Origin: a virus
Lineage: Duplodnaviria > Caudoviricetes
Virus record (IMG/VR): IMGVR_UViG_2871003000_000003
Coordinates: 1-64,000 of that record
Strand: one strand, 5' to 3'
DNA: 64,000 nt
In this document: positions 1 to 64,000 of the stretch, piece by piece
Numbering within the stretch: the first letter of the stretch is position 1
How the letters are laid out: each line of letters begins with the position of its first letter
Notes under the pieces: generated by a model
Told to the model about the DNA's origin: nothing
The model's input: the letters and a program-made list of their open reading frames with translations, nothing else
Databases searched by the model: none
Program-made: the position numbers and the translations under genes

Positions 1-519
1 CTACTTTCCTGTTGAGCCAATACCGCCAGTGCGTTCAGTTGTGATTTCTTCTTCATCTGCAACACCGAATGGAATAAATACAGCCTGGACAATTTTGTCG
101 CCTTCTTCCAATTCAAGCATGTCCTCTCCATTGTTCTTAATACAGATAAAAATATGTCCTTCGTTATCCGCATAGGCATAATCGGCATCTACAACTGGAA
201 CAGTATTGGCGATCATCATTCCTTTCTTAATCCCAAGACTACTACGCGGGAAAATCAGCATTACGTAATCTCTATCCATTTCGCACCTAAGACCAGTTGG
301 AATTGTAATACTTTGATGCGGAGTCATTTTAATATTGAAAGGCGTACTAATATCATGACCGGCACTACATGCTGTGCTTCTCTTTGGAATATTAATATTC
401 TTATATTTTTCTGATAAGTATTCCATTTTGTTTTCAATGTAGACATCTCCTAAAATACCTTTGCAATCTTCTACAAACTGTTCAAAACTCACTTTGCTAA
501 ACTTTGCTACTTTTTTCAT
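1..519 (-). CDS. dut: dUTPase (trimeric)
   Basis: Motifs SAGHD, PRSSLG, VVDADY and C-terminal RTGGIGSTG. Confidence 0.95.
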   Translation of the reverse strand: MKKVAKFSKVSFEQFVEDCKGILGDVYIENKMEYLSEKYKNINIPKRSTACSAGHDISTPFNIKMTPHQSITIPTGLRCEMDRDYVMLIFPRSSLGIKKGMMIANTVPVVDADYAYADNEGHIFICIKNNGEDMLELEEGDKIVQAVFIPFGVADEEEITTERTGGIGSTGK

Positions 520-522
520 AAA

Positions 523-855
523 TTAAATCACTCTCTTTCTAATAATTTTTGCTTTTACCATGTCATCCATAATGTCAGACAGTCTCGTATATACTGTTTT
601 ATAAACATCGTTCTTTTCTTCGTTTGTATATTCTCTGTCGTAAAATGCTGTATACAATGTATCGTTACACACATCCATGACATCATATCCAATATAGTTA
701 TCTAAAGATGAGACAAGAAATTCTGCAGCAATTACTGTCTTTGACTTGTTCTCATATAGAGGAAGAAACAGCTTATAATTTAAGCCGTACTTCCTGAATC
801 CAAAATTGGTTAATTTACTATGCGTACATTGTCTATGTAATTTAAGCTGTTTCAT
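523..855 (-). CDS. hypothetical protein
   Basis: 110 aa ORF with GAGGAG SD, co-oriented with the operon. Confidence 0.7.
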   Translation of the reverse strand: MKQLKLHRQCTHSKLTNFGFRKYGLNYKLFLPLYENKSKTVIAAEFLVSSLDNYIGYDVMDVCNDTLYTAFYDREYTNEEKNDVYKTVYTRLSDIMDDMVKAKIIRKRVI

Positions 856-1024
856 AATTTATTACTCCTCTGACTTGTCTTTATTTTTGAAATCATCGTA
901 TTGTTTGTCAAATCTGCTATAAAATTCGTCTGACCGTTTTGACGTTACACACAACGACATTATTACAACAGAAAAAATTGACCCTAAAAAGAATCCTGCT
1001 ACAATACCAATTAATGCATCCATA

Positions 1025-1300
1025 TCAATACTCCTCGTAAAATGTCTCTTTATTTATTTTCTTTTTATTATTCGCCTCTGCAGCAAGAACTTTATTTAAT
1101 GCTTGTTTACGATCGTGAAACACGACTTCTCCTAAATCAGAATAATTAAATAGATAAGCATGTTTGTCTACTTTGTCGCATCCAACAAAATAATCTTTTC
1201 TTACTGTTCTGATTATAAGTTGGCATACATCAAATATGCCAACCGTAGGAATGATTCTTGCATAATACAGAATATCTTTTACTTTTACTGATTCTCCCAT
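1025..1300 (-). CDS. hypothetical protein
   Basis: 91 aa ORF overlapping the nrdG stop. Confidence 0.65.
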   Translation of the reverse strand: MGESVKVKDILYYARIIPTVGIFDVCQLIIRTVRKDYFVGCDKVDKHAYLFNYSDLGEVVFHDRKQALNKVLAAEANNKKKINKETFYEEY

Positions 1301-1833
1301 AGAATCACACTTCCTTGCTCTAATGTTTTCTTGACATCAATCACTCTCTGGTTTGTACTGCCTGCCCAGTGATATGTAACGTCTCTCTTGTCTTCTTCAT
1401 AGCGCCCATCTACAAGTACATCACACTGTTTTACAATTTCTCGGCGCATTTTCAGGAACTTGTCTCTTTCTGGATTAAAATCATTAGTAACAACTGGATA
1501 CATGATTTGTTCCCATGTGTATCCGGAATACAGCCAGATTGTTTTTTCTGGATATGAAAGACGAATTTCATTAACCAAATCCAGAACGGATTCAAGATTT
1601 TTTTGATGAAGTGGATCGCCACCAGTCAAAGTAATTCCAGAAATATAATCTTTTGATAGTTCATTGAATATTTCATTTTTAGCTTTTATATCAAATTTAG
1701 CTCCATCATTCGGATCCCAAGTAATAGGATTCTGACAATTTTTACAATGGTGATCACAGCCAGAACACCATAAACAAACCCTTAATCCTGTTCCGTTCAT
1801 CATGTCATCGTGAGTTATATCATGATATTTCAA
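1285..1833 (-). CDS. nrdG: anaerobic ribonucleotide reductase activase (radical SAM)
   Basis: NGTGLRV, CxxxCxxC (CDHHCKNC), GGDPL, GSTNQR; adjacent to nrdD; TTG start. Confidence 0.95.
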   Translation of the reverse strand: MKYHDITHDDMMNGTGLRVCLWCSGCDHHCKNCQNPITWDPNDGAKFDIKAKNEIFNELSKDYISGITLTGGDPLHQKNLESVLDLVNEIRLSYPEKTIWLYSGYTWEQIMYPVVTNDFNPERDKFLKMRREIVKQCDVLVDGRYEEDKRDVTYHWAGSTNQRVIDVKKTLEQGSVILWENQ

Positions 1834-1854
1834 ATTAAATTACCACCCTTTCTT

Positions 1855-1884
1855 TTGTGGGTTATCATTTGAGACAACCCACAA
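1855..1884. terminator. hairpin between nrdD and nrdG
   Basis: Inverted repeat TTGTGGGTT...AACCCACAA; no clear U-tract on the minus strand. Confidence 0.4.
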
Positions 1885-1891
1885 TATTGTT

Positions 1892-2851
1892 TTACATACT
1901 CTTTCTGTCTGCAATTTCAGCCATCTTTGCGTCATTCAATCTTGTATCCCCATGAACTCTTGAATACGACAGATATCCATTCATTCTTTCAATCTTTGTC
2001 AAATCGTTACTTCCACAATTCGGACAAATATCCATATTTAATTCTTCATGCCCGCAATTATTGCAGTACGCAAGTGATAAATTTACACCTTCATAAAACC
2101 CCATTGACATTGCCCGTCTTACAAGTGTCTTAATCGCTTCAATATTATATCCAATCGGGTACTTACAGTACTGAATACGTCCACCTTCGATATAATTCCA
2201 AAATCTATGTTCTAAGTCCTGTTTCTGAATTGGCGTAATATCCTCCCAAACACCACAATGAAAACTGTTGCTTACATATTCTCTATCTGATACACCAGGA
2301 ATGATTCCATATTTTTTACGAAACTGTTTTACCTGAAGTCCACATAAATTTTCTGCTGGAGTACCATAAATTGCATACAGCCAGCCATCTTCTTTTTTAT
2401 ACTCTTTTACTTTCATATCAATATATTTCAATGTTTCAACTGCAAATTCACCATCCTCAACAAGAGATTTACCATTGTATAACTGCTGTAGTTCATTTAA
2501 TGCTGTAATGCCAAATGACGCAGTCATAGGTTTTAATAATGGTTTAATCTTATCTGTTGGATTCAAATGTCCACCCAGAAATCCGCCCTCACAATATCCA
2601 AGCGGATTAGTTGACGCTTTCATCTCACCCAGATAATCATACGTTCTCTGATGTAATTTACGAATCATTTCAAGATAATAATCAAGAACTTCATGAAAAT
2701 CTTTATTTTCTTGTCTTGCCTTTGCAAGAATCATCGGGAGATGTAATGATACTGCACCGATATTGAACCTTGAAACAAAAATCGGTTCATCATTTTCATC
2801 CGCCGGCTCCATTCCCCCTCGTTCATACCAAGGAGAAAGAAATGCTCTACA
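1892..2851 (-). CDS. nrdD: class III ribonucleotide reductase, exon 2
   Basis: Starts at CRAFL (completes the MGCR motif); TPAENL, CxxC-CxxC Zn site, glycyl-radical motif RMNGYL. Confidence 0.93.
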   Translation of the reverse strand, partial: CRAFLSPWYERGGMEPADENDEPIFVSRFNIGAVSLHLPMILAKARQENKDFHEVLDYYLEMIRKLHQRTYDYLGEMKASTNPLGYCEGGFLGGHLNPTDKIKPLLKPMTASFGITALNELQQLYNGKSLVEDGEFAVETLKYIDMKVKEYKKEDGWLYAIYGTPAENLCGLQVKQFRKKYGIIPGVSDREYVSNSFHCGVWEDITPIQKQDLEHRFWNYIEGGRIQYCKYPIGYNIEAIKTLVRRAMSMGFYEGVNLSLAYCNNCGHEELNMDICPNCGSNDLTKIERMNGYLSYSRVHGDTRLNDAKMAEIADRKSM

Positions 2852-3126
2852 CATATTCATCAATTGTCACCAATTGTACTGACTAGCTTTTCCCTCTGAG
2901 ATGTCCTAATTCTCGTCATCAGGCGGTATCTTTGGAAACAGTGCTTATCTCTGTTTCTACGACGCTACACTCATCACGTCTAGTCGATTGACCTTGTATA
3001 AAAGGCACAGCTTCATCTATAGTACAAACGATCTCTCTCCTATAGACCTATCTGTTAGCAATTCAAACGAATCACACCCACTAAGCAAGTGGTTTAATAC
3101 CGTTTTACATGGGCTGATTTGCACTT
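2852..3126 (-). ncRNA. group I intron (275 nt, no ORF) in nrdD
   Basis: Exon 1 ends in U (ATGGGT), intron ends in G; IGS GCCCAT pairs with ATGGGT giving U-G at the splice site; P3 CGGTAT/ATACCG; P7 GACTA/TAGTC; P9 CAATTG-GTGA-CAATTG; removal restores SPMG|CRAF in frame. Confidence 0.9.
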
Positions 3127-5220
3127 ACCCATAGGACTAATAACTTTTCCGTATTTATGGTACATTTTAGACACTGTTGTATCTCCATCTAAACTTAACC
3201 AGTCTGGATACATTGTTTTTGCAGAAGTTTTAATTCCTTCTTCAAACAAGTCTTCGTTTACTTTACCTTTTCCGTGTAGCTCTTCTGTATAAAGAAATAC
3301 AAGTTTTGGGAACAATACAGGCTTTTTATTTCCGTCTTTTCCTTGTCCTTCTCTATGTACTCTAAGAAATGTTTTTGAAGCCATTTTAGCAAAAGAATCT
3401 GTTCCCAGACCAAATGTAATGGTGATGAAGGGATAGTCCCCTCTGCTGGATGAGACAGTATTAAATTTGTATTCGAGTCCTTGATAACCTTGTGCCATAT
3501 CACGTTCTACTTTTCTCATAGCGTAGTCATGAGCTTTCTGTTCAAAATCTGAATGTCTATAATCCAGTAAGTTATCTGCAATATCATAAAATTCACGTTT
3601 GTATTTTTCATAACTCTTTTCAGCATATGGCACTAACACTTCGTCAATCTGTGGAAGTGTAAAACCACCATATTCCTGACTCGCAGCGCTTAATGTAATA
3701 TCACCAATCACATCAAATGCTGTGTCTAATGTTTTTGGCTCGTTATACCACACATTACCCATTTCGAATCCACCACGCATTACTTCTGCGACATTAAACA
3801 AGCAACAGTTCCCTGTTGGAATTCCTCCTTCCAAAATAAAACTATGATCATCTTCTACTTCAAGACACCAAACCTCTGCTTTTGGATTAAGACAGTCTGG
3901 AACGATATTTTTTACCTTCCATGTTCTATCTGCCTGATTTGAATTGATTTGATAGTTTATTGTTGTTTTTTTTCTAACACCATAATTTGTTACTTCTCCA
4001 GTTTTGTTTTTTGTTGATGTAACATAATATCCAGCAATGTTTAATAAGTCATATATTTCGTTATTTAAATCTCCGGTCACCTGAACGCTTCTAAATTTTA
4101 TATTTTCACAATTTGTTAAAGCGCCATCAGCCGATAAAAATCCATCAATATAATATTTAATATTTTCACAATTTAACATCAACCATGGTATTTTTTTCTC
4201 ATGAATGTTCACCATTCTGACAATCCCATCACCATATAAACTCTGCGGATATGTTACAGAATATCCAACATCTGAGAATCTATTTGCAAATTCATTTTTA
4301 TGTCCACATAATCTTACATGCATTGTTGGTATTTTGTTATCTTCTACAATAGCCCCATCCCCCATAGAAAATCCAAGACACCATAACAATTTTTCAGTTT
4401 TGTTTAGTTCATCCCATGAATAATTTGTTATATCTGGAGCTGCGATTAATTTATCTCCAATTTTTAGATCTGTTGTCTCACTGCCGTCTTTCAAAATCCA
4501 TCTATGGTTTGCAGTGCAAAATACATCTTTTGTTTTGCTCGAACCTCTTTTAAAAGTTACTTTATTTATATTTTGCCATCCATACGACTTAACTATTGCA
4601 TTTTTCCATCTGCCTTTATGAGTTAAAACTTTTACATTGTCACCGTCTTTAAAATCATAAAAAGATTTAACTCCAAGTTCGGTAATGAAACGTGTGTCTC
4701 TTCTAAAGCAGTTCATCGTATCCCTTCTAGCTGACATGTCATGAATATAAATATATCCATCATTGATAGCCTGCCTTTCTTCTACTGTCAGGAAGAATTT
4801 CTTATACAACTGCTTGTTCAATTCATTAAATACAAGACTTCGCTTTGTAGATACGAGAGCACTATCAGTGTTACTGTTTTCCTTATCCCCGATGTACATA
4901 ATTTTCTGACTCTCTTCGTATACCGTATCCATCATATGTACAAAATCAAGTTTATAATTACGATATTGCTGATACTGATATCCTACTTTTGGAAACAAAT
5001 CAAGAAGTGTTTTTTCTACAATATTATGAATAAAACCTACAGGAACTTCGTCATTCTCAAAGTCTTCTTCATCAACCTCGTTAAGAACTCTGTTGCAGAT
5101 CATTCCATATTCATCTTGTGAAAATGTAAAATTTTCTCTCTGTGCAGATTTATCAATAGCATTAATAATTTTCTGTTCGTTATACTCTTCTAATGTTCCA
5201 TCCTTCTTAATTACTTTCAT
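3127..5220 (-). CDS. nrdD: class III ribonucleotide reductase, exon 1 (ATP cone; contains intein)
   Basis: N-terminal VIKKDG ATP cone, YIHD, QEYGG, FPKL, YPD; ends ISPMG. Confidence 0.93.
3808..4710 (-). mobile_element. intein with LAGLIDADG endonuclease, 301 aa
   Basis: Begins CFRRDT; block B TANHRW; LGFSMGDG and IDGFLSADG; ends VWCLEVEDDHSFILEGGIPTGN followed by +1 Cys; excision restores TMN|CCL. Confidence 0.92.
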
Positions 5221-5238
5221 CAAACACATCATCCTTTC

Positions 5239-5722
5239 TTACTTCTGAGAACTATCTTTTGCTGTCTTCGTTGTAGTTCTAGTTCTTTTGGTTTTCTGTT
5301 CCGTTGCATTATTCTCTTCTTTCGGTTTGTTTTCTTCCAAATCTTCATCATCAGAATCAGACCATTCATCATGACTTTTGTTACTTCTAAACTCTTCCAT
5401 AGTCACATCTGTACCTTTGAATGCACGAATACATTTTGCAACACCTTCAAACAGCGCCCAGATTGGGATCCACATTGTTGTACCGATTGCGAAAATCACT
5501 GTACCCAGTTGATTAAAATCCATGTTCGTCTCACCTCCTAACAAAACCACTACCACCATCTCTCACGTTTAAACATAAATGAGAGGTGTCATCAATATTT
5601 CCATGTGTTTTCGTGTGTCCAATACTATCAATTACATATTCTTCTTCTCCTAATCTAACTGTGATGAAATCGTCAGGATACATCCCTAACTCTCTCATCA
5701 ACATCCCACTTGTTCTAATCAA
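5239..5722 (-). CDS. two small hypothetical proteins (5239-5559 with TM segment; 5531-5722)
   Basis: Packed co-oriented ORFs. Confidence 0.6.
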
Positions 5723-5727
5723 TTTAT

Positions 5728-6282
5728 TTATTCTCCCTCTCTCGTTTTTAAATATTCAAATATTTCATCTACTAAATCATCGATATTTTTACCGTCGTTG
5801 TTATAAAAGATTCTATCTGCTAATTCTTCCGCACCTTTAAAATCTTTATTGTCATGTAAAATCCTACGATCAGCTTCTTCTTTTTTATCTCCACGTTTGG
5901 ATAATCTGTTTCGAATTGTCTTATTATTTGCGTATATATAAATAGAAATGTGTTCATCTAACTCATCTTTGATATCTCTATAACCATCCGGAGTTAGAAT
6001 CACGATTGATTTGTTATCAGATCTGGATATTTCATCGAGAGGAGAACCATAATACCACGTTCCGTCTACTGTGTCATATTTCTTCCACTCTGCAAAATAT
6101 CTTGTATTAATAAGCTCTTTAAATTCATCATCGGTAATAAAGTTGTAATCAATTCCGTCAACTTCACCTTTTCTTGCCGGTCGTGTTGTAGTCGTTACAA
6201 TCTTTTTATATCCTCTTTTCACAAGCTCATTCACAATTCTGCTTTTCCCACTTGCTGTTTTCCCAAAAATAATAATCGCCAT
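5728..6282 (-). CDS. gmk: guanylate kinase
   Basis: GKTASGKS P-loop; TTRPARKGEVDGIDYNF signature. Confidence 0.92.
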   Translation of the reverse strand: MAIIIFGKTASGKSRIVNELVKRGYKKIVTTTTRPARKGEVDGIDYNFITDDEFKELINTRYFAEWKKYDTVDGTWYYGSPLDEISRSDNKSIVILTPDGYRDIKDELDEHISIYIYANNKTIRNRLSKRGDKKEEADRRILHDNKDFKGAEELADRIFYNNDGKNIDDLVDEIFEYLKTREGE

Positions 6283-6482
6283 TATTCAGACTTCACCTCT
6301 GTTTCTTCTGCAATAATTGGTGTTTTATTAATAAACAATACTCGTCCATTATCGTCTACGCACATTGCTTTATATAATGTAACTTTGCATTGGTGCTGTT
6401 CTGCATCAACATATCTTTCACATGCATCTTTTACAGGACAATCATTTTCTTCATGTTTACAATAATAAATCATATCTGACAT
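6282..6482 (-). CDS. small Cys-rich hypothetical protein
   Basis: 66 aa, translationally coupled on both sides. Confidence 0.6.
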   Translation of the reverse strand: MSDMIYYCKHEENDCPVKDACERYVDAEQHQCKVTLYKAMCVDDNGRVLFINKTPIIAEETEVKSE

Positions 6483-7105
6483 TATTCATTTGTTCCTTTT
6501 CTGATATTCATTTTATCACAGATTTGACTCTCAAATCCTTTAATATATTCCATTAGTTCCTCTTCAAAAGCATCTGTTTTGTTATATCCGCATGAAAACA
6601 TTTCCGGACACATTCCGTTTCTGTACACACATTCTCTAACCATTCTGCTTGCTGCTTCTGGTTCAAGTTTAACAATTTCATCTCTAATCATTCCAAACGC
6701 TTTTCTTGTTTCATAGCTTGCACAATTACACAACCTCTTTCGTGCTACATTGATTAATGCCTGAAAATTAAAGTAATATGTTGCACTCTGCAGTGTATTT
6801 CTGTTTGGTGCTTCATCATAATCATTTCTGTCATTTCTAAGACTTGAAACAAACGGAACAACACCATTAGAATGACGTACCAAATGTCCATGTACAAATT
6901 GTGGTGCATTATAAATCTTTAAAATTACAAATCCAAGTCTGATTGGAGAATGCTCTGCCATAAGAAGTCTCAGTTTCCAATCATGATCTGGATAAGAACC
7001 TTTATCCTTTCCAATTGTAGTCATTGTTGCATCTTTAATCTGCTGCCACATATCTTCAGCCCATTTGATTTCTACTCGCATTTTTGTTAAATCTGGTTTA
7101 TTCAT
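6482..7105 (-). CDS. thyX: flavin-dependent thymidylate synthase-like protein
   Basis: EHSPIR, HLVRH...S, RKRLCNCA, CVYRNGMCPE; nucleotide metabolism context. Confidence 0.7.
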   Translation of the reverse strand: MNKPDLTKMRVEIKWAEDMWQQIKDATMTTIGKDKGSYPDHDWKLRLLMAEHSPIRLGFVILKIYNAPQFVHGHLVRHSNGVVPFVSSLRNDRNDYDEAPNRNTLQSATYYFNFQALINVARKRLCNCASYETRKAFGMIRDEIVKLEPEAASRMVRECVYRNGMCPEMFSCGYNKTDAFEEELMEYIKGFESQICDKMNIRKGTNE

Positions 7106-7106
7106 G

Positions 7107-7346
7107 CTAGTCCTCCAAAGCCCACAGTTTCATATCTTCTTTGAATTTATTTTTTACATACTCATCTTCCGAGTGGAGCACAACTGTGCATTCTCTTTCG
7201 AGTCCAATTCCCATAATCCCAAGAATTGATTTAGCATCAATCTGATATCTCCCACAAATATAATCAATATCTTCTTCATAATTGTCACAAACCGTTGCAA
7301 ATAGCATTGCATTTTTTACAGTATTTAATTTAATTCTGATTTCCAT
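7107..7346 (-). CDS. HPr-family protein
   Basis: IDAKSILGI (Ser46 motif), 79 aa; no His15 equivalent. Confidence 0.8.
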   Translation of the reverse strand: MEIRIKLNTVKNAMLFATVCDNYEEDIDYICGRYQIDAKSILGIMGIGLERECTVVLHSEDEYVKNKFKEDMKLWALED

Positions 7347-7393
7347 AATTTTAGTTCCTTCCTATTATAACGTTGTTTCGGTATGCAGAATAA

Positions 7394-9346
7394 CTACATA
7401 CCCAACATCTCAATTAATTGTTCTTCATTAATAATCTGAACACCCAGTTCTTTTGCTTTTTTATTTTTACTGCTATTGGATTCTATATCGTTATTGATTA
7501 AAGCAAATGTGGATTTTGTTACAGAACCTGTTACTTTCCCACCGAATTTTTCAATAGCTTCTTTTACTTCATCACGATTTTTGAATTTATATACTTTTCC
7601 GGTAACAACAAATGATTTGCCATTCAAAGAATTGTTTGTTTTAGAATTGTCTTCTGATTCAAACGTCATAAGAGAAGCAAGATAATCTGCAATATTACTC
7701 ATATCTTCAAACCAAGAATGAATATTGTTATTTAATACATCTCCAAAACCGTCAAGCTGCGTAAAGTCATAATAACCAACGCTTGCATCTCTAAACTTGT
7801 CCCATGTACCAAAAGCTTTAACCAACTCTTTTGACTGTGATGTTCCAATCCCAGGAACACTTAATGATGCAATAAATTTATCCAATCTTACGGTTTTACT
7901 ATTTTCAATTGATGTTCTTAACTTGTCTACTGATTTCTTTCCAAATCCAGACATTGTAGATAACCTATCATAATACTGGTCAAGATTGTAGATGTCTGTA
8001 ATCTCTGTAATCCATCCAAGTTCAATGAGTTTCTTAATTGTTTCTTCTGACAAACCTGAGATATCCATACCTTTCTTGGAAACAAAATGAGAAACTCTTC
8101 CTAGTAGCTTGCCTTTACAATGAGGATTAACACACATTAAAACTTCTGAATCGTTTTCTTTTACAATCCGAGTCTCTCCGCCACATACAGGACATGTTGT
8201 AGGAATATCTGCATCCATAGCATTTGCATCGCAGGAAATAATCTGTGGAATAATTTCATTCTTCTTTACAACTGTTACTGTTGATCCGATAGAAATATTC
8301 AATTCTTTCATAATACTAATGTTGTGCAATGAAGCTCTACTCACTGATGTTCCTGCCAAATCAACTGAATCAAAAATTGCTACTGGCGTAAGAGTTCCTG
8401 TCTTGCCCATACTCCATTCGATTTCTCTCAATACAGTTTCTTCTGAGTCCTCTGCGAATTTAAATGCAATAGAATGTTTGGGATGATGACCTGTCATTCC
8501 AAGTGACTCTCCGTATGTAATATCATTGTACGTTGCCACTAAGCCATCAATCGGAAAGCTCTTTTCCTTTGCACGTTTTCGTAATTGTTCTACCACAATA
8601 TTAATAAATTCAGCATTGCAATTTCCACGAATAGGTAAAAATGGAACAGTGTCAAATCCTATATCTAAAGCATACTGCAATCTATTGATAAAACTACTTG
8701 ACGCAATATCTGTTGGCACTTTCCACGCGATAAATTTAATATGGCGTTGTGCTGCAATTTTACTGTCTAATTGTCGTACAGATCCAGAAGCTAAATTTCT
8801 CGGATTCTTATATTTTTTATCGTCTGGCAATGACTTATTGATTTTGTCAAAGTCTTCATATGTAATAATCGCCTCTCCTTCGATTTCAAAATGACCTTTA
8901 TAATCAATCGATAACGGAATATTTTCAAACACTTTTGCATTATGTGTAATCAATTCGCCGATCTCACCGTCACCACGAGTTTCTGCCTGAACCAACTCTC
9001 CATTTTCATATGTAAGAAGACATGTCAATCCATCCATTTTCAGACTTAAAATACAGTCTTTATCTCCAGCAAATTTTACTAAATCATCTACAGATTTTGT
9101 TTTATCCAGTGATAGCATTGGATGGGAATGTTTAACCTTTTCTAGTTCAGATTTCACCTCATACCCAACGGACTGTGTTGGCGAATTCGTATACACAACA
9201 CCAGTTTCATTTTCAAGCTCCGATAATTCATCGAATAATCTATCGTATTCTGCATCAGAAACATCAGATCTTGCTTCATTATAGTAAGCATCTCTATATT
9301 CGTTTAGCTGCTCTACAAGCTCTTTAATTCTTTTGACCTTATCCAT
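7394..9346 (-). CDS. ligA: NAD-dependent DNA ligase
   Basis: SDAEYD, HPMLSL, KMDG, TRGDG, NPRN, Zn finger, HhH, BRCT; start placed at the SD-supported ATG at 9346. Confidence 0.97.
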   Translation of the reverse strand: MDKVKRIKELVEQLNEYRDAYYNEARSDVSDAEYDRLFDELSELENETGVVYTNSPTQSVGYEVKSELEKVKHSHPMLSLDKTKSVDDLVKFAGDKDCILSLKMDGLTCLLTYENGELVQAETRGDGEIGELITHNAKVFENIPLSIDYKGHFEIEGEAIITYEDFDKINKSLPDDKKYKNPRNLASGSVRQLDSKIAAQRHIKFIAWKVPTDIASSSFINRLQYALDIGFDTVPFLPIRGNCNAEFINIVVEQLRKRAKEKSFPIDGLVATYNDITYGESLGMTGHHPKHSIAFKFAEDSEETVLREIEWSMGKTGTLTPVAIFDSVDLAGTSVSRASLHNISIMKELNISIGSTVTVVKKNEIIPQIISCDANAMDADIPTTCPVCGGETRIVKENDSEVLMCVNPHCKGKLLGRVSHFVSKKGMDISGLSEETIKKLIELGWITEITDIYNLDQYYDRLSTMSGFGKKSVDKLRTSIENSKTVRLDKFIASLSVPGIGTSQSKELVKAFGTWDKFRDASVGYYDFTQLDGFGDVLNNNIHSWFEDMSNIADYLASLMTFESEDNSKTNNSLNGKSFVVTGKVYKFKNRDEVKEAIEKFGGKVTGSVTKSTFALINNDIESNSSKNKKAKELGVQIINEEQLIEMLGM

Positions 9347-9350
9347 CAAA

Positions 9351-9629
9351 TCACTCCTTTGCATTTTTTCTTCGTTCATAATCATCCAACATGAAGTTTA
9401 ATTTTGGACAAAACCCTCTATCTTCTAATGTTTGAATCACGTCATCAACTTCGTATTCTGAATTTGAAGAAATAGTTTCTTCATATACAACATCAGATTT
9501 TCGTTCTCCACAAACTGCACACTCGGATACGGAAACAGCCATAACATGTTTGCACTCATAATCCATGACGATTGTGTAATATTTTCCGACTTCTTTATAT
9601 TCGTGATTACATTTAAAAAATTTAAACAT
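9351..9629 (-). CDS. hypothetical Zn-binding protein
   Basis: CxH...CxxC pattern. Confidence 0.6.
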   Translation of the reverse strand: MFKFFKCNHEYKEVGKYYTIVMDYECKHVMAVSVSECAVCGERKSDVVYEETISSNSEYEVDDVIQTLEDRGFCPKLNFMLDDYERRKNAKE

Positions 9630-9633
9630 TCAA

Positions 9634-10464
9634 TCATCCTTTCATTTTCTGAATTTTATATGCGTCTACAACATTTTGCATTAATGCCAATCTTGTAAGA
9701 AGACCAACACCACCTGGTACCGGCGTAACATATGTATTATTTAGATATCTCTCAAAATCAACATTGTTTACATCACCACATAATTTTCCATTCTCATCTC
9801 GATTAATTCCAACATCTACAATAAGCTCACAAAAATCTGAAAAGTCTGAAAAATCAAAATAGTTTGGAACTCCAACTGCAGAAAAGGCATAATCTACATT
9901 TCTAGTGTAGTATTCTGTGCTCATAGTCGTACTATTGCAGCATGTAACAGTTGCACCTTTTTCGATCAACATATTAGTCAACGGAAGTCCAACAATTTTA
10001 CTTCTGCCTAATACACAGCAGTCTTTGCCTTTAAATTCAAAGTCATTGTATTCCATCCAATCGATAATTCCTTTTGGCGTACATGGTTTGAAACAACTAT
10101 CTCTTCTAAATCCATCCACATCTTTTTCTGTTGGAATCAGATTCTGTAATCTTTCCAAATTATATTTACCTGGAATTGGAAGTTGAATAATAATTCCATC
10201 TGTATCAGAATTTGCAATATCTTTTATAATACATTCGACTTCCTTCTGTTCTGCCGCATTGGAATAAATATTTACATGACGCATTTCCATTCCGATTTCA
10301 TCGCAATCTTTTTGCTTTCCTTTAATATAGGAATTTGAAGCCTTATCATCATCAATCTGAATTACGACAAGGACTGGTTTTTTATAAAGATGTTTGATCT
10401 CTTCTTTTAGTTCCTTCTTTTTAATGTCTACATAGTCTTTGCAAGATACAATTTCAGTTCTCAT
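9634..10464 (-). CDS. folD: methylene-THF dehydrogenase/cyclohydrolase
   Basis: YxxxK, IIQLP, KDVDG, PCTP, GRSKIVG, DVGIN, TPVPGGVG. Confidence 0.95.
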   Translation of the reverse strand: MRTEIVSCKDYVDIKKKELKEEIKHLYKKPVLVVIQIDDDKASNSYIKGKQKDCDEIGMEMRHVNIYSNAAEQKEVECIIKDIANSDTDGIIIQLPIPGKYNLERLQNLIPTEKDVDGFRRDSCFKPCTPKGIIDWMEYNDFEFKGKDCCVLGRSKIVGLPLTNMLIEKGATVTCCNSTTMSTEYYTRNVDYAFSAVGVPNYFDFSDFSDFCELIVDVGINRDENGKLCGDVNNVDFERYLNNTYVTPVPGGVGLLTRLALMQNVVDAYKIQKMKG

Positions 10465-10603
10465 TTTCTATTTCTCCATTTCCTAATCTTCTTTTCGAAC
10501 CTTTCTGCTTGTATAAAATTAGATAACATAACTAGATAAGTAATGATGTACAAACTACAAAATAAGATCAAAAACCAAAATATAATTTCAATTTTGTTCA
10601 TCC

Positions 10604-10840
10604 TTATTCACCAACTTTATTATTTGATTCTGCTTTGTCGATTGCAATTCCAAGAAGTGTTTTTAAGTAATGAATATCTTGAATTAATAAATCATTCTGC
10701 TCTTTTATTAAATCTCGATATTCAGAATAAGTGTTTCTAACTTTTACATTTGTCACAATATTTAAGATTTCAACAATTGCATATATCACAAATAAAATTG
10801 AAAAACTTAATACAATAACATTATCTACGTTCATTGTCAA
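10604..10840 (-). CDS. small membrane protein
   Basis: N-terminal hydrophobic helix. Confidence 0.55.
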   Translation of the reverse strand: MTMNVDNVIVLSFSILFVIYAIVEILNIVTNVKVRNTYSEYRDLIKEQNDLLIQDIHYLKTLLGIAIDKAESNNKVGE

Positions 10841-13100
10841 CTCTCCTTTTTAATAATTTCTGCATAGATGTATTTCTCGCTAAATTAGCTTTTTTCTTAA
10901 TAGCTCTGTTCACAGTTGTTACATCTCCAAAATGAAAACACCGTTCTTTCATTCGTGTGAGTCCTACGTAAATCAAATTTGAATTTAGCATATATGTATG
11001 TGCTGATGGAGTAATCAAAATAACTACTTTTATACTACTTCCTTGAGATTTATGAATAGTAATGCAGTATCCCAATCCACACATTTGCATTGCACTTCTA
11101 TCGTACTCAACCAGAACATCGTCAAATTCAATAACAACCTTGTTTTGAGTTATCTCTCTAATTTTTCCGGTTTCACCATTTGCAATAAAAGTTTCTTTCG
11201 GAGCATCTTCTGAAACAAAATCATCTTCGTAATAAATCATTGCGTGATAATTATTTACATTTTGAATAATTATGTCATCTTTATAGTAGACTACATCACC
11301 TATTTTCATATAAGATTGGCTTCCATAATTTTTATTCGCTATTTTCTGTAGCTGATTATTAATTTCTACCTGACCAAAATCGCCTTTTTTATAAGAAGTC
11401 AACACTTGAATATCGTCCACTGTGTAATTTGTAGACAATAGTTTCTTATATAAAGCTATTACATTTTTTACAAGTACGCTTGAGCCAACATTAATAAAAG
11501 CATAGTCTTTGTTTTCTCCAAAATATGTACACTGCTGTTTTACATCTTCAAGATATGTCTTACATTGTCTTACATCTGTTGCAATTTTCATCAAACCACC
11601 TTCGCCATATCTAAACACTTTAGTAAGCGTGACCGTTGGAATCAATTTTGACTGCATAAAATCATGTAACAAATTTCCACATGAAACAGATGGTAACTGT
11701 GCGTTGTCTCCAATCATAAGTAATTTTGTATGTTTAAAGTCAACCGCATCTACAACATGCTTAAACAGATTTAAATCAACCATAGAAAACTCGTCTATAA
11801 TCAGAACATCACAAGTCATTTTTGCCTCTTCGTTGTATCCCCAATTGTTAGGCGGCATATACCCAAGACCTCTATGAATTGTACTTGCATGTTCATTTGT
11901 ATTTTCTGACAAGACTTTCGCAGCTTTTCCAGTAGGGGAAAACAGTTCATATGATTTATTATTGTCTTTTAACATATGTATAATTGCTTGTGTAGAAAAT
12001 GTTTTTCCTGTACCGCCGGATCCATTTAGAATACAAATATTATATTTACATATGTATTCAAGAATCTTTATTTGTTCATCTGATAACTCACAATCATTAT
12101 TAATGATTCTATATTTCTCGATATCGTAATCCCATGAAATATTGTTCTTTAATCCATCAATTATCGTTTCTGCAATAGCGCTCTCTGTTTCGTATGTAGA
12201 TTTCAATGATACACACATTGTATCTTTATCGTAAATAATGCTTTCATGTTTGATGCAATCAACAAACAAGTCAGAACAAGCTGGGGTTAGTTTCATACAT
12301 TGATTTCTTAAATCAACAATATTCATTACTGTATGTCCATCATTTTCATTCTCTTCCAATAAATACAACACACATGACAAACATCTTTGCTTACTCGTTT
12401 TTAAATCACAAGAAAATTCTATAATCGGGGTTTTACCATTTTTAATGTTGTTTATAGATTCTCTTTCTAGCTCTAGCAGAATAGAATCCGCTGTTTTAAA
12501 ACCAACTCTTGCTAATCCACATAAACACTTATACGGATCTTCTCTCATTTTTTGTTTTATCATTTGTACAGACGAGTATTTTTCATGCAGTTTTTTTACC
12601 ATAGATAGAGTTAGCATTCCTTGAAATTCCGTAACAATTTCTGCAAGACAAAAATTCTCAACAATCTTATTTTTGATTACTTCAAACGTATACTCTTTGA
12701 TACCTGGCGTTTTGTTTAAATCAATATCCTCTAATCTATTATTGATTACCCTATCTACAATGTCTGGATAAACCTCGCATAGAACATCGGCTTGATTTTC
12801 TGTGAGAATTTCTCTTAAAAAGATATATGTTTCTTCGGCGCTCGTTGGTCTATCTCTCTTAATGTTTGTTACCTTGTAACCGTATCCATATTTAGATAAC
12901 TGTTCAACTGCAGCAACTTCATAATTTGATCCAATACCAAGTTCGTGAATCTCACCTGTTAAAGTAACATTGCCATATTTTGTGAGCTTTATATCCGGAT
13001 ATTTATTTTTGTCAACATCAACGGCGTAGATTTTAAAATCTCCACCGTCATATGTCTTTCTAACCACAGAACATTTAAATTTAACTTCTTTTTTATCCAT
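10821..13100 (-). CDS. RecD2-like SF1B helicase
   Basis: GSGGTGKT, SPTGKAA, IIDEFSM, GDNAQL, TIHKSQGS, YVGLTR. Confidence 0.93.
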   Translation of the reverse strand: MDKKEVKFKCSVVRKTYDGGDFKIYAVDVDKNKYPDIKLTKYGNVTLTGEIHELGIGSNYEVAAVEQLSKYGYGYKVTNIKRDRPTSAEETYIFLREILTENQADVLCEVYPDIVDRVINNRLEDIDLNKTPGIKEYTFEVIKNKIVENFCLAEIVTEFQGMLTLSMVKKLHEKYSSVQMIKQKMREDPYKCLCGLARVGFKTADSILLELERESINNIKNGKTPIIEFSCDLKTSKQRCLSCVLYLLEENENDGHTVMNIVDLRNQCMKLTPACSDLFVDCIKHESIIYDKDTMCVSLKSTYETESAIAETIIDGLKNNISWDYDIEKYRIINNDCELSDEQIKILEYICKYNICILNGSGGTGKTFSTQAIIHMLKDNNKSYELFSPTGKAAKVLSENTNEHASTIHRGLGYMPPNNWGYNEEAKMTCDVLIIDEFSMVDLNLFKHVVDAVDFKHTKLLMIGDNAQLPSVSCGNLLHDFMQSKLIPTVTLTKVFRYGEGGLMKIATDVRQCKTYLEDVKQQCTYFGENKDYAFINVGSSVLVKNVIALYKKLLSTNYTVDDIQVLTSYKKGDFGQVEINNQLQKIANKNYGSQSYMKIGDVVYYKDDIIIQNVNNYHAMIYYEDDFVSEDAPKETFIANGETGKIREITQNKVVIEFDDVLVEYDRSAMQMCGLGYCITIHKSQGSSIKVVILITPSAHTYMLNSNLIYVGLTRMKERCFHFGDVTTVNRAIKKKANLARNTSMQKLLKRRVDNERR

Positions 13101-13109
13101 AATTTTTCA

Positions 13110-16100
13110 TCACCTAATCACCTCATACTCTGTAAGGATATCTTCTAATTCGTCTGTCGCTTCCCACTTACCTTCTGCATTTGGTCGTTTCTTAAACTCT
13201 TGAGCGAAGTCATTTATTTTAAGAACAGACCACTGACCAAATGGGTCTTCCTTGAAAATTCTTCCTTGCTTAATTCGGGTTTTAATTTCTTTGCCAGTTC
13301 TAATTTGTCTCGCTGTAATATATGGTTTTGTCGTATCTTTGTAAGTTTTGAAATCTGTAACCATATAATAAAGTGGAGAAACACTTTCGTTGGTATATAC
13401 GATATACTCAAGATATTCTTTCTCAAATTTCATAGATTCAATAATACCCATTTTTTTATTCTCTACGTGACTACAAAGTTCTTCTATCAAACCTACATTA
13501 TCTATATCCTTATATAATGAAGCTGTTTCTTTACCAGAGTATTTTTTCATCAAAAACTCTGTTAATCCTAATGAGTCAAGTTTCTTTTTACTGATTTGTT
13601 TACATTTTGAAAACTTTTCATAGATATCAATAACATTTAGTAAATATTTATTACCTCCAAATTCACTAAAGAAATTTAGACCAGTAAGGATTGTAAGTTG
13701 TTTAGAATTGACTGATGTTTTCTTCTTAATGTCGTCTAATACTTCTACAAAGGTGTTATATTTATTTTTACTACCAAGTTCATATAATTCTGTGGCTATT
13801 TTTTCATTACAATACTTAATAGATGAAATAGACTTATATATTGTGTTTGTTTCTTTATCTGACGTATATTCATTCTTTGATTTTCCGAATTTAATACCCT
13901 CTAATGTAATACCAAAATAATCTAATTCAGCAATAATACGGCTAGTTTTTTCGTTATCTGATTTGTATTCATTCAACACTGTTTCAAAATACTCTAATGG
14001 ATGATGTGATTTTGCTTCAGCACCATATAGGCTATCGTATGCTACTGATACTGCATGTGAAGCATTAAAGCTGTATCTAGCCGCATCATCTACTACTTGC
14101 CAAACTTCATCAAATCCTTTTTCTGTTCCTAGATTCTTTTTATATCCATGCAACAATTCTTGTCTTAACTCTTCTTTTGCATCATCTGTAAATTTTTTCT
14201 TACTAATCTTTTTAATGATGTCATATGTATGATCCTCTTTCATGCCGCACCATACTAAAAATGCCATAATAGATTCTTGGTATAACATAAAATGATAACT
14301 CGGTGCCAATATTTCATCGATTTCTTTTACACCCGTAGTATATTTTTTTCTATTTAGAAATGTATTTACCAAGCTTGCAAACCCAGGTCTAATTGCAGCT
14401 ACAAAAGCACTCATTTCTGCATCTGTTTTTGGTTTATATTTTTTTAACATTGACGTGGAAATCTCTGTATCAGCTTGATTTAATGTTGATGTCATACCAT
14501 CTTCATATAATTTCCATGTATTTTCATCTATTTTATTTAATAGTTCACGAATATTAGGAATTGGTTGTTTAATTCTTTTATAAAAATTTGAAATTATACG
14601 CCATACTGTTACAGTAAGGTAATCGTTTTTAAGATATTTCCATACATCAGATGTATATCCATCAATACATGCACATAATTCTCCACCTATCTTAATTAAA
14701 CCTAATTCTCTAGATAAAGGTTTATTTGACAAAACAAAACTGCACGGACTTGGTGAAATACTTTCAATTGTACCAATATACTTCTGTGATTCTTCAATAA
14801 TATTTTTCCATTTCTTATCTTCTCTATATGCATCAATATTTTTAGCGACTTCGTTATACTCATGCATTGGAAATTCATATGCTCTACAAAGATTTCTAAA
14901 TGCTGATGATTCCTTCATAGTACCTAGTGCATACATATAATAAACACCATCATCACCTAATAATTCTTTTGAGGCTTTAATTGGTGCATCAACCTGTGCC
15001 CAATTCTGATCTATATCTGGTAAAGATCTTGTTTCTAAAATTCTAGCAGTACTCATGAACCTAGTTGGATATAATGGTACGGGTGCTGCAAATCTATCAA
15101 TTTCAGTAAATCCAAGTAACTTATTAATATAGAAAGAAACTGCTGATCCCCTACCTGTTCTTGATAAAACTCCACCATATTTTCTCTTCGCAAGATCTAC
15201 CATTTTTTCATTAAATAAAAAATAGTCAGACATTTTAGTATCTTTTATTATTTTATATTCATATGCAATTCCCTTTTTATACTCTTCCCATCTTGATTTA
15301 TCAACATTTACCTTTTCATTATCCCATTTACTACATATATGCTTTGCAAGTTCCTTATCTTTTTCTTCTTGCGTATATCCTGGATAAATAGTTGGCATTT
15401 TAATTTCCTTATCAAAATATAATTTTTCACATTCATCAAAAATTAGTGTATTTTGTAATGCTTCTTCAATTTGCCAATCTGATAAGATTCCTTGTTTCTT
15501 ATATCGTTCTACAATTGTGTCATAATCAGGAAAATCAAGAATAAAACTATCTTCATCACCATAGTTCATTCCTTTACCTTTTAAAAATTTTAGCCTATCT
15601 TTTGACTGTTCCGGATAAATATAGTGACTATCATTTGCATGTATTAGCTTTAATCCATAATGCTGTTTCAACAACAGCATATTTTTATTATGATTAGTCT
15701 GTATATCATATTGATGATTTTGCACTTCTAAATAAAAATTTTTATTAAAATGTCCATATATAGTCTCAAACATAACTTTCATATCATTGCTTGGTCTCAA
15801 TATTCCGCCTACACAAGCTGAGGTTATAATGAAGTTGTTTGGATTTAATCTTTTAATTAACTCTATATCAATCCTTGGTTTGTAATAAAAACCTGTTTTA
15901 TTACTTTCCGACATAATTTCATTTAATTCATAAAATCCATCTTGATTTTTTGCTACAATTACAACATGATAATTTGAATTATCTTTTTCTTTTCTGTCTT
16001 TTACCATATATAATTCTGCAGCATATATCATTTTCAAATTATTTTTTTCACATAAATCATATGCCTCTAAATATTTTCCAGTCCATCCATGTTGAGTCGT

Positions 16101-16223
16101 AAAATAGTTTTTACAGCCTAATTCTAAACTTCTAGAAATATAATCTGTATTTTTTACAACACAATCTAATGTTGTAATATTACTTTCATGACAATGTTTA
16201 TGATAATTTTCGTATCTCTTCAT
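13110..16223 (-). CDS. dnaE: DNA polymerase III alpha subunit (phage DnaE)
   Basis: PHP domain (NYHKH, NDSHY), GRGSA, PDID, YQE, YSFNASHA. Confidence 0.95.
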   Translation of the reverse strand: MKRYENYHKHCHESNITTLDCVVKNTDYISRSLELGCKNYFTTQHGWTGKYLEAYDLCEKNNLKMIYAAELYMVKDRKEKDNSNYHVVIVAKNQDGFYELNEIMSESNKTGFYYKPRIDIELIKRLNPNNFIITSACVGGILRPSNDMKVMFETIYGHFNKNFYLEVQNHQYDIQTNHNKNMLLLKQHYGLKLIHANDSHYIYPEQSKDRLKFLKGKGMNYGDEDSFILDFPDYDTIVERYKKQGILSDWQIEEALQNTLIFDECEKLYFDKEIKMPTIYPGYTQEEKDKELAKHICSKWDNEKVNVDKSRWEEYKKGIAYEYKIIKDTKMSDYFLFNEKMVDLAKRKYGGVLSRTGRGSAVSFYINKLLGFTEIDRFAAPVPLYPTRFMSTARILETRSLPDIDQNWAQVDAPIKASKELLGDDGVYYMYALGTMKESSAFRNLCRAYEFPMHEYNEVAKNIDAYREDKKWKNIIEESQKYIGTIESISPSPCSFVLSNKPLSRELGLIKIGGELCACIDGYTSDVWKYLKNDYLTVTVWRIISNFYKRIKQPIPNIRELLNKIDENTWKLYEDGMTSTLNQADTEISTSMLKKYKPKTDAEMSAFVAAIRPGFASLVNTFLNRKKYTTGVKEIDEILAPSYHFMLYQESIMAFLVWCGMKEDHTYDIIKKISKKKFTDDAKEELRQELLHGYKKNLGTEKGFDEVWQVVDDAARYSFNASHAVSVAYDSLYGAEAKSHHPLEYFETVLNEYKSDNEKTSRIIAELDYFGITLEGIKFGKSKNEYTSDKETNTIYKSISSIKYCNEKIATELYELGSKNKYNTFVEVLDDIKKKTSVNSKQLTILTGLNFFSEFGGNKYLLNVIDIYEKFSKCKQISKKKLDSLGLTEFLMKKYSGKETASLYKDIDNVGLIEELCSHVENKKMGIIESMKFEKEYLEYIVYTNESVSPLYYMVTDFKTYKDTTKPYITARQIRTGKEIKTRIKQGRIFKEDPFGQWSVLKINDFAQEFKKRPNAEGKWEATDELEDILTEYEVIR

Positions 16224-17320
16224 ATTTTCGTCCCATTCTTACTTAATAAGTTGCTAATTACAAGATTGTTTACATTTTTTTCACATAAATTTAATGTATA
16301 TGGAATTCTTATTAAATCAATTTTGTGTTGCTTTAAAAGTTTGTCTTTTAATTTATCCCTAGCGCAAGAGTCAATGAAATCTTGTTCAGTTCTATGAAAA
16401 CTTGTATACATCTTGTAATGTTGTATTCCATCATATTCAATTGCTAAATTAAATTTATCTATATAGAAATCAACATATAAATTTTTTTGAGTTTTATCAT
16501 TTTTTAACCAACTCCATGTTTTTTCAGTTTCAATATTTTCATCTCCGAATAATAAATATAATATGCGTCTTAAAAGATTCGCTTTTACGCTCAAAGAATC
16601 TGAAAACAAATTTTCTTTATTAAGTAATTTACATAGTTCTTCTTTATCTTTTATATAATACTTCAACGCCTGGTAAGTAAAATCACATTCCTCATCTATC
16701 AATGTCTTGTTTATACATCCATATTTTTCATACACATTATTTAATTGCCTTAACATTTCATCAAATCCATAATCATGTGCAGTATATGGCAAATCCATTT
16801 CTTTCATCAGTCCTTTCCATGAACCAAATAATCGCTCAATGGTAGATTGTGAATATTTACCATCGCGTCTGTAAACAGTACTACTAACTTTTTTGTCTTT
16901 AAATATTTCTAAAACGTCATCTTTGATATCTTTTTTCGTAACATTCTTATACATATTAATAGGCAAATTAAGAGTTTCTAATGCTTTATTAAAAGATCCA
17001 TCAAAATGATCTTTAACGCAGGTAACAGAATATTTGCCGTATTTCTTATAACTTTCTGTACTTAAATATTGATGCTCATTAAATACCCTCAATAAATCTT
17101 GGACAACATCCTTATGATCAACTCTTTGGTGGAATGTAAATTGTATATTCAATTCCTTACATATCTTTTGGAGTCCTCCATGCTTATGTAAACAATAATC
17201 ACTTATTTCTATGTTAGATTCTTCCTTTAGAATTATCTTGTTCATTTTTTCGCATTTCTTATATACTCTAATAATTTCGTTGTACAACTCTTCTTTAGTT
17301 GGTACATAATTCTTCTCCAC
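16220..17320 (-). CDS. putative free-standing homing endonuclease
   Basis: Repeated GKYS...FGSW-type helical repeats plus C-terminal VDFYI..LAIEYDGIQH..RDKLK..LIRIPY nuclease domain. Confidence 0.7.
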   Translation of the reverse strand: MEKNYVPTKEELYNEIIRVYKKCEKMNKIILKEESNIEISDYCLHKHGGLQKICKELNIQFTFHQRVDHKDVVQDLLRVFNEHQYLSTESYKKYGKYSVTCVKDHFDGSFNKALETLNLPINMYKNVTKKDIKDDVLEIFKDKKVSSTVYRRDGKYSQSTIERLFGSWKGLMKEMDLPYTAHDYGFDEMLRQLNNVYEKYGCINKTLIDEECDFTYQALKYYIKDKEELCKLLNKENLFSDSLSVKANLLRRILYLLFGDENIETEKTWSWLKNDKTQKNLYVDFYIDKFNLAIEYDGIQHYKMYTSFHRTEQDFIDSCARDKLKDKLLKQHKIDLIRIPYTLNLCEKNVNNLVISNLLSKNGTKI

Positions 17321-17335
17321 TTACTCACCTCAGTT

Positions 17336-18547
17336 CTATAAATCATTTAACCAAGACATATCGTCCTCGCCCAGTATTTCGCCCTGTGTATTAGATGTAA
17401 TGTCCGCTCCAACACCTGCAAAAATATTATCTTGCTGCTCTTTCTTAGCATTTAGCTTATCCAAATATTTTTTATATGGTAGATGTACATTCGGAGAGTA
17501 AGCACACAATGTAGAAAAGTAATAGCTTTGTTTCTCTACCTGATCGTCTGAGTCCCAGAATTCATTTTCTGCTTCTGACAAATTATTGTCTTTCAGTTTC
17601 TGATATTTATTTTCTTTTTCTTCAATTTCGCAAATTGTGTCAATGATATCTGTCGTCCATTTATTCAAAAGCTCGTCTGTAATCGGAACTGTTACAATAC
17701 AATCATTCATTTTATATTTTTCTTGCACCTCTTCCGGAAGACATTTGATGTCATTTGTTTGCATAAGAAGATCAAGATACTCCAACTGTTTCTCCTCGTA
17801 TCCACATTTTTTTAACCACATCTTCACACTGGTCTGCAATTTCACACCAATCTGATTTCTTTCAATTTCTCTCGTTGTCCATTTCCCATTTGCTTGCTGA
17901 CAATCAATTGAGACATACTTTAGAAAATCCCATGAGATACGAATCTTATCCATTGGAATCCCCATTTGATTCAGAGCAATTGCATACACAATTAACTGTC
18001 CGCATTCGTTTTCTGCTTTTTTACCTTTGTAAATGGAACTTGTTTTCCAATCTAAGATATGATAATTACCGTCATCATCCTTATAAACAGCATCAATATA
18101 TCCCTGGAATACGTTGTTTCCAATTTTTGCAGTAACAAATCTTTCGATTTCCATATGCTGTTTAAACATTTTGTGATGATTAAAGAAATGCTTTAGACAT
18201 TCATAATATTTTTGTTTGACACTTTCATTTTTCTTTTCGTCATTTCTGTCAAATTTTAGATCCGCCACTTCTGCGGTTAACCAAGAGTCTTCAAATTTTT
18301 CATCCATTTCTTCATATTTAATATGTCCTAAATACAAGTTTTCCATAATATCATGTGACATCCCACCAGTTACCACATAAATACAATCATCTCTGTCTTC
18401 TGGAACATGCTTAATATATTTTAGATAGTACTCATATGGAGATGTATGGTATGCATTGAATTTAGACCAACTCCATAATCGATCAGTTTTGTAATAAGAC
18501 ATAATCTCTTTTAATTCTTCTCTTGTTTTTCTTCCTATGATAAACAC
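17336..18547 (-). CDS. PD-(D/E)XK (RecB/Cas4-like) exonuclease
   Basis: GYID, ILDWKT, QLIVYA. Confidence 0.8.
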   Translation of the reverse strand: MFIIGRKTREELKEIMSYYKTDRLWSWSKFNAYHTSPYEYYLKYIKHVPEDRDDCIYVVTGGMSHDIMENLYLGHIKYEEMDEKFEDSWLTAEVADLKFDRNDEKKNESVKQKYYECLKHFFNHHKMFKQHMEIERFVTAKIGNNVFQGYIDAVYKDDDGNYHILDWKTSSIYKGKKAENECGQLIVYAIALNQMGIPMDKIRISWDFLKYVSIDCQQANGKWTTREIERNQIGVKLQTSVKMWLKKCGYEEKQLEYLDLLMQTNDIKCLPEEVQEKYKMNDCIVTVPITDELLNKWTTDIIDTICEIEEKENKYQKLKDNNLSEAENEFWDSDDQVEKQSYYFSTLCAYSPNVHLPYKKYLDKLNAKKEQQDNIFAGVGADITSNTQGEILGEDDMSWLNDL

Positions 18548-19630
18548 CTACTTTCGTAACGATTTTAAATATTCTTTGTGTTCATGATCGTCATATACAG
18601 TCCTGTATTTCACCATGAACTCATATATCTGATTTCGCGCATCTGCTGGCGAATCTTTATCACCTATGATTCCCCATCTGTCGTACATATAGCTCACTTT
18701 TCTAATATGATAGAATTTCTCGCAGCAATGTCTTACATGATTAATATCAATATCCTTATCAAAACAGATAATTATTTCCTTATTTAAACCGATTAATATC
18801 CTTGCCTGTTCATCTGATATTTCATGTCCAGAAACAGCAACGCATGTCGAATCACAAAGACTGTCTCTTTTTAATACAGATTTTTCACTTTCTACAACCA
18901 CGACATAATTTGATTTTTCAATCGACTCTCTATTTTCATATAAACCATATAAGTTGATTTGCTTTGGATATCCTGGAGTAATGTAATATTTTTTGATATC
19001 GAATAGATCATAATTTTCAACCGTTGTCCTCATGTTGTATCCCATTAACTCGCCGGTAAGCCAATACCGTAATGGAATTACATTTCTCTTGTATTTATAG
19101 CTGTATCCAAGACTAAATTTTTTGACCGTCCACGGCATGACACCTTCTTTATACCAGTCTATATGTATATAAGGAACAAATGTATCAAGCTCTTTCTCAT
19201 CACGCACTTCAAAATCAAGTACATTAACCTTTTTTCGCCTTGTTTTAACCTTTTTAAATATCTGTAATGGGTCTATTTTTTCTTTTTTCTTTTCTTCCCT
19301 TTTGAATGAAAGTTCAAGATCTAAAATCTTGTGTAAATTTTTCACAGCTTCCCATGTCGTATGCTTCTTATGTTTGGCATATAAATTGTATTGAACGAGT
19401 GTGATTATGTCTGATTTATCATCAAAAAATGTTTCCCTTGTATAATCTGTGACATTTAAATATTCGTTATTTTTTACAGTCACACATGATTTGTTGTCGC
19501 CATCTATATTTCCGCACGAATAATATTCTTTGTTTTGATGGTAAACAATGTGGTGACAACCTATCTCCTGCAACACAAACTCAATCTTATTTTCTTTATA
19601 TATGTAAGTTTTTAATTCGCTAATCGTCAC
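18548..19630 (-). CDS. DNA primase (TOPRIM)
   Basis: LYGL, VVVESEKS, FDKD, KDSPAD; adjacent to the helicase. Confidence 0.8.
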   Translation of the reverse strand: MTISELKTYIYKENKIEFVLQEIGCHHIVYHQNKEYYSCGNIDGDNKSCVTVKNNEYLNVTDYTRETFFDDKSDIITLVQYNLYAKHKKHTTWEAVKNLHKILDLELSFKREEKKKEKIDPLQIFKKVKTRRKKVNVLDFEVRDEKELDTFVPYIHIDWYKEGVMPWTVKKFSLGYSYKYKRNVIPLRYWLTGELMGYNMRTTVENYDLFDIKKYYITPGYPKQINLYGLYENRESIEKSNYVVVVESEKSVLKRDSLCDSTCVAVSGHEISDEQARILIGLNKEIIICFDKDIDINHVRHCCEKFYHIRKVSYMYDRWGIIGDKDSPADARNQIYEFMVKYRTVYDDHEHKEYLKSLRK

Positions 19631-19649
19631 AACACTGTTTACCGCCTTT

Positions 19650-21149
19650 CTAAAAGTCTACTGGAACATTTGTTATTCCAACCTCTTTGATAATATTTCT
19701 GGACATATCATGCTCGATTACTACCTGATATCTATTTGCCGAACCTTCACGATTCTTAATAATAAATAGAATCTGATAATGTTTGTCCTTATCTAGTTTT
19801 ACCGGAATTTTCGTCTTTCCATTTTTACCTTCTAATTTATATACTCTTAATTCTCTCTTTTCCCCTGTATATTCATCATCGTATAAATCACGAATCATGA
19901 TACATGTTGATGCAACATCAATGATATTTTTAGACATCCCGATATTATCCTGTGTATAATACCTTTGCTTCACACTACCCTTTGCCAACTGAAATGTAAT
20001 TAAAATATGAAGGTTTTTCGCCTCTGGCTTAATAACATCATTAATCTTTACCATGTTCTGTTGCATTTCAAGCCATGATTTTTCACTTACATTCCCTGCG
20101 TCAAGTTTAAATGTATCCAAAAGAAAATACTTAACTCCCATACTTGAGTATTTCTTTATTGTTTTTATCGCATTTTCTGTTTTATATTGTTGGAATGGAA
20201 GAATTGTAATAATATGATTGTCTGTTTGTTCTTTTAGCCAATCTGCTGCCTTGTATAGAATTGCCTTTGTTCCTTTTTCAAAATGTCCATCTCTTACAAC
20301 ATGCTTCTGTAGATCATCTTTAATGATATTATTTGCTACAAATACAAGAAGTTCCCTCTGCCACTTTCCTAAACCGTCCTCATTAACAATGATTACAATT
20401 CTTTCTTTTTCTTTTATGGCTGTTGGGATAACTGCATTTCTTGCAAACGTTGATTTTCCAACGTTACTCAAACCGCCAACCAATGTAATACTACCCAGAT
20501 ATTGACCACCGGTTTCTTTCGTAATAATATCCATATTGTTATATGGAAGACCGACTGCATACCCCTCGTCCAATTTCTCAATTAACTCGTATATTCCGTC
20601 ACAAATGTCGTAACTTTTTACATCGTAATCAATGTTTGAAAAAATATCGTTGAGCTGCGCTTCCCACTCATTGTAAATTTCCTCCGCGGTCATATCACAA
20701 TAATCACTTAATCTGTCATTAACTGCGCAACGCATCTTTGCCAATTTAATTACGCTATTCCATTTACGAAGTTCGTCAATATATCCGTAAAGATTTTCTG
20801 ATTTTACATATCCACCTGCTGCTTCAATAGTTTCATATCCGCCATACTCGTCATATTTTTCTCTTAACTTCGGATGTTTCTCAAGATACAACCCAACAGT
20901 AATTTCATCTAACGTTTTTTTCTTTTCTACCTTTATAATGTCATCCGCAATTGTCCAGTAAACTCTCCAAACATTATTGCCAAACTCTTCTAAATGCAAA
21001 TTTGTCTCATAAATCAAATCTGAATTTTTGTATAAAATCGCAACAATATTTGCCTCATCAGCTTCTTTATATTTGTTTACTTGTTTGATAGTTTCAATTA
21101 ATTCCTTTTCAAATGGTGTTAATTTTTTTGCGTTTGTTTTTGTTGCCAT
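19650..21149 (-). CDS. DnaB-like replicative helicase
   Basis: GGLSNVGKS Walker A, LLDTFK, TFQL, KNREG. Confidence 0.88.
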   Translation of the reverse strand: MATKTNAKKLTPFEKELIETIKQVNKYKEADEANIVAILYKNSDLIYETNLHLEEFGNNVWRVYWTIADDIIKVEKKKTLDEITVGLYLEKHPKLREKYDEYGGYETIEAAGGYVKSENLYGYIDELRKWNSVIKLAKMRCAVNDRLSDYCDMTAEEIYNEWEAQLNDIFSNIDYDVKSYDICDGIYELIEKLDEGYAVGLPYNNMDIITKETGGQYLGSITLVGGLSNVGKSTFARNAVIPTAIKEKERIVIIVNEDGLGKWQRELLVFVANNIIKDDLQKHVVRDGHFEKGTKAILYKAADWLKEQTDNHIITILPFQQYKTENAIKTIKKYSSMGVKYFLLDTFKLDAGNVSEKSWLEMQQNMVKINDVIKPEAKNLHILITFQLAKGSVKQRYYTQDNIGMSKNIIDVASTCIMIRDLYDDEYTGEKRELRVYKLEGKNGKTKIPVKLDKDKHYQILFIIKNREGSANRYQVVIEHDMSRNIIKEVGITNVPVDF

Positions 21150-21164
21150 TTGTTAATACGCTCC

Positions 21165-21638
21165 TTACCATAAATTTTTCAATTTGTCGTTCTTCAATTC
21201 TTTGGTCTTTGTTTGGTAATGAGCTGCTTTATGCGTCAGAATTTCAGTATCCATATTTTCGACTTTTTCATCGTTGCGTTCTTTTCTTTTAACCATCTCA
21301 TAAACGTCATTAATATTGTTTTTTACAATTGCACAAATGTAATTAACCTTTTGCATTTCTGACTCAAATGTTTTTCCAGATAATGCAGCCAATATTCTTG
21401 GTCTGCATATCTGGAATGTGTATAAAATGATTTTGTATGGATACTCAGCCTGATTTTCAATAAGTCTATTTTCGATAAACTTTCCCGTTCTTATCCCTTT
21501 TAATTTTCTGCAAATGTTTTGCGGAATGTTTTGATTATCGTCGTAAAATAAGATCTCTTTTTTTACATAGTTATACAATTCACTCCACTCTTTTTTCTCA
21601 ACTTCTGTCATCTTTATCGGTTCAGGCTTTACTCTCAT
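21165..21638 (-). CDS. conserved phage replication-module protein
   Basis: ORF in the typical position between ATPase and helicase. Confidence 0.65.
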   Translation of the reverse strand: MRVKPEPIKMTEVEKKEWSELYNYVKKEILFYDDNQNIPQNICRKLKGIRTGKFIENRLIENQAEYPYKIILYTFQICRPRILAALSGKTFESEMQKVNYICAIVKNNINDVYEMVKRKERNDEKVENMDTEILTHKAAHYQTKTKELKNDKLKNLW

Positions 21639-21650
21639 TACATCACCACC

Positions 21651-22766
21651 TTAAGCAACAATACTTAACGCCTGTTCAGCAATCGATAAATCATCAATCA
21701 AAGTTGGATTTGTATATCCGTGTTCTTTTGAAAACTCAAGAAGAGGCTTAATTGCTTCCATATTCCCTTTGTTATCTTTAATAAAATCTTTAATCTGTTC
21801 AATTACAGATTCGATTTTTTTCTCTTCCTTTTTCTCAGCCTCTTTTTTAGCAAGCTCTTTCAGCACTTCCGCTTCTTTTTCAGCCTGTTCTTTTTCGGAC
21901 TGTTCAAATGTTTTCCCAGATTTAGCCTGCTCTGCTTTAATTGCATCTGTAATCGCCTGGATAAATTCATCTGTATCAAATGCAACCTCATCAACAATAT
22001 CTGCAAAACGGGATCCGCTGTCTAACGCCATATTGTCATCTCTAAACTTGATTTTTCTATGCTGATCAACAATTTTATTTACAGTGATATCTTTTTTTGT
22101 TACAATGTTTTTCTTTCCGGTTTTTTCTGTAACAATTGTTCTGTCATAGTACCCAAGTCCAAGGAAATGCATTTTCTTTTTCAGTAGATTGAAATAAACC
22201 TTTTCAACATCTGATGTTAATGTCTGATAAGTTGTTCCTGTTGCAATATCTGTTACTTCTTTGTTCTTTACATGTCCAATAACAATTGTTGCTACACCAA
22301 CTTTTCTTAAATCTTTAATGATATTGAACATAAGCTCAAATGCTTTTGCCTGACCTTTCTGGAATCCATTCCATGCTCCATCAATTGTATCTGCCTTTTT
22401 ATCCATGTGGTCTTTGTTCCACAATCTAATCGCTTCCTGCTCTGCCAACTTAATCCAACCATCGTATGTATCCACCACAATTGCTCTTAAAACTGCATAA
22501 TCTGTCGTTTTATTATCAATAATATCTTCTACGATATCTTCTACATCTGCCCATTCATCACAATCTTCATACACAATTCCTTCGATTGCATCTGCACCGG
22601 CTTCTCCATTCATCTCAAGAAAAATGTATCCTTCTTCTCCTGCTAACTTTTCACATACTTCTTTAATAAGTGTTGTCTTTCCAATTTTAGGTTCCCCTAA
22701 TAAACAAATGTTATATTTAAGCGGATCAATTTTTACTTCATTTTTCTTTCCAAATCTTCTTGCCAT
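21651..22766 (-). CDS. AAA/Sak4-like ATPase
   Basis: GEPKIGKT, VVDT, IVIGH. Confidence 0.8.
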   Translation of the reverse strand: MARRFGKKNEVKIDPLKYNICLLGEPKIGKTTLIKEVCEKLAGEEGYIFLEMNGEAGADAIEGIVYEDCDEWADVEDIVEDIIDNKTTDYAVLRAIVVDTYDGWIKLAEQEAIRLWNKDHMDKKADTIDGAWNGFQKGQAKAFELMFNIIKDLRKVGVATIVIGHVKNKEVTDIATGTTYQTLTSDVEKVYFNLLKKKMHFLGLGYYDRTIVTEKTGKKNIVTKKDITVNKIVDQHRKIKFRDDNMALDSGSRFADIVDEVAFDTDEFIQAITDAIKAEQAKSGKTFEQSEKEQAEKEAEVLKELAKKEAEKKEEKKIESVIEQIKDFIKDNKGNMEAIKPLLEFSKEHGYTNPTLIDDLSIAEQALSIVA

Positions 22767-22815
22767 AAGTTGTTGTCCTCCAAAATTAAATGTATTGTGT
22801 TTTGTATTATTTTCT

Positions 22816-22842
22816 GTCTATGCAGTTATGTACTGCATAGAC
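22816..22842. terminator. 11-bp perfect hairpin
   Basis: GTCTATGCAGT-TATGT-ACTGCATAGAC in an intergenic gap. Confidence 0.5.
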
Positions 22843-22898
22843 TTGTTTGCAATTCATATTTATAGTTTCTTATTTGTGTTTATCTTAAGTTGTGTATT

Positions 22899-24086
22899 TT
22901 AACCAAGTGCATCAAGCCAAGACATATCGTTTGGATTTGTTGCCTCCTCATTTGTCTCATCTTCTCCATGAGTATCTTCAACTGCATCTTCTGATTCTTC
23001 TTCATACATAAAATCAAGAGTTAAATCATCTTCATCATATTTCTGTTCAAACTTCTGAAGCACTGGTGTTTTTGCCCCGTCTTTCCCTTCAACATTTTTA
23101 ATCAATGGTTTTCTAATAACCATTCTCTTTTCTTTTCCTGAATTCACTGTACATTTCTGAAGAGCTTCTTCTAATGTAAATACTCCAATCTCAATAAGGG
23201 TTTTAACATCATCAGGAATGTCATCTTCTGTTGCTGTTACAACTGCGCCGCCCTCAATCAGATCTCCTTCAAATGTAATCTCTGTAACTCCTCTTTTTAC
23301 CTTGAAAAGTTTTTCAATTACTTTCTGTGAAATTTCTGGTTTAGTTAGGTCAAGTTCATACTCAAATGCTTTGTCATATGGGATATTGCATCTAACTTCT
23401 TTACCTTTGTACTCTTTTACATAATCGAGAATCTTTGCATAGATAGGTAAAATTCCTGTTGATTTGTCCGGCTTTCCAACGCTATCCCTTGTAAGCAACA
23501 TTGTCTGTGTGAAGTTGGCATGATACTTACTTCTGTCATCTGCTTTGGAAAGCACAAGACTAGAAATCTCTTTTCTTACTTTTACATTTCCTTCGTATGA
23601 AGAATATTTAAGCTGTCCTTTTACATTAACAACCATTCCATCCTCAAGGTTTTCATTGATATAAGCAATCATGTCATATGGTGTTAAGAATTTCTTATAA
23701 AATACTTTTCCATTTTTATCTTTTTCAAGACCAACAGTCATGAAGCATAAATCACCTACAGATTCCAGAATTTTTTCATCAAATCTATCATCCCAATCAA
23801 TTGTGAATCTGTTTTCGAAATCGTCTTTTCCGTCTTCGTCTTTTCCATGCACATAAACAACATTGTCACGTTCTGCACCATATCCACCCATGAGTTCTGC
23901 ATAAACTGTTCCACACACATCACCACAATCAACTCCAAGATTTAAGGAGTTATAAACCCAATCAGATTTCTCGGAACGCTCGTCCAATTTGTATGTATAA
24001 TCAGCACTAATCTTTGCCTCTCCAACTAACACAAATGAATTTGCCCATCCTTTTTTCTCTAATACTGCCTTTTCTTTTCTTGCCAT
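22899..24086 (-). CDS. putative single-stranded DNA-binding protein
   Basis: OB-like VNVKGQLKYS and very acidic C-terminal tail; heads the replication operon. Confidence 0.55.
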   Translation of the reverse strand: MARKEKAVLEKKGWANSFVLVGEAKISADYTYKLDERSEKSDWVYNSLNLGVDCGDVCGTVYAELMGGYGAERDNVVYVHGKDEDGKDDFENRFTIDWDDRFDEKILESVGDLCFMTVGLEKDKNGKVFYKKFLTPYDMIAYINENLEDGMVVNVKGQLKYSSYEGNVKVRKEISSLVLSKADDRSKYHANFTQTMLLTRDSVGKPDKSTGILPIYAKILDYVKEYKGKEVRCNIPYDKAFEYELDLTKPEISQKVIEKLFKVKRGVTEITFEGDLIEGGAVVTATEDDIPDDVKTLIEIGVFTLEEALQKCTVNSGKEKRMVIRKPLIKNVEGKDGAKTPVLQKFEQKYDEDDLTLDFMYEEESEDAVEDTHGEDETNEEATNPNDMSWLDALG

Positions 24087-24381
24087 AAATTCAATCTCCT
24101 TCTAAATGTATATTTTTTATATGTGAACGACCGCGTAGCAGCCGGAACATAGAGTTACTAATATGTAAATTTCTATGTAAACCCCGAAAATGGGCGCATT
24201 TAAGAAACTGTCGCTCTTTCACGACAAATTTTAAAAATATTCAATTCTATAATTGTGATTTATAGAAACTATTGATTTCCAGTTTCATTCGATTTTCACC
24301 CCCAACAAACGTAGCAACCATGCGGGTTCGTGAAATACAAATTTTTGAATTTTTATATTATTGCACATCTTATTCGCCATT

Positions 24382-25202
24382 TTATTCTAATTCACTCTTG
24401 TCAATTCTTTGTCCACACTTCGGACAAAAATCATATTCATCATAATCAATTTCATAATGTTCATTACAGTTTGGACAGATCCATATGTCCCATATAAATG
24501 TTCCATCTGGGGCATACCCGTCTCCCTCGATACTTGGTTTCTTCGCTGTATCACGAGATTCCAATTCATGTATATGTTCTGTTGTAATCCCAGGCATGAC
24601 TCTAACAAAACGGATGATGTCTAACAATGTTCCATAATTTTTAGGAGCCTCATCGTCATCTTTGAAGCCATACAAAAGATTCAATACATCTTCTTTTTTT
24701 ATTAACTCATTTCCCATTTCTTATTCTCCACAATCAAATACCTAGTTCTGTTTTATATGTAAGCCTATCCATATTACAAATCCTGTCTTTCTGGTAAATT
24801 TGCAATTTGTCTTGCTAATTTTGCCTGTTCTTCCCAATCTAGTTCATTACAACATAATGCATATAATCCTTCGTCATCATCTTCTTCATATTTTTGCATA
24901 CACATAAAATCTTCAACCTCACTTTTCCACTCAATAGGACAATAATCACAAATGTATTTTGTATATTCACAACAAAAACAATTACTTGTTACATAATAAA
25001 ACCCTTTTCCTTCACAATATTCTTTTTTTAAAACGTTAATATGTTGATATTCTTTTTCTTCTTCAATCCTGTCAGCAATCCAATTCCACATTTTTCTGTG
25101 CCATGAAACTGTTTCTTTTCTTGTTAATTTCATCTTATTCTCCTTATGAAATAATGCTTCTTTCATTTTTTTACTATCAACAAGCCAAGTAAATAAGTGC
25201 AA
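24382..25202 (-). CDS. two Cys-rich hypothetical proteins (24382-24717 Zn ribbon; 24774-25202)
   Basis: CPNC...CPKCGQ; CFCC...CDYCP. Confidence 0.65.
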
Positions 25203-25458
25203 TCACATAATGTATAATTTGATCCTGAGTATAAGTTATTTTATTCCATCTTGCTTTTAATGCATCTGTTACTACATGAACAATAAAAACAATTGGTAGC
25301 TGCCATGTAAATCCAAACACAATATAAAATGGGACACAATACAGAAGACAGTGTACAAACAAGTGATACCAGTTCTGACCTTTTGTCTTTGCAATAAAAT
25401 CACATTGTAAAACGTAGTCACCGATCAAATGACACATAATAATATTTAATATCGTCAT
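25177..25458 (-). CDS. DUF3307-like membrane protein
   Basis: HLIGDYVLQ, HxxxY, HxxxD, DQIIH. Confidence 0.8.
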   Translation of the reverse strand: MTILNIIMCHLIGDYVLQCDFIAKTKGQNWYHLFVHCLLYCVPFYIVFGFTWQLPIVFIVHVVTDALKARWNKITYTQDQIIHYVIALIYLAC

Positions 25459-25473
25459 ATTTCTTATTCTCCT

Positions 25474-26382
25474 CTAATCTAATAATCCATCAAGAAATTT
25501 TGTAACTTTATAAACATCAAATTTAGATCCTGCTGCTTTAGGATGACCACCTCCACCATATTTTTTAGTAATCATACCCATATCAATATCATCTCTTATT
25601 GTCCTGTACGAAACCGAACATGTACTCATATTTACAATTGCAATATAATCGAGTTCTCTATTCAATTTGCATAGTTCGTTTCCTAGCTCGCTGATGTATT
25701 TATCTGCAAAAACAATTCCATACATATATTCTCTATCACATTTAACAATAATCATTTTATCTTTATCTTTGATATATTTTTCAATTTCATTCTTATTAAA
25801 AGTCAACATCAAGCTTGATTCTTCATCAAAATGAGGGAAACTACCAGATTCAATACTTCTAATACACCACGTTTCAAATCTTTCTCTTCCATATAAATAC
25901 ATCAAGTCATTTACATCTTTTGAAACGAGTCCGGCTTTGCCAAGTGTTGACCATCTCCATGTGTCGTAATCTGTTACAATTCTTACAAAATCACTTACAT
26001 CCACATCTAAATATTTATGGTCAATCAGGTATTTACTAAATAATTCTGTACCGCTTGTCATAAGTCCTGTATCATTATTCTCTGTTTTAACAGTACACCA
26101 ATCATATTTATTGAGTTCTAATGCTGTTTTGTGATGGTCAAATAATTTAAAATTATTTTTATATTCCCTGTCAATCACAGAAGCCAAATCATCCTTAATA
26201 CTAATGTCTGTAATAAAACATGTATCATGACCTTTGTCCATTTTGGTGATATATTCTCTTACAAGTGTATCTACTTCATCATAGTCACAATATGTAATGT
26301 CTACATTTTCACTGAATGTTAATCGTGCCAGAACTGTACAACCAATTCCATCAAGATCATTATGTGTGAATAATTTAATCAT
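25474..26382 (-). CDS. DHH/DHHA1 phosphoesterase
   Basis: HNDLDG, ITD, DHH, GGGHPKAAG. Confidence 0.9.
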   Translation of the reverse strand: MIKLFTHNDLDGIGCTVLARLTFSENVDITYCDYDEVDTLVREYITKMDKGHDTCFITDISIKDDLASVIDREYKNNFKLFDHHKTALELNKYDWCTVKTENNDTGLMTSGTELFSKYLIDHKYLDVDVSDFVRIVTDYDTWRWSTLGKAGLVSKDVNDLMYLYGRERFETWCIRSIESGSFPHFDEESSLMLTFNKNEIEKYIKDKDKMIIVKCDREYMYGIVFADKYISELGNELCKLNRELDYIAIVNMSTCSVSYRTIRDDIDMGMITKKYGGGGHPKAAGSKFDVYKVTKFLDGLLD

Positions 26383-27473
26383 CCTTCCAATCCTCCTCGT
26401 TATATTGCATCGTCAGCCAAACTTGTAAAGACACCTCTGTTGTCCTTCCTTTATTCTCCCAGTTCCCATTTGGCATATGCCATCTTTCCCATGCCCAAAT
26501 AGAAGGAATTGAACCATCATCTTTTACATAATTTGATTTATTGCCAACGCTATTAGCCCATTTACTAAATGCTGCTCTTGCTGCTTTAAGTATTTTTGGA
26601 TATTCTATTCCAGATGTCTTAATCCCATAATATCGATACACAATTTCTGCAATTTCTCTGTCACTTAATCTTGCTAATTGTTCTTTTATAAAATCCGCAT
26701 TTGTCATACTCTTTACCTATTATTATATTTCTCAACTAACTGATCTCTTGTAACACCGAGTAATTCCATACAATAATCCAGTAACACATCATCCGAATAA
26801 TCTTCATTTCTACAATACTTGCAGCTACCCGGCACATAATGCTCGCAGTCTGTACAACTGTCGTATTTACAATGCTTTTTTCTATATTCATACATAAGGT
26901 CATAATCGTCTAAATCTGGATGTAATTTGCAATGTTCTCGCACATAACCATCTTCTTCAGCGCATTCATCACAGCACCATTTTGTACTACAGGTTTCGCA
27001 TGATACATATTTTCCATAATCAGAAAATGTTTCTCTGCAATTTTCACATGTATAAAATTCCACTCCCATTATTCATCCTCCTCATCAATCGTAACTACTG
27101 TTCTCTCCGGGACAATCTGTTCAGGAATAACCTTCTTTACGATTTTATGTACTTCCGGTTTTTCATACTCATAATAATAATCGCTAAAATATGATCCAGA
27201 ACGAATAATACACAGAGTTAATGCAATATCAAATTTCTTAACAGTATTCCAGTTGTCATCGCACTCACACAAAATACCTGTCTGATATTTGTATTGATAT
27301 TTCCCTTGGTCATCCCAATTTTCGTCTTCTAATAATTCTGCTCTATATTTTTTACCGTCAATAATTGCACCGGCATCTTCCAAATCACCTTCGTCAAATT
27401 CTTTCCCAATTTTCTGCGCTTCTTCCAAAGACATTTCTTCTAATTCTTCATAATTAATATCAAATTCTACCAT
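26375..27473 (-). CDS. three hypothetical proteins (26375-26707, 26713-27069, 27069-27473)
   Basis: Contiguous co-oriented ORFs. Confidence 0.65.
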
Positions 27474-27479
27474 ATTTAA

Positions 27480-27854
27480 TTCACTCCTTAATAAAACTAA
27501 ATTTTCAAATCTTCTGAATTTATTTCTATCTTTCCACCAGATTTTAAATCAACAAGATAACATTTTTTTACGGAGAGATTTCCAAAACATTTAATTTTAA
27601 TAATCTCATCTTGTCCATCGATTTTTTCTAAATCATATATACAAAAATAGTCTGGGATTTTTTATTGATACTCTTTCCCATTAATATACACGTAATATTC
27701 ACCATCACTATATGATCTACATGTTATTTCTCCATCTGAATGTTCTAAAATTCTTTCGATACGATTATACTTTTCTTCTAGCTCCTTATACTTTTTTTTC
27801 TAGCTCCTCAAATCTATCCTTGCTAACCCACACTTCTTTTAACACCTCTTTCAT
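27480..27854 (-). pseudogene. disrupted paralog of 28080-28541
   Basis: WVSK...YVYINGKEY...DEIIKIK...YLVDLKS parallels WVSK...YIYKNGREY...EDIIKLK...YVINLKS; frameshift in an A8 run and an in-frame TAA. Confidence 0.65.
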
Positions 27855-27856
27855 TT

Positions 27857-29059
27857 TTATTCCCATCTAAATCCAACAGAATATCCAATAATCTGAAATG
27901 CTTTGATTACTACAAATGTCACAACTGTTAATTCCAAGTTAAAGTCAATAGGTAAAATCAACGTTAATAATTTCATCGCTCCACATACAAGCAAACACTG
28001 AATGGAATACAGAATGTTGAAAAATATAAGCGCTGAGAATCCTGTAATTTTAAAGTTCTTTTTCATATCATTCTCCGTTTTAAATCTTTACACAACTGCA
28101 GCTTTTTAAATTAATTACATATTTATTGACATTCTTCTCTCTATACTTATCCATGTAGGTTTCTTTCAACTTAATAATATCTTCGTCATCTTTATCCTGC
28201 TCTGCTTCAAAAACAGCTCCTGGATCATTATCTTTTCCACCCAAAAGAACGCCTTTTACTTTATATTCTCTACCATTCTTATAGATATAAAAACAATCAT
28301 GAACGCATTTTCTTCCTTTGTCAGTATCTACAAAATGATCTCCTTTTGGATTAACAACAACTATACCTTTTTCGTTTCCATATTTAAAATGTCTGTTAAT
28401 TTCATCAAACTGCTCTTTTAAATCTTCGTAAAGATGAGTATAGTACCAAATATCACTATAAATTTCTCTAACTAATTTATTTGTATCTTCTACTGTTTGA
28501 AGTAATGCATCATATTCCATCTTGCTAACCCACATAATCAATCCTCAACTTCAAAATAATATTTCTTTAAGCGTTCCTTTCCAATAGAGTCAACCGCTTG
28601 CGCCCCGATCTTTTTGGATGAAAAATAAATATCATTCCTCTTGTGATAATATGCATTTGTAAAATATACGTCTCCATCCATATAAGAATAGTACATACAC
28701 CATTTTTCTTGATCCTCATCTGTCCAATCAATTTCGTATTCATTATTCTCTTCTGCGAATCGTCGAAGCTCTGTTTCTACTTTTGCTTTTTCTAAAGCAA
28801 ACTCCGCTTCTTCTTCTGTTTTAAAACAATTACCAATTCCATAACAACCATTATCTGTAGAATCATTAATCCACCTAAAGCTATTAATTACACCACATCC
28901 AGATATGAAAAAATACTTTTCATTGTTTTTAGGCTTACACACCTTCCATTTTGACCCGTTAGATTTTTGAATCAGCTTCATCAACTGTTTTCTTTCTTCC
29001 TCTGAAAGATTCTCCATATTTACGGTAATATTATTCTCCATACTTAAACTCCTCTTCAT
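27857..29059 (-). CDS. three hypothetical proteins (27857-28066 membrane; 28080-28541; 28538-29059)
   Basis: Contiguous co-oriented ORFs. Confidence 0.65.
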
Positions 29060-29321
29060 TCAAATCAATTTTTACATTCTGCCATTTCTTATAAGCATCC
29101 AGGTATAATTCATTTTTATCCCCGTTATATGTAAGCTCATAATACATGCCATCAGAAATATTTGTACTTAACAATGCTTTATGGTTCTGCAGCGTCTTGC
29201 AGTACCAAACAACATATACATCTTCCTGTGTAATAGACATATTATCTGTTTTATCTGAATTTTCGTTGAAATACTTCACTACGTTTTCCTTACACAAACT
29301 AATAAACTTTTCACTACTCAT
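29031..29321 (-). CDS. conserved phage protein (DUF6275-like)
   Basis: VVWYCKTLQNHKALLST...YYELTYNGDK..LYLDAYKK. Confidence 0.75.
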   Translation of the reverse strand: MSSEKFISLCKENVVKYFNENSDKTDNMSITQEDVYVVWYCKTLQNHKALLSTNISDGMYYELTYNGDKNELYLDAYKKWQNVKIDLNEEEFKYGE

Positions 29322-29583
29322 AATCGTATTCTCCTTTTTCTTTTCTAGCTTTTTTACAATTTCTCTTGTATCTTCTAATAATTTTTTTTAATTCTAAATA
29401 TGATTCACTCGGTTTGCATTCCTCATCATGATCTCTAGTAAACGATACACATTTGCCATTAGTCTTATCTTCTACAATTAAGAATTCACCTTTATTTTTA
29501 ATAGCTTCAAACTGTTCATGCCAAACTCTTACATGTCTTACATTACTAAAATCTAACCCTGATGGTACTGACATATTATTCAC
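29314..29583 (-). CDS. hypothetical protein
   Basis: AGGAGG SD, 89 aa. Confidence 0.65.
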   Translation of the reverse strand: MNNMSVPSGLDFSNVRHVRVWHEQFEAIKNKGEFLIVEDKTNGKCVSFTRDHDEECKPSESYLELKKIIRRYKRNCKKARKEKGEYDYE

Positions 29584-29659
29584 CTCCTACGAAACGAAAG
29601 TTTCATCTTAATATTTTTCTAAATACTGCATATAGCTGTGACACCATATGCAGCTAAAT

Positions 29660-29746
29660 TTATTTACGTTTTCTTCCAAAAAAGAACCCAATGCAAGTTG
29701 CCATTACGATACACACAATAAATACCCATATATTTAATACAATCAT
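29660..29746 (-). CDS. 28 aa single-TM peptide (not in the ORF track)
   Basis: MIVLNIWVFIVCIVMATCIGFFFGRKRK; ATGA overlap with the upstream gene's stop. Confidence 0.65.
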   Translation of the reverse strand: MIVLNIWVFIVCIVMATCIGFFFGRKRK

Positions 29747-30495
29747 TTATTACCTCTTTTTCTTTTCATTTCTTCAATTGTTTGTCTTGCATTTCGTTCT
29801 CTCTCGCTTGCTTCAAGTCTCATGTCTTGAGCTTGTACACTAGAGTCAAAAGCAATTCTACTTCCTTCTGCTCTTCGCCTCGTTTTCTTGGCTCCTTCTC
29901 TGACTCTCTCTAGCATTCTTTCACTCTCATTATTCATATTCATACTGTCCATACTTTGATGGAGTTCAATAATCTGACTATCTGCTTCCATCTGGAATAA
30001 AACCTGTTCTTTTTCCTCTTTTAATTTCTGAAGATCTGAACTTGCCTGATTCCTAATTTCTTCCTGATGCATTTTAGCTTGTTTCATTTCTTCTATCGTA
30101 TCTTTTAATACCTTGATTTTGTTCTCTACTGTTTCTTTTTTCATAGCATATTGCATTGCAGAATTTTCATCATTATTATCTAAACATGCGTTAATTTCTT
30201 TTGTGATACGCATAATTTCTTTATTCGCATTGTATAAATCCTTTTCTGCGCTGTCTAATCTTCCAGAAATCTCCGCATATGTTGTAGATGCTTTATTATA
30301 AAACTCTTCTTTATCACGAATAGCTGCATTGTAATAATCTTTTGCCCCTTCTGGAGTAGACGCATCTTGTCTCATTACTTCGTCTGTTCTTCCTTTTAAT
30401 TTCACTCTTAATTGTTTTCCAAACGAAGAATTTAAGAAAATAACGACTAAAATAACAACGATTGCGACCAATACAATAAACATAAAATTTGTCAT
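29743..30495 (-). CDS. PspA/IM30-like coiled-coil protein with N-terminal TM anchor
   Basis: Long heptad coiled coil, TPEGAKDYY..AI, terminal helices as in PspA-like proteins. Confidence 0.6.
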   Translation of the reverse strand: MTNFMFIVLVAIVVILVVIFLNSSFGKQLRVKLKGRTDEVMRQDASTPEGAKDYYNAAIRDKEEFYNKASTTYAEISGRLDSAEKDLYNANKEIMRITKEINACLDNNDENSAMQYAMKKETVENKIKVLKDTIEEMKQAKMHQEEIRNQASSDLQKLKEEKEQVLFQMEADSQIIELHQSMDSMNMNNESERMLERVREGAKKTRRRAEGSRIAFDSSVQAQDMRLEASERERNARQTIEEMKRKRGNK

Positions 30496-30507
30496 ATACT
30501 TATTCTC

Positions 30508-31098
30508 CTATTCAACATCAATTCCGTATGTGCGACATAACGCTTCAAGCCCACCGTTATAACCACTTCCAACTGCTTTAAACTTCCATTCATTGTTGCG
30601 TCTATAAATTTCTCCAACAACAATCGCTGTCTCAGTAGAAAAATCCTCGCTCAAATCATATCTTAATAGCTGTTCTCCTGTTTCTTCGTCTAATACTCTA
30701 ATATACGCATTTTCTACCATTCCAAAATTTTGTAACCTATTGTTTGCATCATAAATTGTTACCGCAACGGATATTTTTTCACTATTATTCGGCAAATTCT
30801 GAAGATTTACTTTAATTACCTCATCATCACCTTCTCCATCGCCAGTTCTGTTGTCACCTGTATGGATGACACTTTTGGTTGAGTTTGAAAGGTTTCCATA
30901 AAACACAAAGTCCTTGTCATTACCAACTTTTCCGTTTGCGCCTGTAATAAATACAGACGCATCTAAATCGAAATCAGATTCTCCATCATAATGATTTGTA
31001 TCCCATCCAAGTCCAATAAGAAGTTTATGTAATGATGGTCGACCTTTTGTTAGATCTACTCTTTGTCCCTTCTCAAGATTAACAGACATTTCTCGCAC
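30508..31098 (-). CDS. terD: TerD-family protein
   Basis: GLGWD, FDLDAS, GDNRTGDGEGDDE, WKFKAVG. Confidence 0.93.
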   Translation of the reverse strand: MREMSVNLEKGQRVDLTKGRPSLHKLLIGLGWDTNHYDGESDFDLDASVFITGANGKVGNDKDFVFYGNLSNSTKSVIHTGDNRTGDGEGDDEVIKVNLQNLPNNSEKISVAVTIYDANNRLQNFGMVENAYIRVLDEETGEQLLRYDLSEDFSTETAIVVGEIYRRNNEWKFKAVGSGYNGGLEALCRTYGIDVE

Positions 31099-31106
31099 CT
31101 CATTTC

Positions 31107-31679
31107 TTATCTGTAATTTTCTGTTAATTCGCTAATACTTTTATCTGTAGTTCCTGTTCCAATAGCATTGAATTTCCACTCATTATTTTTCTTATACAAT
31201 TCTCCAAAAATCATTGCAGTTTTACCAGCGTAATTATCGGACAAATTGTATCTACAAATTTCATTTTTGCTAGACTGATCTACAATTCTAATAAATGCAT
31301 TTTTAATCATCCCAAAATCTTGTTTTCTTGCATTACATGCATAGATGTTAACTACAAATACAATTTTACCAACATTTTCTGGCATATTTTTTAAGTCAAC
31401 TGTGATCTGTTCATCGTCTCCGTCACCATCTCCTGTTAAGTTGTCTCCATGATGTAAAATGCAACCATCACTTGACCGGCGTGATCCGTAATAAATAACA
31501 TCCATATATTTATCTTCGTTGCTTAAAACAATTGCTGAAGCATCACAATCAATATCATGTGTTCTACCAAACAATCCTTTTTTCGCCGCATCCCAACCAA
31601 GCCCCACAACTACTTTCTCAAGACCATTTACTTCTTTTGATAAACTGATTTTCTGACCTTTTACTAAATTTACTGACAT
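31107..31679 (-). CDS. TerD/TerZ-family protein
   Basis: GLGWD, DCDAS, GDNLTGDGDGDDE. Confidence 0.92.
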   Translation of the reverse strand: MSVNLVKGQKISLSKEVNGLEKVVVGLGWDAAKKGLFGRTHDIDCDASAIVLSNEDKYMDVIYYGSRRSSDGCILHHGDNLTGDGDGDDEQITVDLKNMPENVGKIVFVVNIYACNARKQDFGMIKNAFIRIVDQSSKNEICRYNLSDNYAGKTAMIFGELYKKNNEWKFNAIGTGTTDKSISELTENYR

Positions 31680-31712
31680 ATTCTTATTCTCCTTTTTAAT
31701 TCTTTTTTTCTT

Positions 31713-32297
31713 TTATACATTCAATCCAAAGTTCTTTGCAATAGCTACAAATCCATCATTATATCCGCATCCAATTGCGTTAAATTTCCACTCTCCATTT
31801 TTACGATATAGCTCCCCAGCAACGATACCTGTTTCAAGAGAGAAATCTTCATCTAATTCATACTTAAATAGTTCTTCATTTGTATCAGCATCATATGCTC
31901 TAATATATGAATTGGACACCATCCCAAAATTCTGAAGCCTATCTTCGGCGTTATAAATTGCTGCAGCAAAACTGATTTTTTCAATATTCGATGGAATCTT
32001 ATTCAACTCTACTTTCATTGTTTCGTCATCGCCAGCTCCTTCGCCGGTTCTGTTGTCACCAGAATATACAATTGCTCCACTTGGATGACATGGCTGGTTA
32101 TAGAAAATAAAGTCCTGTTCACCAGTTACTTTACCGTTTGCATCTGTTAAAAATGCAGATACGTCAAGATCAAATGGTGCATTCCCATCATATTTGTTCG
32201 TATCCCATCCTAAACCAAATACAACATTTTTCAATCCGTCATTTCCTTTTGTTAAATCAACTTTCTGACCCTTTACTAAACTAATTGACATATTCAT
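31713..32297 (-). CDS. TerD/TerE-family protein
   Basis: GLGWD, FDLDVS, GDNRTGEGAGDDE. Confidence 0.92.
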   Translation of the reverse strand: MNMSISLVKGQKVDLTKGNDGLKNVVFGLGWDTNKYDGNAPFDLDVSAFLTDANGKVTGEQDFIFYNQPCHPSGAIVYSGDNRTGEGAGDDETMKVELNKIPSNIEKISFAAAIYNAEDRLQNFGMVSNSYIRAYDADTNEELFKYELDEDFSLETGIVAGELYRKNGEWKFNAIGCGYNDGFVAIAKNFGLNV

Positions 32298-32307
32298 GTT
32301 CTCCTTT

Positions 32308-34908
32308 TTAATTATTTGTTTTTGTAACTGCTTTTCTTACTAAATCAACTGGTATTACCATAAACGCAAGAACTACAATAATTAACCAATGATTGAAATC
32401 TAACGGTGTTACCTTAATCAATTCACCTGCAAAATTGCAAAGTATTACAGTAATCATAAAAATGCTAATTGCGATATATCCAAATAATTTATTTTTTCTA
32501 ATTCCTTTTAATAGATTGAAACTATCTGTTCTAATATTAAATCCGTTAAACACTGCCATAAAACATAACAATGCGAATCTCGCAGTCATTGCCTCTACAT
32601 CCGTTAAAAACATTTTAGAAATAGGACTAAGAATGATTACTCCATATAATGCAATAAAAGATATTGTACTAACTGCAATTCGTGTTTTGGCTCCCCTTAT
32701 AAATAATCCGGAACCTTTTTTAATTGGCTCTTCATACATGTATTCTTCTTTTGGTGGCTCTCCTCCAAAAGAAAGTGAATTCAACGAATCCATAATAATA
32801 TTTACAATAAGAATCTGTACCGATGCTAGTAATGATCCAACTGCTACAATCGGATACAACACACTCAAAATAAGTAAAGAAATGTTAATCGGTAACTGGA
32901 ACTCTAAAAACATCATAATGTTGTGCATAAATGTTCTTCCTAGTTCTACCGCTTTTACAACTGAAGCAAAATTATCGTCTGTAAGCACAATGTCTGACGC
33001 TTCTTTTGCAACATCGCTTCCTGTTTGCATTCCAAATCCAACATCAGAACGTTTTAATGCTGGCGAGTCATTTACCCCGTCTCCTGTCATCGCAACAGAT
33101 CTACCAATCTCTTGAGCTAAAGTAACAAGTCTCAATTTTGTATTCGGAGAGCATCTTGAAATTACTCTCAATGATGGGATAATTTCTTTGACATCTTCAT
33201 CACTCATATTTTCGAATTCATCATTTGTGAGAGCTACATCACCATCTTTGTAAATTCCGCATTCTTTTGCTACCGCAATTGCAGTTTCAATACAATCTCC
33301 TGTAATCTCAATAACTTGAATACCAGCTTTATGTGCAATATTCACTGCGTCTGGAACCTCGTCCCTAACAGGATCAACGACTCCAATAATACCAAGTAAT
33401 GACATATCTTCCGGTAGTTTATTCTCTTCTAACTTTTCATTTTTAGAAGACAACGCAATACATCTCATAGATTTCGTTGTCATTTCTCTAAGTTTATTCT
33501 GAATCGCTTCTTTGTCCTTAGATGTAAAAGATTTTCTATTTCCTTCCTCATCAATCATAAATGAACACTTTTCAATAATTCTCTCAGGCGCTCCTTTATA
33601 ATATGTAAGGTTGTCCTTTGTAGTAAACGCTGAATATTTATTACTACTGCTAAACACTTGCTTGTCTAACATTTGAATATTCTTATTAATATTTTTGTAT
33701 TCATCTGAATTAACTAAGGACATCATGGCTCTATCAATTGAATTTCCACCAGTAATCATCCCATCTTTGTCAAATGTAGAACTGTTGTTCAAAACAATGT
33801 TGTTTTTCATTTCATTCCACAATTTTGAATTCATATCAATTTCTTTTGTATTTGAACCAATAATTATCTTTGGAGTCATAACACCTGTTGTTAATGTTCC
33901 TGTCTTATCAGTACAAATAATGTCAACATATGCTAATTCAGGAATTTTACCTGGATTCTTGGCAAGGATATTGAACTTCTCCATTGTTTTTACGTTCTGT
34001 TTGGTAACAAGTTTTACAATTAATGGAAGTCCTTCCGGAACTGCAGCAACAACAATGGTTAATGCAACTGAAAAATTCTGTGCAAATTTCTGAATTAAAT
34101 TGAAAATGTCATCCGAAAAATATTTTGAAACACCAACTTCCATAATTCCAGAAACGGTAAGAACAATAAACGTAATTGATGCTGCAATCGTTCCCCACTT
34201 AGAAATAAAGCCACTTAAATTATCTAACGCAATATCAAGAGCTGTTTTAGGAGCCTCTAGTGTTTGCATTTTTACCAATGTATCTCCATTGACTGTATTT
34301 ACACCAACATCTGTGACAACCATTTTTCCTTCGCCGGACATCACGGTTGTTCCTGCAAACAAACAATTCTGATTTGTATACGCATCTGTCGATGTTGTTT
34401 TCTTATGAATATATCCATCAATCGGCGTTTTCTTACACTCTTTTGTTTCTCCATTAATTGCAGCATTGTTAACTGAAATTTTACCTTCCATAAGATATCC
34501 ATCTGCAAAAATCTCTTGTCCCATTCCTACACAAACAACATCTCCCACAACCAATTCATCTTTATTGATTGTTTGCAATTGACCATTTCGTATTACATCA
34601 CAATACCTAATAGATGTTTTTGCTCTTAATTCTGCTGCTGATTTTTGTACACCCAACCCTGTCTTAACCGCGATACAAGTTACAATTGCAAGAACAAACA
34701 TAATCATAAGCGGTTCAGATAATTCCATTACACCTAAAAACCCCAACACCATTTGCAACATGGCAATTGCAATTAAAATCATAGTGATTTTTTCACATAG
34801 AGCATCTTTTGCAAAATGATACCATTTTTTTAATTTCGGCTCTGGTAATTTATTAGAACCGTACTTTTCTCTGTTTTCCACAACTTGTTCATTTGTTAAT
34901 CCGTTCAT
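32308..34908 (-). CDS. P-type ATPase, P2 (Ca2+-transporting-like)
   Basis: PEGL, DKTGT, KGAPE, DP, TGDGVND, multiple TM helices; start at the SD-supported ATG at 34908. Confidence 0.93.
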   Translation of the reverse strand: MNGLTNEQVVENREKYGSNKLPEPKLKKWYHFAKDALCEKITMILIAIAMLQMVLGFLGVMELSEPLMIMFVLAIVTCIAVKTGLGVQKSAAELRAKTSIRYCDVIRNGQLQTINKDELVVGDVVCVGMGQEIFADGYLMEGKISVNNAAINGETKECKKTPIDGYIHKKTTSTDAYTNQNCLFAGTTVMSGEGKMVVTDVGVNTVNGDTLVKMQTLEAPKTALDIALDNLSGFISKWGTIAASITFIVLTVSGIMEVGVSKYFSDDIFNLIQKFAQNFSVALTIVVAAVPEGLPLIVKLVTKQNVKTMEKFNILAKNPGKIPELAYVDIICTDKTGTLTTGVMTPKIIIGSNTKEIDMNSKLWNEMKNNIVLNNSSTFDKDGMITGGNSIDRAMMSLVNSDEYKNINKNIQMLDKQVFSSSNKYSAFTTKDNLTYYKGAPERIIEKCSFMIDEEGNRKSFTSKDKEAIQNKLREMTTKSMRCIALSSKNEKLEENKLPEDMSLLGIIGVVDPVRDEVPDAVNIAHKAGIQVIEITGDCIETAIAVAKECGIYKDGDVALTNDEFENMSDEDVKEIIPSLRVISRCSPNTKLRLVTLAQEIGRSVAMTGDGVNDSPALKRSDVGFGMQTGSDVAKEASDIVLTDDNFASVVKAVELGRTFMHNIMMFLEFQLPINISLLILSVLYPIVAVGSLLASVQILIVNIIMDSLNSLSFGGEPPKEEYMYEEPIKKGSGLFIRGAKTRIAVSTISFIALYGVIILSPISKMFLTDVEAMTARFALLCFMAVFNGFNIRTDSFNLLKGIRKNKLFGYIAISIFMITVILCNFAGELIKVTPLDFNHWLIIVVLAFMVIPVDLVRKAVTKTNN

Positions 34909-34909
34909 C

Positions 34910-37297
34910 TTACTCTCCTTTTTCATTTTCTTTATGTAAATCACCAATCTCTTTCATGGCGCGTACATACGCTTCTTTCTGAATATTAATTGCTCTTTCA
35001 CGTTTTTTCTTATCTCTTTTTACTTTTCGCTCATGAGCAAGTCTCTTTTTCATTGCTTCTTCATGTTTCTTATTCTCTTCTTCAACAAGTTTTCTATCAT
35101 GTTCTTTAATTGCCTTATCGACCATCTTTACATATTTCTTTTGGTAAGAAAGTTCTGTTGCCATATGCTCAATTCCTTCTAATGTATATTTGTCTTTATA
35201 CATTTTTTTTGATAAAGCAACAAATAAACCTCTCTGTAAATCAAACTTGTCCTTGTCATCACAAACAACTTTCTCCTGTGTGTTATCACTAAAATCAACT
35301 CTAATTACTTTATTTGGAAATAAAATTTCAAAACTAGAAATTTCAATGTTATTATTATCTTCGTATACAGATGATTTAGAAATTTCTAATCCAATTCCAC
35401 TGCACATCTCCTTACATAGATTATAAGTCGTCTTTACTTTATAAAAATCTTCCTTCATTCTCTATTCTCCTTTTATCTATATGTTTTATAATATCTATAA
35501 CAAAAATTAGTCAAAAAATAATAAAGCTATATACATATTAAATTTATTTCATTTTATTTAATCATAATTCCGAAAAATCAAAGTGCTCACCGCAGCTACA
35601 CTCAACCGTCCCAAACACTCCAATTGATGTTGGCGTAAAATGATATGTATAGCTTCCGCCAATTGCTCCACCATACCTAATCTTTTTAGAAGATTTTGTA
35701 ATTCCATGAACTTTTTCTTCGTGTTCATTCTTCCATTTCTTAATTCTCTCATTTTCAATCTCTGTAATTGGAAATCCGCGCAGAAGATCTTCTCTCATAT
35801 TATCTAACTGTTGATTCATCTTCTGAATTTCTTCATCTTTGTCGTATTCGTCTGTCAGTCTTTTATTCTCTTTTACAAGACGGTCAATGCGCATATCTTT
35901 GTTTTTACATTCATCCATAATAAAATCAACTGCGTCCTGAACTGTCCTACACGTTTTCTCTGATCTCACCAGCATAATTAGTCCTCTTTTTTCTTATTCT
36001 CTTCTTGATTCACTCCAACATTCGCTATTTTATAAAGAATATCGTATAACCATCCACGAAAACTACACTTTCGTGATTCAAATTTATCAGCTATGTAACA
36101 AAGTAATATAATTACAAATATAATTACAGGTGAAAACCATCCGCATAAACATATACATAATAAATCTCTTACATTAAAATAATCCTTTAAATCTTCTTTG
36201 TTATATTCACTTTTCCTTAAAGTACTAAGAAGCAAAAACAGCCATGAAAGAAAACCTACAAAAATCCACGATACAATAATCACTAAAATCCACCTCCGTT
36301 CTACTGCAGTATAAAACCAAGATTTAATTCATTTGACTTGTTCATTTGTTCTTCCTTACAATTCAATATAATTCCATCTTTTCTTATCTTCGTATTTCCA
36401 CTGGATCTGTCCCTGGTAAATTCTCGTCTCGATATTTACTACATTGTCCATACCTAGGATAAATTCTCTATAAGAATCAATATCTCTTTCTGACAAATCA
36501 TGAATCGTTTTAAAAATATCTAAATTCTTACAAATATGTTCTACTGACCACTCGTAATCTGTTAATGAAAGCTGTCTTTCAAATTATTCTTGCACGATTA
36601 CATTATTATCTTTAGGATTATCTTTTACATGTAGTTCTGCATAAACTTCATAGACATCCGACTTAAAGAATGAGTTACTGTAAACAAGTCCATCTAATAA
36701 ATTCACCGCACAATTTTCTCCGATATCTGAAAGTTTCATATAGTAAGTTTCTCTGAAGCAAAATACATGTCCTGATTTAATGTTCATTACATTTGTCATC
36801 ATTTTCTTATTCGATACAATTTTCATATAATCAGTCATCCTTCCTATTTTTATAAATGACACCATTTATTTACTAAGTCCGCCTGCTTTTCTGTGAGTTC
36901 TGTAAGAAGAATCTCATTTAATAAATCAAGTTGCAATTCAGCCATCTCTCTACAAATCTCTCCGCACTCTGGCTCCGGTTTTTCGCTACATTTTTTACAT
37001 GCTCCTGTACAAATCTTCATATTTAAATCGCTCCATTTCTTTCTTCTGTTTCTGAATCTTAATTGCCTGATCACAAATAATCTCGCGTAAAATTTCAATA
37101 TCTTGTTTATGCATATCAGTAGATGTATTAGCCATTGTATTTGTTTTTATCAATGAACAAATACACTCCATACATTCTGTCATATCATCAACAGTAATAT
37201 CTGATTGACATCCATTTTCTACCATTAAATATAATTCACTCAAATTCTTGTTATATTGTCTAATTGTATCTAAATTTTCTTCAGATAACTTTCTCAT
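34910..37297 (-). CDS. hypothetical proteins (34910-35458, 35562-35975, 35978-36283, 36584-36865, 36995-37297)
   Basis: Co-oriented ORFs, no recognisable motifs. Confidence 0.6.
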
Positions 37298-38223
37298 TAT
37301 TCACACCTCGCTTTATCACACTCATGAAATCTTAATAACATGTTATATTTTTCTTCGCCAAATATGTTTTTCCATTTATTTTTAGTTTTTTCCGTGTTCC
37401 AATTAAAAGGCATCATGTGATAATTAATTAAAAAACAACAATCTAACAAAAAAACATCGGTATTATATTCTTCAAATGGATTATACAATGTTGTTAAAAC
37501 ACAATACGATCCGACATTTTCATGTCCAAAATAATGAGCAATCCCATTTTCATCAATCGTCTGCGTGTACAATTTACCAAAATCATGTATTTTTGCACCA
37601 AGAAGAAAACCGCTTTTATATACATCATAAGGATGAGCCAAATCTGAAAACTTGTTATATGTAAAATCACAATGGTCTTCTAAATACATATTGTGGTGCG
37701 GATTTTTTTGATCAAATCCTGTCATTGATATCGTAACTGCATTTGGAAGGATTTTTCCAGCATATGTATATCCCACATCATGAATAACAATTTCACTAAA
37801 TCCTTCTTCTTTAAAAGGAATTTGAAATCTTCTTAACTGCTTTTCGAGTACATATTCTGGTACTGTATGTTCTCTATTCTTATTATCTTTAACACAATCT
37901 TTGTATTTCTTAGGTACAATATAACAAATCTTCTCAACATCCAATTTTTTCACGTGCTCAACAATCGCGCGTCGTGACTTTATCGTGATATTCGTTGCAT
38001 CTGCAATTACATTTTTATTCTTATTTAATGATTCTCTTATTCTCTTATTAAAAATATTAAACACTTTTTCATTATCAGATTGATTTTGGCATGATCCAAA
38101 CAATTCTTCTCTAATTGCATCTGAAGATACAATCTCTGCATTATATTTGACAGCTAAATCTTTTGCAATGCTGGACTTTCCACTTCCAGAAAGTCCACAC
38201 ATAATAAATAATTTGGGTTGCAT
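37297..38223 (-). CDS. polynucleotide kinase (AAA_33) fused to HD domain
   Basis: GLSGSGKS, SSDAIR, DATN; NPHH...H, HDFGK, GHENVG, HM. Confidence 0.85.
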   Translation of the reverse strand: MQPKLFIMCGLSGSGKSSIAKDLAVKYNAEIVSSDAIREELFGSCQNQSDNEKVFNIFNKRIRESLNKNKNVIADATNITIKSRRAIVEHVKKLDVEKICYIVPKKYKDCVKDNKNREHTVPEYVLEKQLRRFQIPFKEEGFSEIVIHDVGYTYAGKILPNAVTISMTGFDQKNPHHNMYLEDHCDFTYNKFSDLAHPYDVYKSGFLLGAKIHDFGKLYTQTIDENGIAHYFGHENVGSYCVLTTLYNPFEEYNTDVFLLDCCFLINYHMMPFNWNTEKTKNKWKNIFGEEKYNMLLRFHECDKARCE

Positions 38224-39528
38224 TTACATTGCTTCCTCCATTAATTCTTCAGCCTCTTCCATATCCGGAACATCTGAAGTGTCTTTAATAATTGATTCAA
38301 TTACCTTAAACTCAAACACTTTGTCCTTATAAGCTGTAAATGATTCTCTATTATCAATACGTACAACCACACCTTCAGCAATATGTGTTCTTCCAATTTC
38401 ATCTGCCGGCATACCAGATAAATATTTATTTACTCTTTCCATTAGATCTTCTTTTGTTGTATAAATAAATTTTTCTAATTCTGGAACATATTTTACACCA
38501 AGTTTATCACACCAAATTTTAACCACTTCCCAAGGAACTTCCATTACTGTTCCATCACCGGTTGTCATAGTCATACGATAAACATACATCTCAGATTCTC
38601 CTGGCTGACAACCATAAGAAAATGTTGTCTCTTTCCCAAACTTCTTTGTAAACTCTTTATCTTTGACTTTTGAATTTGATGCAGAACCCATAATTGGTGT
38701 AGTCTCATTTACATATCCTACAATTTCGTAAAACACTTCACATCCTTCAGGTAATTTATCCTTTAATAAATCGTGATATTTTTTTCTGAATGCATTATCA
38801 GAATAATATCCATCTGTGCCATTCAAATCTTTAATTACAACTCTTCTACTTCCAGACACAACAGAAATTTCTTTTGTCTGTTTCTGTCTCATATGTAATA
38901 ATTCTCTCAACTTACTATTTTTCTTTGTAATTTTTAATGTCTTAGCAGTACGAGCAGATGTTCCATGAAGCTTACGTGTAATATAGACTGTATCACCAGG
39001 CTTAAAAGAATTTAAATTATATGCAAGCTGCGCAGTATCTTTATGTTCTTCAAAAAATGGATAGGAAATATTTTCTTTATACTTCTCTTTCTTTTTATTA
39101 GAGTTAATATTACTTCTTTTATTTCCTCTTGGAATATACTTTTTACAAATTTCATGTCCTCTAAGAACTGTAATTTGATCTCCATCTTTCAGTTTATTAA
39201 TATCAGTATATTTCGAAAGTGTATCAATTGGTAAAATCAGCCCTTCAGATTTTTCACCTCTTAATCTGATTGCAGTTACATTTCTCTTATTTGGATCCAT
39301 ATAACCACCAACGTTATTTCCGTTCTCGTCCTTTACTCTCACGAGTTTGTTGTCATTTGCATACTCTTCAGAAAGCTGTCCATCAGACGGAAAGAATACA
39401 ACCCTCTGTCCATCTTTATAACTCAAATCCACAATCACATTCTGTCCGAATACCTCTACACACTGTAAACGATCAGCATTGCTATGTTTTCTTAATCCTT
39501 TAAGTGTTGTAATATATCCACAATACAT
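38224..39528 (-). CDS. RNA ligase (Rnl2/DRB0094-like) with N-terminal OB domain
   Basis: KHSNADRL, RLRGEKSEGL, motif I KLHGTS, YEIVG, EGVVVR. Confidence 0.8.
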   Translation of the reverse strand: MYCGYITTLKGLRKHSNADRLQCVEVFGQNVIVDLSYKDGQRVVFFPSDGQLSEEYANDNKLVRVKDENGNNVGGYMDPNKRNVTAIRLRGEKSEGLILPIDTLSKYTDINKLKDGDQITVLRGHEICKKYIPRGNKRSNINSNKKKEKYKENISYPFFEEHKDTAQLAYNLNSFKPGDTVYITRKLHGTSARTAKTLKITKKNSKLRELLHMRQKQTKEISVVSGSRRVVIKDLNGTDGYYSDNAFRKKYHDLLKDKLPEGCEVFYEIVGYVNETTPIMGSASNSKVKDKEFTKKFGKETTFSYGCQPGESEMYVYRMTMTTGDGTVMEVPWEVVKIWCDKLGVKYVPELEKFIYTTKEDLMERVNKYLSGMPADEIGRTHIAEGVVVRIDNRESFTAYKDKVFEFKVIESIIKDTSDVPDMEEAEELMEEAM

Positions 39529-39548
39529 AATATTTATCTCCTTCTATC

Positions 39549-40064
39549 TCAACATCTCGCATATTCGTCTACAAATTTCTTCATTACTCTCGAAACATGT
39601 GGCTGAGAACATCCAGCAATTTTCATTATTTCCACTTGTTTATATCCTTGTAAAAATAATGAGATGATAGGTTTATGTTTTTCTTTCATTTTATTAAATG
39701 CATTTCGAAGAGCAATTTTATGAATACAATCGTTCTCAACATTTTGATCTGATTGTATTTTGTCAATAAATTCTACCTTGTTTCCGGATTCGTTCTCATA
39801 CTCTGTGTTATAATATAGAATCTCATTTTTTGGAATTGTCCTTTGACGTAACTCTTTTTTCTTTTCGCTATACACTTCATTAAACATACATTTGAATGCA
39901 TATGTAGAAAATTTGGACGTTCCTTCATTAAATGTTTTCGCTGCTTTACACATTCCAATTGCAGCCAAATCATACCAATCTTCCATATTTAATTTTTCTT
40001 TCTGTAAAAATCTATAGATCAAATTATGATTGTCAGTTACTAACTGTTTTTGATAATCGGTCAA
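39549..40064 (-). CDS. sigma-70 family sigma factor
   Basis: Region 2 (IGMCKAAKTF..SKFSTYA) and region 4 HTH (QVEI..IAGCSQPHVSR). Confidence 0.88.
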   Translation of the reverse strand: MTDYQKQLVTDNHNLIYRFLQKEKLNMEDWYDLAAIGMCKAAKTFNEGTSKFSTYAFKCMFNEVYSEKKKELRQRTIPKNEILYYNTEYENESGNKVEFIDKIQSDQNVENDCIHKIALRNAFNKMKEKHKPIISLFLQGYKQVEIMKIAGCSQPHVSRVMKKFVDEYARC

Positions 40065-40175
40065 TTTGTCACCTCATTTATAACAAAATTTTTAAATACA
40101 AGATTTATCTCTTTTTATTCACTCATTTTCACTATACAATCTGTAATTTTTACAATAGTAAAAAGACATTTATTC

Positions 40176-43100
40176 TCATTGGTCAGAATTAATTAAATTA
40201 CATACAAGTTCGTTTAGTTCATTCTTTTTACTTTTTGGTATGTAACACACAAATTCTGTATACATATCTAAACCTTCCTTATATCTATTAATTTCATTTT
40301 CTTCTTTACAAAAATCAATATTGTGTTCATTGCATACCTTAACTAAAACGTCCCTTAAATGATACCCATCGCAACTATCCAATCCTGTTTTCTGAATATC
40401 AATATCTTTGCTTATAACATTATCAACTTCAATGTTCGTATAACAATTATTCCCTTTTCCGTCTAAATCAGTTATGCAAACCTTATTGTTAATTAGGTTA
40501 CACCATATCTTTTCGAACGTTTCACTCTTGACTAGTCTATTTTCTTCATACCTTGAAAAACTATAATATCCTACGGCTCTTACCCTTAAATTAACCAAAT
40601 TCATAGTCTATATTCCTCCTATTATTGTTGTCAATCTACCACCACAGTTAATCCACTCTTTATATTCTCTTCTGGTTTACTCCACTCTTCATATTCCAAG
40701 ACTGTATCATCTTCTTCATAGGTGTCTCCATCCATGGAAATCAGTTTCCCATCCTTACTCGCAGCGCAACCGATGAATATGGATTTTCCGTAATATTTTT
40801 CTTTATCTTTTGGAATCTTTAATCTATATGAGATGTAATCGTAATCTTTATTTTTAATCAGATCTTTAACTGTCAAAATATTCTTTCACCTCATCGAATC
40901 CTTTATAAGTTATTCCTTCTTCAATTGGTTTTAAAAAATCGCATAAAAATTTTAAAATTTTCTTACAGTCATCAACTGTTTCCACCTTATCCAAATTCAA
41001 CTTTGGAGTATAATATGTTCTTGTATTGGACAAACCTTTTATATTCTCTTCCTCTATATCTTTGCTATGATCAAATGCTCTTAATTCTTCTTTTGATAAC
41101 CATTTAATCCATGCACCACAATCACTACAATACAATCCCGTATTGTTACCCTTTTGATCAGTATATAAATCTGTGCTGCCACATTTTTTACAACAATTTT
41201 GATACATTTATTTTCCTCTTTTTTTTATGAAACTATTCTTTCATTCATCTTATTACAAAAAAATAATATCTTCGTATTCTCCTGTATAACATGGCATGAT
41301 TACTGTATTAAAAAACTTTTTATCAATCCTCTCATCACACCACATTTTCCCGGATCTAAATCCTATGAATGATTTTGATGCTTCCACCCAGATTAATTTT
41401 GTTCCGTCTGTAAATTCTGTTCGTAATTCATATTTACTATGAAATTTTTTAGAAACAATTTTACCACATGTTTTCTCAATTCCTGACATAATATCAATCG
41501 CTCTATAATAATCAAACCCAACAACAGCCCATTTTTTTATCAAACATTTTTTTAAATCCTGGTTCATTATCTTACTACATCTCCATTACTTATTTTGGAA
41601 TATCTTTGTTCCAACTCCTTCGACTTCAACTTGACAAACTGCTTGTCTTACAAAAAATTTATCGCAGCACTTATTAAACCATTTCTCAATTTCATCAAAG
41701 TTTCCATAATCTCTCAAATCGCCAAATACTGACACAGTTGTTGAAGCCATACATGATTTATCAGGATTATGCCATATGCTCATCTCCAACGTTCCTTCTG
41801 ATCCCATTGGAAGATATTTATGTTTGTCTTTTACCTCATAATTCTCATCATATTCAATATTGCTCATACCTCTGTAATCAACTTGTTTTCCAAAGATATC
41901 AATAATTTCTTCATCTGGTATTTCGCCAATACTATTTAATCGGAAACTTGCATTCACATGTGTCCACTGACTCATAATTTTCACCTCTTAAAATTAACCT
42001 TTCATATATTTGCTCAAACAACAAGTGTCTTTTCCAATATTTTTGTCATCATTCTGATATATAATTTTTTCCACCACGTAAGCTTTATACCCATATAATC
42101 TTCTACAAAATCTTCTGTTCTCATGTTTCTAAATTTCAATATTAGTGAAACTTTTTCATCATTTACATTCAATCTCAATTCACCATAGTAGCTGCGCAGC
42201 TTTACTCACATGTGAACGTTTGTCCTTCCTTTTGTTTTATAATTACTGTTTAAATATTCTCTTACAAATTAAAAAGTTTATAGTCTTCCCATTGGTATCC
42301 GCTTCCACACGGAACAATATTCGAATACAATTGAGAAATAGTCGTGTTATTCGCATCAATCCACGCTTTTCTCCATCTATATCCTCTTGCTCCGGCATTA
42401 GGATTAACTGTAATCCATTCTTCACCGTCACTGAATCTAATTTCTGATCTGATATAACATGATTTTGAGATGCCTTTAAATACCGTTTCAATTCCAGATT
42501 CGTTTTTATCCTTTTCGATTTCTAACAATTTATTTATCCCAACATCCATATCACTCGTATAGATAATACATTTTACAATTTGATTACTACATGTTGATCA
42601 GCACATTATAATATGCCATTTTCAGAAAAATAAATAGTGCAGAAATAATACGGGGATCTTCCATCCCCGAACCCCTGGAATCCTTGTTATAACAGTAATA
42701 GAAAAAATTATTACCGTTATAACAAGGCTAAAAATGGGATGTTTTAATTTTCCGAATTCTGCAAATTATGGCATCAAATAAAATGCGTTGTAACAACTAC
42801 ATGCTCCTTGCATTTAATTCCTTCTCCACTTCTTCCCATGTAAACTGTTCTGTAATAAGTTCATGAGTATATTTTTCCCAAATTGTTTTATAATCAACAC
42901 CCATTAGTTGGCTCATTTCGATTAAAGCATCGACAACTTTATTGATCTTAATTTCTACCATCTTCTTCTCCATTTGAAAGTGAATTTCTATTTTATTCTT
43001 TTTCTGTAAAACTAATCATTCTATTTCCATCTTTCGTTGCATATACAGTAATATATATATCTGCTTTTTCAATTTCCGTAATTAATTTATCTTCTAGTAT

Positions 43101-43883
43101 TTCTACTTTATAAGTTCCATCATCATTTTGATAAGCGTGAACTTCCCTTTTGCTGAACTTAGCCAATTTCTCTTTATCATCTACTTTCGTTGGTGATAAC
43201 CATTCAATATAACAATACGGAATAATTAAAATTTCTTCAGAATCTTTTAATTCAAAATAAAAATTATGCTCTAGTTTGCCTACAATTGATGCAGTAAAAT
43301 ACTGTTTAATTTTAGTTTTATATAATTCCTCCATCATATATCTTTCTTTAATCTTTACGTCATAAAATATTTTTTTACTTTCTTGCATTTAATCCACCTC
43401 TTATTTTATGAAATCCATTTCACCATTTTCACAGAGAAAATTATATTTATCTATCCACCCCTGTGCGGATAAATTGCCACATCTTTTCAATTGTTCTTTA
43501 TAGCTTCTATTAAAGACAAGTCGTGATATTCCAAATTTATACTCTGCAATTGTTTGTATCATTTTATATGTAAGAATAGCGTTTTTATTAGACAGTCGTC
43601 TGATTCTAGGATCTGAATATGTAAACGCCTCAGTATTGTCTTCTACTCTTCTTTCATCAGTCAATGATCTATCATATAGTTCTGTTGTTGCTATGTAATA
43701 ACATGTTAATTTAAAACATATATCCTCTATATCATCTCTGGATATTTGTTCTATATATTTAGTAGTTGGTTGCTCATCAATCGCTTCAACAATAAGATCT
43801 ACTGGAAATGTTTCGCGTCCATGATTCATACTTGCTCTTAACGAATCAACCAACTTATCTGCATCAATCAATCTTGTTTTCAT
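40176..43883 (-). CDS. run of small hypothetical proteins (40176-40604, 40631-40876, 40866-41207 Zn ribbon, 41253-41567, 41586-41984, 42262-42549, 42993-43388, 43401-43883)
   Basis: Co-oriented ORFs, most with SD sequences. Confidence 0.6.
42651..42727. repeat. two intergenic inverted repeats (7 bp and 19 bp arms)
   Basis: CGGGGAT/ATCCCCG at 42651-42669; CCTTGTTATAACAGTAATA/TATTACCGTTATAACAAGG at 42682-42727. Confidence 0.85.
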
Positions 43884-43911
43884 TTTATATCCCCCTTATG
43901 AAACGTGAGTT

Positions 43912-44133
43912 TCAATCAAATATCTCTGCAATATAATTATCTTTTTGAACTGTTGTTATTGTATTGCTACATCCGTCTGTCCTAAATGTATATTCTCTCA
44001 TATTGCATCTGCGCTCTTTTATTATTCCGGATTCGTATTCTTTTCGTATCTTCTTTGCATATTCTGTTCTTTGATATTTAAGACAGAAATATTCTTTCCC
44101 ACAAACAGATTTTACTCTGTCTGTGGATTTATA
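43912..44133 (-). CDS. 73 aa TRD-like extension in the -1 frame of the C5 methyltransferase
   Basis: Open -1 frame YKSTDRV...RTDGCSNTITTVQKDNYIAEIFD immediately after the slippery site. Confidence 0.7.
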   Translation of the reverse strand, partial: YKSTDRVKSVCGKEYFCLKYQRTEYAKKIRKEYESGIIKERRCNMREYTFRTDGCSNTITTVQKDNYIAEIFD

Positions 44134-44139
44134 AAATTT
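44099..44139 (-). promoter_or_regulatory. putative -1 programmed ribosomal frameshift signal
   Basis: In-frame A_AAT_TTT (44139-44133), 6-nt spacer, 11-bp stem CCACAGACAGA/TCTGTTTGTGG. Confidence 0.75.
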
Positions 44140-45971
44140 CCGGAATTAATATCCTCATATAACCTATCAAGTGCAATCTCAAATGCGCCAACACCTGAGA
44201 AAAAACTACTCAATTTCAAATTATCAAACAAATAAGGCATAGCTTTATAAAGCTCTACATATATGTAATAAAGAACATCTACTACAATTGAATTACCTGC
44301 CTGTTTATATAATTGACTATTTGAAACTCCGGCTTTCTGTGCAGCATCAAAATTCTCATCAGAAAATCCCATGAGCCTAAAACACTCTTTTGGAGTTAGC
44401 TTACGGATTCTAATATCATCTGTAACTGGTAGAATTGCTGTTTTAAATCCTTCTGGTCTTGTTGTTAATGTAGGAGAATACCCGCTTTTATCTACATGTT
44501 TATTAAATGCATTAATTGTATCCCCCGAGTTGCAATCATTTTCATTTAAAGTTTCAAGTGCTTGTTTAAAAAATCTTTCTTTAGGTTCAATTCTACAAAT
44601 GCCTGTTTCTGTCGCAGTAATTGTTGGACATGTATTCCCATTATCCTGGACTCTACCTCTTCTCGTTTTGCTATCTGGATAAGACAAATCTGCAACACCA
44701 CCAATTTCACATTCGATATATCCCTGTTTTGTTGCTTGTTTGATTGCAACCTTACTTCCTTCTCCTTTATTCGTAGTTAATGTTGGAGACAATCCATTTT
44801 CCGAATAAACAGACCCATTCATACCATTACCAGATGGGTTGATATTCCCAATTTTTAGAACAGCAGTTCCTTCAGATTTTCTGTTGCTAATTCCTCTATC
44901 CTCTCTCGCTGCAATGCAATTTGCATATTCGATTAACTCTGGTTTATTATATGATTTATCAATTCCACATAATACATGTGGCTGTCTTCCACCACCTTGC
45001 ATAGTCGTTAAAGTAGGACTAATATGACTATCATCCCACACGCCTCCGGCATATCCTGTTCCGAAATCTTCTCGATTTACATTTCCAATAAATTTAGGTT
45101 GGTCAATTTCTACAACTCTTTTATCACCACATGAATCAATTGTTCTTAATGCACCACATACATCATTTTTATAAGTTCGAAGCCCCTCATCTTTTCTTTC
45201 TTCACACACAAATTTATCATTTTGACTTTTCTCATATTTACTTTCAATACTCGATATAAATTTTTGGGTTTTCTCATCAGAAATATAGAACTTCTCATCG
45301 ACTTCATCTTCCAATAAATCCTTCAATCTTAATCCATTATCAAAAGGTTCTGGAAATTCAAACTTACCATTATCCAAATCCTTTTTAATAAATAACAGAT
45401 ACACACGTTCTCTGTTCTGTGGAATTCCATAATTTTTAGCATTCAGAACCTTCCAATATACGTTATATCCATATTCTTCTAATTCATCAGTAAATAATTT
45501 AAATGTTGTGTCTTTAAACTGTTTTCCAACGATATTCTTTACATTTTCATAAATTCCAAAATTAGGTCTATTTGATCTAACTACTCGTAAATATTCAACA
45601 AGAAGAGATGATCTTGTCTTTTCAATATTTTTACTTCCACAATTCGGACAACAATCTCTTTTACTCCAATGAACTGTTAATGGATTATATTCAAAATGCT
45701 TTCCATTATCATCCACACAATCTTTACAAGTCCACACAGAGCCTTTTTGTTTACCAGCCACACTGAAATCCTGGCACGGTGATCCTCCACAAATCATATT
45801 AAAATTATCTAACTCAGTTTCATCAACCTTTGTAATATCGCCAAGATTTTTACTTTCATCAACATTATGAATAGCACAATAACTTTTTGTTGCATATTTA
45901 TCAAATTCACAAAAATTTACAAGTTCCCACTGTTTATCTGAATTATATTTTTTATCCTTATTTTCTACCAT
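44112..45971 (-). CDS. DNA (cytosine-5) methyltransferase, circularly permuted, long variable region
   Basis: GGSPCQDFS (IV), ENV (VI), PQNRERVY (VIII), RKLTPKECFRLMGF (IX), YKQAGNSI (X); motif I FSGVG lies after motif X. Confidence 0.93.
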   Translation of the reverse strand: MVENKDKKYNSDKQWELVNFCEFDKYATKSYCAIHNVDESKNLGDITKVDETELDNFNMICGGSPCQDFSVAGKQKGSVWTCKDCVDDNGKHFEYNPLTVHWSKRDCCPNCGSKNIEKTRSSLLVEYLRVVRSNRPNFGIYENVKNIVGKQFKDTTFKLFTDELEEYGYNVYWKVLNAKNYGIPQNRERVYLLFIKKDLDNGKFEFPEPFDNGLRLKDLLEDEVDEKFYISDEKTQKFISSIESKYEKSQNDKFVCEERKDEGLRTYKNDVCGALRTIDSCGDKRVVEIDQPKFIGNVNREDFGTGYAGGVWDDSHISPTLTTMQGGGRQPHVLCGIDKSYNKPELIEYANCIAAREDRGISNRKSEGTAVLKIGNINPSGNGMNGSVYSENGLSPTLTTNKGEGSKVAIKQATKQGYIECEIGGVADLSYPDSKTRRGRVQDNGNTCPTITATETGICRIEPKERFFKQALETLNENDCNSGDTINAFNKHVDKSGYSPTLTTRPEGFKTAILPVTDDIRIRKLTPKECFRLMGFSDENFDAAQKAGVSNSQLYKQAGNSIVVDVLYYIYVELYKAMPYLFDNLKLSSFFSGVGAFEIALDRLYEDINSGNFINPQTE

Positions 45972-46135
45972 TTACCTCTATATAAGAGGTGTGTACACAC
46001 ATTTTACCTAGGATTACTCATTTGTCCTTTCTTAAATATCTATGTAATAAGACCATTTGCAACTGATCTGATTCAAATGAAAAATATATTTTATTTGACG
46101 TTCATGACCGTCAATATTTTATTCTCTGTTACTAA

Positions 46136-46703
46136 TTAATACTTCCCTCCAAGCTCGTATAATAATAAATGTCTTGGAATAGTACATATCTTCGTTCCGT
46201 CCGGGAAACGCAAGAAATTTTCGTTGTTAATACTCCGCTCAATTTCTTCTTCTGACGCTTCCTTAATTTTAAAATATTTAAATTCTTTTAATTTACATTC
46301 TAAATCATCGTCCATACAATACCTAATAATCATTTTAATACTATTCTCAATATTCTCTTTTGTCGCAATAATATGAGTTTGGACGTATTTCCATTTACAC
46401 GACCCTTTATATTTATATTTCATACCCACATAATATAAATAATGTTTCATATCTTATATCTCTCCATTCTTCTTGTTATTTATAACTTTTTGTTTTTACA
46501 GCTCGCAAAGTTTAAATTAATTTTCTCCCACATACTGGACAATAATTGATTTCAAGCTGCTTATTTCTCCATGGTTCCGGAATCATCCCCAATGGTCTTT
46601 CTATATCCAAAGCGTAATATTTCCTGTTATCCGTACCTTTGCATTCATACATGTTAATTTCCTTTAATTTTGTATTTATACGATTGCAAAACTCACAACA
46701 CAT
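46136..46703 (-). CDS. two hypothetical proteins (46136-46450; 46512-46703 Zn finger)
   Basis: ORFs; CEFC...YCPVCGRKL. Confidence 0.6.
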
Positions 46704-46722
46704 TATTTACATCACCACATTT

Positions 46723-47401
46723 CTAAAATCCTGTCTGTTTTGTTTCAAAATTGATATTACCTCTTCCAACAACAATTACAGAATCATCTTCCCACTTTTC
46801 ACCTTTGCTATAAAATTCTGTATCGTTTTCATATACACCCTCTGTATGAATAATTTCAAAATCAATTTCTCCATCAAAATCTTTAATTAATGTTGTTGTC
46901 CATGGACGCTCAATATGGTAGTTAAAATCTGGAAACTTCATCTAGCAAAAATACTCCAACCATTCCAGAATCTGCACAGAACTCTCCAAGTTTTTCATGT
47001 GTATCTGAATTGTAAGTTGTGCAAGACCAATCACCATACAACGTATCTCTACAGATATAGTTTTCGATTCCTAGCACTTCCATATCTTCTCCATAGTTGC
47101 ATAGTTTCCAATCAGAAACATTATTTTTTCTATATTCCTGAAGTGCTGCTTCATATCTTTTATTCTCTTCTTCATACTGTTCAGATTTATGAATCCATTC
47201 TTCTAATAAAAACTCTTCTGGAAAACCAGTATCTTCTTCTAACGCTTTAATTTCGTTTTCATCCATTTTTCTGTAATCTGGATAATATTTCTCTCTACTA
47301 TGAGAAAAATAATCTTTTGCTTTAGGATATTCTCCTACCTCTTTCTTTTCTTTGCAGATATAACATGGATCTGTGATAATAATATTTCCTTTAAATCTCA
47401 T
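46723..47401 (-). pseudogene. probable single gene split by a frameshift
   Basis: ITDPCY...ADSGMVGVFLLDEV ends abruptly; an overlapping ORF without an SD continues PDFNYHIERPW in another frame. Confidence 0.55.
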
Positions 47402-47676
47402 CTTCTCTCCTTCTCACACCATTCAAAAAAGTCATACATACCGTGATTTCTAATACCATCTGATTTTCTTTTCAAAAACGGTATTAACTCATGCATAAAA
47501 CTATTTACCCCACCAATATTCAATTCATAAACATAATTTGAGAGCGCATAAAAGATATACTCTGCAACATCTTTTCTACCGGCTGCTCTTGATTCCGCTT
47601 TCATTTCATCAAGTTCTTCTTCTGATAGCTCGTAAAACACCTTAGAACTAACAATATTTTTCTCTATCTTTTTCAA
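47398..47676 (-). CDS. hypothetical protein
   Basis: GAGGT SD, TTG start. Confidence 0.6.
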   Translation of the reverse strand: MKKIEKNIVSSKVFYELSEEELDEMKAESRAAGRKDVAEYIFYALSNYVYELNIGGVNSFMHELIPFLKRKSDGIRNHGMYDFFEWCEKERR

Positions 47677-47715
47677 AACAAAAATTACCTCAACATACTA
47701 TTTGAAAATTGTATT

Positions 47716-49161
47716 TTATATATACATTACTTTCCTTCCCTTATATAATTTATTCTCTCTAATTGCGTTTCCAACCGATCCGGCAGAAAATGTTTCCCCA
47801 AAATCGTTTTCACTTTTTTCTGATAAAATATGAACTGATGGGTATTCGATAAAAATATTTGAATTTGGGTATTTTTCTATTTTTAATGTTTTTGAATTTT
47901 TTATATTATGTATTCCTTTGCGAATTGGTATGTTACGTTTTAAATTATTATTTTTCAAAAAATTACACACGGTTGTTACAGAAATACCAACTGTTTCTGA
48001 AATTTTAGTAGCAGAATAACCTTCACTATTTAACTTATGAATTTCTTTATATATATTTTTTCTTGCTTCTTTGTTACAAATAGAAAAATCTACTTTATCA
48101 ATATTTATATATTTACATATATCAGATTGATATATTTGTTCTTTCATATATTTTAAATTTGATTCCAAGGCTTTTATTCTGATTATTTTATACCCGTTTT
48201 TAATTGCCAATTCATCCTTTTTTGAATCAATAAACAAATCTTTCTTTAACCTATTAGAAATGTACCCATGTCCATACCCGCCATCTATTTCTACAATTAT
48301 TTTTAAATCTGGAAGTAAAAAATCGTATCTTCCATAAGTTTCTTTTTTTGTATATGGATTATAAAACACACACCAATTTTGTTTTCTATCAAAAATATAT
48401 TTAACGCCTAGTTGCTCTAATAATGAAGTGAAAAATCCTTCTGGATAACTCCTATTTTTCATACATGAACAACCAAAATGATTTTTCTGCAAATTATTTA
48501 TTATTATATTACGATGTATCCTTCCACAACTAGGACATTGTATATCTATTCTTTTATTAGAATACGGCGTGTACATTGATGCATTTTTTATTTTTTCTTC
48601 AATTGTTTCCCCTATGAAATATTCAATAATTTCAGGAGTTATTGTTGCTAAATCGTTTATTCCAGGAACGACAATTGTGCTGCTACAACAAGGGCATAGT
48701 GTTTTACATCCGCTTTTGCTGTTTAAAGACATCCAGTATTCTTTTTTATATTTTTGTTTAACATAATGTTCCCCACATTCAAATCCGCATTTATAACAAA
48801 TAAATTTATACCCTTTTCCATCTTCTCTACTTATAATTGTCATATTGTTATATTCATCTTTAATATGATCTCCAATTTTATATTTCCATGCTCTTTTTTG
48901 ATTGGAATTATTTCTTTTTGCGCCGATTAGTAAACCAATATTAGATGTTCTTAATTGACTGGCATAAATCCAATTTTCTGTCTTATTAAATAAGATTTTT
49001 AATTTTGGTTTCTTATTATTCTTATTCTGATAATCAATTATTTTTAAATATCCTTTTATATCATCATATTCAAATTTAACATCTTCTCCAATGCATTCTC
49101 TCCATTTTATCGTCTTTCCTGATTGTGAATGAGGTAATTCTTCTAAAAATACTTTTCTCAA
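47716..49161 (-). CDS. Zn-ribbon / PD-(D/E)XK-type putative homing endonuclease
   Basis: CYKCG, CPCC..GINDLAT..PE, CPSCG; YDF..IIVEIDGGYGH..DSKKD..IIRI; C-terminal HTH; very low GC. Confidence 0.7.
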   Translation of the reverse strand: MRKVFLEELPHSQSGKTIKWRECIGEDVKFEYDDIKGYLKIIDYQNKNNKKPKLKILFNKTENWIYASQLRTSNIGLLIGAKRNNSNQKRAWKYKIGDHIKDEYNNMTIISREDGKGYKFICYKCGFECGEHYVKQKYKKEYWMSLNSKSGCKTLCPCCSSTIVVPGINDLATITPEIIEYFIGETIEEKIKNASMYTPYSNKRIDIQCPSCGRIHRNIIINNLQKNHFGCSCMKNRSYPEGFFTSLLEQLGVKYIFDRKQNWCVFYNPYTKKETYGRYDFLLPDLKIIVEIDGGYGHGYISNRLKKDLFIDSKKDELAIKNGYKIIRIKALESNLKYMKEQIYQSDICKYINIDKVDFSICNKEARKNIYKEIHKLNSEGYSATKISETVGISVTTVCNFLKNNNLKRNIPIRKGIHNIKNSKTLKIEKYPNSNIFIEYPSVHILSEKSENDFGETFSAGSVGNAIRENKLYKGRKVMYI

Positions 49162-49449
49162 TATGTAAAGGAGCTTTGCAAACTTAGGTCATGACACTCA
49201 TACTCCTTTCGTTATTTTGCGATCGTTAATATATTATTCTCTCTTTTATTTTCAACTTTACACAAATCAGACAATTCATTCTTTATACTTTTATCAAAAT
49301 TGCCATCCAATAAGGAAAGCAATTGTCACCTGAGATACCATAATAGCCACATGAGCATGATTTTAACTCATATCCATATTCTAAAAATGATCTCACTTTT
49401 CGTTCATAATCTTCTTGACAGTCCGTATTTATTGTTATAACATCCATAT

Positions 49450-50193
49450 CTATATTCCTATTCTTTCTTTCGCTATTTCAAAATACTTCTCATCTTTTTC
49501 AATGCCTATAAATCTTCTATTTAAATTCTTACAAGCTAATCCAGTTGTACCGGAACCAATACAACTATCCAAAACCAAATCTCCTTCATTAGTATAAGTT
49601 TTAATCAATTCTTCTATCAATGCCAATGGTTTTTGCGTTGGATGTAAAGCTGATTTTTGAACATCCTTTGCAAATTTCCATACAGATCTCGGATATCTTT
49701 CTGTGCTATCGTATGTAGTTAGTCCATGTTCTCCATAATCTGTTGTATTCTTACATCCAACCTTATGTTCTGCTTTACTCACTTTTCTAACATGTCCAGT
49801 TGTTTTTTGAGGATTGTATACAGGAGGTTTTTTATAAAAAATACAAATATCTTCATGACTTCTTAAAGGCATTTTCTTAGCATTTAGAAACCCTGTTGGT
49901 TGTGTCTTCTCCCAAATCAAATTGTATCTCCACATTTGTTTGTTACTCATCATCAGTTCTGCAGTAAACATGCCATTTGCAAATAAGATAATTGCAGCAT
50001 TGTCTTTTGCAATTCTTTTATACTGTTCCCACAATGGTTCAAATGGAATAATTACATCCCATTTGTTTCTGGAAGTTTGTTGGTATGGAAGATCTGTAAC
50101 AATGCAATCTACTGATTTATCAGAAATGTTATTCATTAGTTCAAGGCAATCTCCACATTGTAAACTAATGCTACTCATGGGAAACACCGCCAT
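49450..50193 (-). CDS. N4-C/N6-A DNA methyltransferase (beta class)
   Basis: GDCLELM, TDLPY, HPTQKP, DSCIGSGTT. Confidence 0.92.
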   Translation of the reverse strand: MAVFPMSSISLQCGDCLELMNNISDKSVDCIVTDLPYQQTSRNKWDVIIPFEPLWEQYKRIAKDNAAIILFANGMFTAELMMSNKQMWRYNLIWEKTQPTGFLNAKKMPLRSHEDICIFYKKPPVYNPQKTTGHVRKVSKAEHKVGCKNTTDYGEHGLTTYDSTERYPRSVWKFAKDVQKSALHPTQKPLALIEELIKTYTNEGDLVLDSCIGSGTTGLACKNLNRRFIGIEKDEKYFEIAKERIGI

Positions 50194-50917
50194 TCCATTT
50201 GAATAATTTTTCTGTGGCTTTAACTCTTTTGTTGTTATCTATCGTTCTATTAACTTCCTGTTCCCAAATACATTCAAAATCTTGCGGTGCGTTTTGTTCG
50301 CTGATAAGAACAATATTTTTCTTGCTTAATTTTCTACACCATTCCCAAAATTCATCATGATTAAAATTCTTGCTTATACCATACTGTTTTACATTTTGAT
50401 ATGGTGGATCGCAATAAAATAATCTATTTTCAAATCCTGTCCAATACTTATAATCACATTGGATAAATTCAATATCTTTAATATTGTTTGCTTGTGCCAA
50501 CAAATTTCTTTTCGCCTCATCATAATAATTTCTTGTGGCTCCTGATTTTGTATTAACCAGCCCTGCATATCCACCATCAAAAAATCTACCATTATAGCTT
50601 GCTAAGAATCCTATTGCCCCAATATACCAATCTTCAAGACAATTATTATTTTCATTAAAACATTCTCTTACTTCTGAATAATGTTCTTTTGTAATAAAAT
50701 CTGGAAGTGTGTATATTTTATCTATATTTTTAAACAATGCTATTAAGTATCTATGTATATCAGATGCAATTTTATATTCACATTTAACTTTGTCTATCAC
50801 ATTGAGTCCGCCGCAAAACGGTTCTATGTAACATTTAATATTGTTTTCATCTATATATCTCTGAATAATCTGAACAATATGTTTCGCTATTCGAGACTTA
50901 CTCCCCATATATTTCAA
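50171..50917 (-). CDS. Dam-like (D12 class) adenine methyltransferase
   Basis: YMGSK, EPFCGG, YCDPPY, LISE. Confidence 0.9.
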   Translation of the reverse strand: MKYMGSKSRIAKHIVQIIQRYIDENNIKCYIEPFCGGLNVIDKVKCEYKIASDIHRYLIALFKNIDKIYTLPDFITKEHYSEVRECFNENNNCLEDWYIGAIGFLASYNGRFFDGGYAGLVNTKSGATRNYYDEAKRNLLAQANNIKDIEFIQCDYKYWTGFENRLFYCDPPYQNVKQYGISKNFNHDEFWEWCRKLSKKNIVLISEQNAPQDFECIWEQEVNRTIDNNKRVKATEKLFKWNGGVSHE

Positions 50918-50986
50918 ATTTTTTCACCAGAAAGGTGACATGTCCTTAGTAGCTACCCTAACTTTTATCCTTTCTGATTTTCTTTA

Positions 50987-53900
50987 TTAACTATAATTTT
51001 CTTTGTCGATATATTTGAACATTTCTGTTTCACCATCAAAAACAATTTTCACCAAATAATTTATGCCGTCCGCATATAAGTATTTATAATGAAGAACATC
51101 GTTATTTTCTATTCTATATTTAATTCCAAAAGATTTTATCCATAGCTCCCATTTCCTTAAATCTGTCATGTTCTTAATATCAGTCAATGTTTCAAAATTT
51201 CTACAAAGTTTCATAACATTCCATCCGTCACTAAACTTTCTTAGTGTGTATTTTTCAGACAAATCATGATACTCAAGCCATTCTGAAACTGATTCTCTTA
51301 AACCATCTTCATTAATCTCATATGCTCCTCCGTTATCAGAACCATGTACAATAGCTTCTCGTATAATACTGTTAATCAATTCAATCTCTTTTTTTTCACT
51401 AAATTCAGTATTCATATAATCTTTATTCCTCCTCGTCAATCATATAATGACATCTCTGTAAAAGATGTAAACACAAATCCATGTAATCATTTACTTGTGA
51501 TTCGCTTGGTAATCCATCTTCGTATTCGTTAATTGATAACAAAGTATCACAACCGCTGCACGAACCATAATAAGTATTCGTGTACACATAGTCTTCAACA
51601 CTCGGCTGATACTGATCCCTGTGTAATATAAATACCTGAGTTCCTTGATAATCACCATCATCGATAACTAAAATATTTTCTGTATCTAACCGGTAATGGT
51701 CACATTCTATAGATGGATTAATAACGATATCAAACAGCAATTTTACGAGATCTTCATAGTTACCATATTCTTCCTGTCTAGTCTTTCTAAAATACTCCTC
51801 AAGCTTGTCTTTATTTTTCTCCCATGCTAAACAAAATTCTTTAATCATTTCTTATTCTCCTTCATACTTCTTCGGTAATTCCATCCAAGCAATTACCTTA
51901 CTCATAACTTTCATTTTCCTACCGCCTGTTCCATGTGAAAACCATTTAATTTCATATGACTTTCCTCCATAATAAAATCTTTTTTCGCAATGTGCGACAA
52001 ACATATCTCCGCATTTAGTCTGAATTAAAACATTTTTACTTTTATGCACATATTTATCAACTTCTTCTAATTCTGGTAATCCAACCTTTTTTATTGAAAT
52101 CCAGTTTTTATTTAATAAATCTCCTACATTTAATTCCATTTATACTTCCTCTTTAGTTCTTTATATTTTTTCATTGCTAATTTAATTTGTTATATTTACA
52201 TAAAATACAATTATACTTCTCAATAAAATTCATTTTATTATTTCCTTTTTTATAACTCATCAAATTCTTTCTGATACTCAATCATCTTTTTCTCTAACCA
52301 CTCAATTAATTCTCTTTGGAATCTTGAAGAAAGAACTTCATCTTTTCTAAGTGGTGTTGAAATTGTAATCCATGTTTTGTCTTCTTTTGCTTTGCGTAAG
52401 TGATAATTAATCAACCAAATATCATCGTTTAGTTGCATTGCCTTTTTGTATGTTTCTTTTACCATATACTTATTCTCTTTATAATACTTCAGTAAGAATC
52501 CTAAAATCTTTAAATGTGTTATTTTCAATAGTTACTTCGACTGGTTTATTAAGTAGCTCAGATACATAATTGACTTTTGCATCTTCTAATATCCGGTCAA
52601 TGTATTCGATAGTTTTAGTGATCGCTGCTTCGCGGTTTAAATCTTTCCAGTTACATTCCGGACTAATATTGACTGTATATTTTCCGCCGTCACCAATTCC
52701 GCTACTTCCCATTTTAAAGCAGAGATGTAAACCTATTAGAAATGGATAATCTCTCATAGTTCCAAACTCTGCAAAAGTAATTTTACCTAATTCTTTTGTC
52801 ACCACATTATTCTCCTTTTCCATATTCTCGAAGCCGAGTTCTTACATATTTGTAATAATCAATCTTTGTTTCATACTTTTCCTTATCTTCCCTATTCCAT
52901 AACACCGGTCTCATCTTAACGCCAGCATCTCGAAGTTTCTCCCAAATTTCCATAAATTGCTGACGGAATATGCGTAGTCTTTTGTTTCTAGGCGGCTCCG
53001 TAAAGTCGATCGGATTATCATACTGATCTTTGTCAAATAACATCTGAAGTACCTCGGCAGTTGTTCTTCCCATTTGTCTAAAACCTTGATGTAAAATATA
53101 ACTCTTCTGCCAAGCAAACAGACGAAAACCCAGAGCTTTTTCTATAGTGTTGAAATCTATAGAGTCATTATTTTCTTTAGGTGTATGGTAGATCCATTCC
53201 AAGTTTTCGGTTTTCTTTTTTTCGTTTTCATAATCATCCAAGATATACGAAATACAATGTTCCATTGGATAATTAATACCTTCACACCATCCAGAATATG
53301 ATGGACATCTGTTTTTGAATTTACAACCCATAATTTATTCACTTTCGCACCATAATTCTTTTATCCATTTATATATTTCATCAAAAGTTTTTGTATTCTC
53401 ATATACTTCCACCAACCAATCAGCCAACTCTTCGTCAGACAACGCGCGAATCATATCACCATTTGTCATTGAATCCTCAAACATTTCGTCTGTCCAACAG
53501 AAATAACCTTCGTCTTCTTCCATAAGATAATATTCCCCTTCGGTATCTACTTCATTGATTGTTACAATCTGACCTCGCAAAGCATACATCTCATCTACAG
53601 CTTCACCCTCGCCATACTTAATATCTGTCCTTAAATCAGGACGAATTCTAACTCGATCTCTAACTTTATGTTTCATTTACTTCACACCTATTCCTCAAAC
53701 TCTGTTTCATCTGTTACTGTTGAATTGTCGCAAATCGTCACGATTGTATTTTCATTTGGAATAATAGTCACTTCTTCGTCGTCTAATCCCCAAAATGAAA
53801 TCTGGTATCCTTCTCCATGCAGCAATTCACCATCCCACTCAAGAATTTTTGTTGATAATTTAACTTCCCCAGGAAGAAGTGTCATTAACTTTGCTCTCTT

Positions 53901-54991
53901 GCCTGTATAATCAATATTCTCTACCAATGACCTAATTTCCGGATAAATTTCACACACTCTTGTATACATATCAGGCATAAATCTTTTAAGTTGATCACAA
54001 AACTTTGGAACATATTCTTTCTGATAAGAAGATATTTCTCCGCCCATGAGTGCATATGGTCTATATTTAATAAGTTCCACAATAAATTCAGGTGTAAAAT
54101 CTTCTTTCTTAATCATGTCATTATCTACAAAGAAATCACTATTTCGAATCGGATTATTATATCCATTAAGATGTGGCAATCCAAGATAAACATAATCTCC
54201 AATTTCGCATACAAAATTTAATGGTTTTAACGCATATTCAACATCTCCGTATTTTCCCTTATATTCCATTATTAAATATCCACATTTCCGCGCTGCTTTT
54301 GTAAAACCTTCTTTCTTTTCAATTGTGCCGTAAGGACACTTATGCCACCATAATCCGTTCAGCATCACACAACATTTGCGCTTATAAGCATCGCAATTTT
54401 CGCAATTATTACACTTATAAACAGAAATACGTTCTCTGTCACTTTTCCCAGATTTAAAAATGCTGGTTCTCGGATCATAATATGTAAAATTAATTGGTTT
54501 GTACTCTCCGATAATAATCACTCCAATTTCTATTTAATTTTGTAAATTTGGAATCCATGCTTGACTAAACATGTAAAGATATGTAATATATTAGTTGCGT
54601 TGGATTCCTAATTGTCCAATGTATTGTGTTTTCAGACACCCATCAAAGTTTGGTCGCGGAGATGTGTGTCTATTTTATTCACTTATCTTTTATGCTTCAT
54701 TATGTATTTTCGTCTGGTTGTCTCTCTCAATACATACCCACCATGCAATCTTCTGTAATTATTTGTGGTTCCATATAATGCCTGAAAAAGTTCCTTCTTA
54801 TTTAAATATGTAAGTTCACATGTAAAATGTGCTGTTTTAGAAATATCCAGCTTACTAGTAGGTTCCTGCTTATTAATCTCCTTGCTTTCGCTCAATACTG
54901 GTGCTTCTGCATTTTTTATATTTATCTTCTTACCAGTTTTAAGGTCTACAAAGCTTACATTTTGAATTCCACGTATTTCAAAACCACTCAT
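50987..54991 (-). CDS. run of hypothetical proteins (50987-51439, 51423-51848, 51852-52139 DUF551-like, 52250-52528, 52479-52823, 52807-53331, 53335-53676, 53688-54521, 54683-54991)
   Basis: Contiguous co-oriented ORFs. Confidence 0.6.
54561..54589 (+). promoter_or_regulatory. sigmaA-type promoter, antisense to the gene flow
   Basis: TTGACT-17 nt-TAATAT. Confidence 0.65.
54595..54679 (+). ncRNA. candidate antisense small RNA (about 85 nt)
   Basis: Promoter upstream; AGACAC.CATC / GATG.GTGTCT hairpin followed by ATTTTATT. Confidence 0.5.
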
Positions 54992-54996
54992 TAATT

Positions 54997-55338
54997 TTAC
55001 TCCTCGTAGATAATATCTAATCCGTAAGCAACTGCTGCATCATGCTCAATACGACAACCTCTGGCGTTTTCCCAGCCCTTGCAAAAATATACCGTATGAC
55101 ACAAACTCATATTCTCTAAAGATTTTGCGAGAAAACACAGCGGAATTTGTACGACTTCTCTCTCCTCCATTTTATCTTTCGAATACCATTCGTCTGTAAA
55201 CAAAGTATTCACAACTTCATATCCTCTATCTCTTAGATATTCAATTGCCTTTTCTCTTGTATTTACAATTTCTTCATCTGTTTTCCCCGCCATTGGCTGA
55301 CTTAACATTGCTCTCATAAATTTATTCTCCTTCATCAT
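54997..55338 (-). CDS. DUF4406-like (nucleoside deoxyribosyltransferase-fold) protein
   Basis: LSQPMAG, GWENARGCRIEH. Confidence 0.75.
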   Translation of the reverse strand: MMKENKFMRAMLSQPMAGKTDEEIVNTREKAIEYLRDRGYEVVNTLFTDEWYSKDKMEEREVVQIPLCFLAKSLENMSLCHTVYFCKGWENARGCRIEHDAAVAYGLDIIYEE

Positions 55339-55921
55339 TTAAAATTTCTTTCAATGTTACTGGTGTATAACTCCACAACATACACCCTACATTTTTTGCT
55401 ACACACTTAATTTCATATTCACTGTTTAGTTTTTTGATATACTCTTGATAATAATCTTCTTCCATAGAATTATGTACGTGTCCATATAAGTGAACAGACC
55501 ACACTCTATGCTCTTTCCCATCTCTTCTGTAATGGTGCTGATGATTCCAAAAAGCTAAAGGAAAGTGCGACATTACAATATGATGTTCTCTCCCGTCAAT
55601 ATTATCTTTTGATTCTTTATAATTCGTAACTTCTACAAATAACTGTCGGTATCTTTGATCTGTTACTTTATCGTGATTGCCTAATATTAGATGTTTATTA
55701 CCTCGTAATGTACTCACTAATTCAATCGCATCTTCATTTTCTTTCCATGCCAAATCTCCTAAAATATACACATGATCCGCATTTGTAACTTTTGAATTCC
55801 AATTTTTCTTAATAACATCATGCATTTCTTTCATTGTATTAAATGGTCTATTATCAAAATTTGATCCTTCATTCGTCACATTCTTATGAAATAAATGTAA
55901 GTCGCTAATATAATAATTCAA
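55322..55921 (-). CDS. calcineurin-like metallophosphoesterase
   Basis: SDLH, LGD, GNHD, H.P, GHVH. Confidence 0.9.
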   Translation of the reverse strand: MNYYISDLHLFHKNVTNEGSNFDNRPFNTMKEMHDVIKKNWNSKVTNADHVYILGDLAWKENEDAIELVSTLRGNKHLILGNHDKVTDQRYRQLFVEVTNYKESKDNIDGREHHIVMSHFPLAFWNHQHHYRRDGKEHRVWSVHLYGHVHNSMEEDYYQEYIKKLNSEYEIKCVAKNVGCMLWSYTPVTLKEILNDEGE

Positions 55922-55931
55922 TTCTTTACCT

Positions 55932-58239
55932 CTATTCTTCCGGAAATATCAATGTTCTTCCGACAAATCGTTTCAGTTGCTCATTAATGTCTTTAGAAAA
56001 GCAGTTATTCTTCGACATAGTATCAGCGTCAATGCAACACTCTACAATTACATTTCTATCATCAAATTTAATACATCCAATTGTTGATCCTGGCATACGA
56101 ATTACAATTGTGTTGCCCCAAATGCTTCTTGAGTCATATATGTAACATAAAGAATATGGATGAACATCTCCAAAATTATATCTAACATTGTTGTTAAGAT
56201 ATTCTGTAATTTCGCATACACATTCTTCAGCAATTATGTTTGGTTTTCTTTTAGTTAAAATAATTTCATCACCGATGTTACCACCTCCAAAAATTGAAAT
56301 CACGGTTTCATATTTTAAACTTACGAATATCATGAATACCATTTAGGAACTTCTCTGTATGCTTTTACAACATCTGCATATCCTAAATCAGATAATAATT
56401 TTAATAGTGTATTATCCGCGTGTTCCTGATATTTTATTGATCTACATTCTTTTAATATCTCCACATATTTGTCAGATAACTCCTGTACAAAAGTAGACTT
56501 TTTGTTTTTACTAAAATACCCTGTTTCATAATCAAAAATCCATTCCCCGATTTCGGTAATGTCATTGTATGAATAAAATCCTAAACAGTCTGCGGCATAT
56601 TGTAAATCAGATAACTCTTCTTCTGAATGAAGAATAATTTTTTCACAATTATTATATGTATCTTCATCCAAGAGATCTGTCATTTTTTCTCCGTCTTTAT
56701 TGTACGCTTCAATTGTTTGAAGATGTGGATATTTTAACTCAAATTCATGATGTTCGCATTCATACTCATCTTCAAACTGTTTTCCATCGTCTGCAATATA
56801 TACTGTTCTCATATTCCCTATTCTCCTTCTACCAATTCCAAGCATTCTTTCAGAAAGTTTCTTACTCTATCACGCCCACTTTCGCAATATATACCTGTAT
56901 AACATACCGGCTTATTCCAGAACGCCATCCATGCTCTTTTAAATCTTCCAATAATTCCTTTAAAATCTCCACCGCTATATGAATCCTCAAAAGAGATTTC
57001 AAAATCAGTTGAATTTTCCGTTGTATATTTAGAAAACACAACTGCTTCTGCATTATCATCACATCTGATGGTGGCTGTTTTTACATTGTTTTTCTTCATA
57101 TATTAGCTCTCTCTTTCTCCGTTTGAATTTCTGCTTCCATTATTTAACTAAGTTATCAATATTTACAGAAAATCCATCAAACTTTCCTGTCGATAAATAT
57201 TTCTTTGTATCAAAAAACATTATTTTCTTTTCTGATAGCCCCATAGAAACACCATTATCTATCAATGATTTTCTCAATAAATCAAGAACAATTTGCAACT
57301 GCTGTTTTGTATCTTCTGACATTATTTATCCCTCCTTGTATGGTTTTGGAAGTGGCTGCCATGCTACAACACTGTAATAATTTCTTTCTTCATCAAACCA
57401 ACTCCCATTTTTGTAATATAATGTCGTTGGTCTTGTTGCGTCTTCAATCATTACGACAAATTCCGCTGCATATTTATTTCTGCAATATGCTTCTTTAAAC
57501 TCTTCCTCATTCGGCAATCTCTCTTCTACCGGAATCCAACCACAACGTTTGCTATTCAGGTCATTTATGATTGTCCGCAAAAAATCTATATCCCGGTTGA
57601 ATGAAGCTATGTCCTCATCCTGCACATTTCTTGGTTTATCGTTCCACAACTCTCTTCCCGCTCTTTGTCCATAAAAGAAAGATAACTTTTCAAGGATATC
57701 GTTCGCCTGTTTCGCGATATCCGGGATATCTTCCATGCAACCATGGATAATATTCTGGCACTTGTTCACTGCCCTGTTCCATTCTAAATCTTCATTACTT
57801 TCCACACCCCTGTAAATATTGCTTGTCTCTTCCAAAATCTTCTCTAGTACGTTCATTCCGTATCCTCCTTATCCACATACTTCTCTACGACATCTACTGC
57901 GCAAGTCAACCCGTAAATATAGCTTTCCAGTTCTTCTGCTGTTTTGCTTGCTCCGTGTCTCCGCTTTTCTTCCTTCAAGGTTTCGTAGGCGTCATTTTTC
58001 ATGGATTCGATTTCTTCCACGATTTTCTCTAATACGTTCATACTTTATTTCTCGATTTCCAGCGCTTCTTTCAGCACTCTTTCCACTTCTTCCGTTTCTT
58101 TTCCCCATGATTCCGCACATCTTTTTACACCTTCCGCGTAAGCTGTAAGACTCATTACTAAGTGTTCTTCCGCACTTGCATTTGTCCAAGTTCTGCATTC
58201 TCCATTTTTGCGCAATATAGTTATCATTATTTTCATCAC
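55932..58239 (-). CDS. hypothetical proteins (55932-56342, 56330-56845, 56818-57099, 57140-57322, 57326-57856 DUF551-like, 57853-58041, 58045-58239)
   Basis: Contiguous ORFs; GWIPVEERLP...VAWQPLP in 57326-57856. Confidence 0.6.
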
Positions 58240-58609
58240 TCTACCTCCAACAACTCTGGATTGTCAAAAATATTTCCCGCCACTTCCGTCTGGTAACTCC
58301 AATAGATATCAAAATTAACAGTTAATCCATCCCCATTCATAACAAATCTTGCGGCGTCTTCTTCCCATTTACATGTAAAATAACCTTCTTCATCCGGAAG
58401 TTCTACAATATCATTCTCCCAGATCTTCTTACCGTACTTGTCGGTAAGTCCTGTGTACTGGCATATGGTGTCTGAATCGCATCTATAACACTTTTCTCCA
58501 CGCACATCTACAATCCAGATTACATCATCATATTTCGTACGCTCTAAACCCCTTCCACCCATCCTCCGTTATCTATTCTCTTTGCTTTAAAAAGTATTTC
58601 TCTGTTCAT
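58236..58609 (-). pseudogene. YopX-family gene, frameshifted
   Basis: MNREILFKAKRIDNG.WVEG in one frame, CQYTGLTDK.GKKIWENDI...GNIFDNPELL in another; shift at the G4 run 58549-58552. Confidence 0.8.
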
Positions 58610-59064
58610 AATTACTCTTTCTCCCATGACCAATTAACCTGTTCCATAACCATATCTCTCATAGTTTCTTCGATTTCCTCATCAGTTACATCATCACCAA
58701 ACTCTTCTTCAAATTCCATATTTGTTCCAGCAAAACCATAATTTGCTTTCGCTTTTACTTTTATCATCACTCTGCCTCCAACAATCCTGCTTTTATAAAT
58801 ACACCTTCCAATAACTCGCTCATTTTATTAGTATCAATGGTAATCAGCTCACATGGAAACTCTTCCTGATTTCCACAGCACGCATACAATTTTGCAATTA
58901 AAATATCATATTTTTTCATCACTCCACCTCCTCATATTCCGGACACTCCACACAATACTCATACATGTCCTCATCTGCACACTGTATATTACAAATATCG
59001 TTGTCCGGACATTCTATGCAGCAATAATCGTGTCCGCATATACTTGTTAATTTACATCTTCCCA

Positions 59065-60674
59065 TCATGATTCTTCCTCACTCCAATCCAATCTCTGACC
59101 GCAATGATTGCAGCAATCAAAATCCCAATAACGAAGCATTTTTATATCTGCCATATTTCCAAACAGCTTTTTGCATCCAGGACACGATGCTTGTCCATTC
59201 CAGTTTTCTACTTTCTTCGGCAACTGCTTTTCCAGTGCTTCGATTGCGATATCTAATGATTCTCGCAACATATAATATCCGCTTGTAGGATAATTCGCTT
59301 TTATTACTTCTATCGCTTCTCTAACTTTCTTCTCGTTCATATTTATAATCACTCCAACAATTCTTCTCTAAATCTATTACTAACAATCCCAACCATTTTA
59401 TCTAATGAACTTTCATTTATATCACGAAATATCATATATGCATGTTTATTTGTATGATAATTGTTCAATCTTACTTCAAATTCGTCATTAAATGGATAAT
59501 ATCGTATTGAGACTATCACTGACGAATTATTTTTTTAAAATTGTTTAACTGTTCCGTCCATCTTCCATCACCAAAATTCCTTCATCAATCAAATAGTTTA
59601 CTGTTCCCAACAACCCTTCCTGTGTTTTTAAATCTAATTCATTTTCAATATCTTTCTCTTGATAAAATTTATCAAACTTATATGTACACATTCCACCAAA
59701 GCAATCACATCTTGTATGAACTCTTTTATTGTAATATGGCTTATCATAAATACCTATCCAAATATCGTTATTTGCTCCATACTTTACATCCCGATCTGTT
59801 CCAATAAACTTGCTAATACACCATGCATTGATAACATTATTTCTCCAAAACAGCGGTTCCTTAATCTTTGATTCATCTCCTACACTGAGCTTGTTAATCT
59901 TTTTCATGGTAAGATTGTATTTATTCTCAACTTTAGGTTTCCTCATTCTTTTCACTCTCTTTATTTTTAGTATTTTCAGTATCCATAAAACAATTTACAC
60001 ATGCATCGATCCATTCTCCACCTTCATCCACGTAATAATCATCACCATATATTCTACACTCGTCACAATAGTCATATAAATCATCTAAATAATCGTAATT
60101 ACACATTTCTCTTTCCCGGCTTTCCACTTAATAAATTTCCATCTTCATCTCTGTCATATTTCCACATCAAATAATCGCACCAATTGTCTTTATCGAAATC
60201 ACTCATGTTGTAAAACGGATCAGAATCATCTATAACATATTGCTTGTCAAATCCTTTAATTTTCACATTCACATCATCTACAATAACTCTTTTTGATAAT
60301 CTACAAATCCATTTCATAAATTCCTGAAATGTATCTTCAAATTCTCTATCACGTAATGCACCATCAACAACAAGAATATATTCGTCTTGTGTATGTAACC
60401 AACCACGTTTATAACTTCTTCTTCCTCTTGAATCTCTTAAGTTATTTGTTCCCTCAAAAAATTCATCGCTACTGCTTGAGCTGTTATATCCTCTTTTTTG
60501 AATCACATATACTTCCATATCTCTTTCTGATCCAGTTACAACCGGAAGATGATCAAGAACAGTTTCAAGAATATACCTTTTCTCGTGTTGTGTTCTGCCT
60601 AATGGTGATACAACAATTGTTCCATGTACATATGTCCAGCTACTCATTTTTACACCTCTTTTAATATTAATCAC
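59065..60674 (-). CDS. hypothetical proteins (59065-59352 Zn ribbon, 59545-59955, 59933-60127, 60099-60674)
   Basis: Co-oriented ORFs. Confidence 0.6.
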
Positions 60675-60892
60675 ATCGGTATTTACGATCTTATATCACA
60701 TGCTGTTCACAAATATTTTCAAATAGCGACAAATGAAATAGTTTGTTGAATCAACGTTTACAGTTTCTAAATATTTGATTTACTGCAGGTGATATTTGAT
60801 TATAAACACCGATGAAAATCATATGCAGAACTTTATGTATCTTATTTTATTGAGGGTATGAAACATGTATAGAAATTTATTCCGCATATGAA

Positions 60893-60963
60893 TTGTGAAT
60901 AAAGGATTCGAACCTTTTCTAATGCTATATACCGCATCGTGCTACCATTTACACTAATCCACA
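60893..60963 (-). tRNA. tRNA-like element / pseudo-tRNA with aberrant anticodon arm
   Basis: Acceptor TGTGGAT/ATTCACA, D arm GTGT-AAATGGTA-GCAC, T arm AAAGG-TTCGAAT-CCTTT; anticodon arm ATGC-GGTATATA-GCAT; no encoded CCA. Confidence 0.7.
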
Positions 60964-60971
60964 ACTATCTT

Positions 60972-61154
60972 TTAATTAAAACTTCTATAGAAATCTCCTG
61001 TCTTATCAATACTTCTGCAAACCATGGAGTCAATTTCTCGTTTCATTTCTTCACCACATTCCGGACACATATGTCCTTCGCCTGTATACTCTTTCATCGA
61101 CATTGTAATAGTTTCTTTGTGCCCACATTTCGGACAATAGAATGGATATTTCAT
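60972..61154 (-). CDS. FmdB-like zinc ribbon protein
   Basis: YPFYCPKCGH...CPECGEEMKR. Confidence 0.75.
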   Translation of the reverse strand: MKYPFYCPKCGHKETITMSMKEYTGEGHMCPECGEEMKREIDSMVCRSIDKTGDFYRSFN

Positions 61155-61173
61155 ATTATTTATTTCTCTCCTT

Positions 61174-61548
61174 TTAGCCTTCTAACATTCTCAATTCCAT
61201 AACAAGAGCTGTAAGTTCTATCTCATTCTTTTTGATTAACGACTTAAGTTCATTGATTTTATCAATACGTTTTTTCTCTTCTTTTTTTCTCTTCATATAT
61301 GCATTCATATTAACAACGCCGACTACCTGAGCTGTAGGATTTTCGCCATATACACTCACAGGTAAAATTACTTTTACCTTTCCTAATACTCTCCTATCTT
61401 TGTTTCTTGCATTTACAACCACAAGTGTATTATTCAAATTTGCTGTTCTAAGTAATTCATATTCTTCCTTATATAATGCAAATCCATAATCTTTTTTGTT
61501 ATGGTCTTCTAGTAAGTTCACAATTGCTACTAAATCATATCCTGTCAT
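61174..61548 (-). CDS. hypothetical protein
   Basis: AAGGAG SD, 124 aa. Confidence 0.7.
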   Translation of the reverse strand: MTGYDLVAIVNLLEDHNKKDYGFALYKEEYELLRTANLNNTLVVVNARNKDRRVLGKVKVILPVSVYGENPTAQVVGVVNMNAYMKRKKEEKKRIDKINELKSLIKKNEIELTALVMELRMLEG

Positions 61549-61659
61549 AGTTTTATTCTCCTTTTTAATCTAATAATTCTTTATCGATAATCTGTTTCCA
61601 TCCTTATATTTGTATAAATTACATCTTTTTCTATTTTTTATAATGCAGCTTTCGATCGC

Positions 61660-61889
61660 ATTTCAATCCTCATACTAATGTAAACTACATCTCCATTCCA
61701 TTCAGAAGTTCACAGGTGATATGCAATTTAAATCCTCATACTTATGTAAACTACATCATACAATGCCCCTGCTATGTTCTCATCTGTTTGCGATTTCAAT
61801 CCTCATACTTATGTAAACTACATCTTATTAAATCAGATGTTATTAAAACATACGGGTATTTCAATCCTCATACTTATGTAAACTACATC
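61660..61889 (-). CRISPR. CRISPR mini-array, 4 x 32-bp repeats, 3 spacers (34, 35, 33 bp)
   Basis: Repeats at 61660-61691, 61726-61757, 61793-61824, 61858-61889; minus-strand consensus GATGTAGTTTACATAAGTATGAGGATTGAAAT; the two leader-distal copies each carry one substitution. Confidence 0.95.
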
Positions 61890-62096
61890 ATCAAAAATAC
61901 ACAAATATGACATATCTATTTTATGTAACTTACACAATTCTAAGGTTACAAAAGCGTTATCCGTTTTCGTATATGTAAATAAATGATTACTACTCACTGA
62001 TTTCTTTTATCTACTTTAGTGCGAATAAACCGTATAACTTATGTTCACTTCATATTCGCACATGGCGGCGTTGAACCTGCAACCATGTATATGTAT
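61890..62096 (-). promoter_or_regulatory. CRISPR leader / possible RNA scaffold
   Basis: AT-rich 207 bp with 9-bp inverted repeat GTGCGAATA/TATTCGCAC (62019-62061) and further hairpins. Confidence 0.7.
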
Positions 62097-63501
62097 TTAA
62101 GCTATTTGCTTCTTATATTCTTTCTCTTTAGCCATATTCAAAATATTAATTGCAGCATTAATGTCTCTATCATGAATCGCTCCACATTCAGGACAAATCC
62201 AGCCTCTTATTTTTGTATCTTTTGTTTTTACGTTCACAAAACCACATTTACTGCATGTTTGTGTTGATTTTTTATATTGTCCAATTGCAACAACAGGTAC
62301 ACCATATTCTTCACCTTTTCTTTTTAATAAAGTAAGAATTTCTCCCATCGCCGCATCAGATAAATTATCATTTCTCACTCTTGTTTTTCTTGACATACAT
62401 ATCTTTAACCGACAAAGTTTCTATTCCAATAAAGTCTGATCTTTTTATAACTTCTAACACCATATTCTCCATATGATATTTTCTTTGTCGTGTTACCTTT
62501 CTTTCTAATTTTGCTTTTTTAACTTTTGTTTCTATGTATCTTTTAGAAGGCTTTAATTCAACATTTTCTTTTCTTAATTCACTTAACCTTTTCCTAAACT
62601 CAATATTGCTATACCCTTGCCTTCTGGATAATTGTCTATTTAACATCTCACGATGTTGACGAACACTTCCGTCTTTACCATTTTTGAATCTAGGATTATC
62701 ATATTTTGTTCCGTCTGATAAAGTCATCAAAGTTGAAATTCCAACATCAATTCCAATTTCTCTTTTCTCTTCTTCTACTTTCACAATCTTATAAATATCT
62801 TTCATACATAGCTGTAAAAAGTAATCACCACAATTATCTTTTTTTACAGTTGTTAATATTTGTTGTTTCTTATGTAAATTCACATATTCTTCAAAATTCA
62901 TCGTGCATGATGAATCAAACCAGATATTTTTTAGGCATCCTTTAATCCCCCTAATCTTTACCTTTCCGATTTTAGCTAAATTAAAATATGCTACATTTTT
63001 ATTCTCATCATTAAAGCTCATTTTTCTCAGAAATTCTTGATATGTATAACTTGTTCTCGGATGTTTCTTTGAATAATATGGAGGTTTACTGTTCTCAATC
63101 GGTCTTTTAACTCCCTTTCCGTTTGTTTTCTTATTAGAATTTTCTCCACTCACTTGAGCATCCAATCGCTTCGACAAATCACACAAGAAAACTCCATTCT
63201 CACCAGACAAAGCACCCGCTGGAATCAATTTAATGTCTTCTCTCCTACTTCTTAACACATCCAAATACTGTTTCTTTGCAATAGACTTTACATCCGGAAA
63301 ATGAACAGTTTGTCCTCCATTCTTTTTGTCTGGTCTTTCAATTGTATTAACTTTATTTTCAAACATATCATAAACAGCCATATTACATGCTTTATGTAAA
63401 GCTAAGATAATTCTATCTATTAATTCACTCTGTTCTTTATTTGGATACATTCTAAAATTGAAAGTATACACCGGTATTTTTATAACTTTTTCAACTAGCA
63501 T
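62097..63501 (-). CDS. TnpB-derived / Cas12f-like type V effector, about 467 aa if the one-base frameshift near 62397 is corrected
   Basis: N-terminal FRMYPNKEQ; RuvC-I GIDVG, RuvC-II IETL, Zn finger CSKC/CPEC, RuvC-III DRDINAA; AAGGAGG SD; adjacent array. Confidence 0.85.
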
Positions 63502-64000
63502 TTAACCAGACCTCCTTTTGCGACATTTCATAATTTAGTGTGTTTACAAAATCTTCTATTGCACACAAACAATATTTTGCATATTGCTTTGATTCCACAA
63601 TTAAATAGAAATCATCCATGTATCTTCCATAATATTTGACACCCAACTCTCCAGTTATAAAATGATCAAAACCAGACAAATATAATAAAGCAAATACCTG
63701 ACTAACTTGATTTCCAAGAGGCAAGCCATTTCCGCTTGTGCTATCAATAAATTTTTCACATAACCAGTACGTATCTGGATTAGATATAAAATATGAAACA
63801 ATATCTTTCAGAATATTATGATCAATATTATAGAAAAATTTTTTAATATCACCTTTAATAATCCAACAATCATATCCGTATTTCTGATATGCTAAATACA
63901 TTTGATATTTCAGACAATCCAAACCAAACAATGTTCCTTTTCCTATTTGTCCGGCATAATTCGTATATATAAATTCATTACTTAAAATAGGAAGAAGCAC
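63491..64000 (-). CDS. DGR-type reverse transcriptase; start lies outside the window, C-terminus appears truncated
   Basis: GKGT, KGDIKKFF..IDH, GLPLGNQVSQ (GxxxSQ), YGRYMDD; stops about 40 aa after YMDD. Confidence 0.85.
   Translation of the reverse strand: MLLPILSNEFIYTNYAGQIGKGTLFGLDCLKYQMYLAYQKYGYDCWIIKGDIKKFFYNIDHNILKDIVSYFISNPDTYWLCEKFIDSTSGNGLPLGNQVSQVFALLYLSGFDHFITGELGVKYYGRYMDDFYLIVESKQYAKYCLCAIEDFVNTLNYEMSQKEVWLNAS

Follow-up and report, generated by a model that had tools for sequence, protein, structure and literature searches.

In the yceCDEFGH operon of Bacillus subtilis, TerD paralogues in tandem are encoded together with a cation transporter of the membrane and a membrane-associated coiled-coil protein. 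For ter operons, phage inhibition and colicin resistance have been reported (PMC8123226).

In phages, modules of the type that we analyze here have already been published, in a preprint (bioRxiv 10.64898/2026.10.24.761521), cited here from its available part, and in Sci Adv 2026 (PMC12880540). The available part of the preprint defines a phage cation-associated membrane-stress module as a phage pspA gene adjoining a Ca2+ P-type ATPase gene, with TerD and/or vWA genes between them. Its tally is 42 cases in huge phages and 667 phages of IMG/VR that have pspA, and its discussion states that PspA proteins limit proton leakage. [quoted passage not shown] Some of these pumps are closest to Bacillota, and in metatranscriptomes of the gut, Ca2+ pump genes rank with the most strongly transcribed genes of phages (PMC12880540).

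The DNA that we analyzed, the window, is a stretch of 64,000 nucleotides with phage content (DnaE, helicases, NrdD, ligases, PNK, RNA ligase). The record from which it comes (Table 1) has two tyrosine integrases, and the phage is temperate; the carrier is a large temperate phage of gut Clostridia. The operon in the window, as well as relatives of both architectures described below, falls under the module definition in the available part of the preprint. It shares with the modules described there the gene set and order (pump, TerD or vWA, PspA), the occurrence in large gut phages of Bacillota, and a PspA closest to Lachnospiraceae. The preprint, as far as available, is mainly about phages larger than 200 kb, whereas the present phage has 166 kb and is temperate, and that part of its text does not mention a TM anchor, a coupled micropeptide, a 3' stem-loop, two exchangeable architectures, or a cellular TelA-TerD-pump operon. 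Like the Jug-type pumps (PMC12880540), the pump described here is full-length, PMCA/LMCA1-like, from a gut phage, and has all key motifs. The Jug pumps differ in being Bacteroidaceae-like and in having an upstream partner protein of 77-91 aa, and the terD and pspA-like genes of those phages are in separate operons, whereas the present phage has the pump, the TerDs and the PspA-like gene in one operon. The gene arrangement is not new, and the remark in a preliminary description of this DNA that a complete pump is unusual in a phage no longer holds, since pumps of this kind and this neighborhood were published in 2026. What we add is the conservation of the micropeptide, the covarying hairpin, the Lachnospiraceae counterpart, and the orthology of TerD2.

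Operon organization

Table 1. Features of the operon, in window positions, with the source record.
Feature	Position	Strand	Basis or remark
Source record			165.8-kb provirus, 99% complete
Candidate sigma-A-type promoter, TTGACT-18 nt-TATAAA	35485..35514	-	spotted by eye; putative function
182-aa protein	34910..35458	-	stop 1 nt ahead of ATPase start; non-core
PMCA-type (P2B) Ca2+ P-type ATPase, 866 aa	32308..34908	-	TIGR01517, motifs
TerD1, 194 aa	31713..32297	-	Pfam PF02342, E 1.1e-75, 253.7 bits
TerD2, 190 aa, divergent paralogue	31107..31679	-	Pfam PF02342, E 9.6e-71, 237.6 bits
TerD3, 196 aa	30508..31098	-	Pfam PF02342, E 4.4e-81, 271.3 bits
PspA/Vipp1-like (ESCRT-III-type) coiled-coil protein with N-terminal TM anchor, 250 aa	29743..30495	-	Pfam, profile, AlphaFold2, Foldseek
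28-aa single-pass membrane peptide, MIVLNIWVF...GRKRK	29660..29746	-	conservation, coupling
Conserved 3' stem-loop closing the operon	29625..29654	-	folding energy, covariation

Six co-oriented genes, all of them uninterrupted ORFs on the minus strand, occupy positions 29660-34908, with a hairpin on their 3' side (Table 1). The intergenic spacers in operon order are 10, 33, 8-17 and 12 nt, and the last junction is a 4-nt overlap. The preliminary description had reported six tightly spaced genes ending in a 28-aa TM peptide and a hairpin, and we find the same. The true start of the ATPase is the ATG at 34908 with the ribosome-binding site AAAGGAGAG in front of it, which agrees with the operon end given in that description. 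The 182-aa protein encoded upstream has no match in Pfam, PHROG, NCBIfam or PADLOC, and its gene, found in 6/97 loci and there only in the closest relatives, is probably in the same transcript as the ATPase operon. The candidate promoter lies within the 104-nt gap upstream of this gene. Its pattern has only two occurrences on the minus strand of the window, and the 69 bp around it (35464-35532) are 81-83% conserved in two relatives without the module, G006 and G009. Judged from these elements, the candidate promoter, seven ORFs and the conserved stem-loop probably form a compact transcription unit.

The stem-loop has a 12-bp stem and a folding energy of -17.3 kcal/mol (z -3.8 versus shuffles), and 35 of the 68 loci have it at this position. 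Compensatory changes are present in 10 of 13 pairs, and 94.7% of the cells are paired, compared to 70% in shuffles. The loop sequence GYCAYA is conserved, and there is no match in Rfam. The absence of a U-tract makes a classic intrinsic terminator doubtful, and a terminator motif used genome-wide was rejected because the motif has a single occurrence in the 165.8-kb genome.

Conflict genes are found around the cassette in the window (PNK, RNA ligase, methyltransferases, TranC CRISPR) and near it in relatives (GmrSD, PemK, SIR2, PARG). The strand of the cassette is also that of early, replication and anti-restriction genes.

The pump and the TerD proteins

The ATPase passes the TIGR01517 cut-off narrowly (509.8 bits for a cut-off of 507.05). 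The pumps of relative L109 (515.7) and of the host operon L151 (558.3) also pass, and the solitary host pump L094 is slightly under the cut-off with 500.9 bits. Among solved structures, ACA8 (8qmp) and Listeria LMCA1 (6zhf) come out as the best relatives. The catalytic and transport motifs CTDKTGTLT (phosphorylation), TGDGVND (hinge), AVPEGLP (TM4) and VNIIMDSL (TM6) are all found, and DKTGT, TGDGVND, PEGLP and VNIIMDSL are kept in nearly all 97 relatives, so that the P-type ATPase of the preliminary description is confirmed. The TM4 PEGL and the TM6 N...D would correspond to the single Ca2+ site of PMCA/LMCA1-type exporters, and the pump is predicted to export Ca2+, a specificity read from homology only. 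The A-domain motif is NGET and not TGES, with NGES in some relatives, and the glutamate is retained. We rejected the idea that this variant makes the pump degenerate, because solitary chromosomal pumps of Oscillospiraceae also have NGET, which indicates a trait of the subfamily and not phage decay. One cluster of the phage pump has 864 member sequences.

The three TerD proteins, also named in the preliminary description, match PF02342 over their full length and above the gathering cut-off of 25.3 bits. The Ca2+-binding motifs in the structure paper on Klebsiella TerD are reportedly DxDxD and GDN(R/L)TG.G.GDDE. Both motifs are retained in all three paralogues, as in TerD1 with DxDxD and GDNRTGEGAGDDE, and in TerD2 with GDNLTGDGDGDDE. 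TerD3, which probably starts at the ATG at 31089, can be aligned over its entire length to Klebsiella TerD (2kxt, E 4e-67) and keeps both. The single TerD of the architecture with a vWA gene has an insertion within the second motif. In the tree, TerD1 is its own orthologous group across phages, and TerD2 groups as sister to the third TerD encoded in the chromosomal operon of Lachnospiraceae (support 100%); by sequence, TerD2 is orthologous to this third host TerD. Natural TerD3-PspA fusions (P0157, P0141) were set aside as evidence of interaction, since the in-frame arrangement is unconserved and fusing the two would turn the membrane topology around.

The PspA-like protein and its micropeptide

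Against Pfam PspA_IM30 (PF04012), the PspA-like protein scores 31.3 bits (E 2e-7), under the gathering score of 33.9, and many close relatives carry a precomputed PF04012 match. The family profile finds Vipp1 in the PDB (E 4.6e-4). The AlphaFold2 model (pLDDT 82) has a TM helix at 2-22 and helices at 48-106, 110-186 and 189-248, of which 48-186 form a long helical hairpin with pLDDT 91-98. The top Foldseek matches of the model are Vipp1/PspA with probability 1.0, a TM-score of 0.5-0.6 and E 4.5e-3; no fold match has an E-value better than 4.5e-3, a weakness common among coiled coils. These profile and fold matches support the PspA-like assignment of the preliminary description, and the model suggests an ESCRT-III-type fold with a long alpha1/alpha2-3 hairpin followed by alpha4-5. 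A predicted helical hairpin with subsequent helices is what the protein has in common with the PspA/Vipp1 (IM30)/LiaH superfamily (PF04012; 6zvr, 4whe). It differs in the sub-threshold Pfam score, in the adjoining gene for a dedicated membrane peptide, and at the position of the amphipathic helix alpha-0, which is replaced by a hydrophobic TM helix (residues about 3-22) and subsequent basic residues, conserved in 23/23 aligned relatives. The motif DA(S/Q)TPEGA.xYYN is near-invariant in the family. A diverged TelA was considered and rejected (hhalign probability 1%).

The ATG of the micropeptide gene overlaps the stop of the PspA-like gene (ATGA), and the two genes are likely to be translationally coupled. 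The peptide is present in 69/82 loci, with an offset to the PspA-like gene of -4, -1 or +1 nt. Residues F9 and G20 are invariant and N5, G7, C12, F17 and G24 near-invariant despite synonymous codon variation, and pN/pS is 0.47; as judged from these sequences, the peptide is under purifying selection. We rejected a chance ORF given that the peptide is kept, with synonymous variation, in so many loci. It is dispensable, because 13 of the 82 loci are without it. G20xxxG24 is a packing motif, and the predicted topology places the basic C-terminus in the cytoplasm. Sarcolipin, phospholamban and KdpF are single-pass micropeptides that regulate P-type ATPases, and they resemble the phage peptide in size (about 30 aa), in their membrane location, and in being encoded alongside a P-type pump or acting together with one. 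In a comparison by description only, we saw no sequence similarity and an opposite predicted topology. The phage peptide was never found next to solitary host pumps; its gene accompanies that of the PspA-like protein rather than the pump gene. A sarcolipin-like role in regulating the pump is less likely, because the peptide is absent beside solitary pumps and always coupled to the PspA-like gene.

Distribution and cellular counterpart

Relatives of the operon are found in at least 127 viral contigs with 65-99% identity, in two architectures, one with three TerD genes and one with a vWA gene and one TerD gene. Pump, TerD and PspA-like genes occur in association in 82 or more of the 97 loci. Flanking genes, in contrast, are common to only 0-18 loci, the pump lineage has 46-99% identity, and one TerD block replaces the other between architectures. 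The downstream block is exchanged even between near-identical pumps (L029 and L045) with the association kept, and L109 and L110 retain the association with a pump lineage only 46% identical. Because the association is conserved while the flanks, the pump lineage and the TerD block vary, we take pump, TerD and PspA-like proteins to be functionally linked. The preliminary description is thereby supported in part, in its gene identities and in its view of the genes as a single Ca2+/membrane module.

The phages closest by DNA polymerase are without the operon, which points to a mobile accessory cassette, and GenBank phages give no nucleotide match. Among cellular pumps, the nearest is a solitary one of Oscillospiraceae with about 70% identity. 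A counterpart operon with YceG, TelA, three TerDs and a PMCA-type ATPase occurs on the chromosome in 8 of 81 sampled Lachnospiraceae genomes (about 10-15%). Its TerDs are 52-65% and its pump 33-36% identical to those of the phage. The synteny comparison of phages and chromosomes proposed in the preliminary description finds the module kept in more than 80 phage loci and a chromosomal counterpart that differs in TelA, YceG and the pump lineage. As a case against its own reading, the same description had named a recent, near-identical capture of a host operon, absent in related phages. The absence from the nearest phages is as described there, but a recent capture was rejected given the missing GenBank match and the distance of the cellular relatives.

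Like the phage operon, the counterpart combines a tandem of TerD paralogues with a cation transporter of the membrane and a coiled-coil protein associated with the membrane. Compared to cellular Ter/yce operons, the phage is without YceG, TelA, TerB and TerC; searches of the whole 165.8-kb phage found no TerC, TelA or TerB, with positive controls. The phage pump is the first gene of its operon and of another lineage than the Lachnospiraceae operon pump, and the PspA-like partner has no detectable homology to TelA. The pump tree is midpoint-rooted only and gives no direction for a transfer between phage and host. Eight proteins scanned with PADLOC models gave no match.

Discussion

We lean toward reading the operon as an accessory cassette with which large temperate phages of gut Clostridia would control Ca2+ and keep the cytoplasmic membrane intact, in an infected cell or a lysogen. 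Ca2+ would enter through a membrane that is damaged or made leaky by the phage, the TerD proteins would bind it as a buffer or sensor, the anchored PspA-like protein and the peptide would polymerize on the inner face of the membrane and stabilize it, and the pump would export the Ca2+ and reset the cell. The cassette could then be a phage rebuild of a cellular Ter/yce-type envelope-stress operon, with the PspA-like protein and the peptide in the place of TelA.

An unlikely alternative, in our estimate, is a prophage-encoded defense in which expression in the lysogen blocks other phages, in the manner of plasmid ter operons, which act against phages and colicins, and which might remove Ca2+ needed by incoming phages or reseal the membrane at the site of injection. 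The temperate phage with its two integrases, the moron-like layout with its own candidate promoter and closing stem-loop, the neighboring conflict genes in the window and relatives, the phage inhibition and colicin resistance reported for ter operons (PMC8123226), and a patchy presence among close relatives that is typical of defense cargo all argue for superinfection exclusion, but no PADLOC model matches any cassette protein, and TerB, TerC and TelA, which are parts of classic ter loci, are missing. We find it quite improbable that the benefit is lytic, with the host kept energized up to the end of assembly in the face of abortive-infection effectors that depolarize the membrane or form pores, or of envelope stress from the phage itself. 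The co-orientation with early, replication and anti-restriction genes, the high transcription of phage Ca2+ pumps in gut metatranscriptomes (PMC12880540), and the limitation of proton leakage by PspA proteins (bioRxiv 10.64898/2026.10.24.761521, available part) are consistent with such a takeover; its mechanism, however, overlaps that of the management of Ca2+ and membrane integrity that we prefer, and only the selective benefit differs.

Lysogenic conversion for host fitness, with tolerance to high Ca2+/Mn2+, bile salts, bacteriocins or metalloids in the gut, we regard as very unlikely. In that case, the pump may serve Mn2+ or Ca2+ export by analogy to TerC (YceF) of the Bacillus yce operon. 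The counterpart operon is present in a minority of the sampled Lachnospiraceae, so a phage copy could supply a missing trait, and the 864-member pump cluster means very wide carriage in gut samples; on the other hand, the cellular pumps most similar to it are encoded by ordinary housekeeping genes that stand alone, so that many hosts already own a Ca2+ exporter.

A further reading, which we put forward as a long shot, is a Ca2+-triggered membrane-repair machine in which TerD sensors would switch on or recruit a tethered ESCRT-III-like polymer of PspA-like protein and peptide at leaks, with the pump ending the signal. If true, it would be a prokaryotic or phage analogue of the eukaryotic ALG-2/ESCRT-III wound repair and the first defined molecular role for TerD proteins, and the operon would have a regulatory site of its own in the covarying 3' stem-loop, whose loop is conserved.

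TerD proteins are widespread and bind Ca2+ and, to our knowledge, have no defined function; bacterial Ca2+ signaling and the partners of PspA-type proteins are, as far as we know, also poorly understood. The compact phage operon offers a small transferable system in which TerD function, Ca2+ signaling and PspA partners could be tested, with the cellular counterpart, which has TelA in the same place, as a natural comparison. The carrier phages are very common in human and animal guts, and an effect of the cassette on host physiology could matter ecologically.

Organization of the module

The IMG/VR provirus under study is 165.8 kb long and 99% complete. The window makes up the first 64 kb, and its content of replication and repair genes clearly identifies it as part of a large phage. 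Its DnaE-type polymerase has 52% identity to the counterpart in Clostridium phage c-st, the further phage genes in the window are helicases, NrdD, an NAD-ligase, a PNK and an RNA ligase, and the phage has two tyrosine integrases. The minus strand encodes every gene of the region. The set of six genes in the preliminary description, a P-type ATPase followed by three TerD proteins, a PspA-like protein and a transmembrane micropeptide, is found as proposed, with every gene intact and spacers of at most 33 nt. The ATPase starts with the ATG at 34908, which has the ribosome-binding site AAAGGAGAG ahead of it. Because the spacers are short, the junction to the 182-aa gene upstream is 1 nt, and the 104-nt gap ahead of that gene contains TTGACT-18-TATAAA, the transcription unit probably begins at this candidate promoter. 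The promoter segment is 81-83% conserved in two related phages without the cassette (G006 and G009), where it precedes other cargo genes, and it resembles a promoter segment shared by phages within a cargo-exchange region. We found no account of this segment, or of the micropeptide and the 3' hairpin treated below, in the literature.

Features of the module and its flanks in the window
Feature	Position	Strand	Description
Candidate promoter segment	35464-35532		69 bp, intergenic, TTGACT-18-TATAAA
Gene upstream of ATPase	34910-35458	-	182 aa; ends 1 nt ahead of ATPase start
P-type ATPase gene	32308-34908	-	866 aa
TerD genes (three)	31713-32297, 31107-31679, 30508-31098	-	Pfam E-values 1e-70 to 4e-81
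PspA-like gene	29743-30495	-	250 aa
Micropeptide ORF	29660-29746	-	28 aa; ATG overlaps stop of PspA-like gene
3' hairpin	29625-29654	-	directly 3' of micropeptide gene; also at loci L009:13468-13507 and L084:13255-13294

The pump and the TerD proteins

The pump passes the curated model of PMCA-type Ca2+-ATPases narrowly (509.8 bits, for a cut-off of 507), and the solved structures nearest to it are plant ACA8 and Listeria LMCA1. The motifs DKTGT, PEGLP and TGDGVND are present, as is a PMCA-like TM6 stretch, VNIIMDSL. The A-domain motif (residues about 155-160) reads NGET, where TGES is near-universal; NGE(T/S) is found throughout the pump subfamily, in all related loci, including solitary chromosomal copies in Oscillospiraceae. 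All three TerD paralogues keep both Ca2+-binding motifs, and the alignment of TerD3 with Klebsiella TerD (2kxt) covers both proteins from one end to the other. In a relative with 99% identity (L004:11270-12308), TerD2 appears to be in two pieces and TerD3 is shortened, as would be expected if this copy had decayed locally or contained a sequencing error. Loci of a group at 77% identity (L102-L105:12618-12809 and others) carry an extra 63-aa ORF within the 225 bp that separate the pump from TerD1; this ORF is absent from the window.

Distribution and mobility

At the nucleotide level, GenBank phages give no match to the cassette. The pump is encoded on at least 127 IMG/VR contigs, mostly of 90-250 kb, at 65-99% identity, and one 99%-identity cluster of the pump has 864 member sequences. 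In 82 of the 97 loci that we fetched, TerD and the PspA-like gene come after the pump, and flanking genes are common to at most 18 of the 97. Two architectures occur, both of which begin with the pump and end with the PspA-like gene and the peptide; in between stand three TerD genes in architecture A, and a TerF-type vWA gene plus one divergent TerD in architecture B. The two are interleaved in the pump tree, the near-identical pumps of L029 and L045 are followed by different downstream blocks, and two loci have architecture A with a pump that is only 46% identical. On this evidence the association of pump, TerD and PspA-like gene has been rebuilt repeatedly, and this favours a functional link.

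The phages with the most similar DnaE (74-77% identity; one is 92% complete) have neither pump nor TerD, in searches whose positive controls worked, and at other loci the cassette is adjoined by conflict genes, GmrSD, PemK, SIR2 and PARG among them. Judged from these two comparisons, the cassette is mobile accessory cargo. We made two further observations on individual contigs. A 250-kb viral contig (IMGVR_UViG_3300029402_000234) has two separate vWA-type modules, L061 and L074, with pumps 69% and 67% identical to that of the window, and may represent two prophages or a chimeric assembly. Three loci (L084, L106 and L110) combine the module with phage genes on contigs binned as 'uncultured Treponema sp.', which are probably mis-binned phage contigs. 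Locus L098 is a prophage in Ruminococcus sp. AM36-2AA.

Cellular relatives

The preliminary description had allowed for a recent, near-identical capture of a host operon that related phages lack. The nearest phages do lack pump and TerD, but a near-identical source is not seen: the closest cellular pumps, solitary genes with ordinary chromosomal surroundings in Ruminococcus and Oscillospiraceae MAGs, are 67-71% identical. In the pump tree, which is midpoint-rooted only, these solitary pumps form one clade within the phage diversity.

Among 81 sampled Lachnospiraceae genomes, 12 have TerD genes, and in 8 of those 12 a PMCA-type pump (558 bits; 33-36% identical to the phage pump) comes after them. 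These loci are L150, L151 (G094:C27:375000-394999), L152-L155, L157 and L158, of which only L151 was annotated; its gene order is rhomboid, YceG-domain protein, TelA, three TerD, PMCA-type ATPase and HAD hydrolase. Phage TerD2 is, with full support, the sister of the third TerD of the host operon. We take the operon to be a Clostridial version of Bacillus yceCDEFGH with a Ca2+ pump at the place of TerC, and we found no description of it in the literature searched. As annotated in L151, it differs from the phage module in having the YceG-domain protein and TelA upstream of TerD, whereas TerB, TerC and TelA are all absent from the phage.

The PspA-like protein, the micropeptide and the hairpin

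The PspA-like protein scores 31.3 bits against Pfam, just under the threshold of 33.9. A profile built from 23 relatives matches Vipp1 in the PDB (E 4.6e-4), and the AlphaFold2 model (pLDDT 82) has a transmembrane helix followed by a long hairpin of the ESCRT-III type, with Vipp1/PspA entries as best fold matches. Every relative has this membrane anchor in place of the amphipathic helix alpha-0 of PspA. The family (822 clusters in total) was found almost exclusively in these phage or prophage loci, with 9 loci in 185,579 species genomes. Homology to TelA was considered and rejected by profile comparison. In the window (30493-30510), the PspA-like ATG lies 12 nt downstream of the TerD3 stop (TAG) and in the same frame; this in-frame spacing is not conserved across loci. 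Two rare database variants, P0157 and P0141 (448 and 444 aa), are TerD3-PspA fusions.

The micropeptide is present in 69 of the 82 loci, always at -4 to +1 nt from the PspA-like stop. Two residues, F9 and G20, never vary; N5, G7, C12, F17 and G24 are near-invariant; and the codons vary synonymously (pN/pS = 0.47). Because it is more conserved than the PspA-like protein and is absent next to solitary pumps, we read the micropeptide as a putative partner of the anchored protein.

The hairpin that had been noted at the end of the operon (about 29627-29653) is real: a 13-bp stem-loop stands directly 3' of the peptide gene in 35 of 68 loci. The covariation is strong: compensatory changes occur in 10 of the 13 pairs, and 94.7% of the cells are paired, where shuffles give 70% and slid partners no more than 47%. 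The loop is conserved as GYCAYA, and the motif occurs once in the phage genome. The hairpin has no U-tract and no Rfam match, and may be an operon-specific RNA element and not a plain terminator.

Prior reports and predicted function

All three protein types are already represented by families in PHROGs. In a bioRxiv preprint dated 24 October 2026 (10.64898/2026.10.24.761521), PspA adjoining a Ca2+ P-type ATPase is reported for 42 loci of huge phages. Phage Ca2+ pumps are also reported in a Sci Adv 2026 paper (PMC12880540), whose cases include four phages of 159-197 kb and pumps most similar to those of Bacillota. Membrane anchor, micropeptide and hairpin all go unmentioned in section 9 and the full-text term matches of the preprint, and in the term-matched passages of PMC12880540.

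The preliminary description had proposed an operon controlling Ca2+ and membrane integrity, for superinfection exclusion or against membrane-depolarising abortive defence. That interpretation is supported in part: the gene identities and the repeatedly rebuilt association favour a single Ca2+ and membrane module, and host-operon capture in near-identical form drops out. We lean, at slightly better than even confidence, towards a Ca2+-linked role in protecting the cytoplasmic membrane, in infection or in lysogeny, as the most likely predicted function. The cassette could alternatively serve defence or exclusion, counter-defence, or a conversion that raises host fitness, and these three readings differ mainly in who would benefit.

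Follow-up and report, generated by a model that had tools for sequence, protein, structure and literature searches.

A likely programmed -1 ribosomal frameshift site at the 3' end of a phage C5 DNA methyltransferase gene, followed by target-recognition modules in the -1 frame

To our knowledge, programmed ribosomal frameshifting in phages is almost confined to tail chaperones and a few other genes. The tail assembly chaperone G/GT undergoes a -1 frameshift at a conserved site close to where the short form ends, and the longer isoform has the same N-terminal body (PMC10885494, citing Xu et al. 2004). In Escherichia coli dnaX (tau/gamma), an X_XXY_YYZ heptamer with a hairpin about 6 nt downstream and a Shine-Dalgarno (SD)-like element 10 to 14 nt upstream gives two products of one gene in a set ratio (PMC5009743). 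The 3' end of the C5 DNA methyltransferase (MTase) gene described here, from a virus of the Caudoviricetes, has the heptamer register and hairpin placement of dnaX, possibly with an SD-like element as well, and may likewise give two products, which remains untested experimentally; with G/GT it shares a conserved site near the 3' end of the short form and the prospect of a longer isoform with the same N-terminal body. It departs from dnaX, where the shift at A_AAA_AAG ends almost at once and makes the shorter product, in that a shift at A_AAU_UUU would lengthen the protein by a module. It departs from G/GT in belonging to another protein class, with swappable DNA-recognition modules, a junction found across unrelated protein bodies, and a serial repeat of that junction (locus L056).

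The C5 MTases of the Bacillus phages SPR, phi3T, rho11s, and SPbeta join one catalytic core to serial target-recognition (TRD) modules with a conserved T-L-like core, and such multispecific enzymes are presumed to protect the phage against several restriction systems. All multispecific MTases known to us are encoded in one frame, their TRDs lying between motifs VIII and IX. The enzyme described here also has one catalytic core serving several serial TRD modules, but whereas all TRDs of the Bacillus phage enzymes occupy one frame between VIII and IX, the TRDs added in this family are C-terminal and, we infer, reached by recoding. M.EcoHK31I is a C5 MTase that likewise uses a second frame of the same DNA for a needed part, motif IX; however, its beta subunit is nested wholly in the alpha gene, initiates on its own, and is a separate polypeptide without a TRD cassette (PMC2836561). 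In phasevarion MTases, reading-frame changes alter MTase expression or specificity (PMC3711429), but those changes occur in DNA, at long simple-sequence repeats, and act as heritable on/off switches; no such repeat is present in the window, and among the MTase relatives only a sub-lineage with a run of C residues (L020, L021, and L035) might behave in this way. M.BssHII is a circularly permuted C5 MTase, and engineered permutants of M.SssI and M.MpeI (PMC5944983) resemble the present family in departing from the I-to-X motif order while keeping the fold; unlike any of these, the present family has its breakpoint between motifs I and II, giving the order II...X-I. In the open literature searched, which did not extend to most subscription journals, frameshifting that appends recognition modules to a DNA MTase had no precedent that we could find; the closest reports concern M.EcoHK31I, phase-variable MTases, and erm leader frameshifting. 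What appears to be undescribed, as far as the open literature goes, is the likely use of -1 programmed ribosomal frameshifting (-1 PRF) by a protein class not previously linked to it, together with an unusual modularity and portability.

The window, by which we mean the whole 64,000-nt stretch of DNA analyzed here, comes from a 166-kb virus record classed as a provirus and estimated to be 99% complete; source names on related proteins and three MAG matches indicate hosts among gut Clostridia. All genes of the MTase region lie on the minus strand. The MTase is permuted, starting at motif II, passing through four TRD-like repeats of the (S/C)PT(L/I)T type between motifs VIII and IX to motifs IX and X, and ending in motif I. 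PCQ, ENV, QNRER, and GNS motifs are recognizable, the N terminus aligns only to positions 22 to 65 of the Pfam PF00145 profile, and FSGVGAFE, which matches canonical N termini, sits after motif X, so that the canonical I-to-X order is not met. A C-terminal FSG(I/V)GAFE segment was found in 159 of 160 family proteins, and the whole permuted family begins just before motif II, at ATG or TTG. The identification of the tail as motif I rests on phmmer, a weak BLAST alignment, and an AF2 strand-helix: the tail resembles the N termini (motif I region) of canonical MTases in a phmmer comparison with 45 of them, and in the AF2 model of the L019 protein, whose core resembles M.HhaI and M.HaeIII (Foldseek E about 1e-12), the segment forms a confident strand-helix (pLDDT 74 to 88). 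Searched alone, the 50-aa C-terminal tail had no Pfam match, and no named or cultured phage in the phage collection searched had the motif I tail. The number of TRD modules differs among the relatives. With serial TRD modules on one catalytic core, the window MTase fits the definition of a multispecific MTase, which is an inference from its sequence; methylation of distinct targets has not been shown.

Several additional features of the region and the family were observed. In many family members (L016, L019, L024, and L028, around position 4001) a TTG start follows AAAGGA, and ORF calling restricted to ATG truncates such MTases at MICGGSPCQ; many database versions are N-terminally short, with lengths of 480 to 560. 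A Cys-rich insert (CKDC...CPNC) after motif IV (window positions 45600-45750, minus strand; MTase residues about 80 to 118) is conserved across the family and has weak zinc-ribbon and HypA-like Pfam matches. Certain close relatives (P0026, P0048, P0088, P0092, P0107, P0114, P0117, P0253, and P0284) reach 790 to 990 aa and carry Hint/intein domains (PF07591, PF13403, and PF14890); inteins have entered the MTase family. A 113-aa ORF of the window (40866-41207, minus strand) has an N-terminal zinc ribbon, with weak sub-threshold matches to TFIIB-type ribbons and Lar restriction alleviation proteins, and is possibly a further anti-restriction gene of the same early region.

Table 1. Features of the MTase gene, its 3' junction, and the -1 frame extension (window positions)
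Feature	Position	Strand	Basis or remark
C5 DNA methyltransferase (MTase), 619 aa, zero frame	44112..45971	minus	PF00145, E = 1.6e-59, 202 bits
GAGGA, possible Shine-Dalgarno-like upstream stimulator	44152..44156	minus	12 nt before heptamer; read from sequence
Slippery heptamer A_AAT_TTT	44139-44133	minus	X_XXY_YYZ, zero-frame register (GGA AAT TTT)
6-nt spacer ATAAAT	44132-44127	minus	Spacing constant in ungapped 58-column alignment
Stem-loop, stimulatory (putative)	44126-44099	minus	11-bp stem, 6-nt loop; fold and covariation
-1 continuation, 73 codons and stop TGA (43912-43914)	43912..44133	minus	Linker and one B-type TRD module

In the zero frame the MTase gene ends ...TCC GGA AAT TTT ATA AAT CCA CAG ACA GAG TAA, and the elements around this end are collected in Table 1. 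The arms of the stem, CCACAGACAGA (44126-44116) and TCTGTTTGTGG (44109-44099), include one G-U pair, and the loop between them, GTAAAA, holds the zero-frame stop TAA (44114-44112). RNAfold placed 12 pairs in the stem at -23.3 kcal/mol (z = -4.85), a stability reached by none of 200 shuffled sequences. AAGG, AAGGA, or GAGGA occurs at a spacing like that of the window's GAGGA (11 to 12 nt upstream) in 15 of 21 distinct upstream contexts; it is possible that an SD-like stimulator adds to slippage, and the evidence is no more than suggestive since the element is also constrained by coding. The junction pattern is present at one place only in the 166-kb genome. An Rfam search gave only a sub-threshold snoRNA match, on the opposite strand, which was taken as spurious. 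Between the MTase stop and the end of the extension ORF there is no terminator-like site, and a promoter scan of this interval returned one weak match and nothing convincing. Bypassing of the T4 gene 60 type was considered and rejected, as there are no matched take-off and landing codons and the conserved register of the heptamer fits simple -1 slippage.

A scan of IMG/VR gave 80 loci encoding MTase relatives (46 to 88% identity), which share ancestry, so that locus counts are not counts of independent events. AAATTTT stands in the zero-frame register in 68 of the 80, mostly 25 nt ahead of the stop; its register is correct in all junctions compared (69/69), and in an ungapped alignment of 37 distinct junctions it is invariant. 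Stem positions pair in 97.1% of cells, compared with 37 to 49% when the 3' partners are slid, and double-sided (compensatory) changes are seen at 5 of the 11 pairs; the many G-U pairs fit an RNA helix and not DNA pairing. In three loci (L052, L075, and L077) this position is occupied by a stem of unrelated sequence (GGAGAAGA/TCTTCTCC). The glycine codon before the heptamer is GGA in 43/43 distinct contexts, as opposed to 41% of the glycine codons elsewhere in these genes, and the Asn-Phe of the heptamer is encoded AAT TTT in 45/46, with variation at neighboring synonymous sites. These comparisons show both the geometry of the signal and its conservation and covariation at the nucleotide level. 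Among the species-representative genomes searched, the junction pattern matched only three MAGs.

The -1 frame of the window is open from stop to stop for 77 codons (43912-44145), 73 of which follow the slip point. A TAA two codons before the heptamer closes it upstream, and its first ATG, GTG, or TTG is codon 44 after the slip, past half of the conserved module. Of the 68 heptamer loci, 59 continue into a -1 ORF no shorter than 45 aa, with a TRD-like core in 58 of these 59, and open frames of 51 to 118 aa persist in the 59 loci, whose MTases are 55 to 88% identical to that of the window. Distinct extensions (n = 46) have a median length of 80 aa; in the +1 frame, used as a control, the median is 10 aa and the maximum 22. 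We computed pN/pS only downstream of the stem, where the -1 ORF and the MTase frame do not overlap, and obtained -1 frame values of 0.13 to 0.16 for four module groups, with lengths of 65, 73, 82, and 96 aa (0.14 for the module type of the window), compared with 0.7 to 6 in the two control frames of the same DNA. The -1 ORFs are thereby shown to be under purifying selection as protein, and their lack of start codons is equally plain: 55 of 59 extensions run through their first 16 post-slip codons without an ATG, GTG, or TTG, the E-type ORFs of 96 aa lack one throughout, and a -1 frame start upstream of the slip site is absent from all 68 IMG/VR loci. In P0242, P0243, and P0246 the -1 frame does contain an ATG shortly ahead of the site, and separate initiation is possible there. 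Seven loci of the L037 type keep the heptamer and have lost the extension, and in three others (L007, L066, and L077) the extension is broken, which indicates that it is accessory and dispensable.

The 77-aa -1 ORF of the window had no match in Pfam or PHROGs; tblastn matched it inside the annotated MTases of Bacteroides phages SJC10 and BT24. Residues 21 to 74 of the ORF are 59% identical to segment 352-405 of the BT24 MTase, the last recognition segment before motif IX in an enzyme of canonical order, between motifs VIII and IX. The B-type module of the window extension contains ...KYQRTEYAKKIRKEY...SNTITTVQKDNYI... In a large protein database at least 19 MTases have this module type ahead of motif IX and four have it behind motif X; it was also found in 38 short gene-called ORFs without MTase motifs. 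Because the same module type is internal in other MTases, the extension is shown to be a true TRD-type module, as opposed to a frame left open by chance. Elsewhere in the window, the ORF at 47716-49161 has MTase motifs at neither end, and the heptamer is absent downstream of it.

Taken with the conserved long -1 ORF that lacks initiation, the in-register heptamer and the covarying stem 6 nt downstream (5 to 9 nt being required) meet three criteria for -1 PRF, an upstream SD-like stimulator being only suggested. We consider it likely that the 3' end of the MTase gene is a programmed -1 ribosomal frameshift site; the trans-frame protein, the slippage itself, and its efficiency are inferred, and there is no direct protein evidence. 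The original prediction, made before any comparison with other sequences, had named the heptamer, the 6-nt spacer, the 11-bp hairpin, and a 73-aa open -1 frame without a start of its own, and these held in every detail. The junction peptide that it gave, SGNFYKSTDR, is the correct predicted sequence (...SGNF/YKSTDR), and its view that the ORF ends in a TRD-like segment was borne out by the BT24 match. Its reading of the site as -1 PRF is supported, since homologues keep the heptamer, a stem with compensatory changes, and an open -1 frame, and independent initiation of the downstream ORF, which it had said would refute that reading, is unlikely given the scarcity of early start codons. Its further proposal, of two isoforms in a fixed ratio and an additional methylated site, is still inference, with neither a trans-frame protein nor extra methylation shown. 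It had not foreseen a family-wide modular feature, natural in-frame versions, or a second MTase architecture with the same junction.

The extensions fall into at least eight TRD-like types, with cores such as PTL, PTI, ITT, or AMCL, and some -1 ORFs contain two modules (L004, L008, L053, and those of the 96-aa type). Extension modules are at most 34 to 40% identical to internal TRDs of the same family, and so add module types without duplicating those already present. In L056 (6163-6590) a second junction, with heptamer, fully paired stem, and a stop in the loop, follows the first module; the stem includes a compensatory A-U to G-C change, and behind the MTase come first a module of the A type, in the -1 frame, and next one of the B type, as in the window, in the next -1 frame. 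Access to this second module would take two successive shifts. Several gene-called TRD-only ORFs in the databases end in a junction-like ENF..P...-stop, and junctions are found at the ends of P0242, P0244, and P0250. Locus L082 encodes a canonical-order MTase, with motif I N-terminal, that ends in the same junction: against L009, 39 of the 45 junction nucleotides are identical (87%), whereas the 180 nt upstream are unrelated (29%). Since the junctions are alike where the upstream sequences are not, junction and modules behave as a unit common to gene families, and since canonical-order enzymes carry the cassette too, permutation is not what enables it. In a deletion variant, P0245, the entire motif I segment is absent and C- and B-type modules follow motif X without a gap; this is probably a derivative without activity, or else an artefact of assembly.

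Natural in-frame fusions of MTase and extension exist. L019 (= P0122) differs from its neighbors in a 5-nt deletion that eliminates the stop, so that frame 0 runs on into the -1 frame and the fusion is encoded directly, and other in-frame fusions are found in separate lineages: L035/P0125/P0126, P0123/P0130, P0128, and P0268/P0279. The fusions of L035, P0125, and P0126 belong to a sub-family whose switch region is a C-run, those of P0123 and P0130 use a different linker, and those of P0268 and P0279 are on canonical-order enzymes. About six fusions covering the whole query were present among the 120 best matches. In the old fusion P0123 (L088) both the heptamer and the junction stem are absent, as expected if these elements serve only recoding; partial junction remnants are left in the recent fusions L019, L089, and L090.

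Two observations were made at the margins of this set. The sister sub-family ends ...CGEF(S/A)P..., without AAATTTT, and has indels in a run of 5 to 9 C before the stop, which leave one and the same TRD extension out of frame (-1) in L020 and L021 and in frame in L035, P0125, and P0126; either homopolymer phase variation or another kind of slippery site may underlie the difference. More small ORFs lie downstream of P0128, a locked fusion (L089:2701-3161), one with a weak PF00145 match, and these are probably further TRD modules.

In the mechanism that we propose, the majority of ribosomes would read GGA AAT TTT and six further codons and stop at the TAA in the loop, giving the 619-aa enzyme. 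A fraction would pause when the stem of 11 to 12 bp, lying 6 nt downstream, reaches the mRNA entry channel, and the Asn-tRNA on AAU in the P site and the Phe-tRNA on UUU in the A site would slip one base back, from AAU to AAA and from UUU to UUU. Both slip codons are read through a wobble pair, and it may be inferred that this should ease re-pairing. Translation would then go on for 73 codons in the -1 frame, and the long isoform would consist of the 619-aa body, a linker, and one extra TRD module after the C-terminal motif I. A_AAU_UUU does not belong to the bacterial sites that are well characterized as efficient, and it goes unmentioned in a large review of recoding, according to which A_AAA_AAG is shiftier in E. 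coli than U-rich sites are (PMC5009743); we expect the efficiency to be modest, an inference without any measurement. Heptamer and stem would act as a portable socket behind which related phages put different TRD modules, singly or paired.

The most serious rival to frameshifting holds that the 45-nt junction, an inverted repeat of 11-6-11, is a site of DNA exchange between phages, and that the out-of-frame modules are an untranslated reservoir of silent TRD cassettes, expressed only after a rearrangement or an indel. In its favor, module content behind the junction is mosaic, two unrelated MTase bodies carry the same junction, the junction is repeated after the L056 module and at the ends of P0242, P0244, and P0250, and small indels give in-frame variants; moreover, selection can keep silent cassettes open too. 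However, no recombinase domain was found in nine neighboring ORFs and no invertase or recombinase gene is adjacent, the extension modules have no close internal counterparts in the family (at most 40% identity), and the register of the heptamer, the choice of GGA, the constant 6-nt spacing, and the covariation of the G-U-rich arms are left unexplained. We therefore regard silent cassettes as an unlikely explanation for the site. It is likely, on the other hand, that the conserved junction also eases homologous exchange, as a secondary role beside frameshifting.

The remaining alternatives seem to us very unlikely. The -1 ORF might yield a small protein made of the TRD alone and acting in trans, its translation beginning close to the MTase stop by reinitiation or at a non-canonical start, and gene callers do annotate such ORFs where an ATG lies just upstream (P0242, P0243, and P0246); but the -1 frame of the window is closed shortly before the heptamer and offers no start until far into the module, an upstream start is found in 0/68 IMG/VR loci, E-type ORFs have no start at all, and the natural variants are covalent fusions. 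A change of frame by DNA-level phase variation, or by transcriptional slippage at A3T4, would take the place of any action of the ribosome. Phase-variable MTases are well known (PMC3711429), and the C-run indels of the sister sub-lineage look like homopolymer switching. Against this, A3T4 is far shorter than tracts that slip in replication or transcription, the junction sequence is identical over many independent assemblies, and a covarying downstream RNA stem has no role in such mechanisms; no long homopolymer or short tandem repeat is present at the window junction, where A3T4 is all there is, and the criterion for a phase-variable MTase is not met. No read-level data were available for this question. 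Finally, the extension might be the decaying remnant of a second, downstream MTase gene, with heptamer and hairpin arising by chance. The ORF is indeed a start-less fragment homologous to an internal MTase segment, and deletion variants or broken copies exist (P0245, L007, L066, and L077). This explanation is contradicted by the comparative data: long open frames are kept in 59 loci with diverged MTases at a pN/pS of about 0.15, the heptamer is invariant, the stem covaries, and one junction is common to several module types.

On the frameshift reading, what the long isoform does is less certain than how it would be made. That the extra module gives it an additional methylation specificity is, in our judgment, as likely to prove wrong as right; the inference is drawn because the modules belong to real TRD types, do not repeat the internal ones, evolve under purifying selection, and have in some cases become fixed as fusions. 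A caveat is that a C-terminal TRD has no evident route to the DNA. In both architectures the extension branches off behind motif I or motif X of the catalytic domain, not at the classical VIII-IX loop. In the AF2 model of the L019 fusion (51-row alignment) only the catalytic core is confident, with all TRDs and the extension at pLDDT below 50, and the model is therefore uninformative on the position of the extra module. A role of the extension in DNA tethering or regulation remains possible. A bolder reading, against which we would lean slightly, is that the junction is a horizontally mobile "recoding socket" that plugs DNA-recognition cassettes onto unrelated cytosine MTases, including two in series, so that one gene might yield a graded ladder of isoforms with different methylation specificities. 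Were it true, it would amount to translational diversification of anti-restriction protection with the main enzyme unaltered.

If confirmed, this would be the first recoding event known to control the composition of a DNA methyltransferase, and it would be evidence that a C-terminal position at the end of the catalytic domain does not prevent TRD modules from working, in permuted and canonical enzymes alike, and that a short RNA signal can move with protein-module cassettes between gene families. Recoding research would gain a natural data set of great depth: thousands of sequences, stems with compensatory changes, and locked-frame controls supplied by nature. For annotation, confirmation would make it probable that hundreds of "hypothetical" small ORFs 3' of phage MTases are trans-frame extensions. 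The finding is also relevant to the evasion of diverse restriction systems by large gut phages.

What the first reader, a model, noticed from the sequence alone, without database searches (positions are those of the whole stretch)
61660..63501. Phage-borne minimal type V CRISPR system: TnpB/Cas12f-like nuclease, leader and 3-spacer array, no adaptation genes
Seen: a TnpB-fold gene with all three RuvC acidic residues and a Zn finger is followed 207 bp downstream by a co-oriented array of four 32-bp repeats ending ATTGAAAT, with degeneration only at the distal end. No tnpA, cas1 or cas2 in the window. The repaired protein (about 467 aa) retains a TnpB-like N-terminus but is longer than typical TnpB. 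Known: Cas12 effectors arose repeatedly from TnpB, and large phages can carry compact CRISPR loci. Inference: this may be an independent, recent TnpB-to-CRISPR transition used for inter-phage competition or host targeting.
Basis: partly seen in the sequence, partly recalled or inferred. Interest (0 to 1): 0.93.

Follow-up and report, generated by a model that had tools for sequence, protein, structure and literature searches.

The report
Phage TranC CRISPR with split nuclease
A 165-kb gut phage carries a miniature transposon-derived CRISPR system of the recently described TranC kind. Its DNA-cutting enzyme is naturally split into two genes, its spacers target a rival plasmid-like element, and its array looks built to be filled by the host's type I-C spacer-acquisition machinery.

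Summary
On the minus strand lie a TnpB-like nuclease gene, a 207-nt non-coding scaffold, and a CRISPR array of four good 32-nt repeats plus a decayed fifth. The whole 165-kb phage has no cas1, cas2, cas4 or tnpA.

It is not an independent, recent TnpB-to-CRISPR transition. The protein aligns colinearly with the solved LaTranC (E 4e-39 and 6e-22). Relatives down to about 31% identity keep the same nuclease-scaffold-array layout, mostly on phage-like or IMG/VR viral contigs. This scan has reported phage TranC loci on other DNA before.

Three points go beyond a routine new member:
- **The "frameshift" is a conserved split.** The nuclease is encoded by two overlapping ORFs (377 + 99 aa). ORF2 keeps its own start codon in every lineage, the overlap geometry differs between lineages, and ORF2 dN/dS is 0.03-0.2.
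- **The array is active and aimed at a rival element.** A phage with an identical nuclease differs only in the leader-proximal spacer. Four spacers match a TubZ/ArdC-bearing element of about 40 kb, each with a 5'-TTC flank.
- **The array ends resemble type I-C arrays.** The leader end and both repeat ends match bona fide type I-C arrays of Clostridia, and TTC is also the I-C PAM. This suggests, but does not show, spacer loading by the host.

Verdict: a new variant of a known kind.

The parts
62368..63501 (-). Nuclease ORF1 (377 aa): WED/REC-like N-terminus plus RuvC-I (D) and RuvC-II (E). Its start overlaps the end of the upstream reverse-transcriptase ORF by 11 nt.
   Evidence: Pfam OrfB_IS605 E 3.9e-13. 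Residues 4-369 align to LaTranC 4-384, E 3.8e-39. E361 is invariant and D252 nearly invariant in 20 relatives.
62097..62396 (-). Nuclease ORF2 (99 aa): TNB zinc finger plus RuvC-III (D). It has its own ATG, is in the +1 frame relative to ORF1, and overlaps it by 29 nt.
   Evidence: Pfam Cas12f1-like_TNB E 8.8e-21. Residues 12-93 align to LaTranC 393-474, E 6e-22. Four Cys and the H-D-R-D motif are invariant. dN/dS is 0.03-0.2. The start codon is conserved in all split lineages.
61890..62096 (-). Non-coding scaffold (tracrRNA / transposon right-end-RNA remnant) that also serves as leader.
   Evidence: Conserved in all 17 relatives aligned. 88% of cells are paired and 31 of 41 pairs show compensatory changes.
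62064..62084 (-). Hairpin 1 of the scaffold. Five bases of its 9-nt loop (TTCAA) pair with the repeat tail to form a pseudoknot.
   Evidence: All 5 pseudoknot pairs change on both sides across lineages and are 100% paired in 17 sequences.
62020..62060 (-). Hairpin 2 of the scaffold (8-bp stem).
   Evidence: Helix 3: 87% paired, 4 pairs with compensatory change.
61948..62010 (-). Long-range helix of the scaffold (7 bp) enclosing a variable hairpin region.
   Evidence: Helix 4: 91% paired, 6 of 7 pairs with compensatory change.
61923..61937 (-). Anti-repeat: 15 nt complementary to the 5' half of the repeat.
   Evidence: RNAduplex -13.2 kcal/mol, matched or beaten by 4 of 200 shuffled repeats. 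It sits 30-44 nt upstream of repeat 1 in all lineages. 13 of 15 pairs covary.
61890..61903 (-). Leader end: a T-rich motif directly upstream of repeat 1.
   Evidence: Aligns with the leader ends of 8 bona fide type I-C arrays; 9 of 12 I-C leader ends carry the motif.
61858..61889 (-). Repeat 1 (leader-proximal).
61825..61857 (-). Spacer 1 (33 nt), the newest. It is replaced by a different spacer in the otherwise identical array of L007.
   Evidence: Perfect match inside an ArdC-like gene of IMG/VR contigs, with 5'-TTC directly upstream.
61793..61824 (-). Repeat 2.
61758..61792 (-). Spacer 2 (35 nt).
   Evidence: 0-1 mismatch to four IMG/VR contigs, 5'-TTC flank, inside a YkyB-like gene.
61726..61757 (-). 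Repeat 3 (1 mismatch).
61692..61725 (-). Spacer 3 (34 nt).
   Evidence: 1 mismatch to the same four contigs, 5'-TTC flank.
61660..61691 (-). Repeat 4 (1 mismatch).
61626..61659 (-). Spacer 4 (34 nt), the oldest. No target was searched for in IMG/VR.
61594..61625 (-). Repeat 5: the decayed terminal repeat (7 mismatches).

Best explanation
The locus is a working, phage-borne TranC-type system: a TnpB-derived, Cas12-like RNA-guided DNA nuclease with a CRISPR array.

Proposed mechanism:
1. One minus-strand transcript carries ORF1, ORF2, the scaffold and the array.
2. ORF1 (RuvC-I/II and the RNA- and DNA-binding lobes) and ORF2 (zinc finger and RuvC-III) are translated as two polypeptides that assemble into one RuvC nuclease.
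3. The 207-nt scaffold acts as a tracrRNA. Its anti-repeat pairs with the 5' half of each repeat, and the loop of its first hairpin pairs with the repeat tail just upstream of the spacer.
4. The resulting guide directs cleavage of DNA that carries a 5'-TTC PAM.
5. The present spacers aim at a ~40-kb TubZ/ArdC-bearing plasmid-like element, a likely competitor in the same Lachnospiraceae-type host.
6. New spacers enter at the scaffold-proximal end. Because the leader end, the repeat ends, the spacer length and the PAM all match type I-C arrays, the host's I-C Cas1-Cas2-Cas4 most probably does this in trans.

Shown here: the anatomy, homology to LaTranC, RNA covariation, selection on ORF2, spacer turnover, the targets and their TTC flank, and the resemblance to I-C arrays.

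Inferred: assembly of the two subunits, cleavage, and who inserts the spacers.
For: **Homology.** ORF1 and ORF2 align end to end with LaTranC (PDB 9jfo/9jfq), E 3.8e-39 and 6e-22. ISDra2 TnpB scores only E 0.012 for ORF1.

**Conserved locus.** The scaffold and array follow the gene at the same place in:
- the close relatives L007 and L009-L012;
- loci with 66-45% identical proteins: L134, L138-L140, L142, L145, L146, L149, L151;
- IMG/VR relatives at 62-31%: L194-L199, L216.

Generic TnpBs at ~25% identity have no array.

**RNA structure.** On 17 loci, 88.2% of cells are paired, against 35-45% when the partners are slid. 31 of 41 pairs change on both sides, and no shuffle out of 500 reaches the observed values. 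The pseudoknot covaries at 5 of 5 pairs and the anti-repeat at 13 of 15 (duplex energies).

**Split gene.**
- About 40 protein clusters from 100% to 47% identity are 361-386 aa and match only the OrfB_IS605 family.
- ORF2 keeps its own start in every lineage. The overlap is 29 nt in the +1 frame in some lineages, a 4-nt stop/start overlap in the other frame in others, and a 14-nt overlap with a GTG start in another.
- ORF2 dN/dS is 0.03-0.2.
- In the tree, 37 of 45 members of one clade (support 99) are split.

**Array activity.**
- L007 has an identical nuclease and identical spacers 2-4 but a different spacer 1.
- L010 equals L009 plus one leader-proximal spacer.
- L011 and L012 carry other spacers.

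**Targets.** Spacers 1-3 and L007 spacer 1 match four IMG/VR contigs at 0-2 mismatches. All four have TTC directly 5' and lie on the same strand. The target carries TubZ, ArdC and a helicase. LaTranC also uses a 5'-TTC PAM.

**Type I-C link.**
- Arrays in Clostridia with this repeat ending lie 3-5 kb downstream of cas8c.
- Their leader ends and both repeat ends align with the phage arrays.
- The I-C PAM is TTC (PMC8406640, seen).

**No own adaptation or transposition genes.** No cas1, cas2, cas4 or tnpA in the phage.
Against:
- Assembly of the two subunits is untested.
- In the window's lineage I saw no clear Shine-Dalgarno sequence before the ORF2 start, read by eye. A frameshifted fusion product is therefore not excluded.
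- The host is unknown, so it is not known whether it has a type I-C system.
- More distant family members (L149, L196, L197, L216) have repeat tails that differ from the I-C ending. The I-C likeness of the tail is therefore confined to the lineages that keep the TTGAA tail: the window's subclade down to 45% identity, except L149, plus L199.
- The tail is also constrained by the pseudoknot.
- TTC is LaTranC's own PAM, so the TTC flanks alone need no I-C explanation.
- No consensus promoter or terminator stands out.
Confidence: 0.8

Rival explanations
1. The nuclease is made as one ~467-aa chain by a programmed +1 ribosomal frameshift or transcriptional slippage in the A-rich overlap. The two-ORF appearance would then be a regulatory device, not a two-subunit enzyme.
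For: The overlap contains A-runs: five A in the window and seven A in L009-L011. Unsplit sisters exist (P0018 at 457 aa and P0036 at 451 aa, each next to a split form), so one chain works. Read by eye, no strong ribosome-binding site precedes the ORF2 start in the window's lineage.
Against: The required shift differs between lineages: +1 with a 29-nt overlap in some, the other frame with a 4-nt stop/start overlap in others, and a 14-nt overlap with a GTG start in another. No slippery motif is shared, yet a start codon at the same residue is conserved everywhere. The 4-nt stop/start overlap is the classical sign of translational coupling of two products.
Confidence: 0.15
2. The array is a phage 'mini-array' that serves the host's type I-C Cascade-Cas3, and the split TnpB-like gene next to it is a decaying relic.
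For: The last ten bases of the repeat are those of Clostridia I-C repeats. The leader end, repeat length and spacer length also fit I-C. The TTC flank fits I-C. The nuclease gene is broken into two ORFs.
Against: Both ORFs are under purifying selection with all catalytic and zinc ligands kept. The repeat's 5' half covaries with an anti-repeat in the scaffold, and its tail covaries with a scaffold loop, which only makes sense if the scaffold RNA and the nuclease use these repeats. The GC-rich self-hairpin of I-C repeats is missing. Dual use by both effectors is not excluded.
Confidence: 0.07
3. New spacers arrive without any Cas1-Cas2, by recombination between arrays of co-infecting related phages or by another unknown route. 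The resemblance to I-C leaders would be inherited from an old capture of an I-C array and no longer functional.
For: No adaptation genes lie in the phage. Arrays are short, 1-5 spacers. Orphan scaffold-array modules and tandem duplications show that recombination acts on these loci (L139, L143, L216). Distant members keep the leader motif even where the repeat tail has diverged from I-C.
Against: The two spacer-1 variants of the window and L007 are both unique, both hit the same target element and both have TTC, as expected from de novo acquisition with PAM selection. The leader-end motif is conserved across 31-100% protein identity, which argues for continuing selection.
Confidence: 0.3
4. 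An ordinary IS200/IS605 TnpB insertion with its omega RNA, next to chance tandem repeats.
For: Pfam names the domains OrfB_IS605 and Cas12f1-like_TNB.
Against: There is a single copy in the genome and no TnpA. The repeats have unique spacers that match a foreign element with a PAM. The layout is conserved across distant relatives in different genomic contexts.
Confidence: 0.01

Closest known systems
TranC (transposon-CRISPR intermediate) systems, in particular LaTranC. Source: Jin et al., Cell 2025, doi 10.1016/j.cell.2025.09.004, not held here. Known through PDB 9jfo/9jfq, bioRxiv 10.1101/2025.09.28.678669, bioRxiv 10.64898/2026.03.27.714800 and PMC13565253.
   Same: - TnpB-derived RuvC effector colinear with LaTranC 4-474.
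- Scaffold RNA between gene and array, with an anti-repeat.
- Short array of 32-33-nt repeats.
- No adaptation genes.
- 5'-TTC flank, the same as LaTranC's PAM.
- Phage-borne TranC is already reported (CauTranC9).
   Different: - The effector is split into two ORFs.
- It lacks the ~100-aa C-terminal extension of full-length LaTranC (575 aa).
- Identity to LaTranC is moderate (138 bits).
- The papers I could read do not mention I-C-like leader and repeat ends. The Cell paper itself was not read.
Type V-F Cas12f (Cas14) and Cas12n
   Same: Miniature TnpB-derived effectors with a tracrRNA and a 5' PAM. The Pfam TNB domain is shared.
   Different: Only the C-terminal ~70 aa match, and weakly: E 5e-5 to 8e-4 for Cas12f chains and 9e-10 for Cas12n chain 9j09. 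ORF1 finds none of them.
IS200/IS605 TnpB with omega/right-end RNA (ISDra2 TnpB, PDB 8exa/8h1j)
   Same: RuvC plus zinc-finger core. The guide scaffold is encoded just downstream of the gene. A pseudoknot forms next to the guide.
   Different: No TnpA and a single copy. The guide part is replaced by a repeat-spacer array, and the scaffold pairs with the repeats in trans. ORF1 matches ISDra2 only at E 0.012.
Type I-C CRISPR arrays of Clostridia
   Same: 32-33-nt repeats and 33-36-nt spacers. The same first base and the same last ten bases of the repeat. The same T-rich leader end. TTC PAM (PMC8406640).
   Different: No cas8c, cas5, cas7, cas3, cas1, cas2 or cas4 in the phage. The GC-rich repeat hairpin is replaced by an AT-rich segment complementary to the scaffold.
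Virus-borne mini-CRISPR arrays that use host Cas proteins (recalled from the literature, not checked here)
   Same: A short array in a virus, spacers against competing mobile elements, and reliance on host proteins for at least one step.
   Different: Here the virus brings its own effector and guide scaffold. Only adaptation is proposed to be borrowed.

Membership tests
TranC (transposon-CRISPR intermediate) | Effector is a TnpB-lineage RuvC nuclease related to characterised TranC proteins | tested here: met
   ORF1 and ORF2 are colinear with LaTranC, E 3.8e-39 and 6e-22. Catalytic D, E, D and the four Cys are present.
TranC (transposon-CRISPR intermediate) | A CRISPR array with unique spacers is adjacent and co-oriented, and this is conserved in relatives | tested here: met
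TranC (transposon-CRISPR intermediate) | Right-end-RNA-derived scaffold acting as tracrRNA, pairing with the repeat | tested here: met
   Covariation on 17 loci: the anti-repeat changes on both sides at 13 of 15 pairs and the pseudoknot at 5 of 5. No RNA data.
TranC (transposon-CRISPR intermediate) | Loss of the transposon lifestyle (no TnpA, not multicopy) | tested here: met
   No Y1 transposase and one copy in the 165-kb record. Transposon ends were not examined.
TranC (transposon-CRISPR intermediate) | RNA-guided, PAM-dependent DNA cleavage; use of both crRNA and single right-end RNA | not testable with these tools
   Only indirect: 4 of 4 protospacers carry 5'-TTC.
TranC (transposon-CRISPR intermediate) | Assignment to a numbered published clade | not testable with these tools
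   The clade sequences of Jin et al. are not held. Repeat length and likeness to LaTranC fit the clade that has a long C-terminal domain, but that domain is missing here.
IS200/IS605 TnpB transposon | TnpA partner or multiple copies, and a single omega RNA whose guide is the flanking DNA | tested here: not met
   The scaffold is followed by a repeat-spacer array.
Type V-F (Cas12f) | Sequence membership in the Cas12f family | tested here: not met
   ORF1 finds no Cas12f chain. ORF2 finds them only at E 5e-5 or weaker.
Type I-C CRISPR-Cas | Repeat and leader of the I-C class | tested here: inconclusive
   The leader end, first base and last ten bases agree. The central hairpin does not.
Type I-C CRISPR-Cas | cas8c, cas5c, cas7, cas3 and cas1-cas2-cas4 next to the array | tested here: not met
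   No Cas1, Cas2 or Cas4 in the phage. The neighbours of the array are a reverse transcriptase and small phage ORFs. Cas8c, Cas5, Cas7 and Cas3 were not searched in the phage.

The most novel reading that the evidence does not exclude
Two linked readings remain open. First, the effector is an obligate two-subunit RuvC nuclease: a natural split Cas12-like enzyme kept for a long evolutionary time in phages. Second, the phage arms it by parasitising the host's type I-C adaptation machinery. The array offers an I-C-type leader-repeat junction, receives TTC-selected spacers of I-C length, and hands them to a nuclease that reads the same TTC PAM. This would explain how minimal type V/TranC loci without cas1-cas2 stay adaptive. 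It would also suggest that a borrowed class 1 array, grafted onto a transposon guide RNA, was the route from TnpB to CRISPR in this lineage.
Probability: 0.35. Interest if true: 0.8.

Novelty: new variant of a known kind. Interest (0 to 1): 0.6.

Why it matters
TranC systems were published in 2025 as the missing step between transposon TnpB and Cas12. How such loci gain spacers without adaptation genes is open.

This locus gives a concrete, testable answer. Its leader end, repeat ends, spacer length and PAM match the hosts' type I-C system, and near-identical phages differ by one leader-proximal spacer.

It also offers a natural two-piece version of a LaTranC-like editor, 377 + 99 aa. The split point has been tested by evolution, which is of practical interest for split-delivery designs.

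Finally, it documents a real conflict: a large gut phage aiming an RNA-guided nuclease at a TubZ/ArdC plasmid-like element.

Tried and rejected
- **Rfam scan of 60500-64000.** It found only the tRNA, no known RNA family for scaffold or repeat.
- **Array against cultured phages (INPHARED) and against the phage's own genome.** No significant protospacer and no self-targeting.
- **Spacers of the other family members against all DNA held in the session.** Nothing beyond the window's own spacers.
- **Target element against PLSDB and INPHARED.** No close relative. A TubZ homologue at 61% identity is named from Kineothrix, a member of the Lachnospiraceae, which is only a weak host hint.
- **ORF1 against 399 sampled Clostridia genomes.** No match at E 1e-20, so co-occurrence with I-C could not be tested.
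- **Consensus promoter and terminator scan.** Nothing above shuffles.
- **The idea that the TnpB module split the upstream reverse-transcriptase gene.** No RT-like C-terminal piece was seen downstream of the array.
- **The idea of a single programmed frameshift.** Weakened by the different overlap geometries.
Full report
**What is there**

The window is the first 64 kb of a 165,772-bp IMG/VR virus record with about 31% G+C. All the parts below lie on the minus strand.

- **ORF1** (62368-63501, 377 aa) matches Pfam OrfB_IS605.
- **ORF2** (62097-62396, 99 aa) matches Cas12f1-like_TNB. It overlaps ORF1 by 29 nt in the +1 frame.
- **A non-coding stretch** of 207 nt follows (61890-62096).
- **The array** has four 32-nt repeats with at most one mismatch, and a fifth, decayed copy at 61594-61625. 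They separate four spacers of 33-35 nt.

The repeat occurs nowhere else in the record. Cas1, Cas2, Cas4 and Y1 TnpA are not found anywhere in the 165 kb, and there is only one TnpB-like gene. Two corrections apply: there are four spacers, not three, and the gene needs no repair.

**What the protein is**

Against all PDB sequences, the best match is LaTranC, a published transposon-CRISPR intermediate.

- ORF1 residues 4-369 align to LaTranC 4-384 (E 3.8e-39).
- ORF2 residues 12-93 align to LaTranC 393-474 (E 6e-22).
- ISDra2 TnpB scores only E 0.012 for ORF1.
- Cas12f chains match only the zinc-finger end, and weakly.

The two ORFs together correspond to LaTranC without its roughly 100-residue C-terminal extension. 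RuvC D and E lie in ORF1. The third D and the four Cys lie in ORF2. All are conserved.

TranC systems are described as TnpB descendants whose right-end RNA has split into tracrRNA and crRNA. They have short arrays of about 32-38-nt repeats and no adaptation genes nearby. One phage-borne example is known, and LaTranC uses a 5'-TTC PAM. The original Cell paper is not held.

**The gene-scaffold-array association is old**

The same layout is found in every relative I could fetch with flanking DNA, apart from L148, a deletion variant.

- Phages of 157-164 kb with an 89% identical protein: L009-L012.
- Loci with 66-45% identical proteins: L134 in a Blautia caecimuris chromosome, L138-L140, L142, L145, L146, L149 and L151.
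- IMG/VR contigs at 62-31% identity: L194-L199 and L216.

Generic TnpBs at about 25% identity have no array. This rules out an independent, recent transition.

**The RNA**

I aligned 17 scaffolds together with their first repeat. I then tested a structure read from the window's sequence: three helices, an anti-repeat:repeat duplex, and a pseudoknot between the loop of hairpin 1 and the repeat tail.

| Measure | Result |
|---|---|
| Cells that form standard pairs | 88.2% |
| Same, with partners slid by 1-3 columns | 35-45% |
| Pairs that change on both sides | 31 of 41 |
| Shuffles reaching the observed values | 0 of 500 |
| Pseudoknot | 100% paired; 5 of 5 pairs covary |
| Anti-repeat helix | 13 of 15 pairs covary |

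The pseudoknot pairing takes forms such as TTCAA:TTGAA, CCCAA:TTGGG and CACAA:TTGTG in different lineages.

The anti-repeat duplexes are 13-16 bp and sit 30-44 nt upstream of repeat 1. In the close clade, shuffled repeats rarely equal their energies.

One caveat: the structure was derived from one of the aligned sequences, which favours it over the slid controls. The compensatory changes do not suffer from this bias.

**The "frameshift" is a conserved split**

- In the protein search, about 40 clusters from 100% down to 47% identity are 361-386 aa long and match only the OrfB_IS605 family.
- Gene calls on their contigs show a separate ORF of about 97 aa with the TNB domain directly behind.
- The junctions differ between lineages. 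The overlap is 29 nt in the +1 frame in the window and L138 clades. It is a 4-nt stop/start overlap in the other frame in the L134/L146/L195 clade, and 14 nt with a GTG start in L149.
- In every case ORF2 begins with a start codon at the same residue.
- ORF2 evolves under strong purifying selection, with dN/dS of 0.03-0.2 over dS up to more than 1. It is more conserved than ORF1.
- In a quick maximum-likelihood tree, one clade (support 99) holds 37 split forms, two unsplit forms each sister to a split one, and six long forms without the catalytic D. The sister clade is almost entirely unsplit.

I conclude that the nuclease is most likely made as two polypeptides that assemble (about 70%). A frameshifted fusion is the alternative (about 15%).

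**The array is alive, and what it targets**

- L007 has an identical ORF1, an identical scaffold and identical spacers 2-4, but an unrelated spacer 1.
- L010 equals L009 plus one scaffold-proximal spacer.
- L011 and L012 carry other spacers at the same site.

This is the polarity expected of CRISPR adaptation.

Exact scans of IMG/VR with the first 24 nt of spacers 1-3 found four contigs of 22-41 kb that are not arrays. Full-length comparison gave 0-1 mismatches, and L007's spacer 1 hits the same element with 2 mismatches. All four protospacers have TTC directly 5' on the spacer-identical strand, and all lie on the same strand.

The element encodes a TubZ-like partition GTPase, an ArdC-like anti-restriction protein (hit by spacer 1), a helicase and a YkyB-like protein (hit by spacer 2). 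It has no close relative in PLSDB or INPHARED. Its TubZ has a 61% identical homologue named from Kineothrix, a member of the Lachnospiraceae. Inter-element conflict is therefore supported.

**The type I-C resemblance**

In 401 sampled Clostridia genomes, 46 carry arrays whose repeats end in the same ten bases. The pattern also caught a second repeat class with a different body. The commonest repeats are 32-33 nt, start GTCGC, and have 33-36-nt spacers. In three of the five genomes checked, cas8c lies 3-5 kb upstream of such an array, so that class is type I-C.

Nine of twelve true I-C leader ends carry a T-rich motif that ends in GCT, GCC or GCA directly before the repeat. The phage arrays have the same motif. 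This holds even for the distant members L197 and L216.

In a joint alignment of 8 TranC and 8 I-C leader-repeat junctions, the following are invariant or nearly so:
- several leader positions in the 15 bases before the repeat;
- the first base of the repeat;
- seven of the last ten bases of the repeat.

The central part differs. I-C repeats have a GC-rich self-hairpin there, while the phage repeats have an AT-rich segment complementary to the scaffold.

The I-C PAM is TTC (PMC8406640, abstract seen). Another first-stage note on this stretch (e1-5820944) had the same idea, which I tested as described.

I read this as an array whose integration site is compatible with the host's I-C Cas1-Cas2-Cas4, which would supply TTC-selected spacers to a TTC-reading nuclease. 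This is an inference, at about 40-50%.
- The host and its CRISPR type are unknown.
- The family was not found in 399 sampled Clostridia genomes, so co-occurrence could not be scored.
- TTC is also LaTranC's own PAM.
- The repeat tail is independently constrained by the pseudoknot.

**Comparison and verdict**

The locus meets every testable defining feature of a TranC system. It fails the tests for an IS605 transposon, for Cas12f and for a type I-C locus.

The scan has already reported phage-borne TranC loci in at least 12 other genomes. Two of those reports say the repeats resemble the hosts' Cas13b repeat class, which is the same theme as the I-C likeness here.

It is therefore a new variant of a known kind. 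What is new is the long-lived split effector, the documented spacer turnover with identified targets and PAM, and the I-C-type leader and repeat ends.

Noticed in passing
window 63491-64000 and beyond (G000 63491-65731; L005 2492-4731): A diversity-generating retroelement sits directly upstream in the same orientation: a 254-aa target protein with a C-terminal variable region, an Avd-like 134-aa ORF, a template region, and a reverse transcriptase of only 261 aa. The RT ends about 30 residues after its YMDD motif and overlaps the nuclease start by 11 nt. It may be truncated.
   Followed up: partly
window 60892-60964 (-): A tRNA gene (Rfam 46 bits) for which ARAGORN reports no normal anticodon assignment ('tRNA-???').
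   Followed up: no
L142 4001-5326; L143 2597-5700: A subclade of 440-448-aa unsplit relatives (P0010-P0014) has lost the RuvC-I aspartate and the zinc finger but keeps scaffolds and multi-spacer arrays. L143 carries three arrays and two scaffolds. These are possibly nuclease-dead, DNA-binding-only TranC derivatives.
   Followed up: partly
L139 5745-6130; L216 4450-4890: Orphan second scaffold-plus-array modules lie in tandem behind the first, without a second nuclease gene.
   Followed up: no
L199 3902-4700: In this 32% identical relative, the first guide is fused directly to a shortened scaffold (a single-guide form). Ordinary repeats follow it. A second array with 36-nt repeats of a different class lies about 200 nt further on.
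   Followed up: no
L148 4131-4620: A deletion variant of the L146 locus. ORF2 is truncated, and the scaffold and array are replaced by a DNA-methylase-like gene.
   Followed up: no
L134-L137, L145-L147 (flanks of the nuclease): In related phages the module sits among likely counter-defence genes: Tad8, NAMPT/NAPRTase/PRPP-synthetase-like genes and an isochorismatase.
   Followed up: no
L268 6000-13000; L270 5535-6377: The targeted element (IMG/VR contigs of 22-41 kb) combines a TubZ-type partition GTPase with an ArdC-like anti-restriction protein. This looks more like a plasmid or phage-plasmid than a typical phage.
   Followed up: partly

Follow-up and report, generated by a model that had tools for sequence, protein, structure and literature searches.

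A predicted split TranC nuclease in a Clostridia prophage and the apparent homology of its guide-RNA scaffold to type I-C CRISPR leaders

Introduction

Two questions about compact CRISPR effectors are open: by what route those derived from TnpB came to have arrays at all, and how the arrays are updated in type V systems that lack cas1 and cas2. Both are touched by a locus in a Clostridia prophage where a TnpB-like gene is followed by a non-coding stretch and a short CRISPR array. TranC systems, the transposon-CRISPR intermediates described in 2025 (as cited in PMC13565253 and bioRxiv 10.64898/2026.03.27.714800), include clade 11, whose arrays have repeats of 32-36 nt (median number five) and no adaptation genes in their vicinity (bioRxiv 10.64898/2026.03.27.714800, 10.1101/2025.09.28.678669). 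A preliminary description of the phage DNA had pointed to a type I-C-like leader and repeat end on a type V-like array and had proposed that host Cas proteins add the spacers used by the phage effector. Here we ask what the effector, the non-coding stretch and the array are, and from where the spacers may come.

Locus organization and genome context

The window, i.e. the whole stretch of DNA that was analysed (64,000 nt), comprises bases 1-64000 of a 165,772-bp IMG/VR provirus record that is rated 99% complete and has a G+C content of 32.7%. The DNA polymerase III alpha of the phage shares 52% identity with that of Clostridium phage c-st and 45% with that of phiCD211. The exact protein encoded by ORF1 of the TnpB-like gene occurred in 228 blocks of public assemblies, many of which are named human-gut metagenome scaffolds and one of which is a 3.57-Mb chromosome (GCA_042847265.1). 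A 53%-identical homologue was found in Blautia caecimuris. All window genes are on the minus strand, and in minus-strand order the region reads as follows.

First in order, minus strand: 3' part of a DGR reverse transcriptase (RT)
63501-62368, minus strand: ORF1 of the TnpB-like gene, 377 aa, WED/REC and RuvC-I/II part
62396-62097, minus strand: ORF2 of the TnpB-like gene, 99 aa, overlapping ORF1, zinc-finger TNB domain and RuvC-III
62096-61890, minus strand: 207 non-coding bases between ORF2 and the array
61889-61594, minus strand: CRISPR array of four repeats, one decayed repeat and four spacers
After the array, in minus-strand order: a 124-aa ORF, a zinc-ribbon ORF and a tRNA

Nuclease gene, 207 nt and array form a block (63524-61566) in the window, where the RT is cut to 261 aa. 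The sister phages L008-L011, of which the RT is 98% identical, carry a full 345-aa RT and a radical-SAM-like gene, not the nuclease and array block. Since they differ by the whole block, its three parts were gained or lost together. The linkage of gene, scaffold and array was kept in every homologue inspected, at 36-100% identity and in unrelated genomic contexts.

Cas1, Cas2, Cas4, Cas5d and Cas7 were not found anywhere in the 99%-complete phage record, in a search for these five proteins, nor was Cas1 found in two sister phages of 161-164 kb. Inspection for IS200/IS605 traits showed that the effector gene is single-copy in the 166-kb genome and has no repeated flanks, and no TnpA-like ORF was present among the neighbouring ORFs scanned. 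In an Rfam scan, the tRNA alone reached the gathering threshold.

Other features of the genome were recorded as well. The DGR cassette is spread over window positions 63491-64000 and positions 64276-65730 of record G000 (L006), with the target ORF at 65730-64966, the VR at 65066-64985 and the TR at 64477-64396; TR and VR differ at adenines only. In L089 and L090 a second, different TnpB (395 aa, 2636-3823) lies directly upstream of the TranC gene, at the place of the RT remnant in the window. The tRNA (60892-60964, minus strand, 46 bits in Rfam), for which ARAGORN names no amino acid (odd anticodon call), is 82-84% conserved in sister phages. A P-type cation ATPase of 879 aa is encoded at 32308-34947 and represents unusual phage cargo.

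A split effector

Protein comparisons identified the product of the TnpB-like gene as a predicted TnpB-derived TranC effector, type V-like and related to LaTranC. ORF1 matches the Pfam family OrfB_IS605 (E 3.9e-13) and aligns to residues 4-384 of LaTranC (PDB 9jfo, E 3.8e-39); the alignment shows conservation of D in IDVGI and of E in IETL. ORF2 matches Cas12f1-like_TNB (E 8.8e-21) and aligns to residues 393-474 of LaTranC, with the CxxC..CxxC zinc finger and the DRDINAA motif conserved; the E value was 6e-22 with LaTranC vs 4.5e-5 or worse with Cas12f. The predicted effector keeps the RuvC D-E-D residues and the zinc finger of LaTranC. The 478-aa protein P0094 was tried as LaTranC and rejected, because it is not LaTranC.

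The two ORFs overlap by 29 nt (62368-62396) in the +1 frame, and the same split was found in all relatives at 62-100% identity. In relatives at 53-55% identity (L108, L113-L115) the gene is split in another way, the two ORFs overlapping by 4 nt (ATGA), and unsplit effector forms of 448-476 aa are also found among the relatives. Against relatives, dN/dS was 0.07-0.16 for ORF1 and 0.05-0.16 for ORF2, with dS near or above 0.75. These low values in both halves indicate that the split gene is functional and not decaying. A sequencing error or recent decay as cause of the split was rejected on account of the conservation of, and the purifying selection on, the two halves. With two ways of splitting, the effector may be a miniature nuclease that naturally has two subunits; recoding would be another explanation. 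We infer that the two-part effector would cleave DNA under RNA guidance, for which the TTC-flanked protospacers described below are indirect support.

A conserved RNA scaffold between effector gene and array

Homologues at 36-100% identity all have the same non-coding stretch, and after it a small array that ends GGATTGAAAT or in a closely similar sequence. An alignment of 12 units (A2) gave a consensus fold of five helices with 40 pairs, which in the window are located as follows.

62085-62063, minus strand: helix 1, TGGTTGCAG ... CGCCGCCA, near-invariant in the 12 units, 96% paired
62062-62018, minus strand: helix 2, inverted repeat GTGCGAATA ... TATTCGCAC (62061-62019), A2 columns 60-67 with 97-104
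62010-62004 with 61954-61948, minus strand: helix 3, ATAAAAG with CTTTTGT, long-range, enclosing a variable insert
61945-61941 with 61870-61866, minus strand: helix 4, CCTTA with TGAGG of the repeat
61936-61924 with 61887-61875, minus strand: helix 5, anti-repeat TGTGTAAGTTACA with bases of the repeat

In this fold 94.5% of the cells were paired, compared to 28-47% with the partners slid, and compensatory changes occurred in 16 of the 40 pairs as against 0-5 with slid partners; none of 500 shuffles reached the observed values. In relatives, changes from G-C to A-U and G-U leave helix 2 intact. Four of the seven pairs of helix 3 changed on both sides, e.g. from A-U to G-C in four sequences, and in helix 4 a U-A to A-U swap was seen in five sequences while the C-G pairs were invariant. 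Compensatory changes were found in 7 of the 13 pairs of helix 5, and the 5' half of the repeat and the anti-repeat change jointly between the lineages WIN, L108, L110, L111 and L116. The last eight bases of the repeat, ATTGAAAT, are unpaired in front of the guide, an architecture known from compact type V and TranC guides (bioRxiv 10.64898/2026.03.27.714800). The comparison shows the 207-nt stretch to be, by all appearances, a conserved tracr-like RNA scaffold with an anti-repeat.

Much of what the preliminary description had suspected here is recovered in the fold. The ACATGG/CCATGT hairpin corresponds to the conserved helix 1, the inverted repeat about 130-170 bp upstream of the first repeat is helix 2, and the suggested tracr/omega-like scaffold is borne out by the five helices and their covariation. 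The region of a further hairpin, at about 61919-61953, is indeed structured; it contributes the 3' strand to helix 3, CCTTA to helix 4 and the anti-repeat to helix 5. The statement that there was no clear anti-repeat has to be revised, as TGTGTAAGTTACA co-varies with the repeat.

Scaffold and array are duplicated in L111 (2793-3700 and 5341-5900), L112 (2730-3990) and L240 (2880-3600), with 2-3 units per locus, some of them without an adjacent effector gene. The stand-alone units in L111 and L112 begin at helix 1, behind their own TTGACA-17-TATAAT, one of which is perfect. Because a unit sits after a perfect promoter sequence of this kind, the 5' end of the RNA can be placed at helix 1, which is the 5' end of the tracr-like RNA. 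A promoter scan between ORF2 and the scaffold in the window revealed no promoter-like site, and read-through transcription of the window scaffold from the effector gene is therefore likely.

Homology to type I-C leaders and repeats

As a reference for type I-C, a metagenome scan for I-C-type arrays was used, which returned 80 loci. Cas4-Cas1-Cas2 or Csd1-Cas7(-Cas4) was confirmed beside five of the reference arrays, and one reference Cas1, from Roseburia sp., is named type I-C. The TranC stretch, minus the repeat, was made into a profile and compared by nhmmer with 29 genuine I-C leaders, of which it matched 16 at E <0.01 (best 8e-9). The part matched is helix 2 (GGTGCGAAT..AAGTGAACATAAATT..GATTCGCAC). 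Counted from the first repeat, this upstream element occupies positions -173 to -129 in the window; in the I-C leaders it spans -172 to -112 and comes immediately after cas2. With one I-C leader, L122, the alignment extends from helix 2 as far as the junction with the first repeat. No counterpart of helix 1 was found in the I-C leaders compared. Conserved upstream elements in I-C leaders have been described, with unknown role (10.1101/2022.05.30.494039).

The L122 array has three repeats (2026-2170) and is located directly after Csd1-Cas7-Cas4 (genes 2252-5458). Overall, no leader matches the TranC leader more closely than that of L122, and the 16-nt junction of L122, TTTGTGTATTTTTGCT, is identical to that of L089.

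The second shared element is the leader-repeat junction.

61905-61890, minus strand: leader end TTTGTGTATTTTTGAT, I-C-like leader-repeat junction motif

For 33 distinct I-C arrays, the 16 leader bases that adjoin the first repeat were made into a junction matrix, with a consensus near TGTGCATTTTTGCT; the I-C array of B. halodurans has the leader end GATTTTCGCT (PMC6519985). The TranC relatives scored 8-12.7 bits with this matrix, where the median of the I-C junctions themselves was about 8.6, and their scores were equalled by only 1-177 of 331,514 phage 16-mers. The junction of the window fitted the I-C motif ...TTTTGCT weakly, with 4.9 bits, which is in the top 0.5% of genome 16-mers; the low score is due to GAT in the place of the I-C GCT. 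The junction scores of the relatives are in the I-C range. The junction motif is part of a loop in the RNA model; even so, it is conserved, and like that of I-C, in lineages with as little as 36% identity. Among the arguments that integration, and not the folding of the RNA, accounts for the retention of the junction, this is the strongest single one. In L111a and L111c the I-C upstream element is replaced by a short hairpin and the arrays of L111 and L112 still differ, indicating that the upstream element is not indispensable.

The repeats lead to the same comparison. Minus-strand repeats start at 61889, 61824, 61757 and 61691; each has 32 nt and 0-1 mismatch from GATGTAGTTTACATAAGTATGAGGATTGAAAT. 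A fifth, decayed repeat with 7 mismatches (61625-61594) forms the far end of the array. The window spacers measure 33, 35, 34 and 34 nt, so that the repeat and spacer lengths given in the preliminary description, 32 bp and 33-35 bp, were found again. With its 32 nt and the end GAGGATTGAAAT, the window repeat can be set beside the I-C expectation of 31-33 nt and an end (GT)GGATTGAAAT. Published I-C repeats, such as those of Roseburia hominis (PMC4645204) and Bifidobacterium (PMC4521832), are 31-33 nt long and end GTGGATTGAAAT (PMC6519985, PMC4645204, PMC4521832). The likeness to I-C leaders and repeat ends, which the preliminary description had proposed, is thereby supported, and the upstream element indeed lies at the same distance from the first repeat. 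It had also remarked correctly that the strong I-C repeat hairpin is missing: the G+C-rich palindromic core of I-C repeats (GTCGC...GCG) is absent, and the core of the phage repeat is A+T-rich and pairs with the anti-repeat. A self-hairpin of the repeat in the I-C register was rejected because G7/G17 become A7/A17 in relatives without pairing. In some lineages (L108, L112b) a strong repeat hairpin before the handle is retained. When 185,579 species genomes were searched for the repeat end ATGAGGATTGAAAT in two neighbouring copies, the only arrays returned were I-C-looking ones of Rhodothermales, and none was from a Firmicute host.

Taken together, the comparisons of leaders and repeats show that the 207-nt stretch and the repeat ends are, as far as sequence can tell, homologous to type I-C leaders and arrays.

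Spacers, targets and PAM

The 31 unique spacers from all arrays are mostly 34 nt (18) or 35 nt (8) long, with four of 33 nt and one of 31 nt; the spacers of type I-C arrays measure 33-36 nt. The preliminary description had looked to spacer additions at the leader end, and the spacers are indeed not identical in all relatives, the differences lying at that end. The window and L087, near-identical in all else, differ only in the leader-proximal spacer, and L090 has the array of L089 with one spacer newly added at the leader-proximal end; the spacer sets of L091 and L092 are unique. Ten other independent samples all carry the identical four spacers of the window (10/10), which suggests that acquisition is rare and turnover slow.

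Window spacers 1, 2 and 3 and the unique spacer of L087 match one phage family of about 40 kb with 0-2 mismatches and on the same strand. The target contigs are IMG/VR entries of 22-41 kb (L235-L238, L241, L242), those matched by window spacers 1-3 including contigs of 38-41 kb. Judging by these matches, the array has a competing phage of some 40 kb as its target. All four protospacers are preceded by 5'-TTC, and no consistent motif was present on the 3' side, from which it follows that the array is read on the minus strand. The PAM of LaTranC is 5'-TTC as well (bioRxiv 10.1101/2025.09.28.678669), and that of type I-C is GAA/TTC, GAA being the PAM of I-C Cas4 (PMC6519985). Window spacer 4 gave no match and the sole match of the L091 spacer was its own array. 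No protospacers were found in INPHARED phages, nor in the phage's own genome or the sister loci.

The protospacers lie within or close to genes that have no assigned function and are next to a helicase. That the newest spacer of L087 targets the same phage family again is reminiscent of primed acquisition; it could also reflect repeated exposure.

Source of the spacers

The explanation that we consider probable is that the TranC scaffold of the phage doubles as an I-C-derived leader, with host I-C enzymes supplying spacers for the phage nuclease. The minus-strand RNA would fold into helices 1-3, after which the anti-repeat and CCUUA would pair with repeat bases 2-24 and leave AUUGAAAU single-stranded just before the guide. 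The first repeat would pair in cis and thus form a natural single guide, whereas later repeats would pair in trans. The effector would consist of the two polypeptides of ORF1 and ORF2 and cut DNA beside 5'-TTC. As DNA, the same stretch would descend from an I-C leader, of which it has the upstream element (about -130 to -173) as well as, at -1 to -16, the junction motif. Cas4-Cas1-Cas2 of a type I-C system of the Lachnospiraceae host would insert new spacers at the TranC-proximal repeat, picking TTC-flanked fragments and thereby the PAM that is read by the effector. Type I-C is present in Blautia producta (PMC7708048). Since the phage is without adaptation genes, insertion by host I-C Cas4-Cas1-Cas2 is the most likely route, as we infer it from the genome content. 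The TTC at the protospacers could also be read in another way, as the result of selection for effector function and not of choice by Cas4.

Alternatively, the leader may be a relic. An ancestor of this TranC clade would then have captured an I-C leader and array on which no Cas1-Cas2 acts today; spacer differences would be due to array recombination or loss and the sequences would be kept for RNA roles only. The identical arrays in ten of ten samples and the degenerate GAT junction of the window would fit such a history, as does the short hairpin that remains of helix 2 in units that have lost the I-C element, which indicates that helix 2 has a role in the RNA. This account agrees poorly with a junction motif that is placed in a loop of the RNA model and yet remains I-C-like in distant relatives. 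It would also have to accommodate new spacers that appear at the leader end with I-C lengths and TTC PAMs, and the unique spacer of L087, a fresh match on the same target phage. We regard a leader that has fallen silent as rather unlikely.

Dual use of the crRNAs, by the phage TranC and by a host I-C Cascade-Cas3, can be proposed because the 3' end of the repeat equals the I-C handle and the PAM is shared. The repeat end GGATTGAAAT is as in I-C (PMC6519985), the PAM is TTC, and L108 and L112b have the strong repeat hairpin before the handle. The window repeat lacks the G+C-rich I-C hairpin, and in L111 the 5' half of the repeat co-varies with the anti-repeat and not with itself. It is the G+C-rich hairpin of I-C repeats that Cas5d recognises. 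Such sharing of guides appears less likely still.

That the array is an orphan I-C mini-array working only with host Cas proteins, next to an unrelated insertion of a TnpB-like gene, would agree with its I-C-like leader and repeat end and the missing Cas1, Cas2, Cas4, Cas5d and Cas7 but is already disfavoured and very improbable, given that every homologue has gene, scaffold and array in synteny, and this in different contexts, that anti-repeat and repeat co-vary, and that the gene is single-copy, under purifying selection and without IS copies or a TnpA-like ORF among the scanned neighbours.

The preferred explanation, of a scaffold that also serves as leader for host I-C enzymes, can be extended to the origin of the clade. 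The LaTranC-like clade may have been born by fusion of a TnpB guide-RNA gene to a captured I-C leader and array, helix 2 being an exapted I-C leader element. The clade would since have lived as an adaptation parasite of host I-C systems, as reflected in leader, repeat ends, spacer length and TTC PAM, and the effector described here would be a stable two-subunit enzyme. For this larger scenario as a whole we see somewhat less than an even chance.

For one clade, the locus offers a concrete and testable answer to the questions posed at the outset: a leader of I-C origin, I-C integration signals that are kept, and an I-C PAM that is read. An I-C leader element of unknown function is seen here retained by a second system. 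The naturally split miniature nuclease could interest engineers of compact editors.

Comparison with known systems

Among phage-borne arrays that rely on host Cas proteins are mini-arrays and the arrays of huge phages that share host repeats. The present locus is similar in being a virus array without adaptation genes, with host-like repeats and a competing virus as target. It is unlike them in that the phage has its own effector and guide scaffold, so that only adaptation would be outsourced.

With type V-F (Cas12f) and V-U systems the locus shares a miniature TnpB-derived RuvC effector and a tracrRNA that is encoded between this effector and the array. A stem formed with an anti-repeat and, ahead of the guide, a short single-stranded segment are likewise common to them. 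The similarity of the protein to Cas12f is weaker than to LaTranC (for ORF2, E 4.5e-5 or worse vs 6e-22). Many Cas12f loci carry their own cas1, cas2 and cas4.

The type I-C systems of Firmicutes (B. halodurans, Roseburia) resemble the phage locus in repeat length, the first G and last 10 nt of the repeat, spacer length, the TTC PAM, an upstream leader element at equal distance and the junction motif ..TGTGcATTTTTGCT. Unlike these systems, the phage has a repeat without the G+C-rich hairpin (GTCGC...GCG) and no cas5, cas7, cas4, cas1 or cas2, and its leader gained the anti-repeat and helices 1 and 3 and sits after a TnpB-like gene.

To TranC, as represented by LaTranC (PDB 9jfo/9jfq), the locus is alike in full-length protein homology, a small array of 32-33-nt repeats, a tracr with anti-repeat between gene and array, the absence of adaptation genes and the 5'-TTC PAM. 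It differs in that the effector consists of two ORFs under purifying selection, in a 166-kb Clostridia prophage, and in a leader homologous to type I-C leaders. A link between TranC and type I-C was not found in the accessible literature, a search that did not extend to the founding 2025 TranC paper. The effector family, the tracr architecture and carriage by phages are already published; relative to known TranC systems, the conserved split of the effector and the homology to I-C leaders appear to be new.

What the first reader, a model, noticed from the sequence alone, without database searches (positions are those of the whole stretch)
63491..64000. DGR-type reverse transcriptase overlapping the start of the Cas12f-like gene
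Seen: an RT with LPLGNQVSQ and YMDD overlaps the effector gene by 11 nt, and the effector's AAGGAGG SD lies inside the RT's last codons. RT-like sequence stops near 63530 (..FVNTLN), so motifs 6-7 and the thumb are missing. Known: GxxxSQ marks DGR RTs, whereas CRISPR-associated RTs are mostly other clades linked to Cas1 in type III systems. Inference: either the CRISPR cassette landed in and inactivated a DGR (more parsimonious), or an RT-effector-array operon is a conserved, undescribed unit.
Basis: partly seen in the sequence, partly recalled or inferred. Interest (0 to 1): 0.78.

Follow-up and report, generated by a model that had tools for sequence, protein, structure and literature searches.

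The report
Deletion-truncated DGR reverse transcriptase beside CRISPR cassette
The reverse transcriptase of a phage diversity-generating retroelement lost its last 97 codons in a 363-bp deletion that fused it to a neighbouring mini type V CRISPR cassette, so the overlap is a scar, not a new RT-CRISPR operon.

Summary
A DGR-type RT (LPLGNQVSQ, YMDD) on the minus strand ends 11 nt inside the effector gene. Its RT-like sequence stops at ...FVNTLN (residue 248, window 63533).

The window is the first 64 kb of a 165.8-kb gut provirus. Just beyond its end lie the RT start, a template repeat (TR), an Avd gene and a target gene. VR1 differs from TR at 15 adenines and one other base. A second target 16 kb away differs at 20 adenines only.

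Relatives settle the interpretation:
- One metagenomic contig (L126) has the intact 345-aa RT, a 69-nt spacer, then the same effector and array.
- Our genome equals that arrangement minus exactly 363 bp. The missing part is 97 codons plus the stop and the spacer.
- Other relatives have the full RT without the cassette, the cassette without avd-TR-RT, or neither.

So the cassette did not land in the RT, and no conserved RT-effector operon exists. The RT lacks motifs 6-7 and the thumb, and no second RT is in the record.

One point stays open. Four genomes with the identical scar carry at least three different VR1 patterns.

By-product: the effector is split (377 + 99 aa) in all its close relatives, and both parts are under purifying selection. 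This scan had already noted the same region on this DNA.

The parts
63533..64000 (-). RT-derived coding sequence of the DGR reverse transcriptase. The ORF starts beyond the window at 64276. Residues 1-248 are RT; those up to N248 lie here, including LPLGNQVSQ and YMDD.
   Evidence: It is 99.7% identical in DNA to intact relatives up to this point. The full-length relative hits bRT (PDB 8ub7) at E 4.2e-35.
63532..63533 (-). Deletion scar. Compared with contig L126, 363 bp are missing here: 97 RT codons plus the stop (294 nt) and a 69-nt intergenic spacer.
   Evidence: exact 20-mers on the two sides lie 363 bp apart in L126 (4607-4969); the same junction occurs in L003, L091 and L092.
63491..63532 (-). 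13 codons plus the stop that the truncated RT frame reads out of the effector's leader. This is not RT sequence. It contains the effector's Shine-Dalgarno AAGGAGG (63511-63517) and start codon (63499-63501).
   Evidence: The same leader precedes the effector in L085, L122 and L126, where no RT frame runs into it.
62368..63501 (-). TnpB/Cas12f-like effector, large part (377 aa; RuvC-I D252, RuvC-II E361).
   Evidence: Pfam OrfB_IS605. NCBIfam guided_TnpB scores 95.5 bits. dN/dS is 0.07 against loci L086-L089, whose effector is 89% identical in protein.
62097..62396 (-). Effector small part (99 aa; zinc ribbon and RuvC-III HDRD). It is in the +1 frame and overlaps the large part by 29 nt.
   Evidence: Pfam Cas12f1-like_TNB at 8.8e-21. 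The split is conserved in all relatives down to 53% identity. dN/dS is 0.03-0.06.
61890..62096 (-). Conserved non-coding scaffold (tracr-like) and leader. The candidate anti-repeat is at about 61922-61946.
   Evidence: 92% column identity across loci whose coding DNA is about 86% identical. Anti-repeat:repeat pairing co-varies in L093 and L095.
61594..61889 (-). CRISPR array: five 32-nt repeats with a period of about 66 nt. The last repeat is degenerate. There are four spacers.
   Evidence: Spacer content differs between relatives.
61565..61593 (-). Relic of the 3' end of a 210-aa lipoprotein-like gene that lies between cassette and orf124 in relatives. This marks a second deletion.
   Evidence: compare L098 8593-9225 and L086-L089.
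61174..61548 (-). orf124, the conserved right flank of the variable cargo slot.

Best explanation
The RT fragment is the 5' three quarters of a genuine DGR reverse transcriptase. The layout on the minus strand is target gene with VR1, then Avd, TR and RT, with a second target (VR2) 16 kb away. In this group of roughly 160-kb human-gut phages or prophages (host not identified), the slot between the DGR and orf124 carries interchangeable cargo. It may hold nothing, a radical-SAM gene, a lipoprotein gene, or a TnpB-like type V effector with tracr-like scaffold and mini CRISPR array. In an ancestor like contig L126, the cassette sat 100 nt behind an intact RT gene. A 363-bp deletion then removed RT codons 249-345, the stop codon and the 69-nt spacer. 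The deletion ends share only an imperfect 6-of-9 similarity. It joined RT codon 248 to the effector's 31-nt leader, so the RT frame now reads 13 foreign codons, crosses the effector's ribosome-binding site and stops 11 nt inside the effector gene.

Shown: the anatomy, the scar and the set of alternative states in relatives.

Inferred:
- The truncated protein cannot make cDNA, because it lacks the end of the palm (motifs 6-7) and the thumb. In the Bordetella enzyme these hold the template:primer duplex and the 'Thumb Ring' RNA.
- The DGR is therefore dead in cis, and only recently. Avd, TR and RT 1-248 show no decay.
- The effector is still translated from its own start, on a transcript that now probably begins at the DGR operon's promoter.
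For: - DGR identity. TR and VR1 differ at 15 adenines plus one T>G; TR and VR2 at 20 adenines and nothing else. Avd hits PHROG 3206 at 5e-18. bRT is the best solved relative of the full-length form, E 4.2e-35.
- Truncation. Relatives L004-L007 (98% identical) and L126 have 345 aa and continue with LELNGKTQIIPFKNGIKFCGFH... where ours diverges.
- Scar. Exact flanking 20-mers lie 363 bp apart in L126: 294 nt of RT coding sequence with its stop, plus 69 nt of spacer.
- The same spacer-to-cassette junction is seen in L085 and L122 from other samples.
- No other RT or RT fragment is in the record.
- Alternative states are tabulated.
- avd-TR-RT(1-248) is 99.7% identical to intact relatives, 4 differences in 1,445 nt.
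- Role of the thumb: bioRxiv 10.1101/2023.10.23.563531.
- No promoter-like site on the minus strand lies just upstream of the effector.
Against: - The intact-RT-plus-cassette state rests on one metagenomic contig (L126, 62.5 kb). A chimeric assembly cannot be fully excluded. However, its spacer-cassette junction is independently seen in four other contigs.
- Four genomes with the identical scar carry at least three unrelated VR1 patterns that differ only at TR-adenine sites, in otherwise near-identical DNA. This is not what a long-dead DGR predicts. It needs recombination or an RT supplied in trans.
- Loss of RT activity is inferred from homology, not measured.
Confidence: 0.85

Rival explanations
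1. RT, effector and array form a conserved functional operon, for example an RT that serves the CRISPR system. The short RT would then be its native form.
For: The genes are co-oriented and overlap by 11 nt. The identical arrangement recurs in L003, L091 and L092. L126 also has RT and effector adjacent.
Against: The four copies share one scar and are near-identical, so they count as one event. The cassette occurs without any RT in L085-L089, with no RT in four records of 157-164 kb and one 14.6-kb fragment. It also occurs without RT in L122, L124 and L125, and in unrelated phage contexts (L127, L093, L095-L097). The same RT occurs full-length without the cassette (L004-L008). The RT belongs to a complete DGR with its own Avd, TR and two VRs. 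No cas1 is in the record.
Confidence: 0.03
2. The cassette inserted directly into the RT gene by transposition or illegitimate recombination, replacing its 3' end together with the downstream radical-SAM gene.
For: Against L005 and L007, 1,957 bp of cassette stand in place of 1,348 bp holding the RT 3' end and the radical-SAM gene.
Against: L126 shows the cassette behind an intact RT. Ours differs from it at the left edge by a clean 363-bp deletion. L085 and L122 keep the 69-nt post-RT spacer in front of the cassette, so that junction predates the truncation. No TnpA, IS ends or target duplication were seen.
Confidence: 0.07
3. The DGR is still being used. VR1 in scar-bearing genomes is re-written by an RT supplied in trans from a co-infecting or co-resident relative with an intact, 99.7%-identical DGR. 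Much less likely, the truncated RT itself does this.
For: Ours, L003/L091 and L092 share the scar but have different VR1 patterns. Ours differs from L003 at 20 VR1 positions, all at TR-adenine sites but for the one T>G in our own VR1. The 600 nt upstream differ at 0-2 positions, and the rest of the locus at about 0.15% outside mosaic patches. The L003/L091 pattern shares 14 substitutions with L126, as expected for the pattern frozen at the deletion. Ours and L092 look re-randomised.
Against: Homologous recombination with RT-proficient relatives would give the same picture and leave no trace, because the flanks are identical. Clear mosaic patches show that recombination is common. L107 and L109 lack avd-TR-RT altogether yet also differ at 18 VR positions with identical flanks. 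No read-level data could be obtained.
Confidence: 0.2

Closest known systems
Bordetella phage BPP-1 DGR (mtd-avd-TR-brt; bRT structure PDB 8ub7)
   Same: The order is target-Avd-TR-RT. The RT has the [LIV]GxxxSQ motif and bRT is its best solved relative (E 4.2e-35 for the full-length form). TR and VR differ only at adenines apart from one base. The 3' ends of TR and VR are identical and then diverge.
   Different: The RT here stops after residue 248 and lacks motifs 6-7 and the thumb. The host phage is a roughly 166-kb gut provirus.
CRISPR-associated reverse transcriptases (RT-Cas1 / Cas6-RT-Cas1 of type III systems, e.g. PDB 7kft)
   Same: An RT gene lies directly next to CRISPR components.
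   Different: There is no cas1 in the record. The RT is of the DGR clade with its own Avd, TR and VRs. The adjacency is not conserved and is the product of a deletion. The 7kft match is only E 2e-8, against 4e-35 for bRT.
Miniature type V effectors that descend from TnpB (Cas12f, type V-U such as C2c8, and the recently described TranC 'transposon-CRISPR intermediates')
   Same: The neighbouring effector is about 470 aa in total, with a RuvC triad and zinc ribbon. It is followed by a conserved scaffold RNA with an anti-repeat and by a short CRISPR array. It has no adaptation genes.
   Different: It scores below every curated Cas12 model. It is encoded in two overlapping ORFs in nearly all close relatives and is carried by phages. 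I did not test whether it falls in a named TranC or Cas12 subtype.
Decayed or RT-less DGR loci
   Same: A VR-bearing target gene persists after loss of RT function. Relatives show every stage of loss.
   Different: Here the loss can be dated as recent and traced to one 363-bp deletion for which an intermediate is in hand.

Membership tests
Diversity-generating retroelement (DGR) | RT of the DGR clade with motif-4 [LIV]GxxxSQ | tested here: met
   LPLGNQVSQ is in the ORF. The full-length 98% relative hits bRT (PDB 8ub7) at E 4.2e-35, far better than group II intron or retron RTs.
Diversity-generating retroelement (DGR) | Template repeat and variable repeat(s) that differ at adenines of the template | tested here: met
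   The TR is 82 nt with 23 A. VR1 has 15 A-site differences and 1 other. VR2 has 20 A-site differences and 0 other.
Diversity-generating retroelement (DGR) | Accessory protein Avd next to TR | tested here: met
   PHROG 3206 'Avd protein of DGR' scores 5e-18. NCBIfam DivGenRetAVD scores 34.8 bits, below its cut-off of 80.
Diversity-generating retroelement (DGR) | Complete RT (fingers, palm motifs 1-7, thumb) | tested here: not met
   97 C-terminal residues are missing. They align to bRT residues about 243-307. No second RT is in the record.
Diversity-generating retroelement (DGR) | Current mutagenic homing | tested here: inconclusive
   VR1 differs among genomes with the same scar. Recombination explains this equally well.
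CRISPR-associated RT (RT-Cas1 type) | RT fused or adjacent to cas1 | tested here: not met
   Pfam Cas_Cas1 finds nothing in the 165.8-kb record.
CRISPR-associated RT (RT-Cas1 type) | RT-CRISPR linkage conserved in relatives | tested here: not met
   The cassette occurs without the RT and the RT without the cassette.
Type V CRISPR effector (Cas12f-like / TnpB-derived) | RuvC-like nuclease with zinc-ribbon TNB domain | tested here: met
   Pfam OrfB_IS605 and Cas12f1-like_TNB. D252 and E361 are invariant. HDRD and two CxxC motifs are in the 99-aa part.
Type V CRISPR effector (Cas12f-like / TnpB-derived) | Conserved association with a CRISPR array and a tracr-like anti-repeat | tested here: met
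   An array follows the gene in 11 loci down to 53% identity. Cognate anti-repeat:repeat duplexes are best in the divergent loci L093 and L095.
Type V CRISPR effector (Cas12f-like / TnpB-derived) | Score above a curated Cas12 subtype model | tested here: not met
   Cas12f2 scores 34 bits (cut-off 450) and C2c8 59 bits (cut-off 350). The best match is guided_TnpB at 95.5 bits (cut-off 100) for the large part alone.
IS200/IS605 transposon (TnpA-TnpB) | Y1 transposase and transposon ends | tested here: not met
   No Y1_Tnp match in the record. No terminal structures were seen around the cassette.

The most novel reading that the evidence does not exclude
Scar-bearing phages, which cannot make their own RT, still get VR1 (and perhaps VR2) re-randomised. 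A closely related co-infecting phage with an intact DGR would supply RT in trans. The retained Avd-TR-target module would then work as an RT-less beneficiary of a helper's enzyme, rather than as a fossil.
Probability: 0.15. Interest if true: 0.55.

Novelty: new member of a known kind. Interest (0 to 1): 0.3.

Why it matters
The apparent RT-CRISPR operon would have been a new kind of system, but it is not one. The overlap is the scar of a small deletion in a cargo hot spot of a gut phage lineage, and this removes a tempting false lead.

What remains useful:
1. This is a clean natural series of DGR decay: intact, truncated, deleted, each with and without a CRISPR cassette. It can be used to ask how long variable repeats keep changing once the RT is gone.
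2. The neighbouring phage-borne type V system has an effector that is conserved as two ORFs. That is worth its own study.

Tried and rejected
- I looked for the missing RT C-terminus and for a second RT in the whole record. None was found.
- I tested whether cassette and DGR are incompatible, because at first every cassette genome lacked a working RT. This is rejected. L126 has both intact. Cassette-less relatives also lose avd-TR-RT (L103, L107-L109). One has a frameshifted RT (L098).
- I considered the 69-nt spacer as a terminator whose loss would change expression. Its fold is no better than shuffles (z -0.67), and the scan found no terminator there in our genome.
- Spacer targets: no match in the own genome, in the fetched loci or in GenBank phages.
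- Host or donor search in representative genomes: two scans found nothing.
I did not pursue it by other means.
- VR2 in another scar-bearing genome: the L091 record is not held.
- Rfam: only a sub-threshold RT-2 RNA match between TR and RT (23.5 bits against 40) and a tRNA.
I redid it from references.

Full report
**Where the finding lies.** The window is bases 1-64000 of a 165,772-bp IMG/VR provirus record with 32.7% G+C. I fetched the adjoining DNA as L002, where window coordinate = L002 + 60000. Everything relevant is on the minus strand.

**Checking the observation.**
- The ORF that runs off the window end is 261 aa and spans 63491-64276.
- It contains LPLGNQVSQ and YMDD. It matches Pfam RVT_1 at 5e-12 and PHROG 1423 'Reverse transcriptase' at 1.5e-86.
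- Its stop is at 63493-63491 and the next gene's ATG at 63501-63499, an overlap of 11 nt. AAGGAGG is at 63517-63511.

**It is a real DGR.** Upstream in the same direction lie:
- a 254-aa target gene (64966-65730) with VR1 at 64985-65066;
- an Avd gene (64503-64907; PHROG 3206 'Avd protein of DGR' at 5e-18; NCBIfam DivGenRetAVD at 34.8 bits, below its cut-off);
- an 82-nt TR at 64396-64477.

TR has 23 adenines. The full-length form of this RT finds the Bordetella phage enzyme bRT (PDB 8ub7) as its best solved relative. That match is E 4.2e-35, against 4e-10 for group II intron RTs and 2e-8 for a Cas6-RT-Cas1.

**The RT is truncated.**
- An IMG/VR scan with the 261-aa protein found hundreds of relatives.
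- The closest without the cassette (L004-L007, 98% identical) encode 345 aa. They continue after ...FVNTLN with LELNGKTQIIPFKNGIKFCGFH... and a Lys-rich helical tail, whereas ours reads YEMSQKEVWLNAS and stops.
- The missing 97 residues align to bRT residues about 243-307. This is the end of the palm and the thumb.
- In bRT the thumb contacts the template:primer duplex, and a 'Thumb Ring' RNA element around it is needed for cDNA synthesis (bioRxiv 10.1101/2023.10.23.563531).
- Neither the missing part nor any other RT is present in the record.

**What sits next to it.**
- Downstream are a TnpB/Cas12f-like gene in two overlapping ORFs: 377 aa at 62368-63501, and 99 aa at 62097-62396.
- A roughly 200-nt non-coding stretch follows. 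It is more conserved than the coding DNA, at 92% column identity.
- Then comes an array of five 32-nt repeats at 61594-61889, whose last repeat is degenerate.
- The record has no cas1 and no Y1 transposase.

**How RT and cassette came to overlap.** Against L005 and L007, synteny breaks at the RT and resumes just before orf124. There, 1,957 bp of ours stand in place of 1,348 bp holding the RT 3' end and a radical-SAM gene. L008 has nothing in that slot and L098 has a 210-aa lipoprotein-like gene, so the slot is a cargo hot spot.

The decisive relative came from the protein collection. Contig L126 (ENA ERZ27308828, 62.5 kb) carries target, Avd, TR and an intact 345-aa RT, then 100 nt later the same effector (97% identical) and an array. 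Exact 20-mers on either side of our junction lie 363 bp apart in L126. The missing piece is 294 nt of RT coding sequence with its stop plus a 69-nt spacer. The ends share only an imperfect 6-of-9 similarity.

The spacer-to-cassette junction of L126 is also present in L085, L122, L124 and L125. In these, avd-TR-RT is deleted instead. So the cassette first lay behind an intact RT, and a later small deletion fused them. The 13 foreign codons and the 'SD inside the RT' are simply the effector's own 31-nt leader. A second deletion, at the far end of the array, left a 29-nt relic of the lipoprotein gene.

**Is RT-effector linkage conserved? No.** States seen in this phage lineage:

| State | Loci |
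|---|---|
| Intact DGR, no cassette | L004-L008 |
| Intact DGR plus cassette | L126 |
| Scarred RT plus cassette | ours, L003, L091, L092 (one event, identical junction) |
| No avd-TR-RT, with cassette | L085, L122, L124, L125; separately L086-L089, whose four records (157-164 kb) contain no RT |
| No avd-TR-RT, no cassette | L103, L107-L109 |
| RT frameshifted in a Lys run | L098 |

The cassette also occurs in unrelated phage or prophage contexts. These are L127 (71% identical), L095-L097 (62%) and a Blautia caecimuris prophage, L093 (53%). DGR loss is common here with or without the cassette, which also removes the idea that the two are incompatible.

**Age of the event.** From the target stop to the scar, our 1,445 nt differ from the intact relatives at four positions, 99.7% identity. 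Avd and TR are unchanged. The truncation is recent.

**An unexplained point.** The four scar-bearing genomes are near-identical. Ours and L003 differ by about 0.15% outside two mosaic patches, and the 600 nt before VR1 differ at 0-2 positions. Yet they carry at least three VR1 patterns. Ours differs from L003 at 20 positions, and L092 differs again. All these differences are at TR-adenine sites, apart from the one T>G in ours.

L003 and L091 share 14 substitutions with L126, as expected for the pattern present when the deletion happened. Ours and L092 look re-randomised afterwards. Two explanations remain. VRs may have been imported by homologous recombination from RT-proficient relatives; the flanks are identical, so no trace would remain, and mosaic patches show that recombination is frequent. 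Alternatively, homing may have used an RT supplied in trans by such a relative. L107 and L109 have no avd-TR-RT at all, yet also differ at 18 VR positions with identical flanks. That favours recombination, or repeated independent losses, as the general cause. I could not get read-level data.

**By-products on the cassette.**
1. The 377 + 99 aa split is present in every close relative. It is in the +1 frame at an A-run: A5 in ours, A7 in L086-L088.
2. Both parts are under strong purifying selection. dN/dS is 0.07 and 0.03-0.06 at dS 0.6-0.8.
3. The same split recurs down to 47% protein identity. In the Blautia prophage (53%) it takes another frame relation, an ATGA stop-start overlap.
4. Unsplit forms (P0018, P0036) are interleaved with the split ones. 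P0018 is 72% identical to the split P0027.
5. A conserved ATG heads the small ORF in all split forms. I therefore favour two separately translated subunits over +1 recoding, but did not test it.
6. The scaffold carries an anti-repeat whose pairing with the 5' half of the repeat co-varies in the divergent loci.
7. Spacers turn over quickly. L126 and ours share none, and ours and L003 differ in the leader-proximal spacer. No targets were found.

**Verdict.** The 'cassette inactivated a DGR' reading is right in outcome, but the mechanism is a 363-bp deletion between neighbours, not an insertion. The 'RT-effector-array operon' reading is refuted. The thing itself is an ordinary, recently disabled DGR. 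Interest is low to moderate, and comes mainly from the well-resolved decay series, the VR puzzle and the split effector next door.

Noticed in passing
window 62097-63501 (-); also L003, L085-L089, L093, L096, L097, L122-L127: The TnpB/Cas12f-like effector is encoded as two overlapping ORFs (377 + 99 aa) in all close relatives and in homologues down to 47% identity. The split falls just after RuvC-II. Both parts are under purifying selection (dN/dS 0.03-0.07). The frame relation is +1 at an A-run in most, but an ATGA stop-start overlap in a Blautia caecimuris prophage. Unsplit forms are interleaved with the split ones. This looks like a naturally split two-subunit effector or a recoding site, not a dead gene.
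   Followed up: partly
window 61890-62096 (-): The roughly 200-nt stretch between the effector stop and the first repeat is more conserved than the coding DNA. It has a GTGCGAAT...ATTCGCAC stem with G-U-preserving changes, and an anti-repeat that co-varies with the repeat's 5' half in distant relatives. This is a tracr-like scaffold directly behind the ORF, as in TnpB omega RNAs.
   Followed up: partly
window 61594-61889; arrays in L003, L091, L086-L089, L126, L122: Spacer content turns over fast. Effectors that are 97% identical carry completely different spacers. Ours and L003 differ only in the leader-proximal spacer, and L091 lacks one internal unit. The phage has no cas1 or cas2. No protospacers were found in the own genome, the fetched loci or GenBank phages.
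   Followed up: partly
record 80998-81079 (-), 17 kb beyond the window end: There is a second variable repeat of the same DGR, with 20 differences from TR, all at adenines. It lies in a second target gene that is also present in RT-intact relatives.
   Followed up: partly
L005 9148-10101 (and L004, L006, L007): In relatives the cargo slot holds a 317-aa radical-SAM protein (Pfam Radical_SAM 2.7e-15). It has weak, sub-threshold likeness to MoaA and to prokaryotic viperins, so it is a possible defence or counter-defence gene.
   Followed up: no
P0010-P0014 (protein collection, 66% identical to the effector): A sister group of 440-448 aa is unsplit. It has lost the RuvC-I aspartate (GVRIG instead of GIDVG), the zinc-ribbon cysteines and the RuvC-III HDRD. 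It is probably a nuclease-dead RNA-guided derivative.
   Followed up: no
L086 4636-5823 (and L087): A separate, canonical 395-aa TnpB element has inserted between the effector's Shine-Dalgarno sequence and its start region in two relatives.
   Followed up: no
window 60893-60963 (-): A tRNA gene (Rfam tRNA, 46.3 bits) lies just downstream of the locus. A 487-aa GmrSD-like protein (N-terminal domain, below the Pfam cut-off) lies at record 66536-67999.
   Followed up: no
record 64267-64387 (-): There is a sub-threshold match to Rfam RT-2 RNA (23.5 bits against 40) between TR and the RT start. That is where the DGR RNA's RT-binding spacer region is expected.
   Followed up: no
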